A stretch of DNA of 64,000 nt, taken from contig OZ242008.1 in NCBI GenBank assembly GCA_965204735.1, positions 2,848,001-2,912,000 of the forward strand. The letters run 5' to 3'. How positions within the stretch are numbered: position 1 is the stretch's first letter; every line of letters begins with the position of its first letter. Positions 1 through 64,000 of this stretch are shown here, piece after piece. Position numbers and translations under genes: made by a program. Below the pieces are notes generated by a model. The model was not told where the DNA came from. It did no database searches and saw only the letters and a list, made by a program, of their open reading frames with translations. The stretch is from Longimicrobiales bacterium (lineage in GTDB: Bacteria > Gemmatimonadota > Gemmatimonadetes > Longimicrobiales > Gaopeijiaceae).

Positions 1-4
1 CCTC

Positions 5-1429
5 GTGCTGGCCCGGGGCGAGCAGATCGACGCCCGGATGATCTCGGCGGAGCAGGTCGCCGCGACGCTGGCCAACTTGGCGGCCATGCGGGCTGCCGGC
101 GTCCACGAAGGGGCTCTGGCCTACCAAGGCGTCGGCACGATCGCGGCATGGGCCGAGTGGACGCACGAGCAGGACCCGGAATCCCGCGTCGTCGCCGTGC
201 TCCCGGCCAACGGGACCCCCCTTCGGCGCCCCCTGTGGACCGACCTGCTCCCCGACGGCTGGAGCTGGGACGGCAGCCGGATCGTGCAGTGGGACACGCC
301 CATTCCACCGGACGAAGGCCACGAGATGCTGGCGAAGATGAGCCGCGCCTTCGACTACGCCTCCATGTACACGGTGGGCCGCAGCTACCTGGGCGCGACG
401 ACGTGGGCGATGGACCTGATGGCTCCCGTCGCCGCCACCCACTGGTCCCGGGTCAAGGCCACGACGTTCAAGCCCACCGTCGTCTACTCGGCGCGCCAGC
501 ACGCCAACGAAGTGTCGTCCACCAGCCACGTCCTCCGCCACGCCGAGCTGCTGCTGACCGACTCGGTTCAGCGCGCCAAGCTGGACAAGGTGAACGTCGT
601 CGTCCACCCGTTCACCAACCCGGACGGCGCGCAGCTGGCGTACGACCTGTACACGATCACGCCCGACTACATCCTGCACGCCGGCTACCTGGGCGCCCTG
701 GGCATGGACGTCACGTCGGGCGCGGGAGAGGACTTCCCCGTCTACCCGGAGGCCAACGTCCGCAACCGCCTTTGGGAACGCTGGCTTCCCGACGTCTTCC
801 TCAACCCCCACGGCTACCCCAGCCATCAGGTCGTGCAGCTCTTCTCCGAGTACACCGGCTTGGTCCGGCGCGGGCGCGTGACCGAGCGCAACTGGGGCTT
901 CAACAAGGGCTGGTTCATGCCCGGCTTCGGATACTTGGACGATCCCGAGTACCCCAGGCACAAGGACGCGGCGTTCAAGATTCGCGAGTACATCACCGCC
1001 GGGATCAACTCGAACCGGGACGTGTTCGAGATGAACCAGCGCAACTACGCGCGCTACCGGCGTTACGGAGCGGCGTTCGACCCCGACGTCTTCCGCTTGC
1101 CCATGACCGACAGCGTGCTGATCGAGATGCCGCTGAAGGGCTCCAGGGCGGGCGGGAGCGGAGGCCGCGGCTTCAACCCGAAGATCACGATCTGGAGCGG
1201 CATCACCGAGGCCCCCGACGAGACCGCCTACGGCGAGTGGATGCAGCTGGTGGCGAAGGCCGGCCTCTCGTGGGACCAAGCCCTCCTGGACTACCTTTAC
1301 GACGGCAAGCACGCCGTCGAGCGCAGCGGCTCCAAGTTCTTCGGCGGCGTCACCCTCAAGGCGACGCGTCCGAGACCTCCGAAGGAGAGCGACGGCGACG
1401 CGGCGCCCCTGAACGAGGCAAGCCGATGA
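5..1429 (+). CDS. M14-family zinc carboxypeptidase, C-terminal part (probably 5'-truncated by the window edge)
   Basis: ARQHANE (HxxE zinc motif), NPDG, and FLNPHGY third-ligand motif; ORF is open from the window start. Confidence 0.8.
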
Positions 1430-1788
1430 GCCGAGACAACATCTTCGCCAAGATCGTTCGCGGCGAGCTCCCGGCCGACGTCGTCTACCGCGACGACGTT
1501 GTGACGGCGTTTCGGGACATTGCGCCCCAGGCGCCGGTCCACGTCCTCGTCGTGCCCAACGAGTGGATACCCACTGCGGCGGACGCGACCGACGAAGACG
1601 AGGCCGTGCTGGGACGGATGATCCGAGCGGCGGCGAAGATCGCCGAAGACGAGGGCATCGCCGAGGACGGCTACCGGCTGATGATCAACTGCCGGAACCA
1701 CGGCGGCCAAGAAGTGCCTCACCTTCACCTTCACCTCCTCGGGGGCCGTCCGCTCGGCCCCATGCTGGCTCGGCGAGGCGGATCATGA
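1426..1788 (+). CDS. hinT: Histidine triad (HIT) nucleotide-binding protein
   Basis: C-terminal part of ORF 148..1788: [49 protein letters not shown] overlap with upstream stop. Confidence 0.92.
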
Positions 1789-3338
1789 GAAGAGCACGGC
1801 CCAGCGGGATGGCGCGGGCCGCCGCCGTCTCGATCTTCGCCGCCTCGGCGTCGCTCCTTGCGCCGGGCCGGCCGCTGGCCCCGAACCCGCTCGCCGCCCA
1901 GCAGGGCTTGGCCGGCCTGGACGGCGAGATCGAAGCGATGGTCGCCGAGTGGGGCGTCCCCGGACTCGCGGTCGCCGTCGTGCAGGACGACCAGATCGTC
2001 TACGCCCGCGGCTTCGGCGTGCGCCACGTCGAGGGCGGCGACCCCGTGGACGAGCACACGATCTTCGCGGCGGGCTCCACCTCCAAGGCGTTCACGGCCG
2101 CCGCCATGGCCATGCTGGTGGACGAGGGGAAGGTGTCGTGGGACGATCCGGTGATCGACCACCTCCCCGACTTTCGGCTGAGCGACCCCTACGTCACCCG
2201 GGACCTCCGGGTGCGGGACTTGATGAGCCACAACTCGGGGCTCCTCCGGGGCGACCGCATCTGGTACGCCAGCGGACGCACCCGGGAAGAGGCGCTGCGG
2301 CAGGTCCGCCACCAGCCCATGACCTTCCCGCTCCGCTCCACGTTCCAGTACAACAACACGACGTGGATCGCCGCCGGGGAAGTGATCGAGGCCCTCTCGG
2401 GCACCACCTGGGACGACTTCGTGGCGCGACGCATCTTCGAACCCCTGGGAATGACCCGCAGCGTCACCCTCCTCGGGCCGCTGGCCGAGATGGAGAACGT
2501 CGCCCAGCCCCATGTGCTGGCCCCGGACGGCGAGCTGCGGGCAGTTCCGTACCGCAACATCGACAACGCCGGGCCCGCCGGCTCGATCAACTCCAGCGCC
2601 GCGCAAATGGCCCAGTGGGTCAGGCTGCACCTCGGATCCGCCGGCGCCCACGCCGGGACCCGGCTCGTTTCGGAAGAGGCCCTGCTGGAGACCCGCACCC
2701 CCCAGATGGTCATGCGCAAGACGGAGCCGTGGGCGTCGATCTGGCCCGAGTCCGACTTCCTCAACTACGGCCTGGGCTGGTTCTTGACCGACTACCGGGA
2801 CGTGAAGATGGTCTCCCACGGCGGGAACATCGACGGGATGACCGCCCTGGTGGCGATGATCCCCGAGCGCGACTACGGCTTCGTCCTGCTGGTGAACCTG
2901 AACGGCGCCAACGCCTTCGCCAGCGCCCTGGTCCATCGACTGGTGGACCGGATGGAGGGCGGCGAGCAGCTTCCCTGGAGCGACCGGATGCTGGCCGCGT
3001 GGCGAAAGGCGCGGGAAGAGGCTCGGGCCGCGGCCCAGGCCGTGGAGGACGGTCGGATCGCCGACGCGCCTCCCACCTTGGCGCCCGAGGCCTACGCCGG
3101 CAGCTACGACAACGAGATGTACGGCGAGATCGTCGTCGTCGAGCAGGACGGGGCGCTGCGCGCCCGCTTCGGCGCCGGCTTCGAGGGACCCTTGGAGCAC
3201 TGGCACTACGACACCTTCCGAAGCTCTTGGGGCGGCGGCGCCCGCGAGTTCTTCCGCTTCGAGATCGGCACCGACGGCGCCGTGTCGATCCTCCACGCCG
3301 AGATCGAAGGCAGCGTCGAGTTCGTCCGCCGACGGTGA
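1785..3338 (+). CDS. Secreted serine hydrolase (beta-lactamase class C-like, with DUF3471-like C-terminal domain)
   Basis: Signal peptide ending PLAA-QQ, GSTSK (SxxK), FQYNN (YxN), HGG motif; ATGA overlap. Confidence 0.9.
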
Positions 3339-3390
3339 CGGATCGGCCCTGCACCGACGGGCCGGACGGACGGCAAGCCCGCGGTCGGCC

Positions 3391-4641
3391 TTGAGCGCCG
3401 CCGCTCCCGACGTGGTGGTGGTCGGCGCCGGAATCGTCGGGGCGTCGTGCGCCTACCACCTTGCCTCCCGGGGTCTGGAAGTGACGGTGCTCGAGCGCGA
3501 GCCCGCCCCGGCGCTGGGCTCCACGGGCAGGAGCGCCGCCGGAGTGCGGGTCCAGTTCACCACCCCGGCCAACGTCGCCCTCTCCATGCACTCCCTGCCC
3601 GTCTACCGGGAGTTCCAGGAGCGCCACGGCTTCGACGTCGGCTACCGGGACATCGGCTACCTCCTGCTGGTGCCCGCCGAGCGCTGGGAGCGGCACCTGG
3701 AGTCGGTCGCCCTCCAGCGAAGCATGAACGCCCCGGTGGAAGTCCTGGAGGCTTCGGACGCCCGCCGCTTCGTCCCGATCTCCACCGGAGGCTTGGGCGG
3801 CGCCACCTACGGTCCCTGGGACGGCGTGATCGACCCTCACATGGCGACCCACGCCTGGGTGTCGATGGGCAAGTCCGCCGGGGTGAAGTACCGCTTCGGC
3901 GCCGCGGTCGTCGGCGTCCGGCCCGAGTCCAACGGCCGCGGCTGGCGCGTGGAGGCGACGGAAGCCCGCTCCCACGTCCCGCCCGCTCGCAGCGGCCGCC
4001 CGCCTTCGACCGAAGCGCTCTCCTGCGGCCACATCGTCAACGCGGCGGGCGCGTGGTCCGGCGTGGTGGGACGGATGGCCGGCCTGGAGGTCCCAGTCGG
4101 ACCCAAGCGCGTCCAGATCTTCCTGAGCGCGCCCGTTGCCGACGACCGGGTCTACCCCCTCACCGTCGACTTGGGCACCGGCGTCTACCTGCGGAGCGAG
4201 CGAGACCGAATCCTCTTCGGCCTGGACTCGCACAAGAGCGACTCCCACGAACGCCACGGCGGCTTCACCGAAGGAGTCGACTGGGAGTGGCTCGAGCGCG
4301 TCCTGGTCGCCGGCGTCGAGCGCTACCCGTGGTGGGAAGACCTGGGGGTGGATCGCAGGGGAAGCTGGTGGGGCTACTACGAAGTCACTCCCGACAACAG
4401 TCCCGTCATCGGCGTCAACCCCGGCGCGGAAGCGTGGATCGACGCCTGCGGCTTCTCCGGCCATGGGATCATGCACGCCCCCGCCACCGGCTTGGCGGTC
4501 TCGGAGCTGGTGGCCGAGGGCCGCTCCCGCACGCTGGACATAACCGCGTTCGCTCACGCTAGATTCGGAGCGCGCGCGTCGGTCGGCGACGACGGATCGG
4601 ACCCCGCCGGCGACGCCCTGGTGGAAGCCAACATCTTCTGA
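3391..4641 (+). CDS. FAD-dependent oxidoreductase (DAO / sarcosine oxidase beta-like)
   Basis: VVVVGAGIVG Rossmann motif, GSTGRSAAG, VNAAGAW, TPD..P, GFSGHG. Confidence 0.9.
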   Translation: MSAAAPDVVVVGAGIVGASCAYHLASRGLEVTVLEREPAPALGSTGRSAAGVRVQFTTPANVALSMHSLPVYREFQERHGFDVGYRDIGYLLLVPAERWERHLESVALQRSMNAPVEVLEASDARRFVPISTGGLGGATYGPWDGVIDPHMATHAWVSMGKSAGVKYRFGAAVVGVRPESNGRGWRVEATEARSHVPPARSGRPPSTEALSCGHIVNAAGAWSGVVGRMAGLEVPVGPKRVQIFLSAPVADDRVYPLTVDLGTGVYLRSERDRILFGLDSHKSDSHERHGGFTEGVDWEWLERVLVAGVERYPWWEDLGVDRRGSWWGYYEVTPDNSPVIGVNPGAEAWIDACGFSGHGIMHAPATGLAVSELVAEGRSRTLDITAFAHARFGARASVGDDGSDPAGDALVEANIF

Positions 4642-4669
4642 CGCCAGCGACGAAAGAACGGAGGAGAGA

Positions 4670-4778
4670 CGCCATGAAGCTCAGGTTCGCCGAAGAAATC
4701 ATGCGTTGTCGGCCCCGGCGGCCGAGTCGGGGTTCGCGGGGGTCGCCATGAAGCTCAGGTTCGCCGAAGAAATCATGC
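4670..4778 (+). repeat. Perfect 35-bp direct repeat (4670-4704, 4744-4778) duplicating the start of the GPP34 gene
   Basis: CGCCATGAAGCTCAGGTTCGCCGAAGAAATCATGC occurs twice, 39 bp apart. Confidence 0.95.
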
Positions 4779-5404
4779 TCCTGCTCCTTCACGACGAGAA
4801 CGGGAAGTTCACGCGCGTGCCGGAGTGGTCGCTCAAGTACGCCCTCTCCGGCGGCGTTCTCATGGACCTGGCGCTGGCCGACCGGATCGACACCGACCTG
4901 GAGGAGCTGATTCTGGTCGACTCGACGCCGACGGGGGACGACCTTCTGGACCCGACCCTGGCCGACATCGCCCAGGCGCACCAGGCCCGAAGCGCCGACT
5001 TCTGGGTCGAGCGGGTCGCCGAGCGGGCCGACGAGATCCGAAAGGCCGCGGTCGAGAGGCTGATCGAGAGGGGGATCATCGAGGTGGAGGAGGACCGCGT
5101 CCTCTGGGTGTTCCGGTCTCGACGCTACCCCGTCGTGGACGGCAAGGCCGAAAGGGAAGTGAAGCTGCGGATCATGGAGGTGCTCTTCAGCGACGTGGTG
5201 CCCGACCCCCGGGACGTGGTGATCATCTGCCTCGCCGACGCCTGCGGGCTCTTCACCGAGCTGCTCTCCAAGCGGGAAGCCCAGCTGGCCCAGCCGCGCA
5301 TCGATCTGGTGCGCAGAATGGACTTGATCGGCCGGGCGGTCACGGCGGCGATCCGAAAGATCGAGGTCGCGCTGGCCCGGGCCGCCCAGCCCTACCTCGG
5401 CTGA
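4748..5404 (+). CDS. GPP34 / GOLPH3-Vps74 family protein
   Basis: LRFAEEIMLLLLHDENG..ALSGGVLMDLALADRI..RLIERGII..RRYP pattern typical of the family. Confidence 0.8.
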   Translation: MKLRFAEEIMLLLLHDENGKFTRVPEWSLKYALSGGVLMDLALADRIDTDLEELILVDSTPTGDDLLDPTLADIAQAHQARSADFWVERVAERADEIRKAAVERLIERGIIEVEEDRVLWVFRSRRYPVVDGKAEREVKLRIMEVLFSDVVPDPRDVVIICLADACGLFTELLSKREAQLAQPRIDLVRRMDLIGRAVTAAIRKIEVALARAAQPYLG

Positions 5405-5443
5405 GGGAAGCGGGCAGCAGGCTGGGCCAAGCTGGGCGCTGGC

Positions 5444-6700
5444 CTAGCGTTGGCGCCCGGCCTCGGCTTCGTCGTCCGTGCACGTCGCGGGGTGGGCCTG
5501 CAGCCACTCGAGCAGGGCTTCCGCCGCCCACCGGTGGCCTGCCGGGCTCCAGTGGCTGTCGGCAAACCAGCGCACCTCGGCCATGGTGGCGCCCTGGCGA
5601 CGCACGTACTCCGCCAGGTGGAGGGCTGGAATCTCCAGGGCGGCCGCCATCTTGCTCACCCTGATCCAGCTCTGGCGGCGAGTAGTCGCTGCCAGCAAGA
5701 GGATGCGGCTTCCGTCCCGGTCCGCGTAGCTCTTCCACTGCTCCAGGGCGAACGCCGTGTGCTCGAGGCCCGTCGCGATCATGGGCGGCGGGTCGGACTC
5801 GTCCAGCGCCTGGTGCATCGGGACAACGTCCGCCGGCGTCCACTCGGCCAGCAGCGCGCCGTACTGCGGGCGCTGGCTCAGCGCCGCCAGCATGCGCTGA
5901 AAGTCGTCGTTCGGCAACCGGGGCCACATCCTCTTCGACTGCAGAAGCCGCGCGAGCCACAGAGTGTCGTGCACCTTCGTCGCGAAGCGGGCGAACGCCG
6001 ACGGTTCGGACGCCTCAAACAACCTGATCTTGGCGTACAGAGGGTCGGGAGAACGCAACGCGATCGTGCCGTCGAAACGCCTTTGAGCGCTTGCGGTCGG
6101 CATGTGCGCCGGGTCCAGCCCCAAGGGCGGTCGATCGAGTGCGGCCAAGAGCGGCGCGTTGTCCACGAAGTCGTTGTCCACAAAGACCAGCACCACGAGT
6201 CTCGGACGCAGGAACCGGGCGTACTTGTCGTACAACGGGATCTGCGCGACTTGGCCCGAGCCGGACATCGCGAAGGCCGAAGTGGTGATCCCGAGCTCGG
6301 GAAGGTGGTCGGACGCGAGTTCGTCGAGCCGAACTTGAAGCTTTTCGCCAAGGCCCACTTCCTTCGCGTCCACGAAGGAATCGCCGATGATCACCACGCG
6401 GCAACTCGCCTCCCCCCTCCCCCTCTCTGGAAAACTGGGTTCGCGGTCCAGGAAGCCCAGGCTGTTGCTGTACTGGACGGTCCAGTAGTCGTGCAGGTTC
6501 GTATGCCGCACCTCGACGTTGGGCTTGTAGAGAAAGCCCACGCCTGCAACCCATTCGCGCGGCAGGCTCGACTTCATAAAGGCCACGGTCGCGCGCAGGT
6601 ACGCTTCCGCGGCGCCCGCGATCAGCGCTGCGCCCGCTCCCAGCAGGACCACGTTCCAGAGAAGCGTCGAGAGTGCGCGACGAAGAGAATGCGTCAGCAT
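5444..6700 (-). CDS. Membrane-anchored SGNH/GDSL-hydrolase-like protein
   Basis: N-terminal hydrophobic segment, NSLGFLD, IIGDSF, ND block, DSHWSPAGH (DxH); start uncertain. Confidence 0.7.
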   Translation of the reverse strand: MLTHSLRRALSTLLWNVVLLGAGAALIAGAAEAYLRATVAFMKSSLPREWVAGVGFLYKPNVEVRHTNLHDYWTVQYSNSLGFLDREPSFPERGRGEASCRVVIIGDSFVDAKEVGLGEKLQVRLDELASDHLPELGITTSAFAMSGSGQVAQIPLYDKYARFLRPRLVVLVFVDNDFVDNAPLLAALDRPPLGLDPAHMPTASAQRRFDGTIALRSPDPLYAKIRLFEASEPSAFARFATKVHDTLWLARLLQSKRMWPRLPNDDFQRMLAALSQRPQYGALLAEWTPADVVPMHQALDESDPPPMIATGLEHTAFALEQWKSYADRDGSRILLLAATTRRQSWIRVSKMAAALEIPALHLAEYVRRQGATMAEVRWFADSHWSPAGHRWAAEALLEWLQAHPATCTDDEAEAGRQR

Positions 6701-6930
6701 GCCTGCCTGCGTTTGGCCTTGAAGGGAGTGCGTATCGCAACCCAAGCTAGCGCCGGCTGTTCACAGGCGCATTGAGCGAAGAATCGCGGAAGGTCGTTCC
6801 CCAATAATCTCGCATTGCGATGATGGGCAACGCCGGGGGCGCCTCGTCATCGGGGGCCCGAGACCGGCCGGCACCTTGGAGCCCTGCGCCTGGCCCGTAG
6901 CCGGCTGCGGAGCGCCTCCGTCATCGGGGA

Positions 6931-6957
6931 GGGGGGGGGGGGGGGGGGGGGGGGGGG
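6931..6957. repeat. G27 homopolymer tract
   Basis: 27 consecutive G in an intergenic region. Confidence 0.9.
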
Positions 6958-7069
6958 CGAGACCGGCCAGTGCCAGCTTACGTCAACTAGACTTGGTGAA
7001 GTGCCTACTATGATTTACATTGGCTTTCCCTGTTCCACCCCCTTCCTTGCCGGGAAATCGCTCGCGACG

Positions 7070-8239
7070 ATGCCGGACGCTTGCCTGGACAACCGCCTGA
7101 GACGCCTTCGGAAGGGCCGGGGGCTCACGCAGCAGGAGCTGGCGGAGTTGGCGGGCGTGTCCCGCCAGACGGTCGCATCCGTCGAAGCGGGCCGGAGCGT
7201 GCCGTCCACCAGCCTGGGGCTGCAGTTGGCCCACGTCCTGGGGTGCGCGGTGGAGGACGTCTTTCAGCTGGCGGCGCCGGCGGGGATGGGGGTTCGCCTG
7301 GCCCCGGAGCCGCGCGAGGACGGACGGGTCGCCGGGCGCCGCCGCAGCGCCCGGGTCGCCGTGGGACGGGTGGCGGGGCGCTGGGTGGCCCACCGGCTTC
7401 CGTTCACCGGGGCAACCGCCGCGGACGGGATCGTCGCTTCGAGCGCGACCGAGTCCCCGTCGAGCGCCGACAGGCTCGACCCGCGACGCCCGCCCCACCC
7501 GCTCGTGCAGCCGCTGACGTCGCCCCGCAAGATCGAGCGCAACGTCCTGGTGGCCGGGTGCGCTCCCTTGCTGGGGCTCGTCGCGCAGTGGACCGGCCGA
7601 CGCTTTGCGGACGCCCGGGTTCGGTGGCTCCGGGCGGGGAACCGCAGGGCCCTGGAGCTTCTGGCGGCGGGGCTGGTGCATGTCGCCGGGCTGCACGTGC
7701 GCGGCGGCGGCGGGGAAGCGGCCAACCTTCGCGCCGTGCGGCGCGCGCTGCCGCGGCGGCGGCTCCTGGTGGTCAACCTGACCCGTTGGCGACAGGGGAT
7801 CGTCGTCCCGCCGGGCAATCCCCTGGCGATCGCCGGAGCAGGAGATCTCTTTCGGCTCGGCCTGCGCCTGGCCCGCCGGGAAAGGGGATCGGGCGCCCAT
7901 GCGCTGACCCGGCAGCTGAGGGCCGACGCGGGCGCTTGCGGACCGGGCATGGTCGGGCCGTGGGCAGAGGGCCACGAGGAGGTGGCCTGGCTGGTGCGGC
8001 GAGGGTCGGCCGATGCAGGAGTCGCCATCGAGGGCGCGGCGCTGGCGGAGGGGCTGGACTTCGTGCCCGTGGCCGAAGAGCGCTTCGACTTGGTGGTCCC
8101 CGCCGAGCTGGCCTCGAGGCCGCCGGCGTCGCGCCTCGTCGAAGCGCTGGACGACCCGGGACTGCGGGCCGAAGCGGCCGTGCTGCCGGGCTACGACCTC
8201 TCGCTGACCGGCCACGTCGCCACGGTGGAGGCGGCGTGA
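7070..8239 (+). CDS. XRE-family HTH regulator fused to a molybdate-type PBP substrate-binding domain
   Basis: [60 protein letters not shown]; adjacent to modABC. Confidence 0.85.
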
Positions 8240-9120
8240 CCCTGGTTCGGGCGCTTCGTCTCGCATCGATGGCGCCTGCCGCGGCCGCCTGGGGCTGCGG
8301 CGCAGGGACTCCAGACTCCGGCGGCGACCGGCGGGCGTTGACCGTCTTCGCGGCGTCGTCCCTGACGGAGGCGTTTCAAGAGACGGCCCAGCGGTTCGAA
8401 GAACTCCATCCGGGCGTAGAGGTGACGACGGCCTTCGCGGGCAGCCAAGCGCTGCGCCTGCAGATCGAGCACGGCGCCGAAGCGGACGTCTTCGCGTCCG
8501 CGAACATGGACCACGTCCGAGCGCTGGCGGAAGCCGGGCTCGCAGCCGACCCCCGGGTCTTCGCGACGAACGAGCTGGCGGTGGTGGTGCCGCCGGACAA
8601 TCCGGCGCGCATCGAGTCCTTCGGCGACCTGCCCCGGGCCGAGCGGCTGGTTCTGGGCGCCGACGCCGTGCCGGTGGGCGCGTACGCCCGAGAGGTCCTG
8701 GCGCGGGCGACGGTTCTCTACGGCGCGGGGTTCGACGCGGCGGCCCTCGGGCGGGTCGTCTCCCACGAGAGCAGCGCTCGGCTGGCCCGGGCCAAGGTCG
8801 AGCTGGGCGAAGCCGACGCCGCCATCGTGTACCGCAGCGACGCCGTGGCCGCGGGAGCGGCCTGGACCGCCGGGGACGCCCAAGCCGCCGGGGAGTTCCC
8901 CGCCCGATTCGGCTCCGGCGCCAGGGTGCTCGCGATTCCGGCGCCGCCGTCCTTGGGCGTCCGGGCCGAGTACGCGATTGCCGCCGTCGTCGGGGCCGCG
9001 GACCGCCGGGACGTGGAAGCATGGATCGGGTTCGTGCTGTCGCCCGAGGTTCGTGGGGTTCTCGCCCGATGGGGCTTTGCGCCTGGGCGGGCGGCAGAGT
9101 CGCCGGGCACGGCGCATTGA
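8236..9120 (+). CDS. modA: Molybdate ABC transporter substrate-binding lipoprotein
   Basis: [53 protein letters not shown] overlap. Confidence 0.9.
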
Positions 9121-9914
9121 GCCGGGGCAGGCTCGGGCCGGGCGCGGCGCTCTTCCCCGGACGCTCGGCGTTCTTGGCCGCGCTTCCAATGCTGTTCCTC
9201 CTGGCCGTCCCCCTGATCGCCTTGGCCGGCGCGTCGTCCCCAACCGATCTGCTGGCGGGAGTACGCCACCCTCTCTTCGGCCCGGCCCTGCGCCTCAGCG
9301 CCCTGACGACGACGGCCAGCGTGGCGGTGGTCGTCGCGACCGGCACGCCCCTGGCGTGGTGGATCGCCACCAGCCCCCGACGACGGGTGCGCTGGGCGGA
9401 ATCGCTCGTGGAGCTGCCGATCGTGATCCCGCCGGCGGTGATCGGGATCGCCCTTCTCGAGACGTTCGGCCGCAACGGCCTCTTCGGGCCGGCGCTGGCG
9501 GCCGCCGGCGTCCGCGTCCCCTTCACGACCGCCGCAGTGGTGCTGGCGCAGGTCGTGGTGTCGGCGCCGTTCTTCGTCCAGGCCGCGGCAGCCGCGTTCC
9601 GGCGCGTGGACCAGGACCTGCTGATCGTCGCCCGCACCTTGGGCCAAGCGCCGTCGGGCGCGTTCCTTCGCGTCGCGGTCCCGCTGGCGGCGCCGGGAGT
9701 CGCGGCCGGGGCGGCGCTTTCATGGGCCCGGGCGATGGGGGAGTTCGGCGCCACCCTCCTCTTCGCGGGAAACCTGCCCGGCACGACCCAGACCATGCCG
9801 CTGGCGATCTACACCGCGCTCGAGTCCGACGCCCGCGCGGCCGTTGCCCTGGCCCTGGCGCTCGCAGCGGCCGGCGCCCTCCTCCTCCTCCCTCTCCGCT
9901 TCGCCGCGCGATGA
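9117..9914 (+). CDS. modB: Molybdate ABC transporter permease
   Basis: [42 protein letters not shown]. Confidence 0.92.
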
Positions 9915-10816
9915 GCGCCTCCGCCAGCCCCATGCGCTGGCAGGTCGCCCTGCAGGTCGACGTCGACGACTTCCAGCTCGTTGCCGAGATGGAGGGAGAC
10001 GAGGCCCCCGTCGTCGTCGCCGGCCCCAACGGCGCCGGCAAGACCACTCTTCTGCACGCCATCTGCGGGGCTCGCCGACCGATGTCCGGAACGATCCGAA
10101 TCGGGGAGCGGACGATCTTCGACTCCGGCGCCGGGATCGACCGGGTGCCCGAGGAGCGGCAAGTGGGCTACCTGCCCCAGGGCTGCGGCCTCTTCCCGCA
10201 CCTGACCGCCGTCGACAACGTGGCGTTCGGTCTCGCAGGCCGGGCCGCTCGACGGGAAGCGGGCCGAAGCCGCCGCGTCGACCGGCGCCGAGCCGCCGTC
10301 GCCCTGATGGAGGAGATGGAGTGCGCCCACCTCGCCGACCGCTTCCCCAAGTCGCTCTCCGGGGGCGAGCGGCAGCGGGTCGCCTTGGCCCGCGCTCTCC
10401 TTCCCGACCCGGAGATGATCCTCCTCGACGAGCCCCTGTCGGCCATGGACGCGCCCGCCCGGCGAAGCTTCCGCCGTCACTTCGCAGCGCACCTTGCCAA
10501 GCGAAGGCGCCCCGCAATCGTTGTGACGCACAGCGCGGAGGACGTGCGCGCCCTCGGCTCGCCGAGGGTCTACATGCTGGAGAAGGGGAGAATCACCCAG
10601 CACGGCCTCGCAGAGGAAGTGGCGACCGCGCCGGCAACCGCCTTCGCGGCTGGGTTCTTCGCCGGTCCGCGGGCGCGCCCGGTCCTCGGCGGCGAGCGCT
10701 CCGGGCCCGTTCCGCCCGCAAGGCCCGTCCACGCCCTCCAGCCCCAGGGCGTCGATCGGACGACGGCCGCTACCGGACCCGCTCGCTCCGGGAGTACAGG
10801 AAGTAGCGGGCGGTGA
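9911..10816 (+). CDS. modC: Molybdate ABC transporter ATPase
   Basis: [36 protein letters not shown]. Confidence 0.88.
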
Positions 10817-11414
10817 AGGAGAGCACGCCGTCGAAGATCTCCGTCCCCCAGGTGAACTTCCCCACCGGTCGCAACCCCGCTTCGTAGCGCGCGCCGACCG
10901 CTGTCCTGCCGACCTCGAGCTCGGCGCCCATGACCACCCCGGCTTCCCAGGCTCGACGGGTCAAGCTCGCATCGTTGGAGCAATCGGCGCCGTCGATCCT
11001 GCACCTCACGGTCAAGCCCAGGGAAACGCCGGCAAGCAGGTGCGGCCGGACCAGCTCCGACGGGCCGGTGTGCAGCTGGGCCAAGAGCGGGATCTCGACC
11101 GACACCGACTCCATGGTCCTGACGTCGCTGCCGGCAGGTCCCGTGCGGAAGCGCGAACCCTTGGTCGAGAAGTAGAGCTCCGGCCGAAGGGAAAACGTCT
11201 CGGTGACCAGAACGGTCGTCGTCCCGCCCACCATGAAGCCCGTCCGCGCGTCGGCGCCCGAGGAGCCGCTGCCCGTGGCCATCGACCGGTTCAGCCCGGC
11301 CATCACCCCCACCGACAGCTGGGCCGTCGCTCCACTCCCCGCGGCTGCCGCCGAGGCGACGACCAGGAGGCCTGTCGGCAGCGCCTTCCCGAGCACGGCA
11401 ACTCTCCTGGTCAT
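10770..11414 (-). CDS. Outer-membrane beta-barrel (PorT/porin-like) protein
   Basis: Signal peptide ending [38 protein letters not shown] overlap with hddA. Confidence 0.75.
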
Positions 11415-12394
11415 CCGTCTTGCCGGCTGTCGTACGCGATCATGCACCCGCCGGAATCGAGGGCGAGGGACATCCGGGGCGGGTCGCCCAGGATCGAGAG
11501 CAGCTCGCGTTGCTTCTCCTTGGCGACGAGAAAGAGGTAGAAGCCGCCGCCTCCCGCGCCGAGCAGCTTGCCGCCCCAAGCGCCCGCCTTCTTCCCCATC
11601 TCGTGCATGCGGTCGATCTCGGGGTCGGTGACGCTGTCCGACAGCCTCCGCTTCGTCCGCCAGCTCTCGTCGAGCATTTCGCCGATCAGCCGCACGTCCA
11701 GCCGCTCCGCAGAGAGTGCCCGCTTGGTCTCCACGGCGATTCGGTGAAGCGACTTGAGGCAGGCGAGGTTCGCCCGCCGCCTGGCTGCCTGCTGCGCCAG
11801 CAGCGGCGCGGCCTTGCGTCGGCGCCCGGTGAACACCAGCAAGGCGCTCTCCTCCAGGAGCGTCTGGTTCTCCCGAGACAGCGGCAAAGGTTCGACCCGA
11901 GCCCCCCGGCCGTCGAACTCGATCGCCTTCAGGCCCGGGTACACGACGCCGAACTGGTCCTGCCATCCCGAGGGCATGCGCAGCGTTTCGGTCTCGATGC
12001 TCACGGCTTCCCTGGCAAGGTCCTCCCGTCGGTGCTCCAGGTTCAGCAGGGCGCGCACCGCCCTCACGACGCCCGCCGCCACGGCGCCGCTGGAGCCCAG
12101 CCCCGTGCCCGCGGGCACCTCGCCCACCATCGCCATCTCCACGCCGGAGCGCAGCCCGTAGGACTCCAGGACGGCCCGCACGATCTCATGCTTCAGCTCG
12201 TCGGCGCGACGGACGAACTCGGTCTTGAAGTAGGAGAGCCTCACGCTGTCGTCCAGGCGAGAAGTGAGGCACGTGTAGAAGTACTTCCGTATCGCGACGC
12301 TGACCACCAATCCGTCGTGGTCGCGAAAGTGCGACGGAAAGTCGGTCCCGCCACCGGCCAAGCTGACACGGTAGGGCGTGCGCGTAATGATCAC
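11411..12394 (-). CDS. hddA: GHMP kinase, D-glycero-alpha-D-manno-heptose 7-phosphate kinase-like
   Basis: (V)IITRTPYRVSLAGGGTDFP, PAGTGLGSSG, GWQDQ, GGKLLGAGGGG. Confidence 0.85.
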   Translation of the reverse strand: MIITRTPYRVSLAGGGTDFPSHFRDHDGLVVSVAIRKYFYTCLTSRLDDSVRLSYFKTEFVRRADELKHEIVRAVLESYGLRSGVEMAMVGEVPAGTGLGSSGAVAAGVVRAVRALLNLEHRREDLAREAVSIETETLRMPSGWQDQFGVVYPGLKAIEFDGRGARVEPLPLSRENQTLLEESALLVFTGRRRKAAPLLAQQAARRRANLACLKSLHRIAVETKRALSAERLDVRLIGEMLDESWRTKRRLSDSVTDPEIDRMHEMGKKAGAWGGKLLGAGGGGFYLFLVAKEKQRELLSILGDPPRMSLALDSGGCMIAYDSRQDG

Positions 12395-13044
12395 GTACGC
12401 GATTGGGAGAGCATGTCGATCACCGAGTGGAGCATGGCTTCGTGGGCCAGCTCCGCATGGCCGTAGACCCTGGTGGGCGTGTGGAAGGACAACGTCGCGG
12501 CCAGGCTGTTGAGCCGATTGGTCGGCGAGAACGCGGAGAAGGTCACCAAGCTCATCCCCGTCTCGAGCCCGGCTCGTGCCGCGTCGACCACGTTCTGCGA
12601 CATGCCGGAGCTGGAGATCGCCATCAGCACGTCTCCCTGGCAAGCCGAGACGGCAAGAGGCTTCCTGAACACGCTTTCGTAGCCGAAGTCGTTCGAGACG
12701 CAGGTGATCAGCGAGGCGTCGTTGAAGGTGTGGGACCGAACGCCGCCCGCGTTCAGCAGGTCCTGCGACATGTGGGACGCCACCGCCGCGCTTCCGCCGT
12801 TGCCGATCCAGAAGACGGAGCGGGTCGAGCCGCCCTTGCCGCCGACGGACCAAAGCCGCGCCAGCGCCGCCAGGCCCTGGGCAAGGGGAACGGATTCGCC
12901 CCGGTGCCTGCAGGTCGACCGAACCAGCAGCTCGGCGAGGGCGCCGAGCCACTCCAGCGCGGCGGCGCCGGGCGCGCTGCCGTCGGTCGGGGCTTCGCGC
13001 GTCGCTTCGTCGGGGGGGGCGTCCCTCGCGCCGGCCGTCCTCAC
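12391..13044 (-). CDS. gmhA: SIS-domain sedoheptulose-7-phosphate isomerase-like protein
   Basis: IGNGGSAAVASH, ITCVSNDFGYESVF, AISSSG.S.N, YGHAELAH; start inferred from GTGA overlap. Confidence 0.8.
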   Translation of the reverse strand: MRTAGARDAPPDEATREAPTDGSAPGAAALEWLGALAELLVRSTCRHRGESVPLAQGLAALARLWSVGGKGGSTRSVFWIGNGGSAAVASHMSQDLLNAGGVRSHTFNDASLITCVSNDFGYESVFRKPLAVSACQGDVLMAISSSGMSQNVVDAARAGLETGMSLVTFSAFSPTNRLNSLAATLSFHTPTRVYGHAELAHEAMLHSVIDMLSQSRT

Positions 13045-14477
13045 AACGGCCCGTTCTCCCATGGCCCCCACAGCGCGTAGGTGGCGCTCGGCGTCGTGCC
13101 GCCGATCTGGCGCGAGCCTTGTTGATTGAAGAACAGCACGCGCCCGTCGGGGCTGAAGCAGGAGCCGGCGAACTCGCCCGGCTGCGGACCGTCGCCGGCC
13201 CTCGGCGCCCGCACCAGATTCACGATCCGCCCTTCCTTGTCCAGGCCTCGCACGTACTGGTCGTCGGTGCCGTCCTCGCACATCACCAGCCCGCCCCTGG
13301 GGCTGAGCACGATGTTGTCGGGGCTGTCCAGCACGTCCTTGGAGGGCGACTCGAAGACGAGGGAGAGCTTGCCGGCCTCGTCGGAGTCGGGCCGGTAGTG
13401 GAAGACCTGGCCGGCCCTGGCGTTGCCGCCGTTGGTCGATACGACGTATATGCCTTCGTCGCCCCAGAAAGCGCCTTCGAGCCGCGCAAAGACCGCCGCG
13501 CCCCTCGCCAATCCCTGCTTGAAGACCGCCAGCGAGTCGTGGTCGGCGGCGGCCGGGTCCGGGTCGTCGATCTCCACCCAGTGGACCGGCACGACGGTTC
13601 CCGGCGCCTGGTCGCGGGCGGTCAAGTACCGGGGAGCGCCCGTGACGGCCATCACCTGGAGTCGGCCTCCGGCCGCCAGCCTTCCGGGTTCGTGCGGAAC
13701 GAAGCGGTAGAACCCGGCGCCGGGAAGGTCCTCCCGACCTGGCACGTACCACGCGTCCTCCGTCTCGTAGACGATCCCCGAGTCGGGGTCGACGGCGACC
13801 GCCTCGTGCACGAAGCGTCCCATCGCCTTGAGGGGGACCGGGTCCACCGGCCCTTCGGCGGCAGCCGGCACTTCGAAGACGTAGCCGTGAGGTTGGTCGT
13901 ACCCGTCGTCGCGGCCGGACGTGATCTCTTCGCACGAGAGCCAGCTGCCCCAGGGGGTGGAGCCGCCGGCGCAGTTGACCAGCGTGCCGGCAAGCGACGC
14001 GAACTCGTCCACCAGCTCCACCTCCAGCCCGCCGGGGCCGGCCGAGAGGCGCACTTCCAGGGAAGTGGTGCCGCCGCTGGCCTTGCCGTCGTAGTGGGGC
14101 GAGCCGATGGGCCGCCCCTTGTCGGGGCCGTCCACCATCTCGTGGTTGCGGATCAGGCGGACGTTGCCGTTGGGGAGGGGAAACGCCGCCATGCCGTCAA
14201 AGGCGTTGGGAACGGCCAGGCCGTCCCGGACCGCCGACGGCACGCCGCCGGAGCTGATCCGCGCGCAGCGGAAGCTCTCGGGGATTTCGATCTCCGGGCA
14301 CTCGGGGCTGGGCACGAGTTCGCCGTAGGGCTTGACTTGACGAGTGGGCGGCGAGCCCTTCGGGCGCCGGGCCGCCGCGTCGCAACAGGCGGCCAGCCCG
14401 GCGGCGGACGGGGTAAGGACCGCTCCCCCTCCGGCGGCGGCCAGCGCTTTGAGAAAGGAGCGTCGAACGATCGACAT
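13041..14477 (-). CDS. phoX: Tat-exported PhoX-family (DUF839) alkaline phosphatase
   Basis: RRSFLK Tat motif, DGMAAF, RNHE, NCAGG.TPWG.WLSCEE, GRF.HEA, PDN, CED, EFAG.CFSPDG. Confidence 0.88.
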   Translation of the reverse strand: MSIVRRSFLKALAAAGGGAVLTPSAAGLAACCDAAARRPKGSPPTRQVKPYGELVPSPECPEIEIPESFRCARISSGGVPSAVRDGLAVPNAFDGMAAFPLPNGNVRLIRNHEMVDGPDKGRPIGSPHYDGKASGGTTSLEVRLSAGPGGLEVELVDEFASLAGTLVNCAGGSTPWGSWLSCEEITSGRDDGYDQPHGYVFEVPAAAEGPVDPVPLKAMGRFVHEAVAVDPDSGIVYETEDAWYVPGREDLPGAGFYRFVPHEPGRLAAGGRLQVMAVTGAPRYLTARDQAPGTVVPVHWVEIDDPDPAAADHDSLAVFKQGLARGAAVFARLEGAFWGDEGIYVVSTNGGNARAGQVFHYRPDSDEAGKLSLVFESPSKDVLDSPDNIVLSPRGGLVMCEDGTDDQYVRGLDKEGRIVNLVRAPRAGDGPQPGEFAGSCFSPDGRVLFFNQQGSRQIGGTTPSATYALWGPWENGPL

Positions 14478-14702
14478 CGGCTTGGCGCGGAGTCCTGTGG
14501 CTAGGGGGCTCGGTCGTCGTCAAAGGTAACCGCTGAGGCCGCCGCCTGCGCCCTGTGCACGGACGATGGCGCCGTTCAGCGGGGTCGCGACCCGCATCGA
14601 TTTCGCAGGATGTTTTCGCGCGTCTGTTCTCGTCGCTACTTTCTCGTCAACCGTGCTCCTCCTTCACCGGAGAGGGCTTCGCTTCACCAAGAGATCGGCG
14701 CA

Positions 14703-15908
14703 ATGACCAAGAACGCGAACGCAACCGACACGACCGCTCCGAGGGCCACGCTGTGGGAAAGGCGGGAGTTCCTCAAGACGACGGCGGCCGCGGCCGGCGC
14801 GCTGGGCATCGGCGCGGCGTGCACGGCCGGGACGGACTCGCCGCCGGCGCCGCCGTCCCCCCTCTCAATCCTGATCCTGGGCGGCACGGGCTTCATTGGT
14901 CCCCACATGGTCAAGTACGCCATGGCGCGGGGCCACACGCTCACACTCTTCAACCGGGGCAGGACCAACACCCATCTCTTCCCGGACGTGGAGAAGCTGG
15001 TGGGCGACCGGGCGAACGACCTGGCCGCCCTGGAGGGGCGCACCTGGGACGCGGTCATCGACAACTCGGGCTTCATCCCCAGGCATGTGCGCGAGTCGGC
15101 CGCGCTCCTGGCCGACTCGGGGCGCTACGCCTTCGTCTCGACGATCTCCGCCTACAAGGACCTGGCCACGCCCGGGATCACCGAAGAGTACGACGTGGCG
15201 CGGCTGGAAGACCCGGCGCTGGAAGACACGGACGAGTGGGACGGCGCCACCTACGGACCGTTCAAGGCCCTCTGCGAAGAGGCCGTGCAGGAAGTCTTCG
15301 GCGACCGGGCCAACATCGTCCGCCCGGGCTACATCGTGGGACCCCGGGACGGAACCGACCGCTGGACCTACTGGCCGGTCCGGGTGGCCGCCGGAGGCGA
15401 CGTGGCCGTGCCCGGAACTCCCGAAGACCCCGTCCAGTTCATAGACGCCCGAGACTTGGCGCAGTGGATCGTGCGCATGATGGAGGACGGCGTCGGCGGC
15501 GTCTTCAACGGCGTGGGACCGGCCGAGCAGATCGACATGGCGACCATGCTGGAGACGTGCCGAGAAGTCAGCGGCAGCGACGCCGCCTTCCACTGGATGG
15601 AGTTCGAGTTCGTTCGGGAGCAGGGGGCGTTCTTCCCGATCTGGGCGCCCCCCGAGGGCGACTTCGCCGCCGCGCACATGGTGTCCAACGCGGCCGCGGT
15701 GGCCGCGGGCTACGCCAGCCGCCCGGTCGCCGACACGATCCGCGACACCCTGGCTTGGTGGAACGAAGAGGCCCTGGCCGACCGGCCCGACGGCATGCGC
15801 AACGGACTCCGCACGCGGGAGATGGAGAGGGGACCGGCTGCCATGGAGGCGATGCGGGAAGCGGAGCGGGCGCTGCTGGAGGCTTGGACGGCGCGCGACG
15901 CCCAATAG
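14703..15908 (+). CDS. NAD-dependent epimerase/dehydratase family protein (atypical SDR) with Tat/lipoprotein leader
   Basis: RREFLK, GAAC lipobox-like, ILGGTGFIG, FNRG, YG..K..CE, RPG.IVGP.D. Confidence 0.85.
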   Translation: MTKNANATDTTAPRATLWERREFLKTTAAAAGALGIGAACTAGTDSPPAPPSPLSILILGGTGFIGPHMVKYAMARGHTLTLFNRGRTNTHLFPDVEKLVGDRANDLAALEGRTWDAVIDNSGFIPRHVRESAALLADSGRYAFVSTISAYKDLATPGITEEYDVARLEDPALEDTDEWDGATYGPFKALCEEAVQEVFGDRANIVRPGYIVGPRDGTDRWTYWPVRVAAGGDVAVPGTPEDPVQFIDARDLAQWIVRMMEDGVGGVFNGVGPAEQIDMATMLETCREVSGSDAAFHWMEFEFVREQGAFFPIWAPPEGDFAAAHMVSNAAAVAAGYASRPVADTIRDTLAWWNEEALADRPDGMRNGLRTREMERGPAAMEAMREAERALLEAWTARDAQ

Positions 15909-15978
15909 GACCCCAAGCTTTCCCAGGCCGGCGTCCCCTCCGTCGGGCGACAGCGACCCGCCGCCGGGTGACGTCTCC

Positions 15979-16950
15979 TCACGACCCCCGCGGCGGAGGC
16001 GCCCGTCTTCCTCCGGGGCCGGACTCGGCCTTCCACCGGTCGTAGCGCATCCGCAGCGTCTTGACGGGGTTGGCGTTCTCGTCGGGGCGGACGTTCTGGT
16101 CGTTGACGTCGATGTACAGGGAGTACTCGCCGTCGTTGAACGACTCGCCCTCCGGGTCGCCGGGGTCGGCCACGAGGATGTAGGCGACATGAGAGGTCTT
16201 GCCGTCGCAGGCCACGCCCTCGAGCAGCGGGGGAGCTTCGCAGGTGCAGCGGCGGTCGCCGCCCTGGGCGTCGGCGGCCTCCATCGCCGCCATGACCCGG
16301 TCGGCCATTGCGCCGCCCTGGGCCTTGAACGCCGCCACCGCTTGGTGGACCACGTCGTCGGAGGCCAGGATGTTTCCCTGGACCGAGAAGTAGATCCCCG
16401 CCTCCGGCACGCTGTCGGCCACTGCCAGCGAGGCCTGCCCGTTGCGGCTCCCCGAGTGCCCCGCGCATCGGCCCTGCATGTCCACGATCGCGAACTGCCG
16501 CCGCTCGAAGCTGGAGTCCGCCGCCAGCATCTCGACGATCGCCTCGGGCGCCGTCCGCTTCTTCAGTTCGCGGTAGACCAGCTCCTGGTTGGAACGGCTC
16601 CGGTCGACCCCCGCTTGGGCCACCGCCACGCCGACGCCCGGCGCGACGATCGCCTGGATGTCCATGAGGCCCTTGGCCGGGAAGCCGGCGAAGCGCTCTT
16701 GGGCCACGCAAGTGGCAGAGGCGACGATCACCTGGCCGGTCCGCGTGTCCACGGCGATCACCGACCACGTGGCCGAGAGCGACGCCGGAACGGTCAGCAC
16801 GACCAGGCACGCCGCGACGAGGCGACGGACGCAGGCGAAGCGGCGAGTGCGCTCGTGCGCCCTTGAAGCGGCCGGCGAACGTCCTCGACCGCGCGAAGGC
16901 TTCCGGGCCGGCCGGGAGGAGGGTTGCCTGGGGGAGCGGGGACGGGTCAT
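15979..16950 (-). CDS. DUF1028 (Ntn-hydrolase-like) protein
   Basis: ATWSVIAVD..TG, GVGVAVAQA, RQFAIVD, SVQGNIL, GGDRRC; start uncertain. Confidence 0.8.
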   Translation of the reverse strand: MTRPRSPRQPSSRPARKPSRGRGRSPAASRAHERTRRFACVRRLVAACLVVLTVPASLSATWSVIAVDTRTGQVIVASATCVAQERFAGFPAKGLMDIQAIVAPGVGVAVAQAGVDRSRSNQELVYRELKKRTAPEAIVEMLAADSSFERRQFAIVDMQGRCAGHSGSRNGQASLAVADSVPEAGIYFSVQGNILASDDVVHQAVAAFKAQGGAMADRVMAAMEAADAQGGDRRCTCEAPPLLEGVACDGKTSHVAYILVADPGDPEGESFNDGEYSLYIDVNDQNVRPDENANPVKTLRMRYDRWKAESGPGGRRAPPPRGS

Positions 16951-17054
16951 CGTAGCCTCCATCGCGTCTCGGAAGAGAGAGTCGGGGTTCGCATGAACGG
17001 GCCCCGGCGGGCGCCAAGCCCCCGGGCACGACGCCAACTTGCAGGAGTCAGCAG

Positions 17055-18566
17055 ATGTCCGACAAGCTCGATCCCGGCGCCGGAACCCCGGTCAGCCGCA
17101 GAACCTTCGTGGAGCGAGGCGCCAAGATCGCCGCCGGCGCCGTTGCGGCGCCCCGGGCGGCGCTGGCAAGCTCCCGTCGCCGACCCCCCTCGGAGAAGCT
17201 GAACGTGGGCATCGTGGGCGTCGGCGGACAGGGAACGGAGAACGCGCTGGAGCTGGGCTCGGAGCACGTCGCCGCGATCTGCGACGTGGACTTCGGCGTG
17301 GTGCACCGGCGGGTCCAGGAGCGGCTCGTCGACTACGACGGCAACCCTTCCGAGAAGGGGCGCCGATGGCGGGAGCAGTTCCTGCAGGCCCGCCAGTACG
17401 TGGACTTCCGCGAGATGCTGGACCAGGAGCGGGAGCTGGACGCCGTGGTGGTCGCAACGCCGGACCACCTGCACGCCCCCGTCGCCAAGGCGGCGATGGA
17501 GGCCGGCAAGCACGTCTACGTCGAGAAGCCCCTGACGTACACGGTTCACGAAGCGCGGGCGCTGGCCCGGCTGGCGGAGGAGACCGGCGTGGTCACCCAG
17601 ATGGGCAACCAGGGCCACTCTGCGGACAGCGCGCGCCTGATCAACGAGTGGGTGCAGGCCGGCGTGATCGGGACGGTCGGCGAGGTCCACGTGTGGACCA
17701 ACCGCCCGATCTGGCCCCAGGGCGTGCTCCGGCCGGGGCCGTGGAAGGAAGGCCTGAACCCGGGCTGGTACCAGCAGTGGCACCAGGGCGCGATCCACGC
17801 GCTGGCGGCCGACGTGATGGACGCGGACTACCCGTTGCCGCACCAGATGCGGTGGGACCTGTACCTGGGTCCGACCACCAGGGACGTGCCCTACCACCCA
17901 GTCTACCACCCGTTCAACTGGCGGGGCTGGGTCGACTTCGGCGCGAGCGCCCTGGGCGACATGGGCGCGCACCTGATCGACCATCCGGTGTGGGCGCTGG
18001 GACTGACCTGCCCCACCCGCGTGGAAGCCACGTCGACGCCCTGGGGCGGCTCGGACGACGAACCCGTCTCCTTCCCCCTGGCCATGCGCGCCCACTTCGA
18101 GTTCCCCGCCCGGGGCGCGGCGCCGCCGGTGGACCTGCACTGGTACGACGGCGGACTCATGCCTCCGCGCCCCGGCGGCCTCCCTTCCCACGTGGAGCTG
18201 GAGCGCGAGGGGGGCGTCATCTTCGTCGGCAGTCGGGGCATCCTGATGCACGAGACCTACGGGCGGAACCCGCAGCTCTTCCCCGCCCACCTGGCGGACG
18301 AGGCCGGCGACGTCGAGAAGCGCTACCCGCGCATCGAGGAGTCGCATCAGATGAACTGGGTCAGGGCGTGCAAGGAGGGGGGCGAGGCGTCGTGCCCCTT
18401 CGACTACGGCGCCCGCCTCACCGAGATCATGCTGCTGGGGATCGTGGCGCTGCGGACGGGCCAGGGCCGCGCGATCGACTACGACGCCGAAGCGATGCGG
18501 GTCGTCAACGCCGACGAGGCCAACCGCTACCTGACCCGGGAGTACCGGGACGGCTGGGCGGTGTAG
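17055..18566 (+). CDS. Gfo/Idh/MocA oxidoreductase with Tat-like leader
   Basis: SRRTF, VGVGGQG, VVATPDH.H, HVYVEKP, QMGNQG, GDMGAH. Confidence 0.9.
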
Positions 18567-18573
18567 AGGCCGG

Positions 18574-19551
18574 TCAGAGCTCCACCAGCCGCCCGACCCC
18601 TTCGGCCTCGGCCCTGCGGAGCGCCTCCGCCCCGATCGCCACGTCCTGCACGGCGGTCCCGACGGACTTGAAGAACGTCAGCTCCCGGCCCGCGCTCCCT
18701 TCCAGAGCCCGGCCGGCCACGATCTCGCCCAGCTCGGCGTCGATCACGTCGTGGGGAACCGTCCCGTCTCGGATGGGGACCACGATGTCGCCGGCCTCCT
18801 CCAGCGCCGACTCCCGATGCTCCACCACCACCCGGGCGCGCTTCACGACCTCGGGGCCGATCTCCTGCGCATCCGGCCGAAAGCTGCCGCTGCCGCTCAC
18901 ATGGGTTCCGGCCGGGAGGCGGGCGCCGTCGAACACCGGGGTGCGCGACGGAGTGACGGCCACGATCACGTCGGCGCCCTCCACCGCCTCTGCCGGGTCC
19001 GCCACGGCCAGGGCCTCGACGCCCTCCAGCGACGCCGCCAGCCTTCGCGCCGACACGCCTCCCCGCGACACGATCCGCACTTCCTCGATCGGCCGCACCG
19101 CCCGCGCGGCCTCGATCTGGCGGGGCGCCTGGGCGCCGGCGCCGAAGATCGCCAGGACTCGCGACTCGGGGCGGCTCAGCAGCCGCGTCGCGAGCCCCGC
19201 GGCGGCCGCGGTGCGGATCGCCGTGAGCTCGCCGGCCTCCATGACGGCCTTCGGCAGCCCGGTGTCGTCGTCGAGGACCAGCACGACCCCGTTGATCGAC
19301 GGCAACCCCCGCTCCCGGTTGCCGGGGAAGAGCGACGCGACCTTCACGCCGCGCGCGCCGGCGTCTTGCAGGCGGGCAGGCATGAACAAGCTGACGCCGC
19401 CGCCGGAGGCCAGGGCCACGCGCACCGGCATCTCCGCCCGCCGCGCCGAAAGCTGGCCGAAGGCGGTTGCCATGGCGTTGATGGCGTCTTCCATGGGGAC
19501 CAGAGAGACGATGTCGGCGCGAGAGAGGACGCGGAGCGGGCTCGCCGTCAC
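18574..19551 (-). CDS. Ornithine cyclodeaminase / mu-crystallin family protein
   Basis: LFMPA, GVKV.S, LTAIRTAAA, FGAGAQA, FKSVG.AVQD. Confidence 0.9.
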   Translation of the reverse strand: MTASPLRVLSRADIVSLVPMEDAINAMATAFGQLSARRAEMPVRVALASGGGVSLFMPARLQDAGARGVKVASLFPGNRERGLPSINGVVLVLDDDTGLPKAVMEAGELTAIRTAAAAGLATRLLSRPESRVLAIFGAGAQAPRQIEAARAVRPIEEVRIVSRGGVSARRLAASLEGVEALAVADPAEAVEGADVIVAVTPSRTPVFDGARLPAGTHVSGSGSFRPDAQEIGPEVVKRARVVVEHRESALEEAGDIVVPIRDGTVPHDVIDAELGEIVAGRALEGSAGRELTFFKSVGTAVQDVAIGAEALRRAEAEGVGRLVEL

Positions 19552-20102
19552 GAAGCCTCCAGGTACCGTTCCTCCAGCACCTTCCGGTGGTGCGTCGAGT
19601 GTCCGGCGACGATCCAGGCGACGCCCCTCACGCTGAACTCCACGTCGTTGGCCACGCCCCGGCGGTTCCAGGCGTGGTCCTCCAAGCCGGCGAAGAGCAG
19701 GACGGTGGCCCGGCGCACGGCCCGAAGCTCCTCGGCCAAGCCGGAGAGACCGCGCCGGTCCGCTCCCGACGCGACGGCGTAGTCGTTCTCGTCGAAGGAG
19801 GGGTAGCGGGCTTGGTCGCCCCGAGCGAAAGCCAGCGCCCGGGCCGCGAACATGCGTTCGGCGTCGATCACGTGGCCCACGACCTCGCGCACCGTCCACT
19901 TGCCGGGCGCGTAGCGGTGGCCTTCCCTCTCCGGCGCCACCCGCGCCAGCACGCCGTCCCATGCGGCCATGTCCTCGCCCAGCACGTCCAGGGGCGAGTC
20001 GCCGGCGGCGGCCGCGGCAGCGACATAGGGAGCGTAGAAGCTGGGGCAGTCGCCGGGGCGGGGCGGGCCGGCGTCGGCCGGGCCGGAGCGCGTGGAGGTC
20101 AC
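19548..20102 (-). CDS. DinB family protein
   Basis: RYAPGKWTVREVVGHVIDAER, FDENDY, AGH..HH. Confidence 0.88.
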   Translation of the reverse strand: MTSTRSGPADAGPPRPGDCPSFYAPYVAAAAAAGDSPLDVLGEDMAAWDGVLARVAPEREGHRYAPGKWTVREVVGHVIDAERMFAARALAFARGDQARYPSFDENDYAVASGADRRGLSGLAEELRAVRRATVLLFAGLEDHAWNRRGVANDVEFSVRGVAWIVAGHSTHHRKVLEERYLEAS

Positions 20103-20647
20103 GGATCCAGAAGCGACTCGACGTCGGCCTTCACGTCGTCGGCCGTCGGATGGAAGCGACCCGGCCACTTGCGAGCGATCCTTCCTTCGGCGTCCACCAG
20201 GAAGCTGGCCGGCAGCCCGTTGAGGAAGTACAGGTCCATGATCTCCTGGGAAGGCTGGTGGTACAGGGGGAACGAGACGCCCACCTCGGCGGCGAACTCC
20301 TCGATCAGCGGTCGGTCGGAGCGGCCGTCCACGCTGACGCCCACCACGCGGAAGCCCCGGTCCGAGTACGCGTCGTGAAGTTCCTGAAGCTCCGGCATCT
20401 CCTGGCGGCAGGGCGCGCACCAAGTCGCCCACACGTTGAGCAGGTAGGGGCCGCCGAGGAGGTCCTGGGAGCTGAAGGGCGGGCCGTCGTCGAGGCTCGA
20501 CGCCGTGAACGGCGGCGCCGCGTCGCCGACCTGGGGCGCTCTGATCTCGCCGAGAGCGCACCCCGCAACGGCCAGCGCGACCAAGGCGCCCAGGCGCGTG
20601 GCGGCTCGTCCGGCGGGCCGGCCGAGCCATGCAAGGTTATTCTTCAT
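20099..20647 (-). CDS. TlpA/ResA-family thiol-disulfide oxidoreductase (lipoprotein)
   Basis: VAGC lipobox, LLNVWATWCAPCRQEMP, LP.SFLVD.EG. Confidence 0.9.
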   Translation of the reverse strand: MKNNLAWLGRPAGRAATRLGALVALAVAGCALGEIRAPQVGDAAPPFTASSLDDGPPFSSQDLLGGPYLLNVWATWCAPCRQEMPELQELHDAYSDRGFRVVGVSVDGRSDRPLIEEFAAEVGVSFPLYHQPSQEIMDLYFLNGLPASFLVDAEGRIARKWPGRFHPTADDVKADVESLLDP

Positions 20648-20867
20648 CTGCGGGTCATCTTCTTGGCAGGGAGAACAGGCGCAAGCTGCCGCCGAGACGG
20701 GCGCCGGCCAACGCCGACATCCGCGTGGGGTCCACTTCGACTTTCCGCGGCCCAAGCTACCGCCTAGGCGGGACGCCGGCCAACCCTTCGGCGGGCTGAA
20801 GCGGAACCGGGAGCGCGGGTGCCGCGTAGGGGGACGACACTTCGCCATCGGACTTCGGGAGAGCTCC

Positions 20868-21587
20868 ATGGAGTCGACGCAGTTCACGGATCAGGACGCG
20901 GAAGCCGCCGCGCGGAGCGGAGGGGCCAAGGGGAAGCTGCTCTTCCTGGCCGGATTCGCCGTCTACTTCGGCGCGCTGTGGCAGCTGTGGGAGACGCCCG
21001 CGATCTACCCGATGAAGATCTTCGTGGTCATGCTTCACGAGATCAGCCATGGGATCGCCTCCGTCGCGACGGGGGGCACGATCGAGAAGATCGTTCTCGA
21101 CCCGCACCAGGGGGGAGCCTGCTACTGTCCCGGCGGAAGCGCGTTCATCACTCTCTCGGCAGGCTACCTGGGCAGTCTGCTGTGGGGAGTGGCGATGCTG
21201 CGCGCGGCCGGGTCGGCCCGCATTCCCGACCAGCCGGTGGTCTTCCTCATGGGCGCGGCGGTGGCGACGCTGTCGATCCTCTACGTCAGGAGCGGGTTCG
21301 GCCTCCTCTTCGGCCTGGGCTTCGGAGGCGCGCTGATGGCGTCCGCCGGCCTTCTGGGGCCGAAGATCAGCCGGGTCGTCCTCACCGTGCTGGGGCTGAC
21401 CAGCTGCCTCTATGCGATCCTCGACATCAAGAGCGACGTGCTCGACCGACCGCACCTCCGGTCCGACGCCGCCATGCTGGCCGAGATGACGCCCGGGATC
21501 TCGACCACGACATGGGGGATCTTATGGATCACCGTCGCGGTCGTCGTGAGCGGATTGGCGTTCCGACGGGCCTTCCGGGCGGCGTGA
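20868..21587 (+). CDS. M50B-like membrane metallopeptidase
   Basis: LHEISHG (HExxH), AGYLGS, SDA..LA; multiple TM segments. Confidence 0.85.
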   Translation: MESTQFTDQDAEAAARSGGAKGKLLFLAGFAVYFGALWQLWETPAIYPMKIFVVMLHEISHGIASVATGGTIEKIVLDPHQGGACYCPGGSAFITLSAGYLGSLLWGVAMLRAAGSARIPDQPVVFLMGAAVATLSILYVRSGFGLLFGLGFGGALMASAGLLGPKISRVVLTVLGLTSCLYAILDIKSDVLDRPHLRSDAAMLAEMTPGISTTTWGILWITVAVVVSGLAFRRAFRAA

Positions 21588-21638
21588 CTTGCCTGCTCGG
21601 CGCCTCGACTTGGCGGGCGGGCGGCGCGAGCTGCTCGC

Positions 21639-21668
21639 TTGACTCCACGCCCGTTCCAACCTTAGCTT
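21639..21668 (+). promoter_or_regulatory. Putative sigma70 promoter TTGACT-N18-TAGCTT
   Basis: Near-consensus -35 and a TAnnnT -10 in an intergenic region. Confidence 0.5.
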
Positions 21669-21680
21669 GCAGGACAAGCT

Positions 21681-21896
21681 GGGGGCGCGGACGCGCTTCC
21701 GGCGGCTTCGAGCAGGACACGGTGTTCCGCCCGATGTCGAACCCACAGAAAAGGAGGTGATCACTTGTCCAGTCCCAGTACCCAGCCCAACCCGGCAAGG
21801 GCAGGCGGTCGCCGCTTCGGCAACTAGCCGAATCACGATCGAACGTTCGCGCCGTAAGCGGCCATCGCGCCGGGTTGCGGCCGGTTCAACGCCCCC
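21681..21896 (+). ncRNA. Putative structured small RNA or small-peptide mRNA
   Basis: 5' and 3' segments are complementary in several nested helices; flanked by a promoter and a terminator-like hairpin. Confidence 0.45.
21765..21827 (+). CDS. Putative 20-aa small ORF (MSSPSTQPNPARAGGRRFGN)
   Basis: TTG start just after AAAGGAGGTGATC; no family recognised. Confidence 0.3.
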   Translation: MSSPSTQPNPARAGGRRFGN

Positions 21897-21930
21897 GGAG
21901 GCCAGCAGTGCTTGCGCCTCCGGGGGCGTT
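21888..21930. terminator. 15-bp GC-rich hairpin between convergent units, likely terminator
   Basis: AACGCCCCCGGAGGC ... GCCTCCGGGGGCGTT followed by TCGTCTTC. Confidence 0.7.
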
Positions 21931-21983
21931 TCGTCTTCGGGAGCCGCCCCCCGGCGACCGAAGCGCGAGCGCCGCAGTCCCTC

Positions 21984-22358
21984 CTACTCCGCCTCGAACA
22001 CGGACGCCAGCAGGTCGCCGTTGTAGCCGACCACGATGACCGTGCCCGCCCTCAGCGCCGGCGCCCGGAGCTTGCCGGACCGCCCCAGCACCAACGCCAG
22101 GAGGTGGTCGTCGGGGGGCCGCCCCTCGCCCAAGTCGATCCGCACGGTCTTCCGTCCCTTGGCCACCCGAAGCTCGGTCGCGCCCTCCAGCAGGGCCAGG
22201 ACGGCGTCGCCCTCCACCGGTTCCTTCCCGGCGTGCCGGACGGTCTTGGCCTCGATCCCTTTCTTCGCAAGGAACTCTTGCGTGCGCTTGCAGCTCGTTC
22301 AGCCCGGACGGTGGTACCGCCACTCGAGGCTTCGGCTCGCCTTGGTCGTTCCGCTCAT
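21984..22358 (-). CDS. ArsC/Spx-like thioredoxin-fold selenoprotein (UxxC), 124 aa, in-frame TGA at 22299-22301
   Basis: Reading through TGA gives MSGTTKASRSLEWRYHRPG-U-TSCKRTQEFL...LGRSGKLRAPALRAG..IVVGYN; SECIS-like hairpin downstream. Confidence 0.85.
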
Positions 22359-22457
22359 CTCGGCCCTCGCTTCTTGCCGAGGCGCGTCGGGGCGCCTACC
22401 GTCGCAGATGCCCATTCCGCCGCCCACTCGTCACTCGGAGACAAGGTACTCGTTCCG

Positions 22458-23027
22458 ATGAGCCCGACAACCGCTTCCGCTTCTCGTCGCGCCACGCTCC
22501 CGGCCCTTCTCGCCGGCGCCCCCCTCCTTCTTGGCCTGCTGGCGTCGGCGTCGTGCGCCCCTGCCAACGGCGACGGCCCGCCCGCCGACGACGACTCGTC
22601 CTCCGCCGAAGCTGCCGGCGCCTCGGAGGCGACGGTCGGCCAAGCGCCTGCGCGTTCGTACGTCGGTCCCCGTTCCCCTGCCGACGGCGACGGCGTCCTG
22701 CCGTTCAGCGGCGCGGTCTGGGTCGGCAACACCCTCTACCTTTCGGGGCAGCTGGGGCTGGAGAACGGCCGCCCGCCCGAGACCGCCGAGGCAGAAGCAG
22801 TTCGGGTCATGGACAACGTGAAGAACCTGCTGGAGGAGGCCGGCCTGACGATGGACGATCTGGTCGTCGTCCAGGTGTTCGCGTCGGACGTGGGCGACTA
22901 CGCGGCGTTCAACGGCGTCTACCGGACGTACTTCACCAGCGAGTACCCGGCGCGGGCGTTCATCGGCGCGGGAACGCTGCTCTTCGATGCCCGCTTCGAG
23001 GTCCAGGGCATCGCAGCTCGGCGCTAG
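22458..23027 (+). CDS. RidA/Rid family protein with lipoprotein signal peptide
   Basis: LASASC lipobox; PFSGAV..GNTLYLSGQLG, FN.VY..YF...PAR, RFEVQGIA. Confidence 0.85.
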   Translation: MSPTTASASRRATLPALLAGAPLLLGLLASASCAPANGDGPPADDDSSSAEAAGASEATVGQAPARSYVGPRSPADGDGVLPFSGAVWVGNTLYLSGQLGLENGRPPETAEAEAVRVMDNVKNLLEEAGLTMDDLVVVQVFASDVGDYAAFNGVYRTYFTSEYPARAFIGAGTLLFDARFEVQGIAARR

Positions 23028-24240
23028 CCCAGGATCACTTTCCGGAGCGCCTTCACGCCCTCCACGGCCCGCTCGACGTGGGCGGTCGTGTTGTAGACGT
23101 GAGGGCACAGTCGCACGCCGCCCGTCGCGGCGCCCGCGATCCCGTGCTCCTCGTACAGACGGTTCACCGCCGTGCGGCGGTCCCCCGGCGCGTGGACGAC
23201 GCACACGCCTGCCGACAACCGAGGGGCCGTCGGCGTCACCAGCGTCATGCCAGCCTCCGTCAGTCCTTCCTTGAGCGCAGCAGCCAAGTGGGCAACCCGG
23301 GCGGCGACCGCCGACGGCGCGATGGCCGAATGGAAGCGGGCGGCGGTTCCGACGGCGGCCAGGCAGGCGTCGTCGCGCTGGCCCAGGGACTCGAACTTTC
23401 GGGCGCCGGCAACGTCCGGCTCGACGTCGGCGCCCCACCCCGGCGCCACGGCGGCGGGCCGGAGTACGAGTCGCACCCCGTCTTGCGCAGGCTCACGTCC
23501 AGGGCGCCCCACGTTTGTGCGCCGTCCACGTGGAAGTGGATGCCCCGGCGCCGGGTCTCCGCCGCCAGCTCGCGCACCGGCAGGCGGACTCCGCTGACGT
23601 TGGACACGTGGGTGACCGACAGCACTCGGGTGCGGTCCGACAACGCGGCCAGGAACGGGGCGGCCAGCTCGCCCGGGCCGGACGGCCGCGCCGGAACGGA
23701 CACGCGCCTGACCGAGAAGCCGAAGCGCGCAGCCCGCACGTCCCACGCCACGTTGTTCGTCGGGTGGTTCTGGTCCCAAAGGACGACCTCTTCGCCCGGC
23801 GAGAGGGGAATGCCCGCGGCGACAGTGTTGTTGGCCTCGCTCGTGTTGCGCACCAGCGCGACCTCGTCGGGGTCGACGCCCAGCTGCGCCGCGGCTTGGG
23901 CACGCGACTCCTCCAGCAGCGCACCGAACTTGGCCCGGTTGTTGAACGAGCAGTCCCGGTCGATGTCGCGGGTCAGCTCCTCCACCCTCGCCGCCACTGC
24001 GCGGGGCGACGGGCACAGGTTGGCCGCGTTCATCGGAACCCGCTCCTCCCGAAACGAGAAGCGAGCCCGCACCTGCTCCCAGTAGTACTCGTCGTCTGGG
24101 GCGGCCGGCGCCGAACGCGCCGAAGGAACTCGGCGGCGGCCCGAGTCCGCCCGACGCCCGGCCTGCGAGGCGGAGTGCGGGAGCGCCGCGGCGCCGGCGG
24201 CGATCCCCAAGAGGAACGAGCGGCGGGTGGGATCGGGCAT
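23024..24240 (-). pseudogene. Class V PLP aminotransferase (CefD/cysteine desulfurase-like) with Tat leader, frameshifted by an internal deletion
   Basis: N-half in ORF 23260..24240 (RRSFL, RNTSEAN, HPT, VDGAQ..G, GCDSYSG); C-half in ORF 23024..24256 (GQRD, GVRLCPHVYN); the SxHK lysine motif is absent. Confidence 0.8.
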
Positions 24241-24288
24241 GACGGCAACTCCTCATCGACGCGAGCGGGAGCCGCGGGAGAACGCGGC

Positions 24289-26147
24289 TGTCGTACCAAT
24301 TTAGAAATGTCCGGTCTTACCAAGATAGAAATGTCCTCTTTCGGGCGATGTTCGGCGGGAGTCGAACTCGTGCCCGGGAGAGGAGCGAATGGAGTTGAGC
24401 TTGAAGGAGCGGGACCGGATCTCGGTGTTGAGGCAGGTGAGCGAAGGCGTGCTGGCGGCGGCCGACGGCGCGGCGCGCTTCGGGGTGACGGAGCGTCACT
24501 TCCGGCGCGTGCGCCGCCGGTTCGAGGCGGCGGGCGACGAGGTGGTCGTGCACGGGCTCCGGGGTCGGAGGTCGAACCGGTCGCTGCCGTCGGAGACGCG
24601 GGAGCAGGTGCTGGTCATGGCCAGGGACCCCGACTACGCCGACTTCGGCGCCACGTTTCTGGCGGAGCATGTCGAGCGGGAGCTGGGCGTGCGCGTCAGC
24701 GCGGAGACGCTGCGGGCATGGCGGAAGGGCGCGGGCTTGTGGCAGCGCAAGCGCAAGCGGGCGAAGCACCGGCGCCGACGTCCGCGTCGCGCCGCGCGGG
24801 GCGAGCTGCTCCAGTGGGACAGCTCGGTTCACGCCTGGCTTGAAGACCGGGGGCCGCCCGACCTCGTGCTGATCGCGCTGCACGACGACGCGACGAGCGG
24901 GTTCATGCACGGTCGCTTCGTCGAGCGCGACACGGGCGCCGCGAATCGGCGAGCGATCGTCGAGTGCCTCGAACGCCACGGACGGCCGAGGGCGGTGTAC
25001 GTGGACCACGCGGGCCACTTCGGGCAGCGCCTCGGCCCGGAGGGCAAGCGGACCCGGACGATCATCGGCACGGCGCTGGAGAAGCTGGGCGTCGAGGTGG
25101 TCCTGGCGAACTCGCCGCAGGCGAAGGGCCGGGTCGAGCGGACGTTCGGCACGGCGCAGGACCGGCTGGTCAAAGAGATGCGCTTGGCGCGAGTCACCAC
25201 GCTCGAGGCGGCGAACCGCTACTTGGAGGAGCGGTGGGTTCCGTTCTGGAACGAACGCTTCACGGTGGCGCCGGCCGATCCCCTCGACGCCCATCGCCCG
25301 CTGCCTCAGGACATCGATCTGGAAGCCCTCTTCGCCGAGACGGACACGCGGGTCGTGGCCCGCGACTTCACCGTGCGCTTCGAGAACCGCTTCTGGCAGG
25401 TCACGGCCCGCGACGCCGAGGCGGCCGGCGTCGCGCCGGGCTCCCCCGTCGTCGTCGAACGGCGTCTCTCGGGCGAGCTGCGCTTCCGGCATCGCGGCTG
25501 CTACCTGACGCCCAAGGCCTTGGGGGCGGTCCGGTCGGCGACGCCCAAGCCGGCGCCGGCGCCCGCGACGGCCAAGCCCAGGCCCAAGCCGCCGAAGCCG
25601 GGAAGGGATCACCCGTGGCGCAAGCACTTCAGCGCCAGCGTGGCCCAGGCCGTGGCCAAGCGGGAACACCGCGCCGCCCACTCCAACGGGACCGGTCCCG
25701 AGCGGTGCAGGACCTCGTCCTGAGCCTGCAGGCGGGGACGGCAGCTCGCACTCCCCTTCCCGCAAAGGTCGGACGCGACCGCAGTGTCGGCATCCGTGCC
25801 TCCGAGGCTTGCCGGCGCTGCGCAGGTCGCTCGGCGCACCACGACCGTCCGAGCTGGCAGGCTCAGTGCGAACTGCGAGCCATCGGGGCAGCAGTGTCCG
25901 GACCCGTCCGCGTTGGCGTCCACCCGGCCAGAGCTTGGCCACGGCGACGACCTCGACTCGCCCGGCCGCCACTGGCCTTGAAGCGCCTGGAACAGGGCGC
26001 CCGGCGCCGTCCAGCCCAGGCTTGCTGGATCCGCGTGTCCTGCGCCCGACACCTGGCCCCCGGCCTCAGGAAGAACCCACCGTCCACACCATCAGGGGGG
26101 ACATTTCTACTTTGGCCAACTACCGGACATTCTACTTTGGCTTGACA
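24289..26147 (+). mobile_element. Complete insertion sequence, IS1202/ISNCY type, 1859 bp, with 16-bp target duplication
   Basis: TGT...ACA ends; TAGAAATGTCC twice at left (24302, 24326) mirrored by GGACATTTCTA/GGACATTCTA at right (26099, 26125); DR CGCGGGAGAACGCGGC at 24273-24288 and 26148-26163. Confidence 0.92.
24389..25723 (+). CDS. DDE transposase (ISNCY/IS1202 family)
   Basis: HTH, HGLRGRRSN, GELLQWDSS.H.W, DDAT, YVD, SPQAKGRVER.F.T.QDRL, DHPWR. Confidence 0.92.
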   Translation: MELSLKERDRISVLRQVSEGVLAAADGAARFGVTERHFRRVRRRFEAAGDEVVVHGLRGRRSNRSLPSETREQVLVMARDPDYADFGATFLAEHVERELGVRVSAETLRAWRKGAGLWQRKRKRAKHRRRRPRRAARGELLQWDSSVHAWLEDRGPPDLVLIALHDDATSGFMHGRFVERDTGAANRRAIVECLERHGRPRAVYVDHAGHFGQRLGPEGKRTRTIIGTALEKLGVEVVLANSPQAKGRVERTFGTAQDRLVKEMRLARVTTLEAANRYLEERWVPFWNERFTVAPADPLDAHRPLPQDIDLEALFAETDTRVVARDFTVRFENRFWQVTARDAEAAGVAPGSPVVVERRLSGELRFRHRGCYLTPKALGAVRSATPKPAPAPATAKPRPKPPKPGRDHPWRKHFSASVAQAVAKREHRAAHSNGTGPERCRTSS

Positions 26148-26264
26148 CGCGGGAGAACGCGGCCCTTCCGTGAGTTTTCCGGCCGGCTTATCTTGCCGAC
26201 GCGCATGGCAGGCCGGCAAGCCGCGGCCCGCAGCCCGACGCGTCTTCGAGAACCGCCAGCCTTT

Positions 26265-26352
26265 GGCGCCGACCCCTTCGCCCTGGAGCCGACGCCTTTC
26301 GCCCGGAGCCGGTTCCTTTTAGCCCGGACCCGACCCCTTCGCACGGGAGCCC
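26265..26352 (+). repeat. Degenerate ~20-bp tandem repeat (~4 units) upstream of the aminotransferase
   Basis: Units resembling GGAGCCGACCCCTTCGCCC at 26265, 26285, 26305, 26326. Confidence 0.55.
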
Positions 26353-26356
26353 CTCG

Positions 26357-27685
26357 ATGCCGCTCTTCGCCAACCGCATGGGCTTGCTGGGAACCGAGAA
26401 CGCCTTCAAGCTGGGCGACGACATTCAGCGTTGCGTGGACAAGGGGATGGAGGTCGTGCGCTTCAATCTGGGCGCGCCGGACTTTCGTTCCGCACCGCAC
26501 TTGAACTTGGTCGCCAACCAGGCCTTGAACGCTGGCCGGTCCGGCTACTGCGACCCGGCCGGCATCTTGCCGTTCCGCGAAGCGGTCGCGCGCCACGTGC
26601 GGCGGACGCGCGGCATCGACGCCACGCCGGACCGCGTGGTCGCGACCCCCGGCGCCAAGCCTCCGATCGGCTACACCTTCATGACGTACGTAAACCCCGG
26701 CGACGAGGTCGTGTACCCGACGCCGGGGTTCCCCATCTACGAGTCCTGGGCGCGCTTCACGCGGGCGGTTCCGGTCCCCCTTCGCCTGACGGACGACAAG
26801 GAGTTCGCCTTCACCGCCGACGACTTGGCGCCTCTGCTTGGCAAGCGGACCAAGCTGGTGATCTTGTGCTCGCCTTCCAACCCTACGGGCGGCGTGCTCT
26901 CGGAGGACGACCTGGAAGGCATCGCCGCGGTGATCCTCGAGCGTTGCGGGCCGGACGTCCGCGTCTACTCCGACGAAATCTACGAGCAGATCCTCTTCGA
27001 TGGGCTGGCGCATCGGAGCATCGCGTCCCACTTGGACATGGAGACGCGCACGGTGATCGCAAGTGGCCACTCCAAGGGCTTTGCCATGACTGGATGGCGG
27101 CTCGGCTGGGCGTTGCTGCCGACCGCGGACGAGGCGGACCGCTTCAAGCAGATCAACATCAACATCGTGTCGTGCGTGCCTCCCTTCTTGCAGGAGGCGG
27201 GGGCGGCCGCCTACGAGGACCCTGCGTCGGCGCAGGAAGTGGGCAAGATGGTGCGCGCGTTCGAGGAGCGGCGGAACTGGATCGTGCCAGCGCTGAACAG
27301 AGTGCCAGGCGTTCGATGCAACATGCCCAAGGGCGCGTTCTACGTCTTCCCCAACGTCGAGGAGCTGTGCAGGCGACTGGGCGTGGGCGAAGCCGTTGAA
27401 GCGCTGCCTCCGGCCGCCAGGGCTCGCGCGACTCCGGCAGGGATGCTCCAGATGTTCCTCTTGTACAGGTACGGAGTTGCGACGATGGATCGGGCGTCGT
27501 TCGGCGAGATCGGCGCCGAGGGGCAGGAGTTCCTGCGCTTGTCGATCGCCAACAGCATGGACGACATCCGGCGCGGAGTCGCGCGCATCGCCGATGCGGC
27601 GGAGGACGCTGCAGGCTTCGCGGCCTTTGCCGCCAGCGCCGAAGCTCCGTGGAACCGGGGCTCCAGATCTGCGGGGTCGGCGTGA
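26357..27685 (+). CDS. Class I/II PLP-dependent aminotransferase (aspartate aminotransferase-like)
   Basis: TPGAK, SPSNPTG, SDEIY, SKGFAMTGWRLG, PKGAFYVFPN. Confidence 0.92.
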   Translation: MPLFANRMGLLGTENAFKLGDDIQRCVDKGMEVVRFNLGAPDFRSAPHLNLVANQALNAGRSGYCDPAGILPFREAVARHVRRTRGIDATPDRVVATPGAKPPIGYTFMTYVNPGDEVVYPTPGFPIYESWARFTRAVPVPLRLTDDKEFAFTADDLAPLLGKRTKLVILCSPSNPTGGVLSEDDLEGIAAVILERCGPDVRVYSDEIYEQILFDGLAHRSIASHLDMETRTVIASGHSKGFAMTGWRLGWALLPTADEADRFKQININIVSCVPPFLQEAGAAAYEDPASAQEVGKMVRAFEERRNWIVPALNRVPGVRCNMPKGAFYVFPNVEELCRRLGVGEAVEALPPAARARATPAGMLQMFLLYRYGVATMDRASFGEIGAEGQEFLRLSIANSMDDIRRGVARIADAAEDAAGFAAFAASAEAPWNRGSRSAGSA

Positions 27686-27698
27686 CGCCCGCCGCCGG

Positions 27699-28472
27699 CT
27701 ACTCTCCGCTGATGCTGATCTCGAAGAGCTTGGGCCACAACTTGCCGGTCACGTAGAACATCTTGGTAGACGGGTCGTAGGCGATTCCGTTCAAGACGGC
27801 GCCCGGGTCGGACGGCCGGTCGCTGACCAGCGACAAACCGTGGACATCGAGTCTGCCCGTGACCTCGCCCGTTTGCTTGTCGATGCGCAGGATCCCGTTG
27901 GTCGTGTACTGGTTCGCCCACAGCCCGTCCTCGACGCATTCAAGCTCGTTCAGGTTGTGCACCGAGAAGCCGTCTCGGGTGACTCGAAGCTCTTCCAGTA
28001 CCTCGAAGGTCTCGGGGTGCCGGCGGATCAGAGCGCTCGTGCCGTTGGTCATGTACAGGAACTGTCCGTCGTAGCACAACCCCCAGCCTTCTCCACTGTA
28101 CTCGAAGGTGTTCTCCAAAGAGAAGGTCTCGGCGTCGTACACGAACGCCAAGCCCGCCTTCCACGTGAGCTGCACAAGCTTGTCGCCGACCATGGCGAGC
28201 CCCTCGCCGAAGAGCGTGTCTGCCAGCTCGCGGCTTCGAAGGACCTCGCCAGTGGCGATCTCCACCTCTCGCAGCTCGGACTTGCCCAGGAGTCCCGTGC
28301 TTTCGAAGAAAGACCCGCCGCGAAGCAGCAGTCCTTGCGTGTAGGCGTCCGGGTCGTGGGGCAGCGTCCGGTGCAGCTCGTAGCCGAGTTCCGCAACGGG
28401 GTCGACGTCGACGCAGGCCCCGGCGACCAGGACGGCCAGGATCGACGGCTTGAAGGTCTTGGGTATCGTCAA
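27699..28472 (-). CDS. Glutaminyl-peptide cyclotransferase (type I QC), lipoprotein
   Basis: PHDP.AYTQGL, ESTG, FGEG, LTW, EGWGL, NELE, WAN, VLNGIA, TGK.WP; AGAC lipobox; start uncertain (28472 or 28526). Confidence 0.9.
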   Translation of the reverse strand: MTIPKTFKPSILAVLVAGACVDVDPVAELGYELHRTLPHDPDAYTQGLLLRGGSFFESTGLLGKSELREVEIATGEVLRSRELADTLFGEGLAMVGDKLVQLTWKAGLAFVYDAETFSLENTFEYSGEGWGLCYDGQFLYMTNGTSALIRRHPETFEVLEELRVTRDGFSVHNLNELECVEDGLWANQYTTNGILRIDKQTGEVTGRLDVHGLSLVSDRPSDPGAVLNGIAYDPSTKMFYVTGKLWPKLFEISISGE

Positions 28473-28695
28473 CTTCGCCAGCCTTTCACGGTATTCGGTT
28501 GCAAGCGGCGGCCGACGCTGAAGCATCGGCCCGACGGAGCCGTCGTCGCCGGGGTCGGCTCCCCGGGCACGCGATCGGAAGCGCGAGCGGGGGCTCGTCG
28601 CGGCCGAGTGGAAAGTACCGGATCCGCCGATCGATTCCAAGGAAGCGGGAGTTGTCAGCTGCCGTTCTCGTCTGTCCGGCATCCGCGGCAGCGGG

Positions 28696-31600
28696 TCACC
28701 TGAACCGCAAGGCGCCCTGCAGGCCCAGTCGGCGGTCCGCGGGCTCGGCGCCGCCCGAGACCTCCTCGCCGAAGAGGTTGAGCGTCGCCGCTTCCAGCAC
28801 CGACAGCCGGACCCCCACGTTCAGCCGACGCCCCGAACCGCCCTCGACCGCCCAGCGCCCGAACGGCGCCATTCGCCCGCCGTCCGCCAGCACGATCGCG
28901 TAGTCCACCTCCATGTGGAGCCGGCTGGCGCTCGCGCGCTCGCTCGCAAGCGGCACGCCCCCCGCCTGCGCCGGCGACAGGGAACCGCCCAGCGGCACGC
29001 CGGGCGCGCCCGCTGCCGCTCCCTCCCGCCAGAGCGTCGCCACGCCGCTCGCCGCATTGCCCCAGCTCGGCTCGAGGGTGAACGACAACCCGCCCGCCTC
29101 GCCACTCGGCCGCAGACGCACCGCGACGCTTGCGCCCCACTCCCGGAACGACGACGCCTGATGCGCCACCAGCGCCCGGCCCCGCGCGTCCACGCTCAGC
29201 CCGATGCCCTCGTGCACGTAGCCGATCCCCGCGCCCGCCTCCGCGCCCGCGCCCGTCTCCGCGTCGCCACCGTCGAAGCGCGCGCCCACCTCCACCTGCG
29301 AAGCAATCGACGACCCGCCCGACAGCCCCCAGCGCCCCACGACCTCGGACGCCACGCGCAACCGGCGCACGTTCGCCACGACGCCCGCCAACCCCTCCGC
29401 CTCGTCGGCATCGGTGCGCACCTCGAAAGCGTCCGCCTTCACGGCCAGCACGCCCGTCAGCCGCTGGCGCACGCCCGCCGCCGTCATCGCCATCCCCATG
29501 CCCGTCTCGTACCGGCGGCGCGTCGCGTCCTCCGACAGCGCCGCCGTCCCCCGGCCCGCACCGACCAGCCCCCACACGCTCAACCCCGCGCGCGGCGACC
29601 ACTGCGCGTACGGGTACAAGCTCGTCAGGCGCGCGTCCACCGTGCCCGTGCCGTTGATCCCGCTCTCGAAGCCGATCAAGCTCGTCGTTCGCGACAGCGC
29701 CAAGCCCACCAGCGGCCCCGCCCCGAACCGGTAGTCGGCGCCCAGGTACGCCGAGCGCACCGTGCCGTCCAGCGCAAGGTCGTCTTCGGGCCGGCCCTCG
29801 AAGCCGCCGGCGCTGGCTCGGCCCCAGAACGTCCACCCGCCGGGCGCCGCCTGCGCGCCGCCGGCGGCGCCTGCGCCCGGCGAGAACCGGAACGACGACC
29901 GCGTGAGCAGCTCGTCGCGCGTCACGGGGTCCATGGCGACCAGCCGACCCCAGCGGGGACGGTCGCCGCGCCCGCCCGTGGCGCCGAGGCCCGAGGCCCG
30001 GCCGCCCGTGGCGCCGAAGCCGCCCTGTCCGCCCAAGCTACCCGTAGTGCCCAAGCCGCCCTGTGCGCCGAAGCTGCCGGCGGCGCCGATCTGGGCCGAT
30101 CGTCCGAAGGCGTCCGCCAGCCCGCGCAGTGCGCCCGCGTCGTGGCCTCCCTTCGCAGCCGCCCGCAGCGCCGACGCGAGGCTGCCCGCTCCGTGCGACG
30201 GCCGCACGCCGAGCAGCCCGGCGGCCTGCCTGGCCAGCTCCTGCAGGTCGCAGCGCTCCGCGGCGCCGACGCACGAAAGCGACCGGCCGCCGACTTGAAG
30301 ATGCGCCGCGCCCATCGCGCCCATTGCAGTGGGATCGTCCGCCGCGCCCAGCCGTCCGCCGATCGCTTCCACCGTCTCCGTGCCCACGCTCCGACCGAAG
30401 GCGGCCAGCGAGCGCTTCAGGATGCGGGCGCGGTCCGCACGCGACGCCTCGACCGTCACCAAGAAGCTCTGCTCGGCTTCCGCCCCCTCGGGGTCGACCG
30501 CCCTCACCGTCACGGTGGACTGGCCCACCGCCGCCGCATGGATCGTCAAGACGCCGCCTTCCTCGTCCACTCGCACCGACCGCGGCGTCGCCGAAGCCGC
30601 GAAGTACCGGAGCTCGTCGCCGTCGGGATCGCGGAAGTGCGCCGACAAGTCGACGACGGCCGGCGGACTCGCCACCTCCATCGTCTTCGGCGCGATCTCC
30701 GACACCACTTCCGGCGCTCGATTCTCCTCCGCCGCGACGTCGCCGGCCGCTCGGCTCCCGTCCACCTTGTGCGCCGCGCTCGTCGGCACCGAGTCGTGCG
30801 TCAGAACGGCCGCCGCCGTGTCGCCCGGCGCCGTGAGCGTGCTGCCGTTCAGCTCCAATGCGTTCGCCGCGATGCTCAGCCCGTCCGCGTCCCGGTCGCC
30901 CGCCTGCACCACGTACGTGAAGCCGTAGCTTGGCCGCGCGCCCGGAGCGCCGAGGTACGTCGCGTGCCGCGTCGAGTCCCCCACCTGCAACGCGATCCGC
31001 GGCCGCCCGCCGACCGTGTCCACCGAAGCACTTCGGTCGAAGTCCACCACCACCACAACTTGCTCGCCGCGCAGGTACGTGTCGCCGCTCGCCGGGGCGT
31101 TCAACCACACCCAGCGCACATGTGGAGCGCCCGTCCGACCGCCGTCCACCTTGAAGGCCGAGTCCGCCGCCACCGGCGCGTGCGACAGGTCCGCCGACAC
31201 CGTGTCGTCCGGCGCCGTGATCGAACCGCCGTTCAGCTCCAATGCGTCGGCCGCGACGCTCAGCCCGTCGGCGTCCCGGTCGCTCGCCTGCACCACGTAC
31301 TTGAACACCTGTCGCGCCGGCGTATTCGTGAACTGATGCGAGTAGGTCGCGTGCCGCGTCGAGTCCCCGATCTCGAGGGCGATCCGCGGCCGGCCTCCCG
31401 TCGTGTCCACGGCAACGGCTCGGTCGAAGTGCACGCTCGCGTAGAGCACTTCGCCCCGCGTGTACGTGCTGTCCCGCGACGGAGGCGGACCGACGGCCAA
31501 CCACTGCACCTTCGCGGCTCTCGCTCGGCTCCCGTCCACCTTGTGCGCCGCGCTCGTCGGCACCGAGTCGTGCGTCAGAACGGCCGCCGCCGTGTCGCCC

Positions 31601-34600
31601 GGCGCCGTGAGCGTGCCGCCGTTCAGCTCCAATGCGTTCGCCGCGATGCTCAGCCCGTCCGCGTCCCGGTCGCCCGCCTGCACCACGTACGTGAAGCCGT
31701 AGCTCGGCCGCGCGCCCGGAGCGCCGAGGTACGTCGCGTGCCGCGTCGAGTCCCCCACCTGCAACGCGATCCGCGGCCGCCCGCCGACCGTGTCCACCGA
31801 AGCGCTTCGGTCGAAGTCCACCACCACCACAACTTGCTCGCCGCGCAGGTACGTGTCGCCGCTCGCCGGGGCGTTCAACCACACCCAGCGCACATGTGGA
31901 GCGCCCGTCCGACCGCCGTCCACCTTGAAGGCCGAGTCCGCCGCCACCGGCGCGTGCGACAGGTCCGCCGACACCGTGTCGTCCGGCGCCGTGATCGAAC
32001 CGCCGTTCAGCTCCAATGCGTCGGCCGCGACGCTCAGCCCGTCGGCGTCCCGGTCGCTCGCCTGCACCACGTACTTGAACACCTGTCGCGCCGGCGTATT
32101 CGTGAACTGATGCGAGTAGGTCGCGTGCCGCGTCGAGTCCCCGATCTCGAGGGCGATCCGCGGCCGGCCTCCCGTCGTGTCCACGGCAACGGCCCGGTCG
32201 AAGTGCACGCTCGCGTAGAGCACTTCGCCCCGCGTGTACGTGCTGTCCCGCGACGGAGGCGGACCGACGGCCAGCCACTGCACTTCTGCAACTCCCGCTC
32301 GGCTGCCGTCCACCTTGTGCGCCGCGCTCGTCGGCACCGTGGCGCGCGTCAGAACGGCAGCCGTCGTGTCCCCCGGCGCCGTGATCGTGCCGCCGTTCAG
32401 CTCCACCGCGTTGGACCCGATGCTCAGCCCGTCCGTGTCCGTGTCCCCAGCCCGCACCACGTAGCCAAATCTGATGTGCGCTTGCGCGCGTGAAGGGCCC
32501 AGGTACGTCGCGTACCGCGTCGAGTCCCCCACCTGCAACGCGATCCGCGGCCGTCCTCCGACCGTGTCCACCGACGCGACACGATCGAAGCCGATCGTCA
32601 CCTCGATCCGCTCGCCTCGAAGGTACGTGTCCCCCTTCACCGGAGCGTTGAACGCCGCCCATCGCACGTGCGGAGCACCCACGCGGCCGCCGTCCACCTT
32701 GTGTCCCGTCGGAAACAGCCCGATGTGCGACAGCACCGCGGGCGTAGTGTCGCCCAGCAGGGTGATCGAGCCGCCGTTCGCCGACAACCCGTTCGCCTTG
32801 ATGCTGACGCCGTCCGCGTCCCGGTCTCCTGCCTGCACGACGTAAACGAACAGCAACTCCCAAGGTCTGCCACGAGGGGGACCCCGGTACGTCGCATACC
32901 GCGTCGAATCCCCGATCTCCAGCGCGACCCGGGGCCGGCCTCCCGTCGTGTCCACCGCCACGTCCCTGTCGAAGGACACCCCCACCAAGAACGTCTCGCC
33001 TCGCGTGTACGTGTCGCCGCCCGACGGGGGCGGGCCGATGGAGGTCCGCAGCACCTTCGGCGCCTGAACGCTTTGCCCGTCCACCTTTCGTTGCGGATCG
33101 GCCGGCACCGAATCATGCGACAGGGCTGCATGGATGCTCGTGTCGGCCGCCGACCGGATCGTCGCTCCGCTCGGCAGCGACAATGCGTTCGCCGGAAAGC
33201 TGATGCCGTCTGCGTCCATGTCCGCCGCCTGCACGACGTACTCGAACGTCAGCGGCCCTCGCCCTCCGTACTCGTCGGCGACCAGCTGCCGTGTACCCGT
33301 CCCCACGTTCATCGTCAGCCGCGGCCTGCCCGTCACACGCACGTCCACGTTAAAGTAGACCGACGCCTCTATGCGCTCGTTCCACGTGTACGTGTTGCCG
33401 CTTGCCGGCGGATCGTCGGTCAACGTGACCACGGGTCGGGGAGTCGGCTTCACGCTCCCGTTCACTCTGCGGCTGCTGTCGGCCGGAAGCCCTCCATGGT
33501 CCAGCCTCGCCCGCGTCACGCCGTCCGAGTCCGCCTTCAGCATGCCGCCGTTCAGGCTCAACGCGCCCTTCGGCACCCGCACGCCGTCCGAGTCCATCGC
33601 CCCACGCCCCACCACATACGTAAATAGAAGCGCACTGCCCCCCATCCGAAGCCTCCAGCTCGACCGCACCTGCACCGTGTCCGTCCCCACTTCCAGCGAC
33701 ACCCACGCCCTATCGTCCAAAATCAACTTCTGATCAAAGCGCGCCAGTATCCGTATCCGCTCTCCGAATCCGTACACGCCCGCCGACGGCGGGACGCTCG
33801 AAGGCGGATCGTAGAACTCCAGGCTCGTGATCCGTGGCCTGCCGTCCACCTTTCTCGCCGGGTCGGCCCTGACGCCCCCGTGGGCGAGGACCGCATTGGT
33901 GGCGCTGTCGGCGTCGCTCGTGATCGTCCCGCCGTTCAGGCGCAAGGCGTTGGCCGCGATGCTCGCGCCGCCGGGAGCCAGGTCGCCTGCCTGCACTGCA
34001 TACGAGAACGTCAGCCGCGTCCGCGTCCCTGGCCGATCGGACAGCGTCGCTTGCCTGGCGCCCCCGCCGATCTTCAACGTCAAGCTTGGCGTTCCGCCCG
34101 TCGTGCTCACCAACACGCGACGGTCGAAGGCGACCCTGGCCTGGATCATCTCGCCGTAGCCGTAGGTGCCGCCACTGGCGGGCGAGTTGCTGAACGTCAC
34201 GCTGCGCACCCTCGGCGGCCGGTACTTGCTGCCGTCCACCTTGCGTGACGCGCCGCCCGCCGCCGAGTCGTGGGCAATGTTCGCGTGGGCCGAAGTATCG
34301 TTCTGCGCAGTGATCCGCGCGCCGTTCAGCTTCAAGCCGCTCGCAGGAACGCTCACGCCGTCGCCGTCGAAGTCGTCCGCCTGAACCCGGTACCGGAAGT
34401 CCAAGTAGTTCTGCCTCTTGGAGCCGAATTCGGCTCGCCGAGTCGTCGTGCCGATGGTCAGATCCAGATAGGGCTTGCCGCCCTTTGTGCTCAGCGCGAC
34501 GTGCTGCGTGAAGAACACGCGCACCCGCACCACTTCGTCCCGATAGTACGTGCTGTCGCCGTCCGCCAAGCCGCGGAAGTTGAACCGCTGCACGGTCAGC

Positions 34601-37600
34601 GCCGACGACTGGGCGCCAACCACCGCCCCGGTTGCCAAACCGCCCTCCGCATCGTCTTCTTGATGCATCGAGACCGCCGTTGCGTCCTCCGAAAGCGTTT
34701 CCCGCTCGGCGTCAAAGTCTCCAGCGTCGCCAATCGACGGCGTTTCGCTGCTTGCCGCATCCACTGCCTCCGGGTCCCCGTCGGCGTCCAGCCCGTCGGC
34801 CTCCAAGCCGCATTCGAGCAACTCGACCTGGGCCGTGAAGCTCAAGGTCGCCGAGTCCCCGTCCGCGTCCGTCGCCGTGTAGCGGTAGGTGGTGACCGGC
34901 TGCTCCCGCTCGGGCGTGCCGGCTATCGTCCGACGCCCGGCATCGAACGCCAGCCCCAGAGGCAGCGCGGGCGCCAGCCCGTACGTCAGAGGCGCGTCGC
35001 CCCCCTCGGCCGCAGGCAGCTGCACGGCCCGGATCTCGCAGGCCCGGACCCAGCGCTGCGCCGGAACCACCGCGTCGCCGAACGAAGGCGCCAGGTCTTC
35101 GCCGTCGTCGTCCACGATCGTGCCGGCGATCAGCGCCGTGGATACCGCCAGCAGCGACGAATCGGTGGCAGACAGCCGCAGAACCACGGTCTCGTCGAGT
35201 TCCTGAAGCGTGTCCCCCAGGACCATCACGTCGATCGACTTCGTCGTCTCCCCCGGCTCGAAGAAGAGGGTGTCCGGCACAACTTCCTCGTAGTCGGCGC
35301 CCGACGTGGCCGTGCCCGTGCCAGCGTCGGCGTAGTACAGCGCCAAGCCGCGGCCGCTGGGGCGGTCCAGCGCAAGCGTGAACGTCAGGCGCCGGCCCTC
35401 GCCGTTGCCCTCTTCGACCGAAGGCGAGTCGCCCGAAAGGGTCGGCGCGTCGTCGTCGTCCACGATCGTGCCCACGCCCCTTGCGCCGCCGTTCGGAAGG
35501 TCCGCGTTGACCGGGCCGGCCAGCGCCAGCACGATCGTCTCGACCGGCTCGTCCAGCGCGTCGCCCCTCACCGTCACTTCCACCGTCTGGGCCGTGTCGC
35601 CCGCGGCGAACACCACCGTGCCGGGCATCACCGCGTCGTAGTCGCCGCCGGGCGTCGCCGTGCCCGTGCCGGCGTCTGCGTACCGGACCGTCACCTGCCT
35701 GGCCGACGGCGCGCTGAGCGACACCGTGAAGGAGAGGGCGACCGCCTCTCCGGGCCCAGGTTCGCGGACCGTGGCCGAGTCGATCGACACGGTCGGCCTG
35801 GACCCGTCGTCGTCCACGATCGTGCCCGTCACCCTCCTGCTGGCCAGCTCGGCGTTCGTCGCGCCGCTCAGTGCCAGAACCACCGTCTCGTCGTCCTCGA
35901 CCTCGTCGTCACCCCGCACCGTGACGCTCACCGTCTTGAGCGTCTCGCCCGGCTCGAACGTCAGCGTATCTGCTTCGATCGCCGCGTAGTCCACGCCCGC
36001 CGTCGCCGTCCCGCTGCCCGCATCCGCGTACGCCACCGTCACACGAGACGCCGACGACGGCGCCAGCCACACCTCGAACTCCAGCGCCGCCTCGGCACCC
36101 GCGCCGCCCTCGACCGCGCTCGTCCCGCCCGCAGCCAGCGTCGGCCCCTGCGGCCGGTACCGGCTGCCGTCCACCTTCCGCGACGGTCCACCCTCCGCCG
36201 CGCCATGCGCCACGTCCGCCTCGACCGTGCCGTCCTGCGTCGTGACCCGCCCCCCGTTCAGCTTCAGCCCGTTCGCCGGAACGCCCACGCCGTCGCCGTC
36301 GAAGTCGTCCGCCTGCACACGATACTCGAACTGCAGCCGCCGGTTGTCCGGCGAAGCGACGAGCCCGGCCCGCCGAGTCGCCGCGCCCACCGTCAGCTCG
36401 ACGTACGGCCTGCCTCCCGCCACGTCCGCCGCGATCGGCTGCGTGAACACCACGCGCACACGCACCGCCTCGCCCAGGTAGTACGTGCTGTCGCCCTCCG
36501 CCAAGCCGACGAAGAGGACCCGCTGCACCGACGGCGCCGGCGGAGGCGGAGGAGGCGCCTCGTCGTCGTCCACGATCGTCCCCGTCGCCGTCGCCGTCGC
36601 CAGCTCGGCGCCGCTCGCGCCGCTCAGCGCCAGAACCACCGTCTCGTCGTCCTCGACCTCGTCGTCGCCCCGCACCGTCACGCTCACCGTCTGCACCGTG
36701 TCGCCCGGCTCGAACGTCAGCGCGCCCGCCTCGATCTCCGCGTAGTCCACCCCCGCCGTCGCCGTCCCGCTCCCCGCGTCCGCGTACCCCACCGTCACGC
36801 GGTCCGCCGACGCCGGCGCCAGCCGCACCTCGAACTCGAGCGCCGTCTCGGCGCCCGCGCCGCCCTCGACCACGCTCGTCCCGCCCGCAGCCAGCGTCGG
36901 CCCCTGCGGCCGGTACCGGCTGCCGTCCACCTTCCGCGACGGTCCACCCTCCGCCGCGCCGTGGGCCACGTCCGCCTCGACCGTGCCGTCCTGCGTCGTG
37001 ACCCGCCCCCCGTTCAGCTTCAGCCCGTTCGCCGGAACGCCCACGCCGTCGCCGTCGAAGTCGTCCGCCTGCACACGATACTCGAACTGCAGCCGCCGGT
37101 TGTCCGGCGAAGCGACGAGCCCGGCCCGCCGAGTCGCCGCGCCCACCGTCAGCTCGACGTACGGCCTGCCTCCCGCCACGTCCGCCGCGATCGGCTGCGT
37201 GAACACCACGCGCACACGCACCGCCTCGCCCAGGTAGTACGTGCTGTCGCCCTCCGCCAAGCCGACGAAGAGGACCCGCTGCACCGACGGCGCCGGCGGA
37301 GGCGGAGGAGGCGCCTCGTCGTCGTCCACGATCGTCCCCGTCGCCGTCGCCGTCGCCAGCTCGGCGCCGCTCGCGCCGCTCAGCGCCAGAACCACCGTCT
37401 CGTCGTCCTCGACCTCGTCGTCGCCCCGCACCGTCACGCTCACCGTCTGCACCGTGTCGCCCGGCTCGAACGTCAGCGTGCCCGCCTCGATCTCCGCGTA
37501 GTCCACCCCCGCCGTCGCCGTCCCGCTCCCCGCGTCCGCGTACCCCACCGTCACGCGGTCCGCCGACGCCGGCGCCAGCCGCACCTCGAACTCGAGCGCC

Positions 37601-39714
37601 GTCTCGGCGCCCGCGCCGCCCTCGACCACGCTCGTCCCGCCCGCAGCCAGCGTCGGCCCCTGCGGCCGATACCGGCTGCCGTCCACCTTCCGCGACGGTC
37701 CACCCTCCGCCGCGCCGTGCGCCACGTCCGCCTCGACCGTGCCGTCCTGCGTCGTGACCCGCCCCCCGTTCAGCTTCAGCCCGTTCGCCGGAACGCCCAC
37801 GCCGTCGCCGTCGAAGTCGTCCGCCTGCACACGATACTCGAACTGCAGCCGCCGGTTGTCCGGCGAAGCGACGAGCCCGGCCCGCCGAGTCGTCGCGCCC
37901 ACCGTCAGCTCGACGTACGGCCTGCCTCCCGCCACGTCCGCCGCGATCGGCTGCGTGAACACCACGCGCACACGCACCGCCTCGCCCAGGTAGTACGTGC
38001 TGTCGCCCTCCGCCAAGCCGACGAAGAGGACCCGCTGCACCGACGGCGCCGGCGGAGGCGGAGGAGGCGCCTCGTCGTCGTCCACGATCGTCCCCGTCGC
38101 CGTCGCCGTCGCCGTCGCCAGCTCGGCGCCGCTCGCGCCGCTCAGCGCCAGAACCACCGTCTCGTCGTCCTCGACCTCGTCGTCGCCCCGCACCGTCACG
38201 CTCACCCTCTGCACCGTGTCGCCCGGCTCGAACGTCAGCGCGCCCGCCTCGATCTCCGCGTAGTCCACCCCCGCCGTCGCCGTCCCGCTCCCCGCGTCCG
38301 CGTACCCCACCGTCACGCGGTCCGCCGACGCCGGCGCCAGCCGCACCTCGAACTCGAGCGCCGTCTCGGCGCCCGCGCCGCCCTCGACCACGCTCGTCCC
38401 GCCCGCAGCCAGCGTCGGCCCCTGCGGCCGATACCGGCTGCCGTCCACCTTCCGCGACGGTCCCCCCTCCGCCGCGCCGTGGGCCACGTCCGCCTCGACC
38501 GTGCCGTCCTGCGTCGTGACCCGCCCCCCGTTCAGCTTCAGCCCGTTCGCCGGAACGCCCACGCCGTCGCCGTCGAAGTCGTCCGCCTGCACACGGTACT
38601 CGAACTGCAGCCGCCGGTTGTCCGGCGAAGCGACGAGCCCGGCCCGCCGAGTCGTCGCGCCCACCGTCAGCTCGACGTACGGCCTGCCTCCCGCCACGTC
38701 CGCCGCGATCGGCTGCGTGAACACCACGCGCACACGCACCGCCTCGCCCAGGTAGTACGTGCTGTCGCCCTCCGCCAAGCCGACGAAGAGGACCCGCTGC
38801 ACCGACGGCGCCGGCGGAGGCGGAGGAGGCGCCTCGTCGTCGTCCACGATCGTCCCCGTCGCCGTCGCCGTCGCCAGCTCGGCGCCGCTCGCGCCGCTCA
38901 GCGCCAGAACCACCGTCTCGTCGTCCTCGACCTCGTCGTCGCCCCGCACCGTCACGCTCACCCTCTGCACCGTGTCGCCCGGCTCGAACGTCAGCGCGCC
39001 CGCCTCGATCTCCGCGTAGTCCACCCCCGCCGTCGCCGTCCCGCTCCCCGCGTCCGCGTACCCCACCGTCACGCGGTCCGCCGACGCCGGCGCCAGCCGC
39101 ACCTCGAACTCGAGCGCCGTCTCGGCGCCCGCGCCGCCCTCGACCACGCTCGTCCCGCCCGCAGCCAGCGTCGGCCCCCGCGGCCGGTACCGGCTGCCGT
39201 CCACCTTCCGCGACGGCCCCCCCTCCGCCGCGCCGTGCGCCACGTCCGCCGCAACCGTGCCGTCCTGCGTCGTGACGCGCCCCCCGTTCAGCTTCAGCCC
39301 GTTCGCCGGAACGCCCACGCCGTCGCCGTCGAAGTCGTCCGCCTGCACACGGTACTCGAACTGCAGCCGCCGGTTCGCCGGCGAAGCGACGAGCTCGGCG
39401 CGCCGAGTCGTCGCGCCCACCGTCAGCTCGACGTACGGCCTGCCTCCCGCCACGTCCGCCGCGATCGGCTGCGTGAACACCACGCGCACACGCACCGCCT
39501 CGCCCAGGTAGTACGTGCTGTCGCCCTCCGCCAAGCCGACGAAGAGAATCCGTTGCACGCCGGGCGTCTGGGCTTCGGCTCCCGACGGCGCCGCACCGAT
39601 CAACGCCGGCAAGAAGGCTGTGACGAGAGCGAGACGAATCCACGCCGTGCTAAGGCGTCTAGGGCCACAAGCGTCCGGGTAGGCCGCTGTGGCCGCTGTG
39701 GCCGTTCCGTTCAC
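28696..39714 (-). CDS. Giant (3672 aa) repeat-rich surface adhesin: Calx-beta and Ig-like domains with C-terminal autotransporter-type beta-barrel
   Basis: Signal peptide (AEA-Q); 7 Calx-beta repeats (GTATAGVDY..LTF.PG....VSV.V.GD..E.DET); He_PIG-like and DPDGD cadherin-like modules; barrel with LGADY, YPY, penultimate F. Confidence 0.9.
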   Translation of the reverse strand: MNGTATAATAAYPDACGPRRLSTAWIRLALVTAFLPALIGAAPSGAEAQTPGVQRILFVGLAEGDSTYYLGEAVRVRVVFTQPIAADVAGGRPYVELTVGATTRRAELVASPANRRLQFEYRVQADDFDGDGVGVPANGLKLNGGRVTTQDGTVAADVAHGAAEGGPSRKVDGSRYRPRGPTLAAGGTSVVEGGAGAETALEFEVRLAPASADRVTVGYADAGSGTATAGVDYAEIEAGALTFEPGDTVQRVSVTVRGDDEVEDDETVVLALSGASGAELATATATGTIVDDDEAPPPPPPAPSVQRVLFVGLAEGDSTYYLGEAVRVRVVFTQPIAADVAGGRPYVELTVGATTRRAGLVASPDNRRLQFEYRVQADDFDGDGVGVPANGLKLNGGRVTTQDGTVEADVAHGAAEGGPSRKVDGSRYRPQGPTLAAGGTSVVEGGAGAETALEFEVRLAPASADRVTVGYADAGSGTATAGVDYAEIEAGALTFEPGDTVQRVSVTVRGDDEVEDDETVVLALSGASGAELATATATATGTIVDDDEAPPPPPPAPSVQRVLFVGLAEGDSTYYLGEAVRVRVVFTQPIAADVAGGRPYVELTVGATTRRAGLVASPDNRRLQFEYRVQADDFDGDGVGVPANGLKLNGGRVTTQDGTVEADVAHGAAEGGPSRKVDGSRYRPQGPTLAAGGTSVVEGGAGAETALEFEVRLAPASADRVTVGYADAGSGTATAGVDYAEIEAGTLTFEPGDTVQTVSVTVRGDDEVEDDETVVLALSGASGAELATATATGTIVDDDEAPPPPPPAPSVQRVLFVGLAEGDSTYYLGEAVRVRVVFTQPIAADVAGGRPYVELTVGAATRRAGLVASPDNRRLQFEYRVQADDFDGDGVGVPANGLKLNGGRVTTQDGTVEADVAHGAAEGGPSRKVDGSRYRPQGPTLAAGGTSVVEGGAGAETALEFEVRLAPASADRVTVGYADAGSGTATAGVDYAEIEAGALTFEPGDTVQTVSVTVRGDDEVEDDETVVLALSGASGAELATATATGTIVDDDEAPPPPPPAPSVQRVLFVGLAEGDSTYYLGEAVRVRVVFTQPIAADVAGGRPYVELTVGAATRRAGLVASPDNRRLQFEYRVQADDFDGDGVGVPANGLKLNGGRVTTQDGTVEADVAHGAAEGGPSRKVDGSRYRPQGPTLAAGGTSAVEGGAGAEAALEFEVWLAPSSASRVTVAYADAGSGTATAGVDYAAIEADTLTFEPGETLKTVSVTVRGDDEVEDDETVVLALSGATNAELASRRVTGTIVDDDGSRPTVSIDSATVREPGPGEAVALSFTVSLSAPSARQVTVRYADAGTGTATPGGDYDAVMPGTVVFAAGDTAQTVEVTVRGDALDEPVETIVLALAGPVNADLPNGGARGVGTIVDDDDAPTLSGDSPSVEEGNGEGRRLTFTLALDRPSGRGLALYYADAGTGTATSGADYEEVVPDTLFFEPGETTKSIDVMVLGDTLQELDETVVLRLSATDSSLLAVSTALIAGTIVDDDGEDLAPSFGDAVVPAQRWVRACEIRAVQLPAAEGGDAPLTYGLAPALPLGLAFDAGRRTIAGTPEREQPVTTYRYTATDADGDSATLSFTAQVELLECGLEADGLDADGDPEAVDAASSETPSIGDAGDFDAERETLSEDATAVSMHQEDDAEGGLATGAVVGAQSSALTVQRFNFRGLADGDSTYYRDEVVRVRVFFTQHVALSTKGGKPYLDLTIGTTTRRAEFGSKRQNYLDFRYRVQADDFDGDGVSVPASGLKLNGARITAQNDTSAHANIAHDSAAGGASRKVDGSKYRPPRVRSVTFSNSPASGGTYGYGEMIQARVAFDRRVLVSTTGGTPSLTLKIGGGARQATLSDRPGTRTRLTFSYAVQAGDLAPGGASIAANALRLNGGTITSDADSATNAVLAHGGVRADPARKVDGRPRITSLEFYDPPSSVPPSAGVYGFGERIRILARFDQKLILDDRAWVSLEVGTDTVQVRSSWRLRMGGSALLFTYVVGRGAMDSDGVRVPKGALSLNGGMLKADSDGVTRARLDHGGLPADSSRRVNGSVKPTPRPVVTLTDDPPASGNTYTWNERIEASVYFNVDVRVTGRPRLTMNVGTGTRQLVADEYGGRGPLTFEYVVQAADMDADGISFPANALSLPSGATIRSAADTSIHAALSHDSVPADPQRKVDGQSVQAPKVLRTSIGPPPSGGDTYTRGETFLVGVSFDRDVAVDTTGGRPRVALEIGDSTRYATYRGPPRGRPWELLFVYVVQAGDRDADGVSIKANGLSANGGSITLLGDTTPAVLSHIGLFPTGHKVDGGRVGAPHVRWAAFNAPVKGDTYLRGERIEVTIGFDRVASVDTVGGRPRIALQVGDSTRYATYLGPSRAQAHIRFGYVVRAGDTDTDGLSIGSNAVELNGGTITAPGDTTAAVLTRATVPTSAAHKVDGSRAGVAEVQWLAVGPPPSRDSTYTRGEVLYASVHFDRAVAVDTTGGRPRIALEIGDSTRHATYSHQFTNTPARQVFKYVVQASDRDADGLSVAADALELNGGSITAPDDTVSADLSHAPVAADSAFKVDGGRTGAPHVRWVWLNAPASGDTYLRGEQVVVVVDFDRSASVDTVGGRPRIALQVGDSTRHATYLGAPGARPSYGFTYVVQAGDRDADGLSIAANALELNGGTLTAPGDTAAAVLTHDSVPTSAAHKVDGSRARAAKVQWLAVGPPPSRDSTYTRGEVLYASVHFDRAVAVDTTGGRPRIALEIGDSTRHATYSHQFTNTPARQVFKYVVQASDRDADGLSVAADALELNGGSITAPDDTVSADLSHAPVAADSAFKVDGGRTGAPHVRWVWLNAPASGDTYLRGEQVVVVVDFDRSASVDTVGGRPRIALQVGDSTRHATYLGAPGARPSYGFTYVVQAGDRDADGLSIAANALELNGSTLTAPGDTAAAVLTHDSVPTSAAHKVDGSRAAGDVAAEENRAPEVVSEIAPKTMEVASPPAVVDLSAHFRDPDGDELRYFAASATPRSVRVDEEGGVLTIHAAAVGQSTVTVRAVDPEGAEAEQSFLVTVEASRADRARILKRSLAAFGRSVGTETVEAIGGRLGAADDPTAMGAMGAAHLQVGGRSLSCVGAAERCDLQELARQAAGLLGVRPSHGAGSLASALRAAAKGGHDAGALRGLADAFGRSAQIGAAGSFGAQGGLGTTGSLGGQGGFGATGGRASGLGATGGRGDRPRWGRLVAMDPVTRDELLTRSSFRFSPGAGAAGGAQAAPGGWTFWGRASAGGFEGRPEDDLALDGTVRSAYLGADYRFGAGPLVGLALSRTTSLIGFESGINGTGTVDARLTSLYPYAQWSPRAGLSVWGLVGAGRGTAALSEDATRRRYETGMGMAMTAAGVRQRLTGVLAVKADAFEVRTDADEAEGLAGVVANVRRLRVASEVVGRWGLSGGSSIASQVEVGARFDGGDAETGAGAEAGAGIGYVHEGIGLSVDARGRALVAHQASSFREWGASVAVRLRPSGEAGGLSFTLEPSWGNAASGVATLWREGAAAGAPGVPLGGSLSPAQAGGVPLASERASASRLHMEVDYAIVLADGGRMAPFGRWAVEGGSGRRLNVGVRLSVLEAATLNLFGEEVSGGAEPADRRLGLQGALRFR
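30749..32296 (-). repeat. Two near-identical 774-bp tandem units inside the adhesin gene
   Basis: Identical shadow ORFs at 31016 and 31790 (offset 774); boundaries approximate. Confidence 0.9.
35807..39560 (-). repeat. Five near-identical 756/762-bp tandem units inside the adhesin gene
   Basis: Recurrent shadow ORFs at 36227, 36983, 37739, 38501, 39257 (offsets 756, 756, 762, 756); boundaries approximate. Confidence 0.93.
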
Positions 39715-39895
39715 CGAGGTCCCTCCCGTGCAGCCGCTCCTATCGCTTTCAACTTACGACCGGCGGAAAATGCGGGCAACCAGACATTACTGGTCTCGTC
39801 CAGAGAGTATTCTCCCAGGCGGTCGAATGGAGTAACGTTTTCGTCCCACCAGGTCACCCCGAGAAGGCCCCTCACCCCGCGAAGGCCCCCAACGA

Positions 39896-41041
39896 ATGCC
39901 AGGACTTCTTCCAAATGTGGACCCCGACGGGCTCCTCGAGTACTCCGTCGTCTTCACCGACCGCTCGCTGAACCACATGTCGGCCGCGTTCAGGCAGGTG
40001 ATGAAGGACATCTCCGCGACTCTCAAGTCCGTCTACGGGGCGCACGCCGCGGCCGTCGTGCCCGGCGGCGGCACCTACGCCATGGAAGCGGTCGCGCGCC
40101 AGTTCGCAGCCGAGCGGCGCTGCGTCGTGCTCCGCAATGGCTGGTTCAGCTATCGCTGGACCCAGATCCTGGACACCGGCGACATCCCCTCCGGCGCCAC
40201 CGTCCTCCAGGCGCGACGCGCCGACGACAGCGCGCAACCCGCGTTCGCGCCTCCGCCGATCGAGGAAGTGGTCCGGGCCATCGAGTCGGAGCGGCCCGCG
40301 GTCGTGTTCGCGCCTCACGTCGAGACGTCCTCGGGCATCGTCCTGCCCGACGACTACATGGCCGCCGTGGCCGACGCCGCCCGCTCCGTCGGCGCGCTGT
40401 TCGTCCTCGACGGCATCGCCTCGGGCGCGATCTGGGTGGACATGGCCCGCGTGGGAGTCGACGTGCTGATCAGCGCACCGCAGAAGGGGTGGAGCGGGTC
40501 GCCGTGCGCCGGACTGGTCATGCTGGGGCCGGCCGCGATGGAGCAGATCGGGTCCACCACGAACAGCAGCTTCTCGTGCGACTTGGCAATGTGGCTGCGG
40601 GTCATGGAAGCATACGAGAACGACGGCCACACCTACCACTGCACCATGCCCACCGACGCCCTCAAGATGCTTCGGGACGCCATGGACGAGACTCGGGCGA
40701 TGGGATTCGACACGGCCCGGGCGCGCCAGCAGGAGCTGGGGGGCCGGGTCCGGACGCTGCTGGCGGGCCGGGGGTTCAAGAGCGTGGCCGCCGACGGCTT
40801 CGGAGCGCCGGGGGTCGTGGTGAGCCACACCCGCGACAAGGGCGTCCACGACGGCAGCAAGTTCGCGGCGGCCGGCCTTCAGATCGCTGCAGGGGTTCCC
40901 TTGCGATGCGGCGAGCCGATCGGCTTCCGCACCTTCCGGCTGGGGCTCTTCGGGCTGGACAAGCTCAAGGACGTGGACCGGACCGTGCGGACGCTGGAAG
41001 GGGCGCTGGACCGGCTCGGAGCCGAAGGGGCGGCGCAATGA
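39896..41041 (+). CDS. Class V aminotransferase (alanine/serine-glyoxylate aminotransferase-like)
   Basis: LLEYSVV.TDRSLNHMS, PHVETSSG, VLD.IASG, ISAPQKGWS. Confidence 0.9.
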   Translation: MPGLLPNVDPDGLLEYSVVFTDRSLNHMSAAFRQVMKDISATLKSVYGAHAAAVVPGGGTYAMEAVARQFAAERRCVVLRNGWFSYRWTQILDTGDIPSGATVLQARRADDSAQPAFAPPPIEEVVRAIESERPAVVFAPHVETSSGIVLPDDYMAAVADAARSVGALFVLDGIASGAIWVDMARVGVDVLISAPQKGWSGSPCAGLVMLGPAAMEQIGSTTNSSFSCDLAMWLRVMEAYENDGHTYHCTMPTDALKMLRDAMDETRAMGFDTARARQQELGGRVRTLLAGRGFKSVAADGFGAPGVVVSHTRDKGVHDGSKFAAAGLQIAAGVPLRCGEPIGFRTFRLGLFGLDKLKDVDRTVRTLEGALDRLGAEGAAQ

Positions 41042-41517
41042 GCAAACGCGCCAAGGTGGTCGCCGAGTTCGACGTGACCTCGTGGGATCAGAAGCCCTAC
41101 GAGGGCGTCCCCGGAGGACCAGCGCTCGGAGAGGCGGTCGTGGGAAAGAGCTACCGGGGCGACCTCGAGGGAACGGGCAAGGCCCGGCTGCTCATGTGCC
41201 GAGCGGAGGGCCAAGCCGGCGAGGCTGGGGCTGGCGAAGGGAACGCAGGCGAGAAAGAGACCGACGGCGGGCCTTCCAACGCCGGCTACGTGGCTTCGGA
41301 GCAGATCGTCGGACGGCTGGAAGGTCGAGAGGGCGCCTTCGTCGTTCAGCACTGGGGCGTTGCGGCGGCCGGGGCGACGCCATGGACCGCCGGGCACGTG
41401 GTCCCGGGGTCGGGCACCGGAGAGCTGAAGGGGCTGACGGGGACCGTGGAGATCGCCGTGGACGCCGACGGCAGGCACACGCTGACGCTGGAGTACTCGA
41501 TTCCCGGAGCAAGCTAG
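41038..41517 (+). CDS. DUF3224 domain protein
   Basis: F.VTSWD..PY, K.Y.GDLEG, GRLEGREG.FV.QH, VVPGSGTGEL.GL.G; real C-terminal part of shadow ORF 34270..41517. Confidence 0.85.
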   Translation: MSKRAKVVAEFDVTSWDQKPYEGVPGGPALGEAVVGKSYRGDLEGTGKARLLMCRAEGQAGEAGAGEGNAGEKETDGGPSNAGYVASEQIVGRLEGREGAFVVQHWGVAAAGATPWTAGHVVPGSGTGELKGLTGTVEIAVDADGRHTLTLEYSIPGAS

Positions 41518-41567
41518 GACCGGGGCTCCTCGCGCTCGTCGGCGCGCCGCCGGGTCTTCCGAAGGGC

Positions 41568-42131
41568 CTACTCCGACGGCCCCCAGCGGTAGCTGAACTC
41601 GGGCAGGGGCACCAGCGCCGTCCGGGGCGGCCGCGTGTCCTCGGGGTCGGGCCGCCGAAGGGCCAGCGCCCGGTTCAGGTGCACGGTCGCGGCGACGGCA
41701 TGCTTGCCCGCGAACGTCCACTCGAATCCGACGGGGAAGCGCGCGATCAGCCCGAACCCCCGACCCGCTTCGGCGCTCGCCGTCATCCCCCACAGCCCGA
41801 CGCCCACGAAGGGCTCCACCGCGTAGGACCCGACGTACTGCTTGGCGGTGACCGACACGCTGGCGTCGCGGAAGCCCCAAGTGCCCAGCTGCACTTCCAC
41901 GCCTCGGTGCGCCCAGCGGTACTCGGCGACCAGCGCCACAGTGCTCGCGCCGCCGGCCGATATGCCGAGGCGGTACTGGGCTGCGACGGGCGCCGGGGCG
42001 GTTGCCAGAACCCCGACAAGGGCCAGAGCCAGGCAAGCGGCCGCGTAGGCGGGAAGGGAAGCGGCGGCCGTCGGGGCGGGCGGCGAGTCGCGACGCGCGG
42101 CCGGACGCCGAGGGCGCCAGTGCGGAGTCAT
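41568..42131 (-). CDS. Hypothetical secreted, probably small outer-membrane beta-barrel protein
   Basis: Signal peptide ending PVAA-Q, alternating beta-strand pattern, C-terminal FSYRW; ATGA-coupled to the ankyrin gene. Confidence 0.6.
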   Translation of the reverse strand: MTPHWRPRRPAARRDSPPAPTAAASLPAYAAACLALALVGVLATAPAPVAAQYRLGISAGGASTVALVAEYRWAHRGVEVQLGTWGFRDASVSVTAKQYVGSYAVEPFVGVGLWGMTASAEAGRGFGLIARFPVGFEWTFAGKHAVAATVHLNRALALRRPDPEDTRPPRTALVPLPEFSYRWGPSE

Positions 42132-43825
42132 GACCCCAAGTCTACCGGGTCGGCGGTCGGTCTACCAGCCGAAGGGGCGTCGTCGCGGCTCGGGTCGCGC
42201 GCGACCTTCGCCGGACGGCAGGCCGACGCCAGCCAAGCAGCCAAGTCGTCGCGTCCAGCGGCGCGGGCACGCTCCAGCGGCGTCGCGGGGGGAAGGTCGC
42301 GCGGCAGCAAGGGGTCGGCCCCGCGAGCAACGAGAAGGCGCGCGGTGTCCAGGTGTCCGGCGGCCGCAGCCCAGGCCAGCGGCGTCCCGCGGCGCTCGTC
42401 GTCCAGGACGTTCGGGTCTGCGCCGTGATCCAGCACCAGCTCGACGGCGACCGTCTCGCCGCGTCCGGCGAAGTGGTGGAGCGCGGTCTGGCCCAGCCAT
42501 CCCGGTCGGTCGGGGTCGAATCCGGCGGCCAACAGCAGCTTGATCACGTCCGCGTCCGCAACGGCCACGTCCGGGTCGCCCATGCGCAACGTGGCGCCGT
42601 TCAGCCGAATGGCGGCCTCCGGGTCCTTCTCCAGAAGCAGCCGGGCCACTCCCAGGTTGTTGCGAGCCAAGGCTTCCTCGGCGAACCACGGCGTCCGGCA
42701 GACCGAGGCGTCCTTCGCCAAGGCGTCGCGAAGCTCGTCGTCGGTCATGTGCCACGCAGGCGTCTCGGCCCCGTGGGCCAGGAGCAGCTCCTCGATGCGC
42801 CGGGCGACCTTGCCAGGCCGTGACCGGACAATCCCCAGGCAACTGTCCGACGAGTCCGGGGCCGAGTTCGGGTCCGCGCCATGGCTCAGCAGGACTTGCG
42901 CAATGGCCGCGCGGCCGCCCGCGCAGGCGTGCCAGAGCGCATGTCCCCGGGGCGCAAGCTCCTCCGGCCGGTTGGGGTCGGCCCCCTCTTCCAAGAGCAG
43001 TCGCACAACTTCTTCGTGACCGCCGCGGGCTGCATACCCCAGGGGGCTACGTCGGCCCGAGTCCAGGCGGCAAGCCAGGTCGGGCCGGCCCGCGAGCAGT
43101 TCTCGCGCCACTTCCAGGTCGCCCGTCGCGCACGCCGTCGAGAGGTCGGTCGAGGCCCCGGCTGCCCACAACGCCTCCAGCACGGCACGCTCGTCCGGAT
43201 GGGCCACGCCCTCGAGCTCGCGCCAGACGCGATACTCGTAGTCGCCGTTGAAGAGGACATGAGCAGGCGTCTGGCCGTCGCTTCGACGGTGGTTCGGATC
43301 TGCGCCGAGCGCGCACAAGAGGGGGACGAGTTCCGGTTGCCGAGTCGCCGCCGCCCAGTGAACCGCGTTCCGGCCCGCGACGTCGGACGCCCTGGCGAGG
43401 CCGGGCGCCTGCTTGAGAACCGCGTCGACGCGGTCCCGGCGCCGCGACACGATCGCACGCTTCAGCTCTTCGAAGCCGGGGGCGTAGCCGAAACGTTGCC
43501 GGAGGGCTCTCGCAAGAACGTCGTGAACCTCGTCGAAGCCGTAGGCGGACGCCCGCTTCAGCAGCTTTCCCCAACCCGAGTCCATGAAGCGGGTTCGCCC
43601 CGGCTCGGCCCCCGCGTCCAGCAGGATGCGGACCACTCGGGGACGGTTGCCGTAGACCGCGAAGTGAATCGGCTGCGTGTACCAGTGCTGGGCATGGAGA
43701 AGGTTGGCGTCGTCCGCGACCAGCTTCCGGACCGTGGCCTCGTCGCCGTCCCGACAGGCCTCGAACAGCGCCCACGCCTGCGCTCCGTCGACCGGGTCGA
43801 CGTCGTAGACGTAGCGCCCTTCCAT
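42128..43825 (-). CDS. Ankyrin repeat protein
   Basis: Repeated G.TALH/TPL..AA..G....V.LLL..GADPN units; start uncertain (43825 or 43858). Confidence 0.9.
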   Translation of the reverse strand: MEGRYVYDVDPVDGAQAWALFEACRDGDEATVRKLVADDANLLHAQHWYTQPIHFAVYGNRPRVVRILLDAGAEPGRTRFMDSGWGKLLKRASAYGFDEVHDVLARALRQRFGYAPGFEELKRAIVSRRRDRVDAVLKQAPGLARASDVAGRNAVHWAAATRQPELVPLLCALGADPNHRRSDGQTPAHVLFNGDYEYRVWRELEGVAHPDERAVLEALWAAGASTDLSTACATGDLEVARELLAGRPDLACRLDSGRRSPLGYAARGGHEEVVRLLLEEGADPNRPEELAPRGHALWHACAGGRAAIAQVLLSHGADPNSAPDSSDSCLGIVRSRPGKVARRIEELLLAHGAETPAWHMTDDELRDALAKDASVCRTPWFAEEALARNNLGVARLLLEKDPEAAIRLNGATLRMGDPDVAVADADVIKLLLAAGFDPDRPGWLGQTALHHFAGRGETVAVELVLDHGADPNVLDDERRGTPLAWAAAAGHLDTARLLVARGADPLLPRDLPPATPLERARAAGRDDLAAWLASACRPAKVARDPSRDDAPSAGRPTADPVDLGS

Positions 43826-43936
43826 CCCGAGGGGCGGGCTTCGGCGAGGCGTTCCCAAAGGCGTTCCCTCAGCGCTCGGCCGGCGGAGATGCCCGCCAGC
43901 GGCAGGAAGCCCGACGCCCGGCGAGCGGCCCGTCGT

Positions 43937-46183
43937 TCAGAACGTCGACGTCAGCGTCACGCGGAAGCTGCGCGTCGCCCCGGGGTTGCGTTCCTGAACG
44001 TCCACGTAGTGGGACTGCAGGATGTTGCCCACCTTGGCCTGCACCACCACGTCCCGAACCTTGGTCTCCATCCGCAGGTCCAGCACCGTGATCGCTCCCC
44101 GGTCGTCCAAGGGGAACGCCAGCACCTCCTCGGCTCGGCTTCGATGGCGCATGTCCAGGGCGATCCTGTCGCGCCAGGCCGACACGGTGGAGGTGATGTT
44201 GTGGCGCGACCTGTACGGCAGGGACCGCTCCGTGCGCTCGTCCTCCGAGTCGAGCAGCAGGTAGTTGGCGTGGAGGTTCAAGTTGTCGGGCCAGAGGCCG
44301 ACCCGCACTCCGGCGTCCAGGCCCCGCACGCGGGCAGCTGCCACGTTGCGGAACTGGAAGGTGAAGACCTCGCCCGACGCGCCCGACACCTCGATCAGGT
44401 CCTTGTACTCGCTCCAGAAGAGCCCCGCGTCGAACCACAGCCGCTCCCATGGGCTGGCGGTGGCCCCCACCTCGCCGGCCCACGCCGACTCGCCCCGCAG
44501 CTCCAGGTTCGGCACCACGCGGAAGCCGAAGACGGTCGTGGAAGAGAACTGCTCCGAGACGCTGGGCGCTCGGTATCCCCTGCTGAGGGAGGCGCGGAAG
44601 CTCACATCGTCCCAGGGCCGGTAGACCAAGCCCAGCTTCGGGTTGATCGCCAAGTCCCGCTCCGCCACCGACGCATGGTGATGGTCCACTCGCACCCCCG
44701 CGGCCCCCCGCAGCCGGTCGGAGAACTCGAATTCGTCCTGCGCGAAGACGGCCAGGTCCGTCACCGCCGGGTCGGGAGCCAGGAAGTTGGACGAGACCTG
44801 GGTGTAGGCGGCCTCGGCCCCGGTCGTCACCGCGTGGGCGCCCCATGAGTACACCGTGAGCTGCACGTCCGCGCCCCAGCGGGTGGAACGGATGAAGTCG
44901 TCGTTGTCGTGGAAGAAGTTCCGGGACTGCGCGTGAAAGACCTGGGGACGAGCCTCCAGTCGGATGCTGGAGTTGGCGACAGGCACCGCCGTCATGCCGG
45001 CCACGAAGTTCGTCTCCCGCGTCCAGTCGCCCAGCTGCGTCGGGTCGACTTCCAGCGGCCGCGTCGCCGAACGCCAAGTGAAGAACTCCTCTGCTTCTTC
45101 GCGCTTCCAGTTCGCGAAGACCTCCCACGGCTTGGCGGACTCGGCGCCGAAGACGGCCTTCGCCCGGAAGCGCCACCGCTTCAGCCCGCCGTTCTGACGG
45201 AAGCCGTCGGAGCCCTCCCGCCCACCGACCAGCGTAAGGTTGGTGCGCCCGATCCTTCGCGTGTGCTGCAGCTGAAGTCCTTCCATGCTCAGCACGTCTT
45301 CGGTGAAGTCCATCGCTCCCGGCGTGTCGAAGACGCCGTAGTAGCCCCTGACGATCGTCTGCGGGCCGCCCGACGGCTGACGGGTCACGACGTTGACGAC
45401 CCCTCCCAGGGCGTTGGCGCCCCACAGCGTCGAGTGGGGGCCCTTGACCACTTCGATGCGCTCCACGTCCAGCAGCGGCAGAGCGCCGAACTCCACGGAC
45501 GACTCCGCGCCTGTCAGGAAGCGATGGCCGTCGAGGAGCATCAGCACCCGGCTGCCCACGCCCCGGGCAATCCCCTGGGCGCCCCGGATGTCGATCTTTC
45601 CCGCCACGAACGTGACCCCCTGCGCAAACGGAAGCGCCTCGCCCAAGTCCGTGACGTTGCGCCGTCGGAGCTCCTCGCCGCTCACCACCGCCACGCTGGC
45701 GGGCGCGTCGCCCGGAGCGGCAGCTTCTCGGCTGGCGGTCACCGTAAGCCCAGGCACGTCTACCAGGACACGGGCCAGCTCGACTTGCAGCACGCCTGCC
45801 GTCTCCGCGACCGGCACGCCCCCGGCCCCCGTCCGGCGCTCGGGGGGCGGCCCCAAGTTGCGTTCCGTCGGTCGGAAGCCGGCCGCCGCAACCACGACCG
45901 TGTACGACCTTCCTTCGGGCAGAGCCACCTCGAAGCGGCCGTCGGCCCCGGTCAGCACCCGAAGAGGAGTCCCGCGAACCATCACTTCCGCGCCGGCCAC
46001 GGGCTCCCCGGTCGCCTCCGCGACCACGACGCCGCGCACGGGAACCACTTGCTGGACGTCCGCCGACATCGGCGCCGGGGCGAGAAGCGCCACGAGCATC
46101 CACGCGGCCACCCAAGCGACCGTCGCCGACGCGAACTCGGACGTGGCCGGCTCCCGGCCCGCCCGGACCCCCAACTCCGCCAA
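43937..46183 (-). CDS. TonB-dependent receptor with N-terminal CarboxypepD_reg-like domain
   Basis: TGEPVAGA.V.V.GT, VTASR, IRG, VERIEVVKGP.S.LWG.NA.GGVVN, terminal F; start uncertain. Confidence 0.9.
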   Translation of the reverse strand: MAELGVRAGREPATSEFASATVAWVAAWMLVALLAPAPMSADVQQVVPVRGVVVAEATGEPVAGAEVMVRGTPLRVLTGADGRFEVALPEGRSYTVVVAAAGFRPTERNLGPPPERRTGAGGVPVAETAGVLQVELARVLVDVPGLTVTASREAAAPGDAPASVAVVSGEELRRRNVTDLGEALPFAQGVTFVAGKIDIRGAQGIARGVGSRVLMLLDGHRFLTGAESSVEFGALPLLDVERIEVVKGPHSTLWGANALGGVVNVVTRQPSGGPQTIVRGYYGVFDTPGAMDFTEDVLSMEGLQLQHTRRIGRTNLTLVGGREGSDGFRQNGGLKRWRFRAKAVFGAESAKPWEVFANWKREEAEEFFTWRSATRPLEVDPTQLGDWTRETNFVAGMTAVPVANSSIRLEARPQVFHAQSRNFFHDNDDFIRSTRWGADVQLTVYSWGAHAVTTGAEAAYTQVSSNFLAPDPAVTDLAVFAQDEFEFSDRLRGAAGVRVDHHHASVAERDLAINPKLGLVYRPWDDVSFRASLSRGYRAPSVSEQFSSTTVFGFRVVPNLELRGESAWAGEVGATASPWERLWFDAGLFWSEYKDLIEVSGASGEVFTFQFRNVAAARVRGLDAGVRVGLWPDNLNLHANYLLLDSEDERTERSLPYRSRHNITSTVSAWRDRIALDMRHRSRAEEVLAFPLDDRGAITVLDLRMETKVRDVVVQAKVGNILQSHYVDVQERNPGATRSFRVTLTSTF

Positions 46184-46197
46184 CGCCCGCTCCCGCC

Positions 46198-46650
46198 CTA
46201 CTGTCGGCGCCAGACGGAAGAGGACACGCTCAGCGCCGGCTCGGTCACGTTCACGGTGAGGGTGGGGCCTGCCAGCGTGAACGTCCCCGTGCCCTGAAAC
46301 AAGTTGCCGCGCTGCTCCCAGCTGCCGTCGGCCCTTACGGTGTAGCTGCCCTGGTCGACGATCCGCTCGGACCCGCCCGCGCCGTCGGGCACCGTGACGT
46401 CGAGGTCGAAGTCGCCCATGGCTTCGCTGCCGGTCGGCGCAGACTGCTGGAGCGTGAGCGTGCCCGACACTGCGGGCGGGCTCAGGACGGCGCCCCCGGT
46501 AAGGGCGACGGACGAGAAGGACTGAAGCGAGTAGGCGCCCGAAATGTCGGGGGGACTCCGGCCGGGAGGGTCCGCAGGGTCGTCGCCGCCGCAGCCCATG
46601 GCCAGCGCTCCGGCGAGGAACGCGCAGAGTCCAAGTCGATGTCGAATCAA
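46198..46650 (-). CDS. Hypothetical lipoprotein (lipocalin-like beta protein)
   Basis: GAGGTGA RBS, LAMGC lipobox, GAYSL..GTLTL..GTFT. Confidence 0.7.
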   Translation of the reverse strand: MIRHRLGLCAFLAGALAMGCGGDDPADPPGRSPPDISGAYSLQSFSSVALTGGAVLSPPAVSGTLTLQQSAPTGSEAMGDFDLDVTVPDGAGGSERIVDQGSYTVRADGSWEQRGNLFQGTGTFTLAGPTLTVNVTEPALSVSSSVWRRQ

Positions 46651-46749
46651 GCTTCACCTCGTGCGTCTTCAGTGGTTTCTGTGAACGGCGCGCCTTGCGG
46701 TTGCAAGTAAATCTACTTTCCGGGTTCTCGTTGGGCTACCTTCCTCGCC

Positions 46750-47298
46750 ATGGACCACGAGCCCGCGGACCCGAGCCGAGGCGGCCTGATCGGTGGCGGA
46801 ACGCCTCTGGGAACCTGCGCCCTGCTGGCGCGCCTCGACGAGCTGGGCGTGTCCCACCACACTATGGCGCATCCCCCGGTGTTCACCGTCGAGGAGGCCA
46901 GCCGGCTCCGGGGCGCGACTCCGGGCGCGCACTCCAAGAACCTCTTCGTCCGCGACAAGAAGGAGCGCCACTGGCTTGTGTCGTGTCTGGCCGATCGGCA
47001 GGTGGACCTGGGATGGCTCGCGGATCGTCTCGGGACGAAGCGCCTTACGTTCTGCAGCCGGCGAAGACTCGCGGGCTACCTGGGCATCCGCCCCGGGGCG
47101 GTCTCTCCCTTCGCCGTGATCAACGACGCCCAGGGAGTGGTGCGGGTCGCCCTGGACGCCCAGCTTCTGGCGACGGAGCCCCTCAACTTCCACCCCCTGG
47201 ACAACGCCAAGACCACCGCCGTTTCCCGAGCGGGACTCATGCGCTTCCTGGAGGCGGAGCGCCACGAGCCGCTGATCCTGCGCTTCCCGGACCGTTGA
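46750..47298 (+). CDS. ProX/PrdX (YbaK superfamily) aminoacyl-tRNA deacylase
   Basis: HPPVFTVEE, SKNLF..DKK, PGAVSPF, NFHPL.N. Confidence 0.9.
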   Translation: MDHEPADPSRGGLIGGGTPLGTCALLARLDELGVSHHTMAHPPVFTVEEASRLRGATPGAHSKNLFVRDKKERHWLVSCLADRQVDLGWLADRLGTKRLTFCSRRRLAGYLGIRPGAVSPFAVINDAQGVVRVALDAQLLATEPLNFHPLDNAKTTAVSRAGLMRFLEAERHEPLILRFPDR

Positions 47299-47323
47299 CG
47301 TCGCGCGAACGATGATGTAATGT
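47295..47323 (+). promoter_or_regulatory. Putative sigma70 promoter TTGACG-N17-TAATGT
   Basis: Consensus-like hexamers with 17-bp spacing in an AT-richer patch. Confidence 0.45.
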
Positions 47324-47330
47324 TATGTTG

Positions 47331-47410
47331 GACAAGAGGCCGACAAGAGGCCGACAAGAGGCCGACAAGAGGCCGACAAGAGGCCGACAAGAGGCCGACA
47401 AGAGGCCGAC
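47331..47410 (+). repeat. Perfect 11-bp tandem repeat (GACAAGAGGCC) x7.3
   Basis: Read directly from the sequence. Confidence 0.97.
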
Positions 47411-47459
47411 CCGGCAGAGCAAGGGCGGCAACCGTGACCCCAACAGGTGCGAAGACGAC

Positions 47460-48080
47460 ATGGACCGAGCCGGCTTGGGGCTGGCAGGACTGGTCGCGCT
47501 CACTGCATGCACCCCCGGCCCAGGTGCAACCGCCCAGGTGGCGAACCAGGGCGAGCAGATGGCGCAGGCCCTGCTTGCCGCACCCAAAGACAAGGCGGAG
47601 GGCGCCCGGCTGCTCGGATGGACGCCCGACGGAGCCCTCGTCGAGCTCAGGCCCGGCGCCAACGACATCACGTGCCACGCCTCCAACCCCGCCGCCGACC
47701 GCTTCTCCACCTCCTGCTACCACAACTCCCTCGAGCCCTACTTCGCCCGGGGCCGAGAGCTGGACGCCCAAGGCGCTTCCGCCGACCGCTACCGCATCCG
47801 GTTCGAGGAGATGGAGGCCGGCGACCTTCCCATTCCCACCCACTCGGCGACCCAGTACGTCTTCGACGGCGTGTGGGACGCCGAGGCAGGGACCGCAGAA
47901 GGCCGAATCCGGTGGCTGATCTACGTCCCGGGAGCGACAGCCGAATCGACTGGACTTTCGTCCGAGCCGGCGGAGGACCGACCATGGATCATGATGGAGG
48001 GCACGCCCGGCGCTCACATCATGCCGCCCGCGCCCAGGGTCCGCCAGCCTAGCCAAGGCTCGGAGGGCTCCACTCGATGA
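47460..48080 (+). CDS. Hypothetical lipoprotein
   Basis: LVALTAC lipobox; G.N.ITC, SCYH, PWIM..GTP.AHIM; ATGA-coupled to the next gene. Confidence 0.7.
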   Translation: MDRAGLGLAGLVALTACTPGPGATAQVANQGEQMAQALLAAPKDKAEGARLLGWTPDGALVELRPGANDITCHASNPAADRFSTSCYHNSLEPYFARGRELDAQGASADRYRIRFEEMEAGDLPIPTHSATQYVFDGVWDAEAGTAEGRIRWLIYVPGATAESTGLSSEPAEDRPWIMMEGTPGAHIMPPAPRVRQPSQGSEGSTR

Positions 48081-49558
48081 CTCGCCCCGAGATCGTCCCC
48101 GCCCACGGCGAAGCCGCCGACGCCCGTCGCGCCGACTCGGCCTTTCCACCGCGTCTCACGTGGACGGAACGTCCCAGCCTCAAGGGCACGCTGGGCCCCA
48201 TCGGCAACGTCCGACTCGCCGTCGCCCTGTTGGGCTTGGGCGACGTGCTCGCCTGCGCGGCGAGCCTGGCCTTCGTCGCCTCCCTCCCGTTCGTCGCCTT
48301 CAGCGGCTCGTTCCTGGCGTTCCCGGCCGTTTCCGTCTGCATGGCGCTGGGGCTGTACGTGGCCGGCGCCTACGGCATCGAAGGATTCGACAACGCCAAG
48401 AGCCTGACGATGAGTCTGTCGGTCGGACTGGTGCTGTCGGCGCTCTTCGTCACCGTCGCCGAGTTCGTCTGGCCCTCGTCTCTTGTGGGCAGGCAGGCGA
48501 TCGCCGTCTTCTTCTTGGTCGTGAGTTTCCTGCTTCCAGGATGGCGCTTCGCAGGGGTACATCTTGTCAGGAGGAGGTTTGCGCCGGAGGCGGTCGCGAT
48601 TGTCGGCCACGGAGAGGGCGCTTACCGCTTGGCAGAGGTGCTCGAAAGCGCTCCGTCGTTTCGCTTGGCGATGACGGTCAACCCGCTGTCGGCCAAGGCG
48701 GTGCAGGTCGTGGAGAACGGCGGACCCCCGCGAGGCACGCCCGTTGCGGACATTCCGTCGGTCATGTCGGGAGCTGCAATCAAGCTGATCGCGGTGGCCG
48801 ACTCGATCTCCACGAGCCAGGCCGCTCTCGTGCGCCAGCTGCGGAAGTGCAGAAGCACAGGCGTCGACGTGCAGGATGTCGCCAACTGCATCGAGATGCT
48901 CTCCCAGAAGGTGCCCGTCCGCCTCTTGCAGAAGTGGCGGAAGCCCTCGTTGAGCTTTCCGGGCTGGGAGCGCAACTTCGACGACAAGCTGAAGCGCTTC
49001 AGCGACATCCTGTTGTCGGCGATTGCCATGATCCTGACGGCGCCGGCGATGCTGGCAACTGGACTTGCCGTGCGATGGAGCGACGGCGGTCCAGCCTTCT
49101 ACAAGCAGGCCCGGGTGGGCACCCACGGTCGCATCTACACCTTGTACAAGTTCCGTTCGATGATGGTGGACGCGGAGCGCAACGGGGCGGTATGGGCCTC
49201 GGAAGACGACCCCCGAGTCACGAAAGTCGGGAGGTTCATGCGGAAGCTGCACCTGGACGAGCTGCCCCAGCTCTGGAACGTCTTCCGCGGCGACATGAGC
49301 TTGGTGGGACCTCGTCCCGAGCGCCCGGAGTTCGTGGACTGGCTTCGCCTGTCGATTCCCCACTACGACGCCCGTCACACGATCAAGCCCGGCATCACCG
49401 GCTGGGCGCAGATCCGCTATCCCTACGGCGCGTCTGCCGCCGCCGCCGAGGACAAGCTCGAGTACGACCTGTACTACGTTCGCCACAGGAACGTGCTCTG
49501 GGACGTGTACATCCTCTTCCGGACGATCGTGTTCGTCAGCACGGGACGGCGCACCTAG
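48077..49558 (+). CDS. Polyprenyl glycosylphosphotransferase (priming sugar transferase, WcaJ/WbaP-like)
   Basis: [56 protein letters not shown]. Confidence 0.93.
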
Positions 49559-49597
49559 ACGGACCTCCGGAGCAGAAGGACGGGGGCGGAGGGGAAG

Positions 49598-51040
49598 ATG
49601 ATCAGCACCTTTGCCCTGCTGACCCTCGTTGCGGCGGTCGTCGCCTTGCAGGTCGTCTTCGTCGTGTTCGTGCTGTTGCGGCCGCGAGTGCGCCAACCGT
49701 CGTCCCCGGCTTGGATCCTGGTCATCCTCGTGCTGCCGATCGTGGGCGTCGCACTGTACTTGGTCGTGGGAGAAGTGCGGACGGGAAGCCGGCGCAGGCG
49801 GCGGCATCGGACCATTCACGCCAGCATCGGCGGGGTCTTGCGCAAGGCGTGGGCGGTGGCGCCGGCGCCGGCCCGCGTGACAGGCAGCGTTCAGTCGATC
49901 GCCAGGCTGGCGCGCCTCGTGGGAGACACTCGTCCCCGTGGCGGAAACCGCCTGACCTTGCTGGCCGGCGCCGAGGAGTTCGTGAACAGCTTGGTGCGGG
50001 ACGTCGGCGGCGCCAAAGAGCACGTTCATCTGCTGTTCTACATCTACTTGGACGACCAGATGGGACGCGCCGTGGGGGACGCCTTGGCCGCGGCGGCCGC
50101 CAGAGGAGTGGATTGCCGTCTGCTGGTGGACAACGTGGGCTCGGACGAGTTCCTGAAGTCGAAGCTGTGCCGGCAGCTGAGAACGAGCGGGGTTCGCGTG
50201 GCCGCCGCGCTCCCCACGCGCATCACCCAGATCGCGTCGATCCGCTTCGACATGCGCAACCACCGCAAGATCGCCGTGGTGGACGGCAAGATCGGCTTCA
50301 CCGGCAGCCACAACTTGGCCGCGGAAGCGTTCCACCCGAAGCCCCGCTTTGCGCCATGGATCGACGCGACCCTGCGAATCGAAGGGCCGGTCGTGCGCGA
50401 CCTTCAGGCGCTCTTCGTCGAGGACTGGTACATGGACACGGGCGAGAGCCTGGCAGGGCTGATCGCCATCTCGCCGGGCAGCCACGCCGACGGCACGGTG
50501 GTTCAGGTGGTGGGCAGCGGCGTCAACTCCCAGAACCAGGCGCTCGTGCGGGTCATTCAGTCCGCCGTGCACATGGCTAGGGAGGAACTGGTGCTGACCA
50601 CGCCCTACTTCGTGCCCGACGAGGGAACCGCCGCGGCGCTGACCACGGCGGCGATGCGGGGCGTGCGCACGGTGATCGTGGTGCCTGCGCGGAACGACTC
50701 GCCGCTGATCTCCCTGGCCAGCCGCAGCTTCTACCAGCCGTTGCTGGACGCCGGGGCCGAGGTCCACGAGTTCACCAAGGGACTGCTCCACGCCAAGACC
50801 ATCACCGTGGACCGGGACTTCGCAATGGTCAGCACGGCCAACCTGGACCGCCGGAGCTTCGACATCAACTTCGAGGTCTCGACTCTGGTCTACGACAGCG
50901 CGTTCGCGGCCGACCTGCGCGAGCTCCAGAGGCGCTACCTGGAGGACTGCCGGGCCGTGGACGGAGCCGAGTGGGCTTCCCGCAGCTGGCCGCGCCGCCT
51001 GGGAGAGAACGCCGCCGGCTTGGTCAGTCCCCTTCTGTGA
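49598..51040 (+). CDS. cls: Cardiolipin synthase
   Basis: Two N-terminal TMs; two HKD motifs (RNHRKIAVVD, LHAKTITVD); TPYFVP, NLD.RSF..N.E. Confidence 0.92.
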   Translation: MISTFALLTLVAAVVALQVVFVVFVLLRPRVRQPSSPAWILVILVLPIVGVALYLVVGEVRTGSRRRRRHRTIHASIGGVLRKAWAVAPAPARVTGSVQSIARLARLVGDTRPRGGNRLTLLAGAEEFVNSLVRDVGGAKEHVHLLFYIYLDDQMGRAVGDALAAAAARGVDCRLLVDNVGSDEFLKSKLCRQLRTSGVRVAAALPTRITQIASIRFDMRNHRKIAVVDGKIGFTGSHNLAAEAFHPKPRFAPWIDATLRIEGPVVRDLQALFVEDWYMDTGESLAGLIAISPGSHADGTVVQVVGSGVNSQNQALVRVIQSAVHMAREELVLTTPYFVPDEGTAAALTTAAMRGVRTVIVVPARNDSPLISLASRSFYQPLLDAGAEVHEFTKGLLHAKTITVDRDFAMVSTANLDRRSFDINFEVSTLVYDSAFAADLRELQRRYLEDCRAVDGAEWASRSWPRRLGENAAGLVSPLL

Positions 51041-52086
51041 CGCTGCCGGACGACGACACGCCCTCCCGAGTGGCAGCCGAGTGGGTTCGCGGCCGGGCGA
51101 CCGTGCCTTCCGCCGCTCCGCGCCGCTCCACCGCCCTCGTGCTGGGGGACCCCTCGCCCGATCTTGCTCGGGCGCTGGACGACTCGGGCGTTGCCGCGAC
51201 CCGTTGGAACCGGTTCGCCTCGCCTGGCCAGATCTGCACCTCGTGGCCGCCGGACGGGCGGTTCGGGGAGGCGTGGGTGCGGATGCCCAGGGCGGGACTC
51301 GAGGCGGCCATGCTGCTTCACGCGGCCTCGGCTCGGGTGGGCGACGGGGACTCCGTGCTGCTCTACGGCGCGGTTCACGACGGCATCCGCGCCGCCGCCA
51401 AGCGCTTCCCGGCCGGCGCAACGCCGCCCCGAACGGTCTTGGTCAAGCGCCGCTGCCGCGTGCTCCATGCGACCCGGCTCGCCCCGCCGCCCCGGCAGGA
51501 CGGGCTGGCCGAGTGGGAGGTGCCGGGCGCCGTGGACTGGGGCGCGGGCGAACGCGAGTGGACGTTCTACCCCGGCGTCTTCGCATGCGGGCGGCTGGAC
51601 CCTGGCAGTGGGCTCCTCGCCCGCGCGATCCCGGCGGCTGCCGCGCTGCCTTCCGCGTGCCGAGTCCTGGACTTCGGAGCAGGCACTGGCATCCTCGCCG
51701 CCGCGGCGCTGGAGAAGGCCGGTCCCGGCGCCACGGCCCAGCTGCTGGAGCCCGACGCGATCTCGCTGGCCGCCGCCGCCCGCAACGTGCCCTCGGCGCT
51801 GCGGGTGCTGGGGCACGGGACCGGCGCAGTGGAGGGCCCCTTCGACCTGATCGTCTCGAACCCGCCCGTCCACGCCGGTCGGCGGGACGACCTTCGCCCG
51901 GTCGGGGAACTCGCGGACGGAGCTCCGGGCTTGTTGGCCGGGGACGGACGTCTGCTGCTGGTCGCGCTTCGGAAGCTGCCCGTCGGCGACCTGCTGCGCC
52001 GGCGCTTCCGACAGGTTCGCGAAGTGGCCGGCGAAGGACCGTTTCGGGTGTGGGAGGCCAGTCGGGCGGCGCGCCCTCAGCCGTAG
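51037..52086 (+). CDS. Class I SAM-dependent methyltransferase (RsmC/MTS-like)
   Basis: PGVF..GRLD.GS.LL, VLDFGAGTG, FDLIVSNPP.H. Confidence 0.82.
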   Translation: MTLPDDDTPSRVAAEWVRGRATVPSAAPRRSTALVLGDPSPDLARALDDSGVAATRWNRFASPGQICTSWPPDGRFGEAWVRMPRAGLEAAMLLHAASARVGDGDSVLLYGAVHDGIRAAAKRFPAGATPPRTVLVKRRCRVLHATRLAPPPRQDGLAEWEVPGAVDWGAGEREWTFYPGVFACGRLDPGSGLLARAIPAAAALPSACRVLDFGAGTGILAAAALEKAGPGATAQLLEPDAISLAAAARNVPSALRVLGHGTGAVEGPFDLIVSNPPVHAGRRDDLRPVGELADGAPGLLAGDGRLLLVALRKLPVGDLLRRRFRQVREVAGEGPFRVWEASRAARPQP

Positions 52087-52937
52087 CGGCCCTCTATGTA
52101 GTCCGCGGTCTCCTTGCGGGCGGGAGCGCCGAAGAGCTGGTCCGTTGCGCCGTGCTCCACGATCCGGCCCAGCAGCATGAAGACGCACTCCTGGGAGAGT
52201 CGGCGCGCCTGGGCCATGTTGTGGGTGACGATCAGGACCGTGTATTCGCCTGCCAGCTCGCGGATCATCTCCTCCACGGCTTCGGTGCCCGCCGGGTCCA
52301 GAGCCGAACAGGGCTCGTCCATGAGCAAGACGCGGGGCTTGACCGGAAGCAGCCGGGCGATGCACAGCTTCTGCTGCTCCTCCAGAGAAAGTCCCGTCGC
52401 GCGCCGATCCAGCCGATCCTTCACCGACTCCCAAAGCAGGACGCGGCGCAGCGCCGATTCCAGCGCCTCTTCGCGCTCGGCCCGCGACGCCTTCCGCACC
52501 GCGGTCTCGTGGAGCCGGAACCCGAAGAGCACGTTGTCGCGGATGGAGATCGGCAGCGGGTTGGGACGCTGGAAGACCATTCCCACCTGCTTGCGCACCT
52601 GCACGATCTCCACGTCGTCTCCGAAGACGTTCCGGCCGTGGACCCGCACGCTCCCCGTGGTGCGCACGTAGCCCAGCCGCTCGGCGATGCGGTTGCACGT
52701 GCGCAGCAAGGTCGTCTTGCCGCACCCCGAGGGGCCGATCATCGAGGTGACGATCCCTCGCCGCACTTGCAGGTCCACGTCGAAGAGGGCCTGGAAGTCC
52801 CCGTACCACAGGTTGAGCCCCCGCGTCTCGACGGCGAGCTCCGAAGCGGCGGCCCCGGCATGGGCGCTGCCGGCGCCGACCCGGCCGACGGGGCTGCCCG
52901 CCTCGACGCCGGGACCGCCCGTGGTCGCGTCAGCCAA
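52077..52937 (-). CDS. pstB: Phosphate ABC transporter ATPase (copy with degenerate signature)
   Basis: GPSGCGKT, GMVFQ.PNP, LSLEEQQKL, LMDEPCSALDP, VTHN, YIEGRYG; start inferred. Confidence 0.9.
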   Translation of the reverse strand: MADATTGGPGVEAGSPVGRVGAGSAHAGAAASELAVETRGLNLWYGDFQALFDVDLQVRRGIVTSMIGPSGCGKTTLLRTCNRIAERLGYVRTTGSVRVHGRNVFGDDVEIVQVRKQVGMVFQRPNPLPISIRDNVLFGFRLHETAVRKASRAEREEALESALRRVLLWESVKDRLDRRATGLSLEEQQKLCIARLLPVKPRVLLMDEPCSALDPAGTEAVEEMIRELAGEYTVLIVTHNMAQARRLSQECVFMLLGRIVEHGATDQLFGAPARKETADYIEGRYG

Positions 52938-53730
52938 AGCGTCCCTCGATGTATCCGATGGTGCGTGGGTCCTGGACCTTGCCCGCAAAGAGGTCCTCGG
53001 TGTCGCCCGTCTCCACCAGCTCGCCCGTGAGGAAGAAGGCGGTGCGGTCGGCCAGGCGCCGGGCCTGCTGCACCAAGTTCGTCACCAGGACGATCGTGAT
53101 CTCGGCGCGCAGCTCCTTCAGCACGTCTTCGATCCGCATGGTGGTGACCGGGTCCACCGCAATGGAGAACTCGTCGAGCAGCAGGAGCTCGGGTTCCTGC
53201 GAGAGGGCCCGGGCAATGGTCAGCCGCTGCTGCTGTCCTCCCGACAGCAAGCTGCCCAGCGAGTCCAGCCGGTCCTTGACCTCGTCCCAGAGGGCGGCCC
53301 GGGTCAGGCAGCGCTCCACCACTTCGTCCAAGTCGGCCCTCTTGCGAACGCCTCGCAGACGCGGGGCGAACGCGACGTTGTCGTAGACGCTCAGCGGCAG
53401 GCCCACCGGCAGCGGAAACACGACCCCGATGCGGCGCCGCAGGGCGTACACGTTGCGAGCCCCCGCCACGCTTCGGCCGCCGACCTTGACGACGCCCGTC
53501 ACCTTCATCGCCGGGTCGAAGGCGTCCATGCGGTTCAGCGCCCGCAAGAACGAGGTCTTGCCGCTGTTGGCCGGGCCGATGATCCCGAAGACTTCGTTCT
53601 TGCGCACCTCGAGGCTGGCGTTGCGCAGGACGGGCCGGCCCCCGTAGGAGATCGTCAGGTCGCGCACCTCCACCACCGGCGGCTCGTCGCGGCCAGGAGA
53701 CGCCTTCCCGCCGGGGGTCGCCGCTACCAC
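52930..53730 (-). CDS. pstB: Phosphate ABC transporter ATPase (copy with degenerate Q-loop and H-switch)
   Basis: GPANSGKT, LSGGQQQRL, LLDEFSIAVDP, VTNL, YIEGRFG. Confidence 0.88.
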   Translation of the reverse strand: MVAATPGGKASPGRDEPPVVEVRDLTISYGGRPVLRNASLEVRKNEVFGIIGPANSGKTSFLRALNRMDAFDPAMKVTGVVKVGGRSVAGARNVYALRRRIGVVFPLPVGLPLSVYDNVAFAPRLRGVRKRADLDEVVERCLTRAALWDEVKDRLDSLGSLLSGGQQQRLTIARALSQEPELLLLDEFSIAVDPVTTMRIEDVLKELRAEITIVLVTNLVQQARRLADRTAFFLTGELVETGDTEDLFAGKVQDPRTIGYIEGRFG

Positions 53731-54590
53731 TTCTTGAGCCCCCGCAGGTAGACCCGGAACGCGATCGACACGGCGTTCATGAGGAGGACGATGGAGACCA
53801 GGACCAGAGCCACGCCGTAGGGCACGTTCTCCGCCACGCCCGGCGTCTGCGTGGTGATCACGTAGAGGTGAAGGGACATGGCCATGGTTTCGTCCAGAAC
53901 GCCTGCGGGGTAGAAGAGCTGGAACGCCACCGCGCCCGTGAACATGATCGGCGCCGTCTCGCCCGCGGTTCGGGACACTTCCAGGATGACGCCGGTGAGG
54001 ATGCCGCTGATCGAGTTGGGCAGCACCACCTTGCGGATCGTCTGCCAGCGGGTCGCGCCCATGTTCCAGCACGCCTCCCGAAACGCCCGGGGCACGGCCT
54101 GGAGCGACTCGCGGGTGGCCACGACGACCACGGGCAGGGTCATGACCGCCAGAGTCAGGCTGGCCGCCAGGATGCTCGTCCCCGTCCCGAAGAAGAGCAC
54201 GAAGGCGCCGACGCCGAAGAGGGCGTGAACGATCGACGGGACGCCGGCCAAGTTGACGATCGCCAGGTTGATGACGCGGGTGAGGAGGTTGTCGGGCGCG
54301 TACTCGCTCAAGTAGAGCGCCGCCGCCACGCCGACGGGCACCGACGCCAGAAGCGCCACCACGACCAGCCAGACCGTGCCCACCAGGGGGAGGGCGATCC
54401 CGCCTCCGCCGTCGCTGGAGGGGGGCGTGGCGAGGAACTCCCACGACAGCGCCGAGCCGCCCTTGACCACCAACGTGCCGAGAACGAGAAGCACGGGGAC
54501 GACGAGAGCGACCGTCATGAAGAAGAGGGCGGCCTTGGCCAGGGCCTGGGCGCGGTCGTTCCGCCGGTTCAGGGGCGTCGGGGCGAACAC
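53724..54590 (-). CDS. pstA: Phosphate ABC transporter permease
   Basis: YLSEYA, NLAGVPSIV..LFG, REA...GATRWQTI, R.AGETAP. Confidence 0.92.
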   Translation of the reverse strand: MFAPTPLNRRNDRAQALAKAALFFMTVALVVPVLLVLGTLVVKGGSALSWEFLATPPSSDGGGGIALPLVGTVWLVVVALLASVPVGVAAALYLSEYAPDNLLTRVINLAIVNLAGVPSIVHALFGVGAFVLFFGTGTSILAASLTLAVMTLPVVVVATRESLQAVPRAFREACWNMGATRWQTIRKVVLPNSISGILTGVILEVSRTAGETAPIMFTGAVAFQLFYPAGVLDETMAMSLHLYVITTQTPGVAENVPYGVALVLVSIVLLMNAVSIAFRVYLRGLKKW

Positions 54591-54595
54591 CGAGC

Positions 54596-55510
54596 CTACT
54601 TCCTGCGGATTCCCCGGACCACCAGGTCGGCGGTCAGGTTGATTGCGAACGTCACGGCGAAGAGAAGGATGCCCAGGGTGAAGAGGGACCCGTAGTGGGC
54701 CGAGCCTTCCGCGGTGTCGCCCAGCTCGGCCGCGATGGTGGCCGTCAGCGCCCGCACCGAGTCGAAGGGGCTCGTGGGAAGGTTGATGGCGTGGCCCGAC
54801 GCCATCAGCACCGCCATCGTCTCGCCGAACCCTCGGCCCACCCCCAGCAGCACGGCGGCCAGCAGCCCGTTCCGGCTGGCGGGGATCACGACCTTGCGCA
54901 CCACCTCCCAGCGGGTCGCGCCAAGGGCCTCCGCAGCCTCGCGGTAGGCGTCCGGCACCGCCTTCAGGGCGTCCTCGGCGATGGTGGCCATGATCGGCGC
55001 CGCCATCAGGCCCAGGATGATCCCGGCGTTGAGGACGCCCAGGCCCAGGGGCACGCCGAAGACGCCCTCGATCAGCGGCTTCATGATGGTGATTCCCACG
55101 AAACCCCACACCACCGAAGGGATCGCGGCCAGGAGCTCGACCAGCACCTTCAGGACCTCTCGCACCTTCCCGGTCGCGAACTCGCCGATGTAGACGGCCG
55201 CGCCCAGGGAGAGGGGCACCGAGACCAGCATCGCCAAGCCCGTCACGCTGGCCGTGCCCGCGATCAGGGCCAGGGCGCCGTAGGTGGGGTTGCTGGACGT
55301 GGGACGCCACGCAATGGAAGTGAAGAACTCGCCCAGGCTCAGGGCGCTGAAGACGAAGTCGAGCCCTTCCTTGGTGACGAAGACGAAGATCGCGGCCACG
55401 AAGACGATCGCCGACAGCCCGCCCGTGAAGATGAGGAGCTGAGCGGCTCGGTCCGCGTACCAGGCAAGGTCCCGGCGGTCCATGGCGTCCAGGGCCGCCG
55501 CCGGCTTCAT
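54596..55510 (-). CDS. pstC: Phosphate ABC transporter permease
   Basis: ELLAAIPSVV.G, EDALKAVP, GR.FGETMAVLM..G, LFTLG. Confidence 0.93.
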   Translation of the reverse strand: MKPAAALDAMDRRDLAWYADRAAQLLIFTGGLSAIVFVAAIFVFVTKEGLDFVFSALSLGEFFTSIAWRPTSSNPTYGALALIAGTASVTGLAMLVSVPLSLGAAVYIGEFATGKVREVLKVLVELLAAIPSVVWGFVGITIMKPLIEGVFGVPLGLGVLNAGIILGLMAAPIMATIAEDALKAVPDAYREAAEALGATRWEVVRKVVIPASRNGLLAAVLLGVGRGFGETMAVLMASGHAINLPTSPFDSVRALTATIAAELGDTAEGSAHYGSLFTLGILLFAVTFAINLTADLVVRGIRRK

Positions 55511-56391
55511 CCGCAGGCCACGTCCTCGATCGGCGCGTAGCCCCGCTTCCGGATCACGCACTGGCCCTCGTTCGAGAGGATCCAGTCCACGTAGGCCTTC
55601 ACCGCGCCTCGGGGCTGACCCGCCGTGTACATGAAGAGAGGCCGGGCGATGGGGTAGCTGCCGTCTTCCGCCGCGGTCAGCGTCGGCGCGACGCACGGCT
55701 CGCCCTCGGCGGCCGCGATGCAGGGCATGCGGACATGTTCCGTGGCGTACGCCAGGCCGCTGTACCCGATGGCGCACGGGGTGTTCTCCACCAAGTCCAC
55801 GACGTCCTTGGAGCCATGCATGTCCCGGGATCCCAGCTTGAAGTCCCCTTCTCCCAGAACCGCTTCCCGGAAGTACACGTAGGTGCCCGAGTTGTTCTGA
55901 CGGCTCACCCGGACGATCTCGTCGGAGCCGCAGCCCGGCACCGCGACGCCCAGGTCGGACCACGTCTCGGCGGAGCCGCCTTCGCCGTAGATCGACCCGA
56001 TCTGGGCCAGCGTCATGCTCCGGATGGGGTTGTCCTCGTGGAGGTAGACGGCCAGGGCGTCGTAGCCCACGACGAACTCCACGGCTTCCACGCCGTTGCT
56101 CCGGGCAGCTTCGCGCTCCAAGTCGCGCATTCGCCGCGACGAGTTGGCGATGTCCACGGTGCCGTTGATCATGGCCGAGATCCCCGTTCCCGAACCGCCG
56201 CCCGTGACCGATACGGCCACGTCGGGCGCAACCTCCCGGTACGCCTCCGCCCACGCCTGGGCCACGTTCAGCAACGTGTCGGAGCCCTTGTTCTGGATGA
56301 CCGAGCGCTGCGCGCGGTCGGAGCCGCCGCAGGCGAAGACCAGCAGCGCCGCGACGGGAGCAGCTCGCTTCGGTGCGCCGCTTCGATTCAC
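55507..56391 (-). CDS. pstS: Phosphate ABC transporter substrate-binding lipoprotein
   Basis: VFAC lipobox, KGSDT, GGGSGTGI, ANSSR, SRQNNSGT, YPIARPL. Confidence 0.93.
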   Translation of the reverse strand: MNRSGAPKRAAPVAALLVFACGGSDRAQRSVIQNKGSDTLLNVAQAWAEAYREVAPDVAVSVTGGGSGTGISAMINGTVDIANSSRRMRDLEREAARSNGVEAVEFVVGYDALAVYLHEDNPIRSMTLAQIGSIYGEGGSAETWSDLGVAVPGCGSDEIVRVSRQNNSGTYVYFREAVLGEGDFKLGSRDMHGSKDVVDLVENTPCAIGYSGLAYATEHVRMPCIAAAEGEPCVAPTLTAAEDGSYPIARPLFMYTAGQPRGAVKAYVDWILSNEGQCVIRKRGYAPIEDVACG

Positions 56392-56527
56392 GTGCGCTCC
56401 CTCCCATGGGGGTTCGAGACCCGATGCGGGGTCTTGTGGTTGGGGTCGACGCCGGATCCGTCGCCGAGGTCGATGCTCGATCTTGCCCGGGCCGGTCGAG
56501 GAGAGACGGGCGAAGTTTGCCGAAGGC

Positions 56528-56545
56528 CTGTCACAGTACGGTAAC
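56528..56545. promoter_or_regulatory. Pho-box-like 11-bp-spaced direct repeat upstream of pstS
   Basis: CTGTCAC-AGTA-CGGTAAC resembles the PhoB box (CTGTCAT-N4-CTGTCAY) but lies on the strand opposite to pstS. Confidence 0.4.
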
Positions 56546-56578
56546 CGGCGTGGGACGATGCGGTCGCTTCGCCGGTCG

Positions 56579-57901
56579 TCACGCGGCCCCTGCCGTCGCC
56601 TCGTGGTCGAGCGCCTCTTGGGCGGGGGTCGCGCTTCCGCTGCCGACGGCGCGCCGCAGGACCTGCTCGATGTCCAGTCCCAGGACCGACGCCAACCCCT
56701 CCATCGTTCCGTAGGCGCCGCGGACGCGCTGGTTGAGGGCGTTGGAGACGCCGTCGCCCTCGCCCCCGTCCATGACCACCACCCGGTCGATGTCCACGCC
56801 CCTGACCGCGCCCACCGCCGTCTCCAGCAGCTCCGGCAGCTTCTCGGCCATGAAAACGGCGAAGGCGGCGTCGCCGCCGGCCCGCACTTCCGCGTACAGC
56901 CGCCGCAGCACCTCGACCTGGGCCTTCCCCCGCTCCAGGATCGGGGCGGCTTCGGCCTCGGCCCGGGCGAAGGCGGCCATCTTCTCGGCCTTGGCGGGCT
57001 CCACCACGTCGGCCCGGAGCCGCTGCTCCTCGCGCTCGACCCGCTTCTCCTCCAAGACCCTCTCGGCTTCGACCTCGGCCTCGGCGGCGCGTACCCGGGC
57101 GATCTTCTCGGCGGTCACGCCCTCCTGGTCCAGCTCGGCTTGGCGCACCCGCAGCGCGTTGCGGGCCTCGGACACCTTGATCGACGCGCCGGCTTCCCGC
57201 ACCTCGGCTCTCTGGCGGGCCTCGGCCTGGGCTTCCCGGGTATCGGCCTCCGCTTGAGCTTCGGCGATCTCGGCCTGGCGGATCGCCTCTGCCGACTTCT
57301 TGCGGCCGATCGCCTCGAGGTAGCCCCGCTCGTCGCTGACGTTCTGAATCTTCAGCACGTCCAGATGGAAGCCCAACGAGGCCAAGTCCTCGCCCGCGTC
57401 CTCGGACAGCGCCTTGGCGAAGCCCAGCCGGTCCTCGTTGACCGCTTCCGGGGTCATGGTGGCCAGGACGCCCCGCAGGTTGCCGGTAAGGGTGTCCTGG
57501 GCCAGCAGGCGCACTTCCTCCTCCGACTTGCCCAGCAGTCGCTCGACCGCGTTGTTGAAGACCCACTCGGGCTCGGAAGCGACCTTCACGTTGGCGATCG
57601 CTTCCACGTTCAGCGGAATGTTCCCCTTGGAGAAGGCGTTCTTGACCATCACCTCGATAGGGATCGTCTCCAGGTTGACGTGCTGCACCGTCTCGATGAT
57701 CGGGACGCGAAAGGTGCGCCCGCCGCTGATCGATCGATAGCCGACGGCCTGCCCGTCGGCGAGCTTGCGCCTGCGGCCCGTGAGGACGGCAGCTCGGTTC
57801 GGCGGCACGATGACGATGAGCTTCTTGACGGTCGTGATCAGCACGACCACGACCATCAGGACGATGGCGGCCACGACGGCGGCGGGGATCAGGTTCTCCA
57901 T
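56579..57901 (-). CDS. Flotillin / SPFH domain protein
   Basis: N-terminal TM, GGR.F..P..E, L.GNLRGVLA, IQ..SD..GYL.A.G, EA-rich coiled coil. Confidence 0.9.
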   Translation of the reverse strand: MENLIPAAVVAAIVLMVVVVLITTVKKLIVIVPPNRAAVLTGRRRKLADGQAVGYRSISGGRTFRVPIIETVQHVNLETIPIEVMVKNAFSKGNIPLNVEAIANVKVASEPEWVFNNAVERLLGKSEEEVRLLAQDTLTGNLRGVLATMTPEAVNEDRLGFAKALSEDAGEDLASLGFHLDVLKIQNVSDERGYLEAIGRKKSAEAIRQAEIAEAQAEADTREAQAEARQRAEVREAGASIKVSEARNALRVRQAELDQEGVTAEKIARVRAAEAEVEAERVLEEKRVEREEQRLRADVVEPAKAEKMAAFARAEAEAAPILERGKAQVEVLRRLYAEVRAGGDAAFAVFMAEKLPELLETAVGAVRGVDIDRVVVMDGGEGDGVSNALNQRVRGAYGTMEGLASVLGLDIEQVLRRAVGSGSATPAQEALDHEATAGAA

Positions 57902-57958
57902 CAGCTTCTCCTTTGGGGGGACCTTATGCGGGGGCCGGAACTCGATTCGACTCGGGGG

Positions 57959-58519
57959 TCACTCTTCCAGCAGCTTCACGTCCACGGGCGCCACGGCGGC
58001 CACGCCGTCCTTCATCTCGACGACCACGACCTGCCGGCCTTGGGCCAGTCCCTCGGCGTCCCGGTACGCATCGTCTACGCGGGCTCGGACGCGAATCCTT
58101 CTGTCGCCGCGCGCCACGTGCACGAAGCCGGGGCTGCCGGGGCCCACCTCGAGGGCGACTTTTCCCGTGAGCCCCACGAGCGACTCTTCGCCGGGAATGA
58201 ACCCGGTCTCGGTGCGTCGCAGGTAGCCGAACGCGGCGCTGACGATCGCGCCTGCGGCCAAGCCGGTCGCGCCGGCGATCAAGGCGGTGGCGCCGGTCCG
58301 GGATCCGTCCCAGAGAAGGTGAAGGGCCGTCCCAGCCGCCCCGAAGCCGAAGACGGCGTAGACCAGGGTGCGGAGCGAGAGGATCGCCGATGCGTCGCCG
58401 AACGAGTCGGCGTCCACGTCGGCGGAGACATCCGCGTCGCCGTCCAGGAAGTCGCCGAAGAGCGAGAGGCCCAGGAGGCCGCCCCCGACGGCAAGGCATG
58501 CGACGTATGCGGTCAGCAT
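57959..58519 (-). CDS. NfeD-like (YqiJ/YuaF-type) membrane protein
   Basis: AGGAGG RBS; TM helices plus C-terminal LVG..G.V...G.V OB fold; canonical partner upstream of flotillin. Confidence 0.8.
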   Translation of the reverse strand: MLTAYVACLAVGGGLLGLSLFGDFLDGDADVSADVDADSFGDASAILSLRTLVYAVFGFGAAGTALHLLWDGSRTGATALIAGATGLAAGAIVSAAFGYLRRTETGFIPGEESLVGLTGKVALEVGPGSPGFVHVARGDRRIRVRARVDDAYRDAEGLAQGRQVVVVEMKDGVAAVAPVDVKLLEE

Positions 58520-58577
58520 CGGCTCCTCCTTCCGGCCTGCGGCGTGTTTCGGGGCGTTTGGTGCGGTCGGGCCGGCC

Positions 58578-58760
58578 CCCACGCCGGCTTTCGCGGGGGA
58601 AACGTACTTGCGACATGGACGGCGGCGCGACGGGCAACGTGACCTACCAGCCCACGCCGGCTTTCGCGGGGGAAAACGTACTTGCGACGGGCGGGGCCAA
58701 CTCGGCCGCCAGCCGCGCCTCCGCCCCACGCCGGCGTTCGGGGGGAAACGTACTTGCGAC
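58578..58760. CRISPR. Orphan CRISPR-like mini-array: 3 repeats (37/38/36 bp) and 2 spacers (36 bp each)
   Basis: CCCACGCCGGCTTTCGCGGGGGAAACGTACTTGCGAC at 58578-58614, 58651-58688, 58725-58760; unique equal-length spacers; no cas gene in the window. Confidence 0.65.
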
Positions 58761-58775
58761 CCGTCGCCGGAGACA

Positions 58776-58871
58776 GGGAGCGGCAGTGCGGCGCAAGGCG
58801 GCGGAACGCTCGGGCGCGAGGCCGGGAGCGGCGGTGCGGCGCAAGGAGACGGAGCGCTCGGGCGCGAGGCC
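58776..58871 (+). repeat. Imperfect 48-bp tandem duplication
   Basis: GGGAGCGGC(A/G)GTGCGGCGCAAGG..CGG..CGCTCGGGCGCGAGGCC at 58776 and 58824. Confidence 0.85.
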
Positions 58872-59108
58872 GGGCAGCACGGGAGCGCCTTTCCTGGCGT
58901 CGCGCCGTTTCCTTGCGTCGGCCGAGGCGGGAAGAGTAGCTTCGGGCGGTTGCGAAGCGGCCCGGCTGCGACGACCGGCGAGCCGCTGGACCCAGCTCCG
59001 ACGAGCCGCCAAGTGCAAGGAGCGCGTGGAGATGCCCCCGACTGCCGGCGGTGGGCCGCTTCGTCCGTTGGGCGAAACGGAGTTGCGCTGCGAGCCGCAG
59101 GACGCGCC

Positions 59109-61244
59109 GTGAAGGCTGGTACTGCGTGTGCGCCGGCGGCAGTGGCGACCGTCGCCGCGAAGGCCGGTGGGCGCCGCGTTCGACGGAGCGTCTTCGCGGC
59201 CGCTTGCGTCGCCGCGTCGCTTGCCCCTGTGGTGGCGGTCCGGGCCCAGCAGGGCGCCGTCGGCGGAGAGTGGCGCCACTATGGCGGCGGCCCAGGCAAT
59301 ACGCGCTACGCGCCCCTGGACCAGATCGACCGGACCAACGTCGGGTCGCTGGAAGTCGCCTGGCGGTGGAAGGCCGCCAACTACGGTCCGGCGCCCGAGT
59401 TCAACTACCGGACCACGCCCCTCATGGTGGACGGCGTGCTGTACGCCACGGCAGGCTACCGGCGGGTCGTGGCCGCAATCGACGCAGGAACCGGCGAGAC
59501 GCTCTGGACGTACCGCCTGGACGAGGGAGACCGCTCGGCACCGCGGCGCAACTCGGGGAGAGGCGTGGCGTACTGGGACCCGCGGCGGGCCGGGGCGGAC
59601 GGCGCCCGAGCGGCCGGCGCCGAACCGATCGAGACCGAGACGGGCGCCGGGGTCCGGCCCGGGACCAGCGCCGGGGCCGAGCCCTTCGCCCGTCCTCGCA
59701 TCTTCCTCGTCACGCCGGGGTTCCACCTGGTGGCGCTGGACGCGGCCACCGGGAGGCCGGTCGAAGGCTTCGGCGAGCGCGGGGTAGTGGACCTTCGGCT
59801 GGAGCTGGGAAGGGAGATCGACTTGGAGGACGCGCCGATCGGGTCCAGCTCGCCGCCGGCGGTGGCAGGGAGCGTGGTCGTGGTGGGCTCGGCGCTGCCG
59901 TCGGGGGGCGCGCCGCCTTCGCCGGAGATGCCGCCGGGCCACGTGCGGGGGTACGACGCGGCGACGGGCGAGCGCCTTTGGACCTTCCACACCATTCCCC
60001 AGCCCGGCGAGTTCGGCCACGAGACGTGGGAGGAGGACTCGTGGGAGTACACGGGCAACGCGGCCGTGTGGACCGCCATCAGCGTCGACCCGGCGCTGGG
60101 TCTGGTCTACCTGCCCGTGGAAGCGGGCACCGGCGACTACTACGGCGGCCATCGGCCCGGCGACAACCTCTTTTCCCAGAGCCTGGTCGCCCTCGACGCG
60201 GCCACCGGAGAGCGCGCCTGGCACTTCCAGACCGTTCACCACGGCATCTGGGACTACGACCCGCCGGCGGCGCCCGTCCTGGCCGACTTGGTGGTGGAGG
60301 GGCGCCCGGTGCCGGCGGTGGCCCAGATCACCAAGCAGACCTTCACCTTCGTGCTCGACCGGCGGACCGGCGAGCCCCTGTGGCCCGTCGAGGAGCGTCC
60401 CGTGCCCCAGACCGACGTGCCCGGCGAGCGCACGTCGCCCACGCAGCCCTTTCCCACCAAGCCCCCGCCCTTCGACCGGCAGGGCGTGGACCCCGACGAC
60501 CTGATCGACTTCACCCCCGAACTGCGCGCCGAAGCGGAAGAGATCCTCGCCCAGCTGCGATGGGGGCCCTTGTACACGCCCCCGTCGGTGGCGGAGGAAG
60601 GCGGCGCCCAAGGCACCCTCATGGTCCCCGGCTCCTTGGGAGGCGCCAACTGGCCCGGCGGAGCGTTCGACCCCGAGTCCGGCTACCTCTTCGTCCAGTC
60701 GGCGACCCACCCCAGCGTGATCTCCCTGGTTCGCGACCCCGAGCTCTCGTCCATGAACTACGTGCGCGGCGGCGGGCTGCGGCTGCGGCGCGGCGGCGGC
60801 CCCCAGGGGCTGCCCCTATTCAAGCCGCCTTGGGGGCGGATCACGGCCCTCGACCTCAACGTCGGCGAGATCGCGTGGCAAGTCCCCAACGGCGACGCCC
60901 CCGAGTACGTGCGGGAGCATCCGGCGCTGGAAGGAGTGGACGTGGGAAGGACCGGCCGCCAGGACCGGGGCGGGCTCCTGGTCACCCGTACCCTGCTCTT
61001 CGCCGGCGAAGGCGGGGGGATGTACGCGGCCTCGGGGTCGGGAGGAAGGATGCTGCGGGCTCACGACAAGGCGACGGGCGAGGTCGTGGCCGAGATCGAG
61101 CTGCCGGCCAACCAGACGGGCCTGCCCATGACCTACATGCACGAGGGGCGGCAGTTCGTGGTGGTGGCGGTGGGGGCGCCCCGGCGGCCGGGGGAGCTGG
61201 TGGCGCTGTCGTTGCCGGGGAGAACCGGCGCCGGAGGGAGCTGA
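59109..61244 (+). CDS. PQQ-dependent dehydrogenase (glucose/quinate dehydrogenase-like, soluble)
   Basis: W..YGG....RY.PL.QI...NV..L..AW, TPL.VDG.LY, RGVAYW, WHFQ.VHH..WDYD, GGANW.G, KPPWG, PMTY; start uncertain. Confidence 0.9.
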   Translation: MKAGTACAPAAVATVAAKAGGRRVRRSVFAAACVAASLAPVVAVRAQQGAVGGEWRHYGGGPGNTRYAPLDQIDRTNVGSLEVAWRWKAANYGPAPEFNYRTTPLMVDGVLYATAGYRRVVAAIDAGTGETLWTYRLDEGDRSAPRRNSGRGVAYWDPRRAGADGARAAGAEPIETETGAGVRPGTSAGAEPFARPRIFLVTPGFHLVALDAATGRPVEGFGERGVVDLRLELGREIDLEDAPIGSSSPPAVAGSVVVVGSALPSGGAPPSPEMPPGHVRGYDAATGERLWTFHTIPQPGEFGHETWEEDSWEYTGNAAVWTAISVDPALGLVYLPVEAGTGDYYGGHRPGDNLFSQSLVALDAATGERAWHFQTVHHGIWDYDPPAAPVLADLVVEGRPVPAVAQITKQTFTFVLDRRTGEPLWPVEERPVPQTDVPGERTSPTQPFPTKPPPFDRQGVDPDDLIDFTPELRAEAEEILAQLRWGPLYTPPSVAEEGGAQGTLMVPGSLGGANWPGGAFDPESGYLFVQSATHPSVISLVRDPELSSMNYVRGGGLRLRRGGGPQGLPLFKPPWGRITALDLNVGEIAWQVPNGDAPEYVREHPALEGVDVGRTGRQDRGGLLVTRTLLFAGEGGGMYAASGSGGRMLRAHDKATGEVVAEIELPANQTGLPMTYMHEGRQFVVVAVGAPRRPGELVALSLPGRTGAGGS

Positions 61245-61263
61245 GCCGCCAGGCGACTTCTCG

Positions 61264-63798
61264 CTACATCGCCAGGTCCGCGCGCAAGTAGGAGACCCGT
61301 CCGGAGAGTCCGTAGGGCGACTCGGCCGGGTAGTCGAACGCCCACAGCTGGGCCACGTGACCGTCCGGCAGCTTGTTGGGGAGCTTGTCGAAGAGGTTGT
61401 TGGCTCCCACTGCCAAGCGGACTCGGCCGGCGACCTCGATGCTGAGCTCGGCGTCGGCGATGGCCGCGGCGTCGATCTCCACGGGCTCTTCGAAGATGAA
61501 CGGCGACATGACCGAGCCGACGTGGTTCAGCCGGAAGCGAGCGCCGATCCCCCTCGCCGACCGCACGTCCACGCCGGCCCCGATCCGCTGCTTGGGCTGG
61601 TTCTCGGTGAGGAGCATCGTCTGGGTCTCGCGCACGAACGCCGGGTTGCGGTTGTTCGTGATCTCGGTCTCGTTGCGGTGGAGGCTGGCGGTCAGGTCCA
61701 CCGCGCCCCACGACATGCCCCGGGCGCGCCAAGTCGCCACCACGTCGATGCCCTTGGTGCGGGTGTCCACGGCGTTGGTCCAGAACGAGACGCCGTCCAC
61801 CGGCCGCCCCTGGAACTGGGCGCCGGCGCGCAGTCCGTGGTCCGGCCCCAGCCCCTGGGTGAGGACGATCGCGTCGGCCACCGACACTCGGTAGTAGTCG
61901 GCGGTGAAGAGGAGGCCCGAGTCGTTGGAGTAGACGAACCCGCCGGTAAAGCTGCGCGAGGTCTCGTGGGCCAGCGAGCAGGCGTCGAAGTCGGCGCAGG
62001 CGAGCGGGTCGCCCTCCGGGAGGAACCCGGTGCTGGTCAAGCCGCCCCCGCCGCCCTGGAAGATCACGGTGTTGAAGCCTCGATGGGGAAGCCGCGGCGC
62101 TCGGAAGCCTGTGGACACGGCCGTACGAAGGGCCGCCCCCGACTCGCCCAGCTCGATCCTGCCGGACACCTTGCCGGTCAGGGAGTTGCCCGCGTCGCTG
62201 TAGTTCTCGAAGCGGAGGGCCGCCCCCAGGGTGAAGACGCGGGCGGGCTCGACCTCCATGTCCACGTAGGCACCGAAGCTGTTGCGGCTCCGCTCGGAGG
62301 TTTCGGCGCTTGCCGGACTGTACCCCGGAAAGCCCTGAATGCCGCAGCTGGCGAAGGCCGAGCCGTCGGCGTTCTGCTCGTGGGCGGCGGGGAAGCTTCC
62401 CGGCGAGCTGCTGGGGCCGCAGGCGTACGAAGCCTGCTCGCCGGCAGTCATCCAGAAGCTCTCCCGGCGCCAGGCGCCTCCCAGCGCGACATGGGCCGGC
62501 GTGCTCCCCAGCGAGAGGTCGCGGGCCGCATCGGCGTTCACGTCGATCTGGCGCAGCGCGAGAGCGCCGCTGAAGACGTTTGCCGGCCCCGAGTTGCCGA
62601 CGATTGCGTCGGGCGTGGCCCCAGGGTTGCGGGAGAGGTATTCGGCGGCGTACGAGGGGTTGATCGAGTTCGCCGCGCTGAAGCGGAACTCGCCCTTTCC
62701 CAAGCCCAGGCTCAAGTCCGCCCACCACTCGCCCCACTCGCCTCGCAGCCCCAGCACCGAAGAGAGGTCGTTCAGTTCCGACTCCTCCGTGGGAAAGAAG
62801 CCGTCGGGATGCACGTACGACACGTTGCGGGGCACCCAGTCGGCCTTCCGGTAGAGGCCGTCGGCCACCGCCTCGCGGCCCGACCAGGTCGCAAAGGCGT
62901 AGAACTCCGACGACCGGCCCGCGGCCGCTGCCGCGTTCAGCGCGATCGCCGCGCCCTTGTAGTCCGGCTCGCCGATTCGCTGAAGCTGGGCGGTCCGGCC
63001 GCCGTTGGCGCAGGGAGCGTAATCCGGGTCCGGGCCGAAGCACGTGGGCGCCATGCCCGCGCGGGTCGTCGGCCGCTGGACGCCGTACTCGACGGTCAGG
63101 TTGAGGAAGCCTTCGGCGCCCAGGGGGACCCCTGCGTTGGCCGACGCCAGGACGCGCTCGCCGTCGCCCCACGAAGTGCGGCCCAGGTAGGTGGAAGTGG
63201 TCACGCCGTCGGCGTTGTCCTTGAGCACGATGTTGATCACTCCGGCGATGGCGTCGGAGCCGTACTGGGACGCCGCGCCCTCGCGCAGCACCTCGATCCG
63301 CTTGATCGCGTGGACGGGAATCGCCCGCAAGTCGGTGCCCGTGGTGCCCAGCCCCTGGGAGGCGATCACCTTGGGGAAGGCGACCCCATGGCGGCGCTTG
63401 CCGTTGACCAGCACCAGCACCTGGTCCGCGCTCATCCCGCGCAGCGTGGCGACGTGGAGCGCCGCGCCGTCGCCCCCTTGGAAGCGGGTGGAGTTGAAGG
63501 AGGGCGCGATCCGCCCCAGCGCCTCGGCCAAGTCGACCTCGCCCAGCCGCGCCAGCTCCTCGGCGCCGTAGATGTCCACGGGCACCGCCAGCTCGGCGGG
63601 GTTGCGGATGCCGGCCCGGGAACCGACCACGACCTCGACCCCGTCGAGTCCGTACACGGTGTCGGGGGGCTCCTGGGCGTGGGCGGGGAGCGTCGCCGGG
63701 GCCAGGAACGTCGCGGCCGAGAGCGCCGTCGCGAACGCCAGGGAAGCGAGCGCGTCCGAAGCCGCGGACCTGAGGAAAGCGATGGTCGAGCTCTTCAT
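61264..63798 (-). CDS. TonB-dependent receptor
   Basis: AGGAGG RBS, signal AHA-Q, VVVGSR, LRG...DQVLVLVNGKRRH, IEVLREGAASQYGSDAIAGVINIVLK, GANNLFD..P. Confidence 0.93.
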   Translation of the reverse strand: MKSSTIAFLRSAASDALASLAFATALSAATFLAPATLPAHAQEPPDTVYGLDGVEVVVGSRAGIRNPAELAVPVDIYGAEELARLGEVDLAEALGRIAPSFNSTRFQGGDGAALHVATLRGMSADQVLVLVNGKRRHGVAFPKVIASQGLGTTGTDLRAIPVHAIKRIEVLREGAASQYGSDAIAGVINIVLKDNADGVTTSTYLGRTSWGDGERVLASANAGVPLGAEGFLNLTVEYGVQRPTTRAGMAPTCFGPDPDYAPCANGGRTAQLQRIGEPDYKGAAIALNAAAAAGRSSEFYAFATWSGREAVADGLYRKADWVPRNVSYVHPDGFFPTEESELNDLSSVLGLRGEWGEWWADLSLGLGKGEFRFSAANSINPSYAAEYLSRNPGATPDAIVGNSGPANVFSGALALRQIDVNADAARDLSLGSTPAHVALGGAWRRESFWMTAGEQASYACGPSSSPGSFPAAHEQNADGSAFASCGIQGFPGYSPASAETSERSRNSFGAYVDMEVEPARVFTLGAALRFENYSDAGNSLTGKVSGRIELGESGAALRTAVSTGFRAPRLPHRGFNTVIFQGGGGGLTSTGFLPEGDPLACADFDACSLAHETSRSFTGGFVYSNDSGLLFTADYYRVSVADAIVLTQGLGPDHGLRAGAQFQGRPVDGVSFWTNAVDTRTKGIDVVATWRARGMSWGAVDLTASLHRNETEITNNRNPAFVRETQTMLLTENQPKQRIGAGVDVRSARGIGARFRLNHVGSVMSPFIFEEPVEIDAAAIADAELSIEVAGRVRLAVGANNLFDKLPNKLPDGHVAQLWAFDYPAESPYGLSGRVSYLRADLAM

Positions 63799-63933
63799 GC
63801 GTGTCCTCCTGTCGCCTTCGGCGGCGACTGTCGTTTCGGCCGCCCCTCCAGGTCGCGACGGCCTTCCCACAGCTTGCTCAACGCTAATGCGTGCACGCTC
63901 TGCCTGCAAAGGCGCCTTCGGGCTGGTCCGGGC

Positions 63934-64000
63934 TTAGTCGAACTCCGCGTCCGTCAGGCGGAACGCGTCGATCAGCTCCGGGTCGCTCTCCGTGCCCAGG
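63934..64000 (-). CDS. 3' end of an unidentified CDS running off the window
   Basis: ..LGTESDPELIDAFRLTDAEFD-TAA with host-like codon usage. Confidence 0.5.
   Translation of the reverse strand, partial: LGTESDPELIDAFRLTDAEFD

Follow-up and report, generated by a model that had tools for sequence, protein, structure and literature searches.

Why should a short CRISPR-like array with a repeat of unfamiliar type stand by itself among housekeeping genes? The array lies in a stretch of 64,000 nt (the window) from a Longimicrobiales bacterium whose genome, here G000, is 4.14 Mb long, in one contig and 98% complete. Its three repeats are 89–97% identical, and the two spacers of 36 nt each that separate them are unrelated to one another (11/36 identical). 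The edge of the array is 58 bp from the start codon (58519) of an NfeD-like ORF, which has a weak match to PF01957 (E 0.044) and precedes a Band-7/flotillin gene; the gene of a PQQ dehydrogenase is divergent from these two. The first-pass annotation had described the same three repeats, two unrelated spacers and neighboring genes, and its coordinates, lengths and placement were confirmed. The features of the locus are, in window coordinates:

56579–57901, minus strand: flotillin / Band-7 gene
57959–58519, minus strand: NfeD-like membrane protein gene, 186 aa, first in the operon, its putative promoter bearing the array
58578–58614: repeat copy 1, 37 nt, taken as duplicated native promoter DNA
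58601–58606, minus strand: -10-like hexamer within repeat copy 1, 87 nt from the nfeD start
58615–58650: spacer (insert) 1, 36 nt, invariant in 4 of 4 runs, no source found
58651–58688: repeat copy 2, 38 nt, with an A run one A longer
58689–58724: spacer (insert) 2, 36 nt, invariant in 4 of 4 runs, no source found
58725–58760: repeat copy 3, 36 nt, ungapped against the single copy in genome G003 over its final 17 nt and on into the right flank
58761–58781: native right flank, orthologous to G003 by alignment
58768–58773: decayed counterpart of a -35-like hexamer conserved in relatives, a putative promoter element
58770–58865: separate head-to-tail 48-nt duplication in the same intergenic region, outside the array
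59112–61244, plus strand: PQQ-dependent dehydrogenase gene, divergent, start approximate

The reading that best accounts for this locus, with a probability of roughly 85%, is that it is a natural neo-CRISPR: 37 bp of the nfeD-flotillin promoter would stand in three copies after two off-target integrations by Cas1-Cas2. This integrase attaches a spacer to the two strands of its target at points separated by one repeat length, and repair of the cuts leaves the intervening DNA duplicated. At this promoter, a Cas1-Cas2 of the host would have inserted a 36-nt spacer by staggered attack, with duplication of 37 bp of native DNA; a second spacer integrated at the same site would have produced the third repeat copy, and the copies would then have drifted by slippage in runs of G or A and by exchange with one another. 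The locus is filed as a neo-CRISPR on the strength of its geometry, of empty sites and of self-derived inserts, while a likeness of the target to a host repeat was not found here.

The repeat was reported as unfamiliar. In Rfam no family reached gathering level (three chance matches, E 4–7), no exact copy was present in viral contigs, and the repeat was absent from all 26 GTDB stretches and 105 metagenome stretches examined. Across 201 genomes of the family it gave scattered single matches with 1–2 mismatches, at about the control rate. In G000 it is confined to one locus, the next-best BLAST matches being 12–20 nt long. It looks unfamiliar because, on the neo-CRISPR reading, it was duplicated from the host's own promoter.

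An orthologous site with a single copy points the same way. Among three other genomes of the genus (G001, G002 and G003), only G003 has the nfeD/PQQ junction, and there the array is absent: one repeat-like copy stands at the orthologous place, continuous with its flank. In this one comparator genome for the site, the single copy aligns without gaps to repeat 3 plus the flank at 27 of 38 positions (13/17 in the repeat and 14/21 in the flank); the right flank alone is significant (14/21, binomial p 2.5e-4), and the 5' half gives a gapped, only moderately significant alignment (p 0.008–0.03; for the left flank with repeat 1, p 0.015–0.03). On the nfeD strand, the G003 sequence reads as two hexamers with 15 nt between them, the first -35-like and the second -10-like and 55 nt ahead of the start. 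The motif TTC(A/G)CC-N7-11-CGGCAA, or a close variant, occurs 54–58 nt from the nfeD start in G003 and at three loci of another genus, that is, in 4 of the 27 upstream regions examined, where about 0.0008 would be expected per 130 nt. A -10-like TAnnnT is found 25–65 nt upstream in 11 of 21 relatives, which are not independent of one another (shuffle mean 3.5, maximum 10 in 2000). The nfeD junction with a PQQ gene adjacent was found at 8 other loci in other genera, among 31 searched. Since the motif is common to G003 and another genus at the same distance, the single copy is judged from these alignments to be the ancestral state and the repeat to be native promoter DNA. The conservation suggests a promoter role for the duplicated DNA; a consensus promoter scan found no sigma-70 site.

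A palindrome in the G003 sequence was tried as a LexA box and rejected, as its motif is absent upstream of recA and lexA and shows no genomic excess (74 occurrences, against 69 and 58 in controls). A different, TTCGG-type motif is common to the regions upstream of recA and lexA in G000 (L374, L376) and to L373 and L375 in G003; it is repeated upstream of lexA and may be the LexA operator of the lineage.

The genome has two CRISPR-Cas loci, about 0.8 Mb from the array, and both carry effector and adaptation genes. The type I-E locus has a 29-nt repeat and a period of 61; the type I-G locus has a Cas4/1 fusion, a 37-nt repeat, periods mostly of 72–79 and spacers mostly of 35–42 nt. The repeat of the mini-array resembles the two host repeats no more than random DNA does (p 0.23–0.75; against I-G, 14/37, p 0.15–0.23), and neither flank of the array resembles the I-G leader. 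Near 2079400–2079600 of contig C1 of G000, the I-E array has an interruption at its end, a segment containing short direct repeats and resembling an insertion-sequence end.

The geometry of these systems recurs throughout the genome. Beyond the two arrays, the G000 genome contains 91 non-tandem direct-repeat pairs at periods of 40–130, each pair with its own repeat sequence. There are 25 pairs at periods 59–62 and 50 at periods 71–75, with the remaining 16 spread over the other 82 periods, so that 75 of the 91 lie at periods matching the geometry of the host I-E and I-G systems. Because some of these 75, a loose set, are false positives of coding or tandem kind, a strict set was defined in which the duplication had to be within 3 nt of 29 or 37; it contains 42 sites, 15 of the shorter and 27 of the longer kind. 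The mini-array is outside this set because its indels split it in the scan. Copies within the class range from 89 to 100% identity, which implies events of differing age. Coding-like ORFs make up 72% of the genome, yet 28 of the 42 inserts fall outside them; of the other 14, 10 are in frame. Such a pattern would be expected from the purging of harmful insertions.

The two size classes differ in their targets. Sites with periods of 59–62 resemble the host I-E repeat (14.7 matches, compared with 12.7 in nearby DNA; n = 15, p 4e-6), while for sites with periods of 71–75 no resemblance to the host I-G repeat was seen (15.4 matches against 15.5; n = 27, p 0.59). The peak of the longer scar class is at period 72, and that of the native I-G array at 74.

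Some of the inserted DNA came from the host itself. Five of the 42 inserts match host DNA elsewhere with 1–4 mismatches, and in four of them the match stops at the ends of the insert, compared with no bounded match in 42 controls. A first version of this test, without the boundary rule, had given no separation (7 of 57 inserts, 5 of 40 random stretches), and five self-derived inserts are too few for a PAM to be read. The neo-inserts had no match among the spacers of the native arrays (best local score 15 or less).

Clean empty sites were seen in sister genomes for two other units, one at C1:3472469 (empty in G001) and the other within the window:

4668–4778: second unit in the window, a 37-nt duplication (4668–4704, 4742–4778) around a 37-nt insert, empty in G001 and G003

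This second unit spans the probable start codon of a GPP34-family gene. Among nine site/genome pairs in which both flanks were found, there were no filled sister sites; besides the two cleanly empty sites, seven further pairs were uninformative.

Nor is the repeated use of a site peculiar to the mini-array, since four further loci hold two different inserts among three copies. The spacings are 72 and 76 nt at C1:1622775, 61 and 60 at 3057434, 61 and 61 at 3584604, and 61 and 75 at 1112980, the last as if both integrases had used one site. One insert at C1:1622775 matches host DNA at about 2380412. Five repeat-insert-repeat candidates lie within about 5 kb at C1:2255507–2260720, a possible hotspot, and at C1:574973 and C1:2106837 a whole repeat-plus-insert was later duplicated in tandem, giving a near-identical insert twice.

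A difference between the genomes counts against the neo-CRISPR reading. In 400 kb sampled from each of G001, G002 and G003 (1.2 Mb in all) there were no scars, where 12 would be expected at the G000 rate; this is in spite of the Cas1 genes of G001, which has an I-E-like Cas1, and G003, which like G000 has Cas4/1. Four period-72 matches in G001 were considered as scars and rejected, being leucine-rich-repeat-like coding repeats of 49–55 nt. Loss of IHF/HU was also rejected as the cause of the scars, as each of the four genomes has two genes of the HU/IHF family.

Within the neo-CRISPR reading, the integrase is taken to be the type I-G Cas4/1-Cas2, at about two in three, because it is the only resident integrase of the right geometry (a 37-bp repeat, for an array of 37 + 36 nt). 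It may instead have been an integrase since lost, as the sites have no I-G sequence likeness and the peak of their class is at 72 and not 74. Lacking a leader, hairpin, effector and target, the unit probably has no guide function; an array with neither leader nor cognate effector would probably make no guide RNA. Such inertness would explain why self-derived inserts are tolerated at other sites. The likelier effect would be on the promoter, which would now have three -10-like hexamers and, if the promoter in copy 3 were used, about 147 extra nt of 5' leader.

Two descriptions in the first-pass annotation did not hold. It had drawn a hairpin in the repeat, and six foldings were no better than shuffles (z 0.27–1.07). 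Nor is the third repeat the most degenerate once other strains are compared, as its G at position 12 recurs in runs X7 and X11, in both repeat 1 and repeat 2. The annotation had also found the spacers to read like fragments of GC-rich genes; their all-G/C third positions are real, and yet are weak evidence of a coding origin, occurring also in 32% of random genomic 36-mers and 23% of shuffles. Its statement that the window lacks cas genes was borne out for the 66 ORFs selected for comparison with PADLOC, from 240 ORFs of at least 80 aa.

Searches for the sources of the spacers were negative. Against plasmids and phages, E was 0.6 or worse among the matches listed (25 for each); the first 17 nt of spacer 1 had 20 viral matches, all with 9–18 mismatches over 36 nt. 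The codon-degenerate patterns of the two spacers gave 0 and 0 matches, and spacer 1 had none in five relatives. In the host genome there was nothing better than 8–9 mismatches per 36 nt, and nothing better than 2 for the first 17 nt. Part of spacer 2 with 5 nt of repeat had a 33-nt, 3-mismatch match in 4 of 4 runs; it was treated as chance because the first 8 nt of the spacer are unmatched and the surroundings resemble the dehydrogenase gene of another organism.

Whole or in part, the stretch is carried by 15 of 20 listed sequencing runs, none of them an RNA run; those labelled by habitat are sponge or marine metagenomes. In all four runs examined, from four studies, the array is present with identical spacers. 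Across these runs, variant sites make up 11 of 111 nt in the repeats, 0 of 72 in the spacers and 19 of 407 in the intergenic flanks, and the strains of the array-bearing species differ by only about 0–2%. Many of the repeat variants fall in runs of G or A, and an identical change was found in two repeat copies at once in more than one strain, which suggests exchange between copies. Two of the observations that the first-pass annotation had set against its own proposals were thus made, in that the spacers are fixed in four of four other metagenomes and the searches found no targets for them; dispersed REP-like copies were not seen, the repeat being at a single locus.

The same data bear on whether an array that arose off target is now kept by selection, because it tunes expression of nfeD-flotillin or of the PQQ dehydrogenase or makes a functional small RNA. 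This is unlikely, and it would add to the neo-CRISPR origin and not exclude it. It is favored by the lower variation of the spacers than of the repeats (Fisher p 0.004), by the last 14 nt of every repeat copy being invariant in 4 of 4 runs, and by an array that has stayed uncollapsed in the runs from all four studies within what appears to be a promoter. On the other hand, the spacers are not significantly more conserved than the flanks (p 0.09), simple inheritance suffices among strains so similar, and there is the lack of a sigma-70 site in the promoter scan.

It is decidedly unlikely, too, that the array was caught at birth and is able to grow. Both adaptation modules would then act as a genome-wide insertional mutagen, and sites once hit would be hit again without a leader; a promoter would have been turned into a transcribed array with a type V-like scaffold, open to adoption by an effector of the TnpB/Cas12m type or kept as a promoter modifier. 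If this were true, new repeat families and type V-U systems could come out of host DNA in this way.

The scaffold in question is a likeness to the repeats of Cas12m (type V-M, V-U1). Arrays whose repeats share the last 10 nt with the mini-array occur in metagenomes and phages, and a metagenome scan for these 10 nt twice at a period of 70–77 returned 105 stretches. Of 29 loci picked as likely arrays from these stretches and two earlier pattern scans, 13 adjoin an effector ORF; ten such ORFs were tested and all are Cas12u1, one of them matching a solved Cas12m (E 9e-73). Repeats of the family show a strongly covarying stem and pseudoknot (97.9% of cells paired; 0 of 500 shuffles), the same form as in solved Cas12m complexes, as these are described in the parts of PMC10442227 and PMC11013384 drawn on here. 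In repeat 1 the four invariant columns are present, with 6 of 6 pseudoknot positions in register and 2 of 3 pairs of the stem; the corresponding filter, set up post hoc, is passed by only 58 of 8.28 million genomic positions. Outside the 10 nt by which the loci were selected, repeat 1 has 13 of 18 matches (p 0.0016). One member of the bacterial family, G196, carries a Cas12m array with repeats of this kind. Furthermore, the 3' 28 nt of the mini-array repeat resemble Cas12m repeats more than a random site does, which counts against a neo-CRISPR. The array would on this evidence be a relic of a type V-M array that had lost its effector, or one captured by recombination into a look-alike promoter, and the G003 site would be collapsed or unoccupied.

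That origin is nevertheless very unlikely. A cas12m gene, intact or remnant, is absent from the single-contig genome of G000 and from G001, G002 and G003, and Cas12m is rare, with one in 300 genomes of the family and one in 350 of the phylum. (A Cas12m profile found 0 in 401 genomes of the order, which shows little, as it was run with no positive control.) Scored against 11 repeats that had not been selected by motif, repeat 1 had -8 bits over 36 nt; ten of these, held out, scored 20–40, and one mis-registered row -23. Its global similarity to Cas12m repeats is not significant (p 0.04–0.34), with only 2 of 8 identities in the 5' 8 nt. Repeats 2 and 3 of G000 are off register, with 3/6 and 4/6 pseudoknot positions at the copy-1 offset. 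Where the repeat departs from the Cas12m consensus it follows the G003 promoter, whose state is common to the outgroup. With dozens of neo-repeats in the genome, one look-alike is unsurprising, and 0 of 27 others pass the filter. Three things led to a Cas12m relic being dropped as the best reading, namely the empty site, the motif in the outgroup and the class of scars across the genome; the resemblance is probably coincidence, one look-alike among dozens of arbitrary 37-mers and the likeliest of them to attract notice.

The locus in G196 (L266), on the 2-kb contig C630, has four repeats in its array and the only Cas12m found in the 300 genomes of the family. In L237 (5000–7760) a cas12m gene stands between two arrays, one upstream and one downstream, with repeats that differ but covary.

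Ordinary slippage or tandem duplication, a REP-like element, or a guide array of a non-Cas system are together highly improbable. The genome has many tandem repeats, among them the 48-nt duplication next door, and for the 71–75 class Cas1-Cas2 is a putative agent. However, neither insert is related to the other or to the repeat, and the genome-wide periods fall on two CRISPR geometries, the shorter with the signature of the I-E repeat. A REP or dispersed element is contradicted by the single locus of the repeat, and no candidate partner gene for a non-Cas guide array was found adjoining it. The 48-nt duplication itself (58770–58865) has no recurrence elsewhere in the genome. Least probable of all is an array serving the host I-G or I-E Cascade in trans, or a regulatory CRISPR-like mini-array: both host systems have their genes and the lengths of repeat and spacer fit I-G, but the repeat is no nearer to the host repeats than random DNA, there is no stable Cas6 hairpin, and the spacers find no good match in the genome. 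The CRISPR-like anatomy proposed in the first-pass annotation thus stands, and a CRISPR integrase very probably made the unit, while the interpretations offered there, as a remnant or in-trans array, a regulatory mini-array or a non-Cas guide array, are not the best reading.

Orphan, or remnant, CRISPR arrays are short, have no cas genes nearby, and combine fixed spacers with drifting repeats. The mini-array shares all of these properties, but its repeat matches no array in G000 and is present as a single native copy in a sister species.

The closest precedent for the neo-CRISPR reading is off-target I-E integration in vivo in E. coli with over-produced Cas1-Cas2 (Nivala, Shipman and Church 2018, as cited in bioRxiv 10.1101/148544, PMC7054753), so far as the cited account describes it. 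In both cases a spacer-sized insert lies between repeat-sized duplications of non-CRISPR DNA, with no leader or cas genes and with a repeat specific to its site. The scars in G000, in contrast, are natural and fixed in a wild lineage, not induced by over-produced Cas1-Cas2; there are at least 42 sites, of I-E-like and I-G-like geometries, several of them extended twice and with empty alleles in sister genomes. Purified Cas1-Cas2 also integrates off target in vitro, as outlined in the portions of the reports used here for Pyrococcus furiosus (PMC6698737) and for the Thermotoga profunda III-A system without HU (PMC13769266). These reactions likewise use non-CRISPR targets at repeat-length spacing, with fidelity that depends on host factors. 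The off-target sites published for them resemble the CRISPR repeat (PMC6698737, in the part cited), which in G000 is true only of the I-E-sized class, and the number of HU/IHF-family genes is equal in G000 and its sisters.

With type V-M, as presented in the sections used of PMC10442227, PMC11013384 and bioRxiv 10.64898/2026.03.26.714355, the mini-array shares a 36–37-nt repeat, spacers of about 36 nt, the last 10 nt of one subfamily, and hexamers in copy 1 compatible with a pseudoknot. It differs in having no cas12m, a wrong 5' end and one wrong stem pair, two of three copies off register, and a repeat orthologous to promoter DNA, and it is not a member of this type.

Off-target integration is thus known from the laboratory, so far mainly from engineered E. 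coli and in vitro work, and the natural scale and the repeated extension of sites are the new part. One paper on neo-CRISPR calls its natural occurrence unclear, and no report of a natural genome-wide burden was found in a search that had most subscription journals outside its reach. In this genome, CRISPR memory-writing appears to act as a natural mutagen that is able to start new arrays. At least 42 fixed scars make it possible to test what CRISPR adaptation costs in mutations, how orphan arrays and new repeat sequences originate, and which targets the I-G Cas4/1 integrase prefers. They are also a warning that a short orphan array with an unfamiliar repeat can be host DNA, even one that resembles a known repeat family.

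Elsewhere in the window, an ORF of about 3,670 aa (28699–39714) with Calx-beta and Ig-like repeats probably encodes a surface adhesin.
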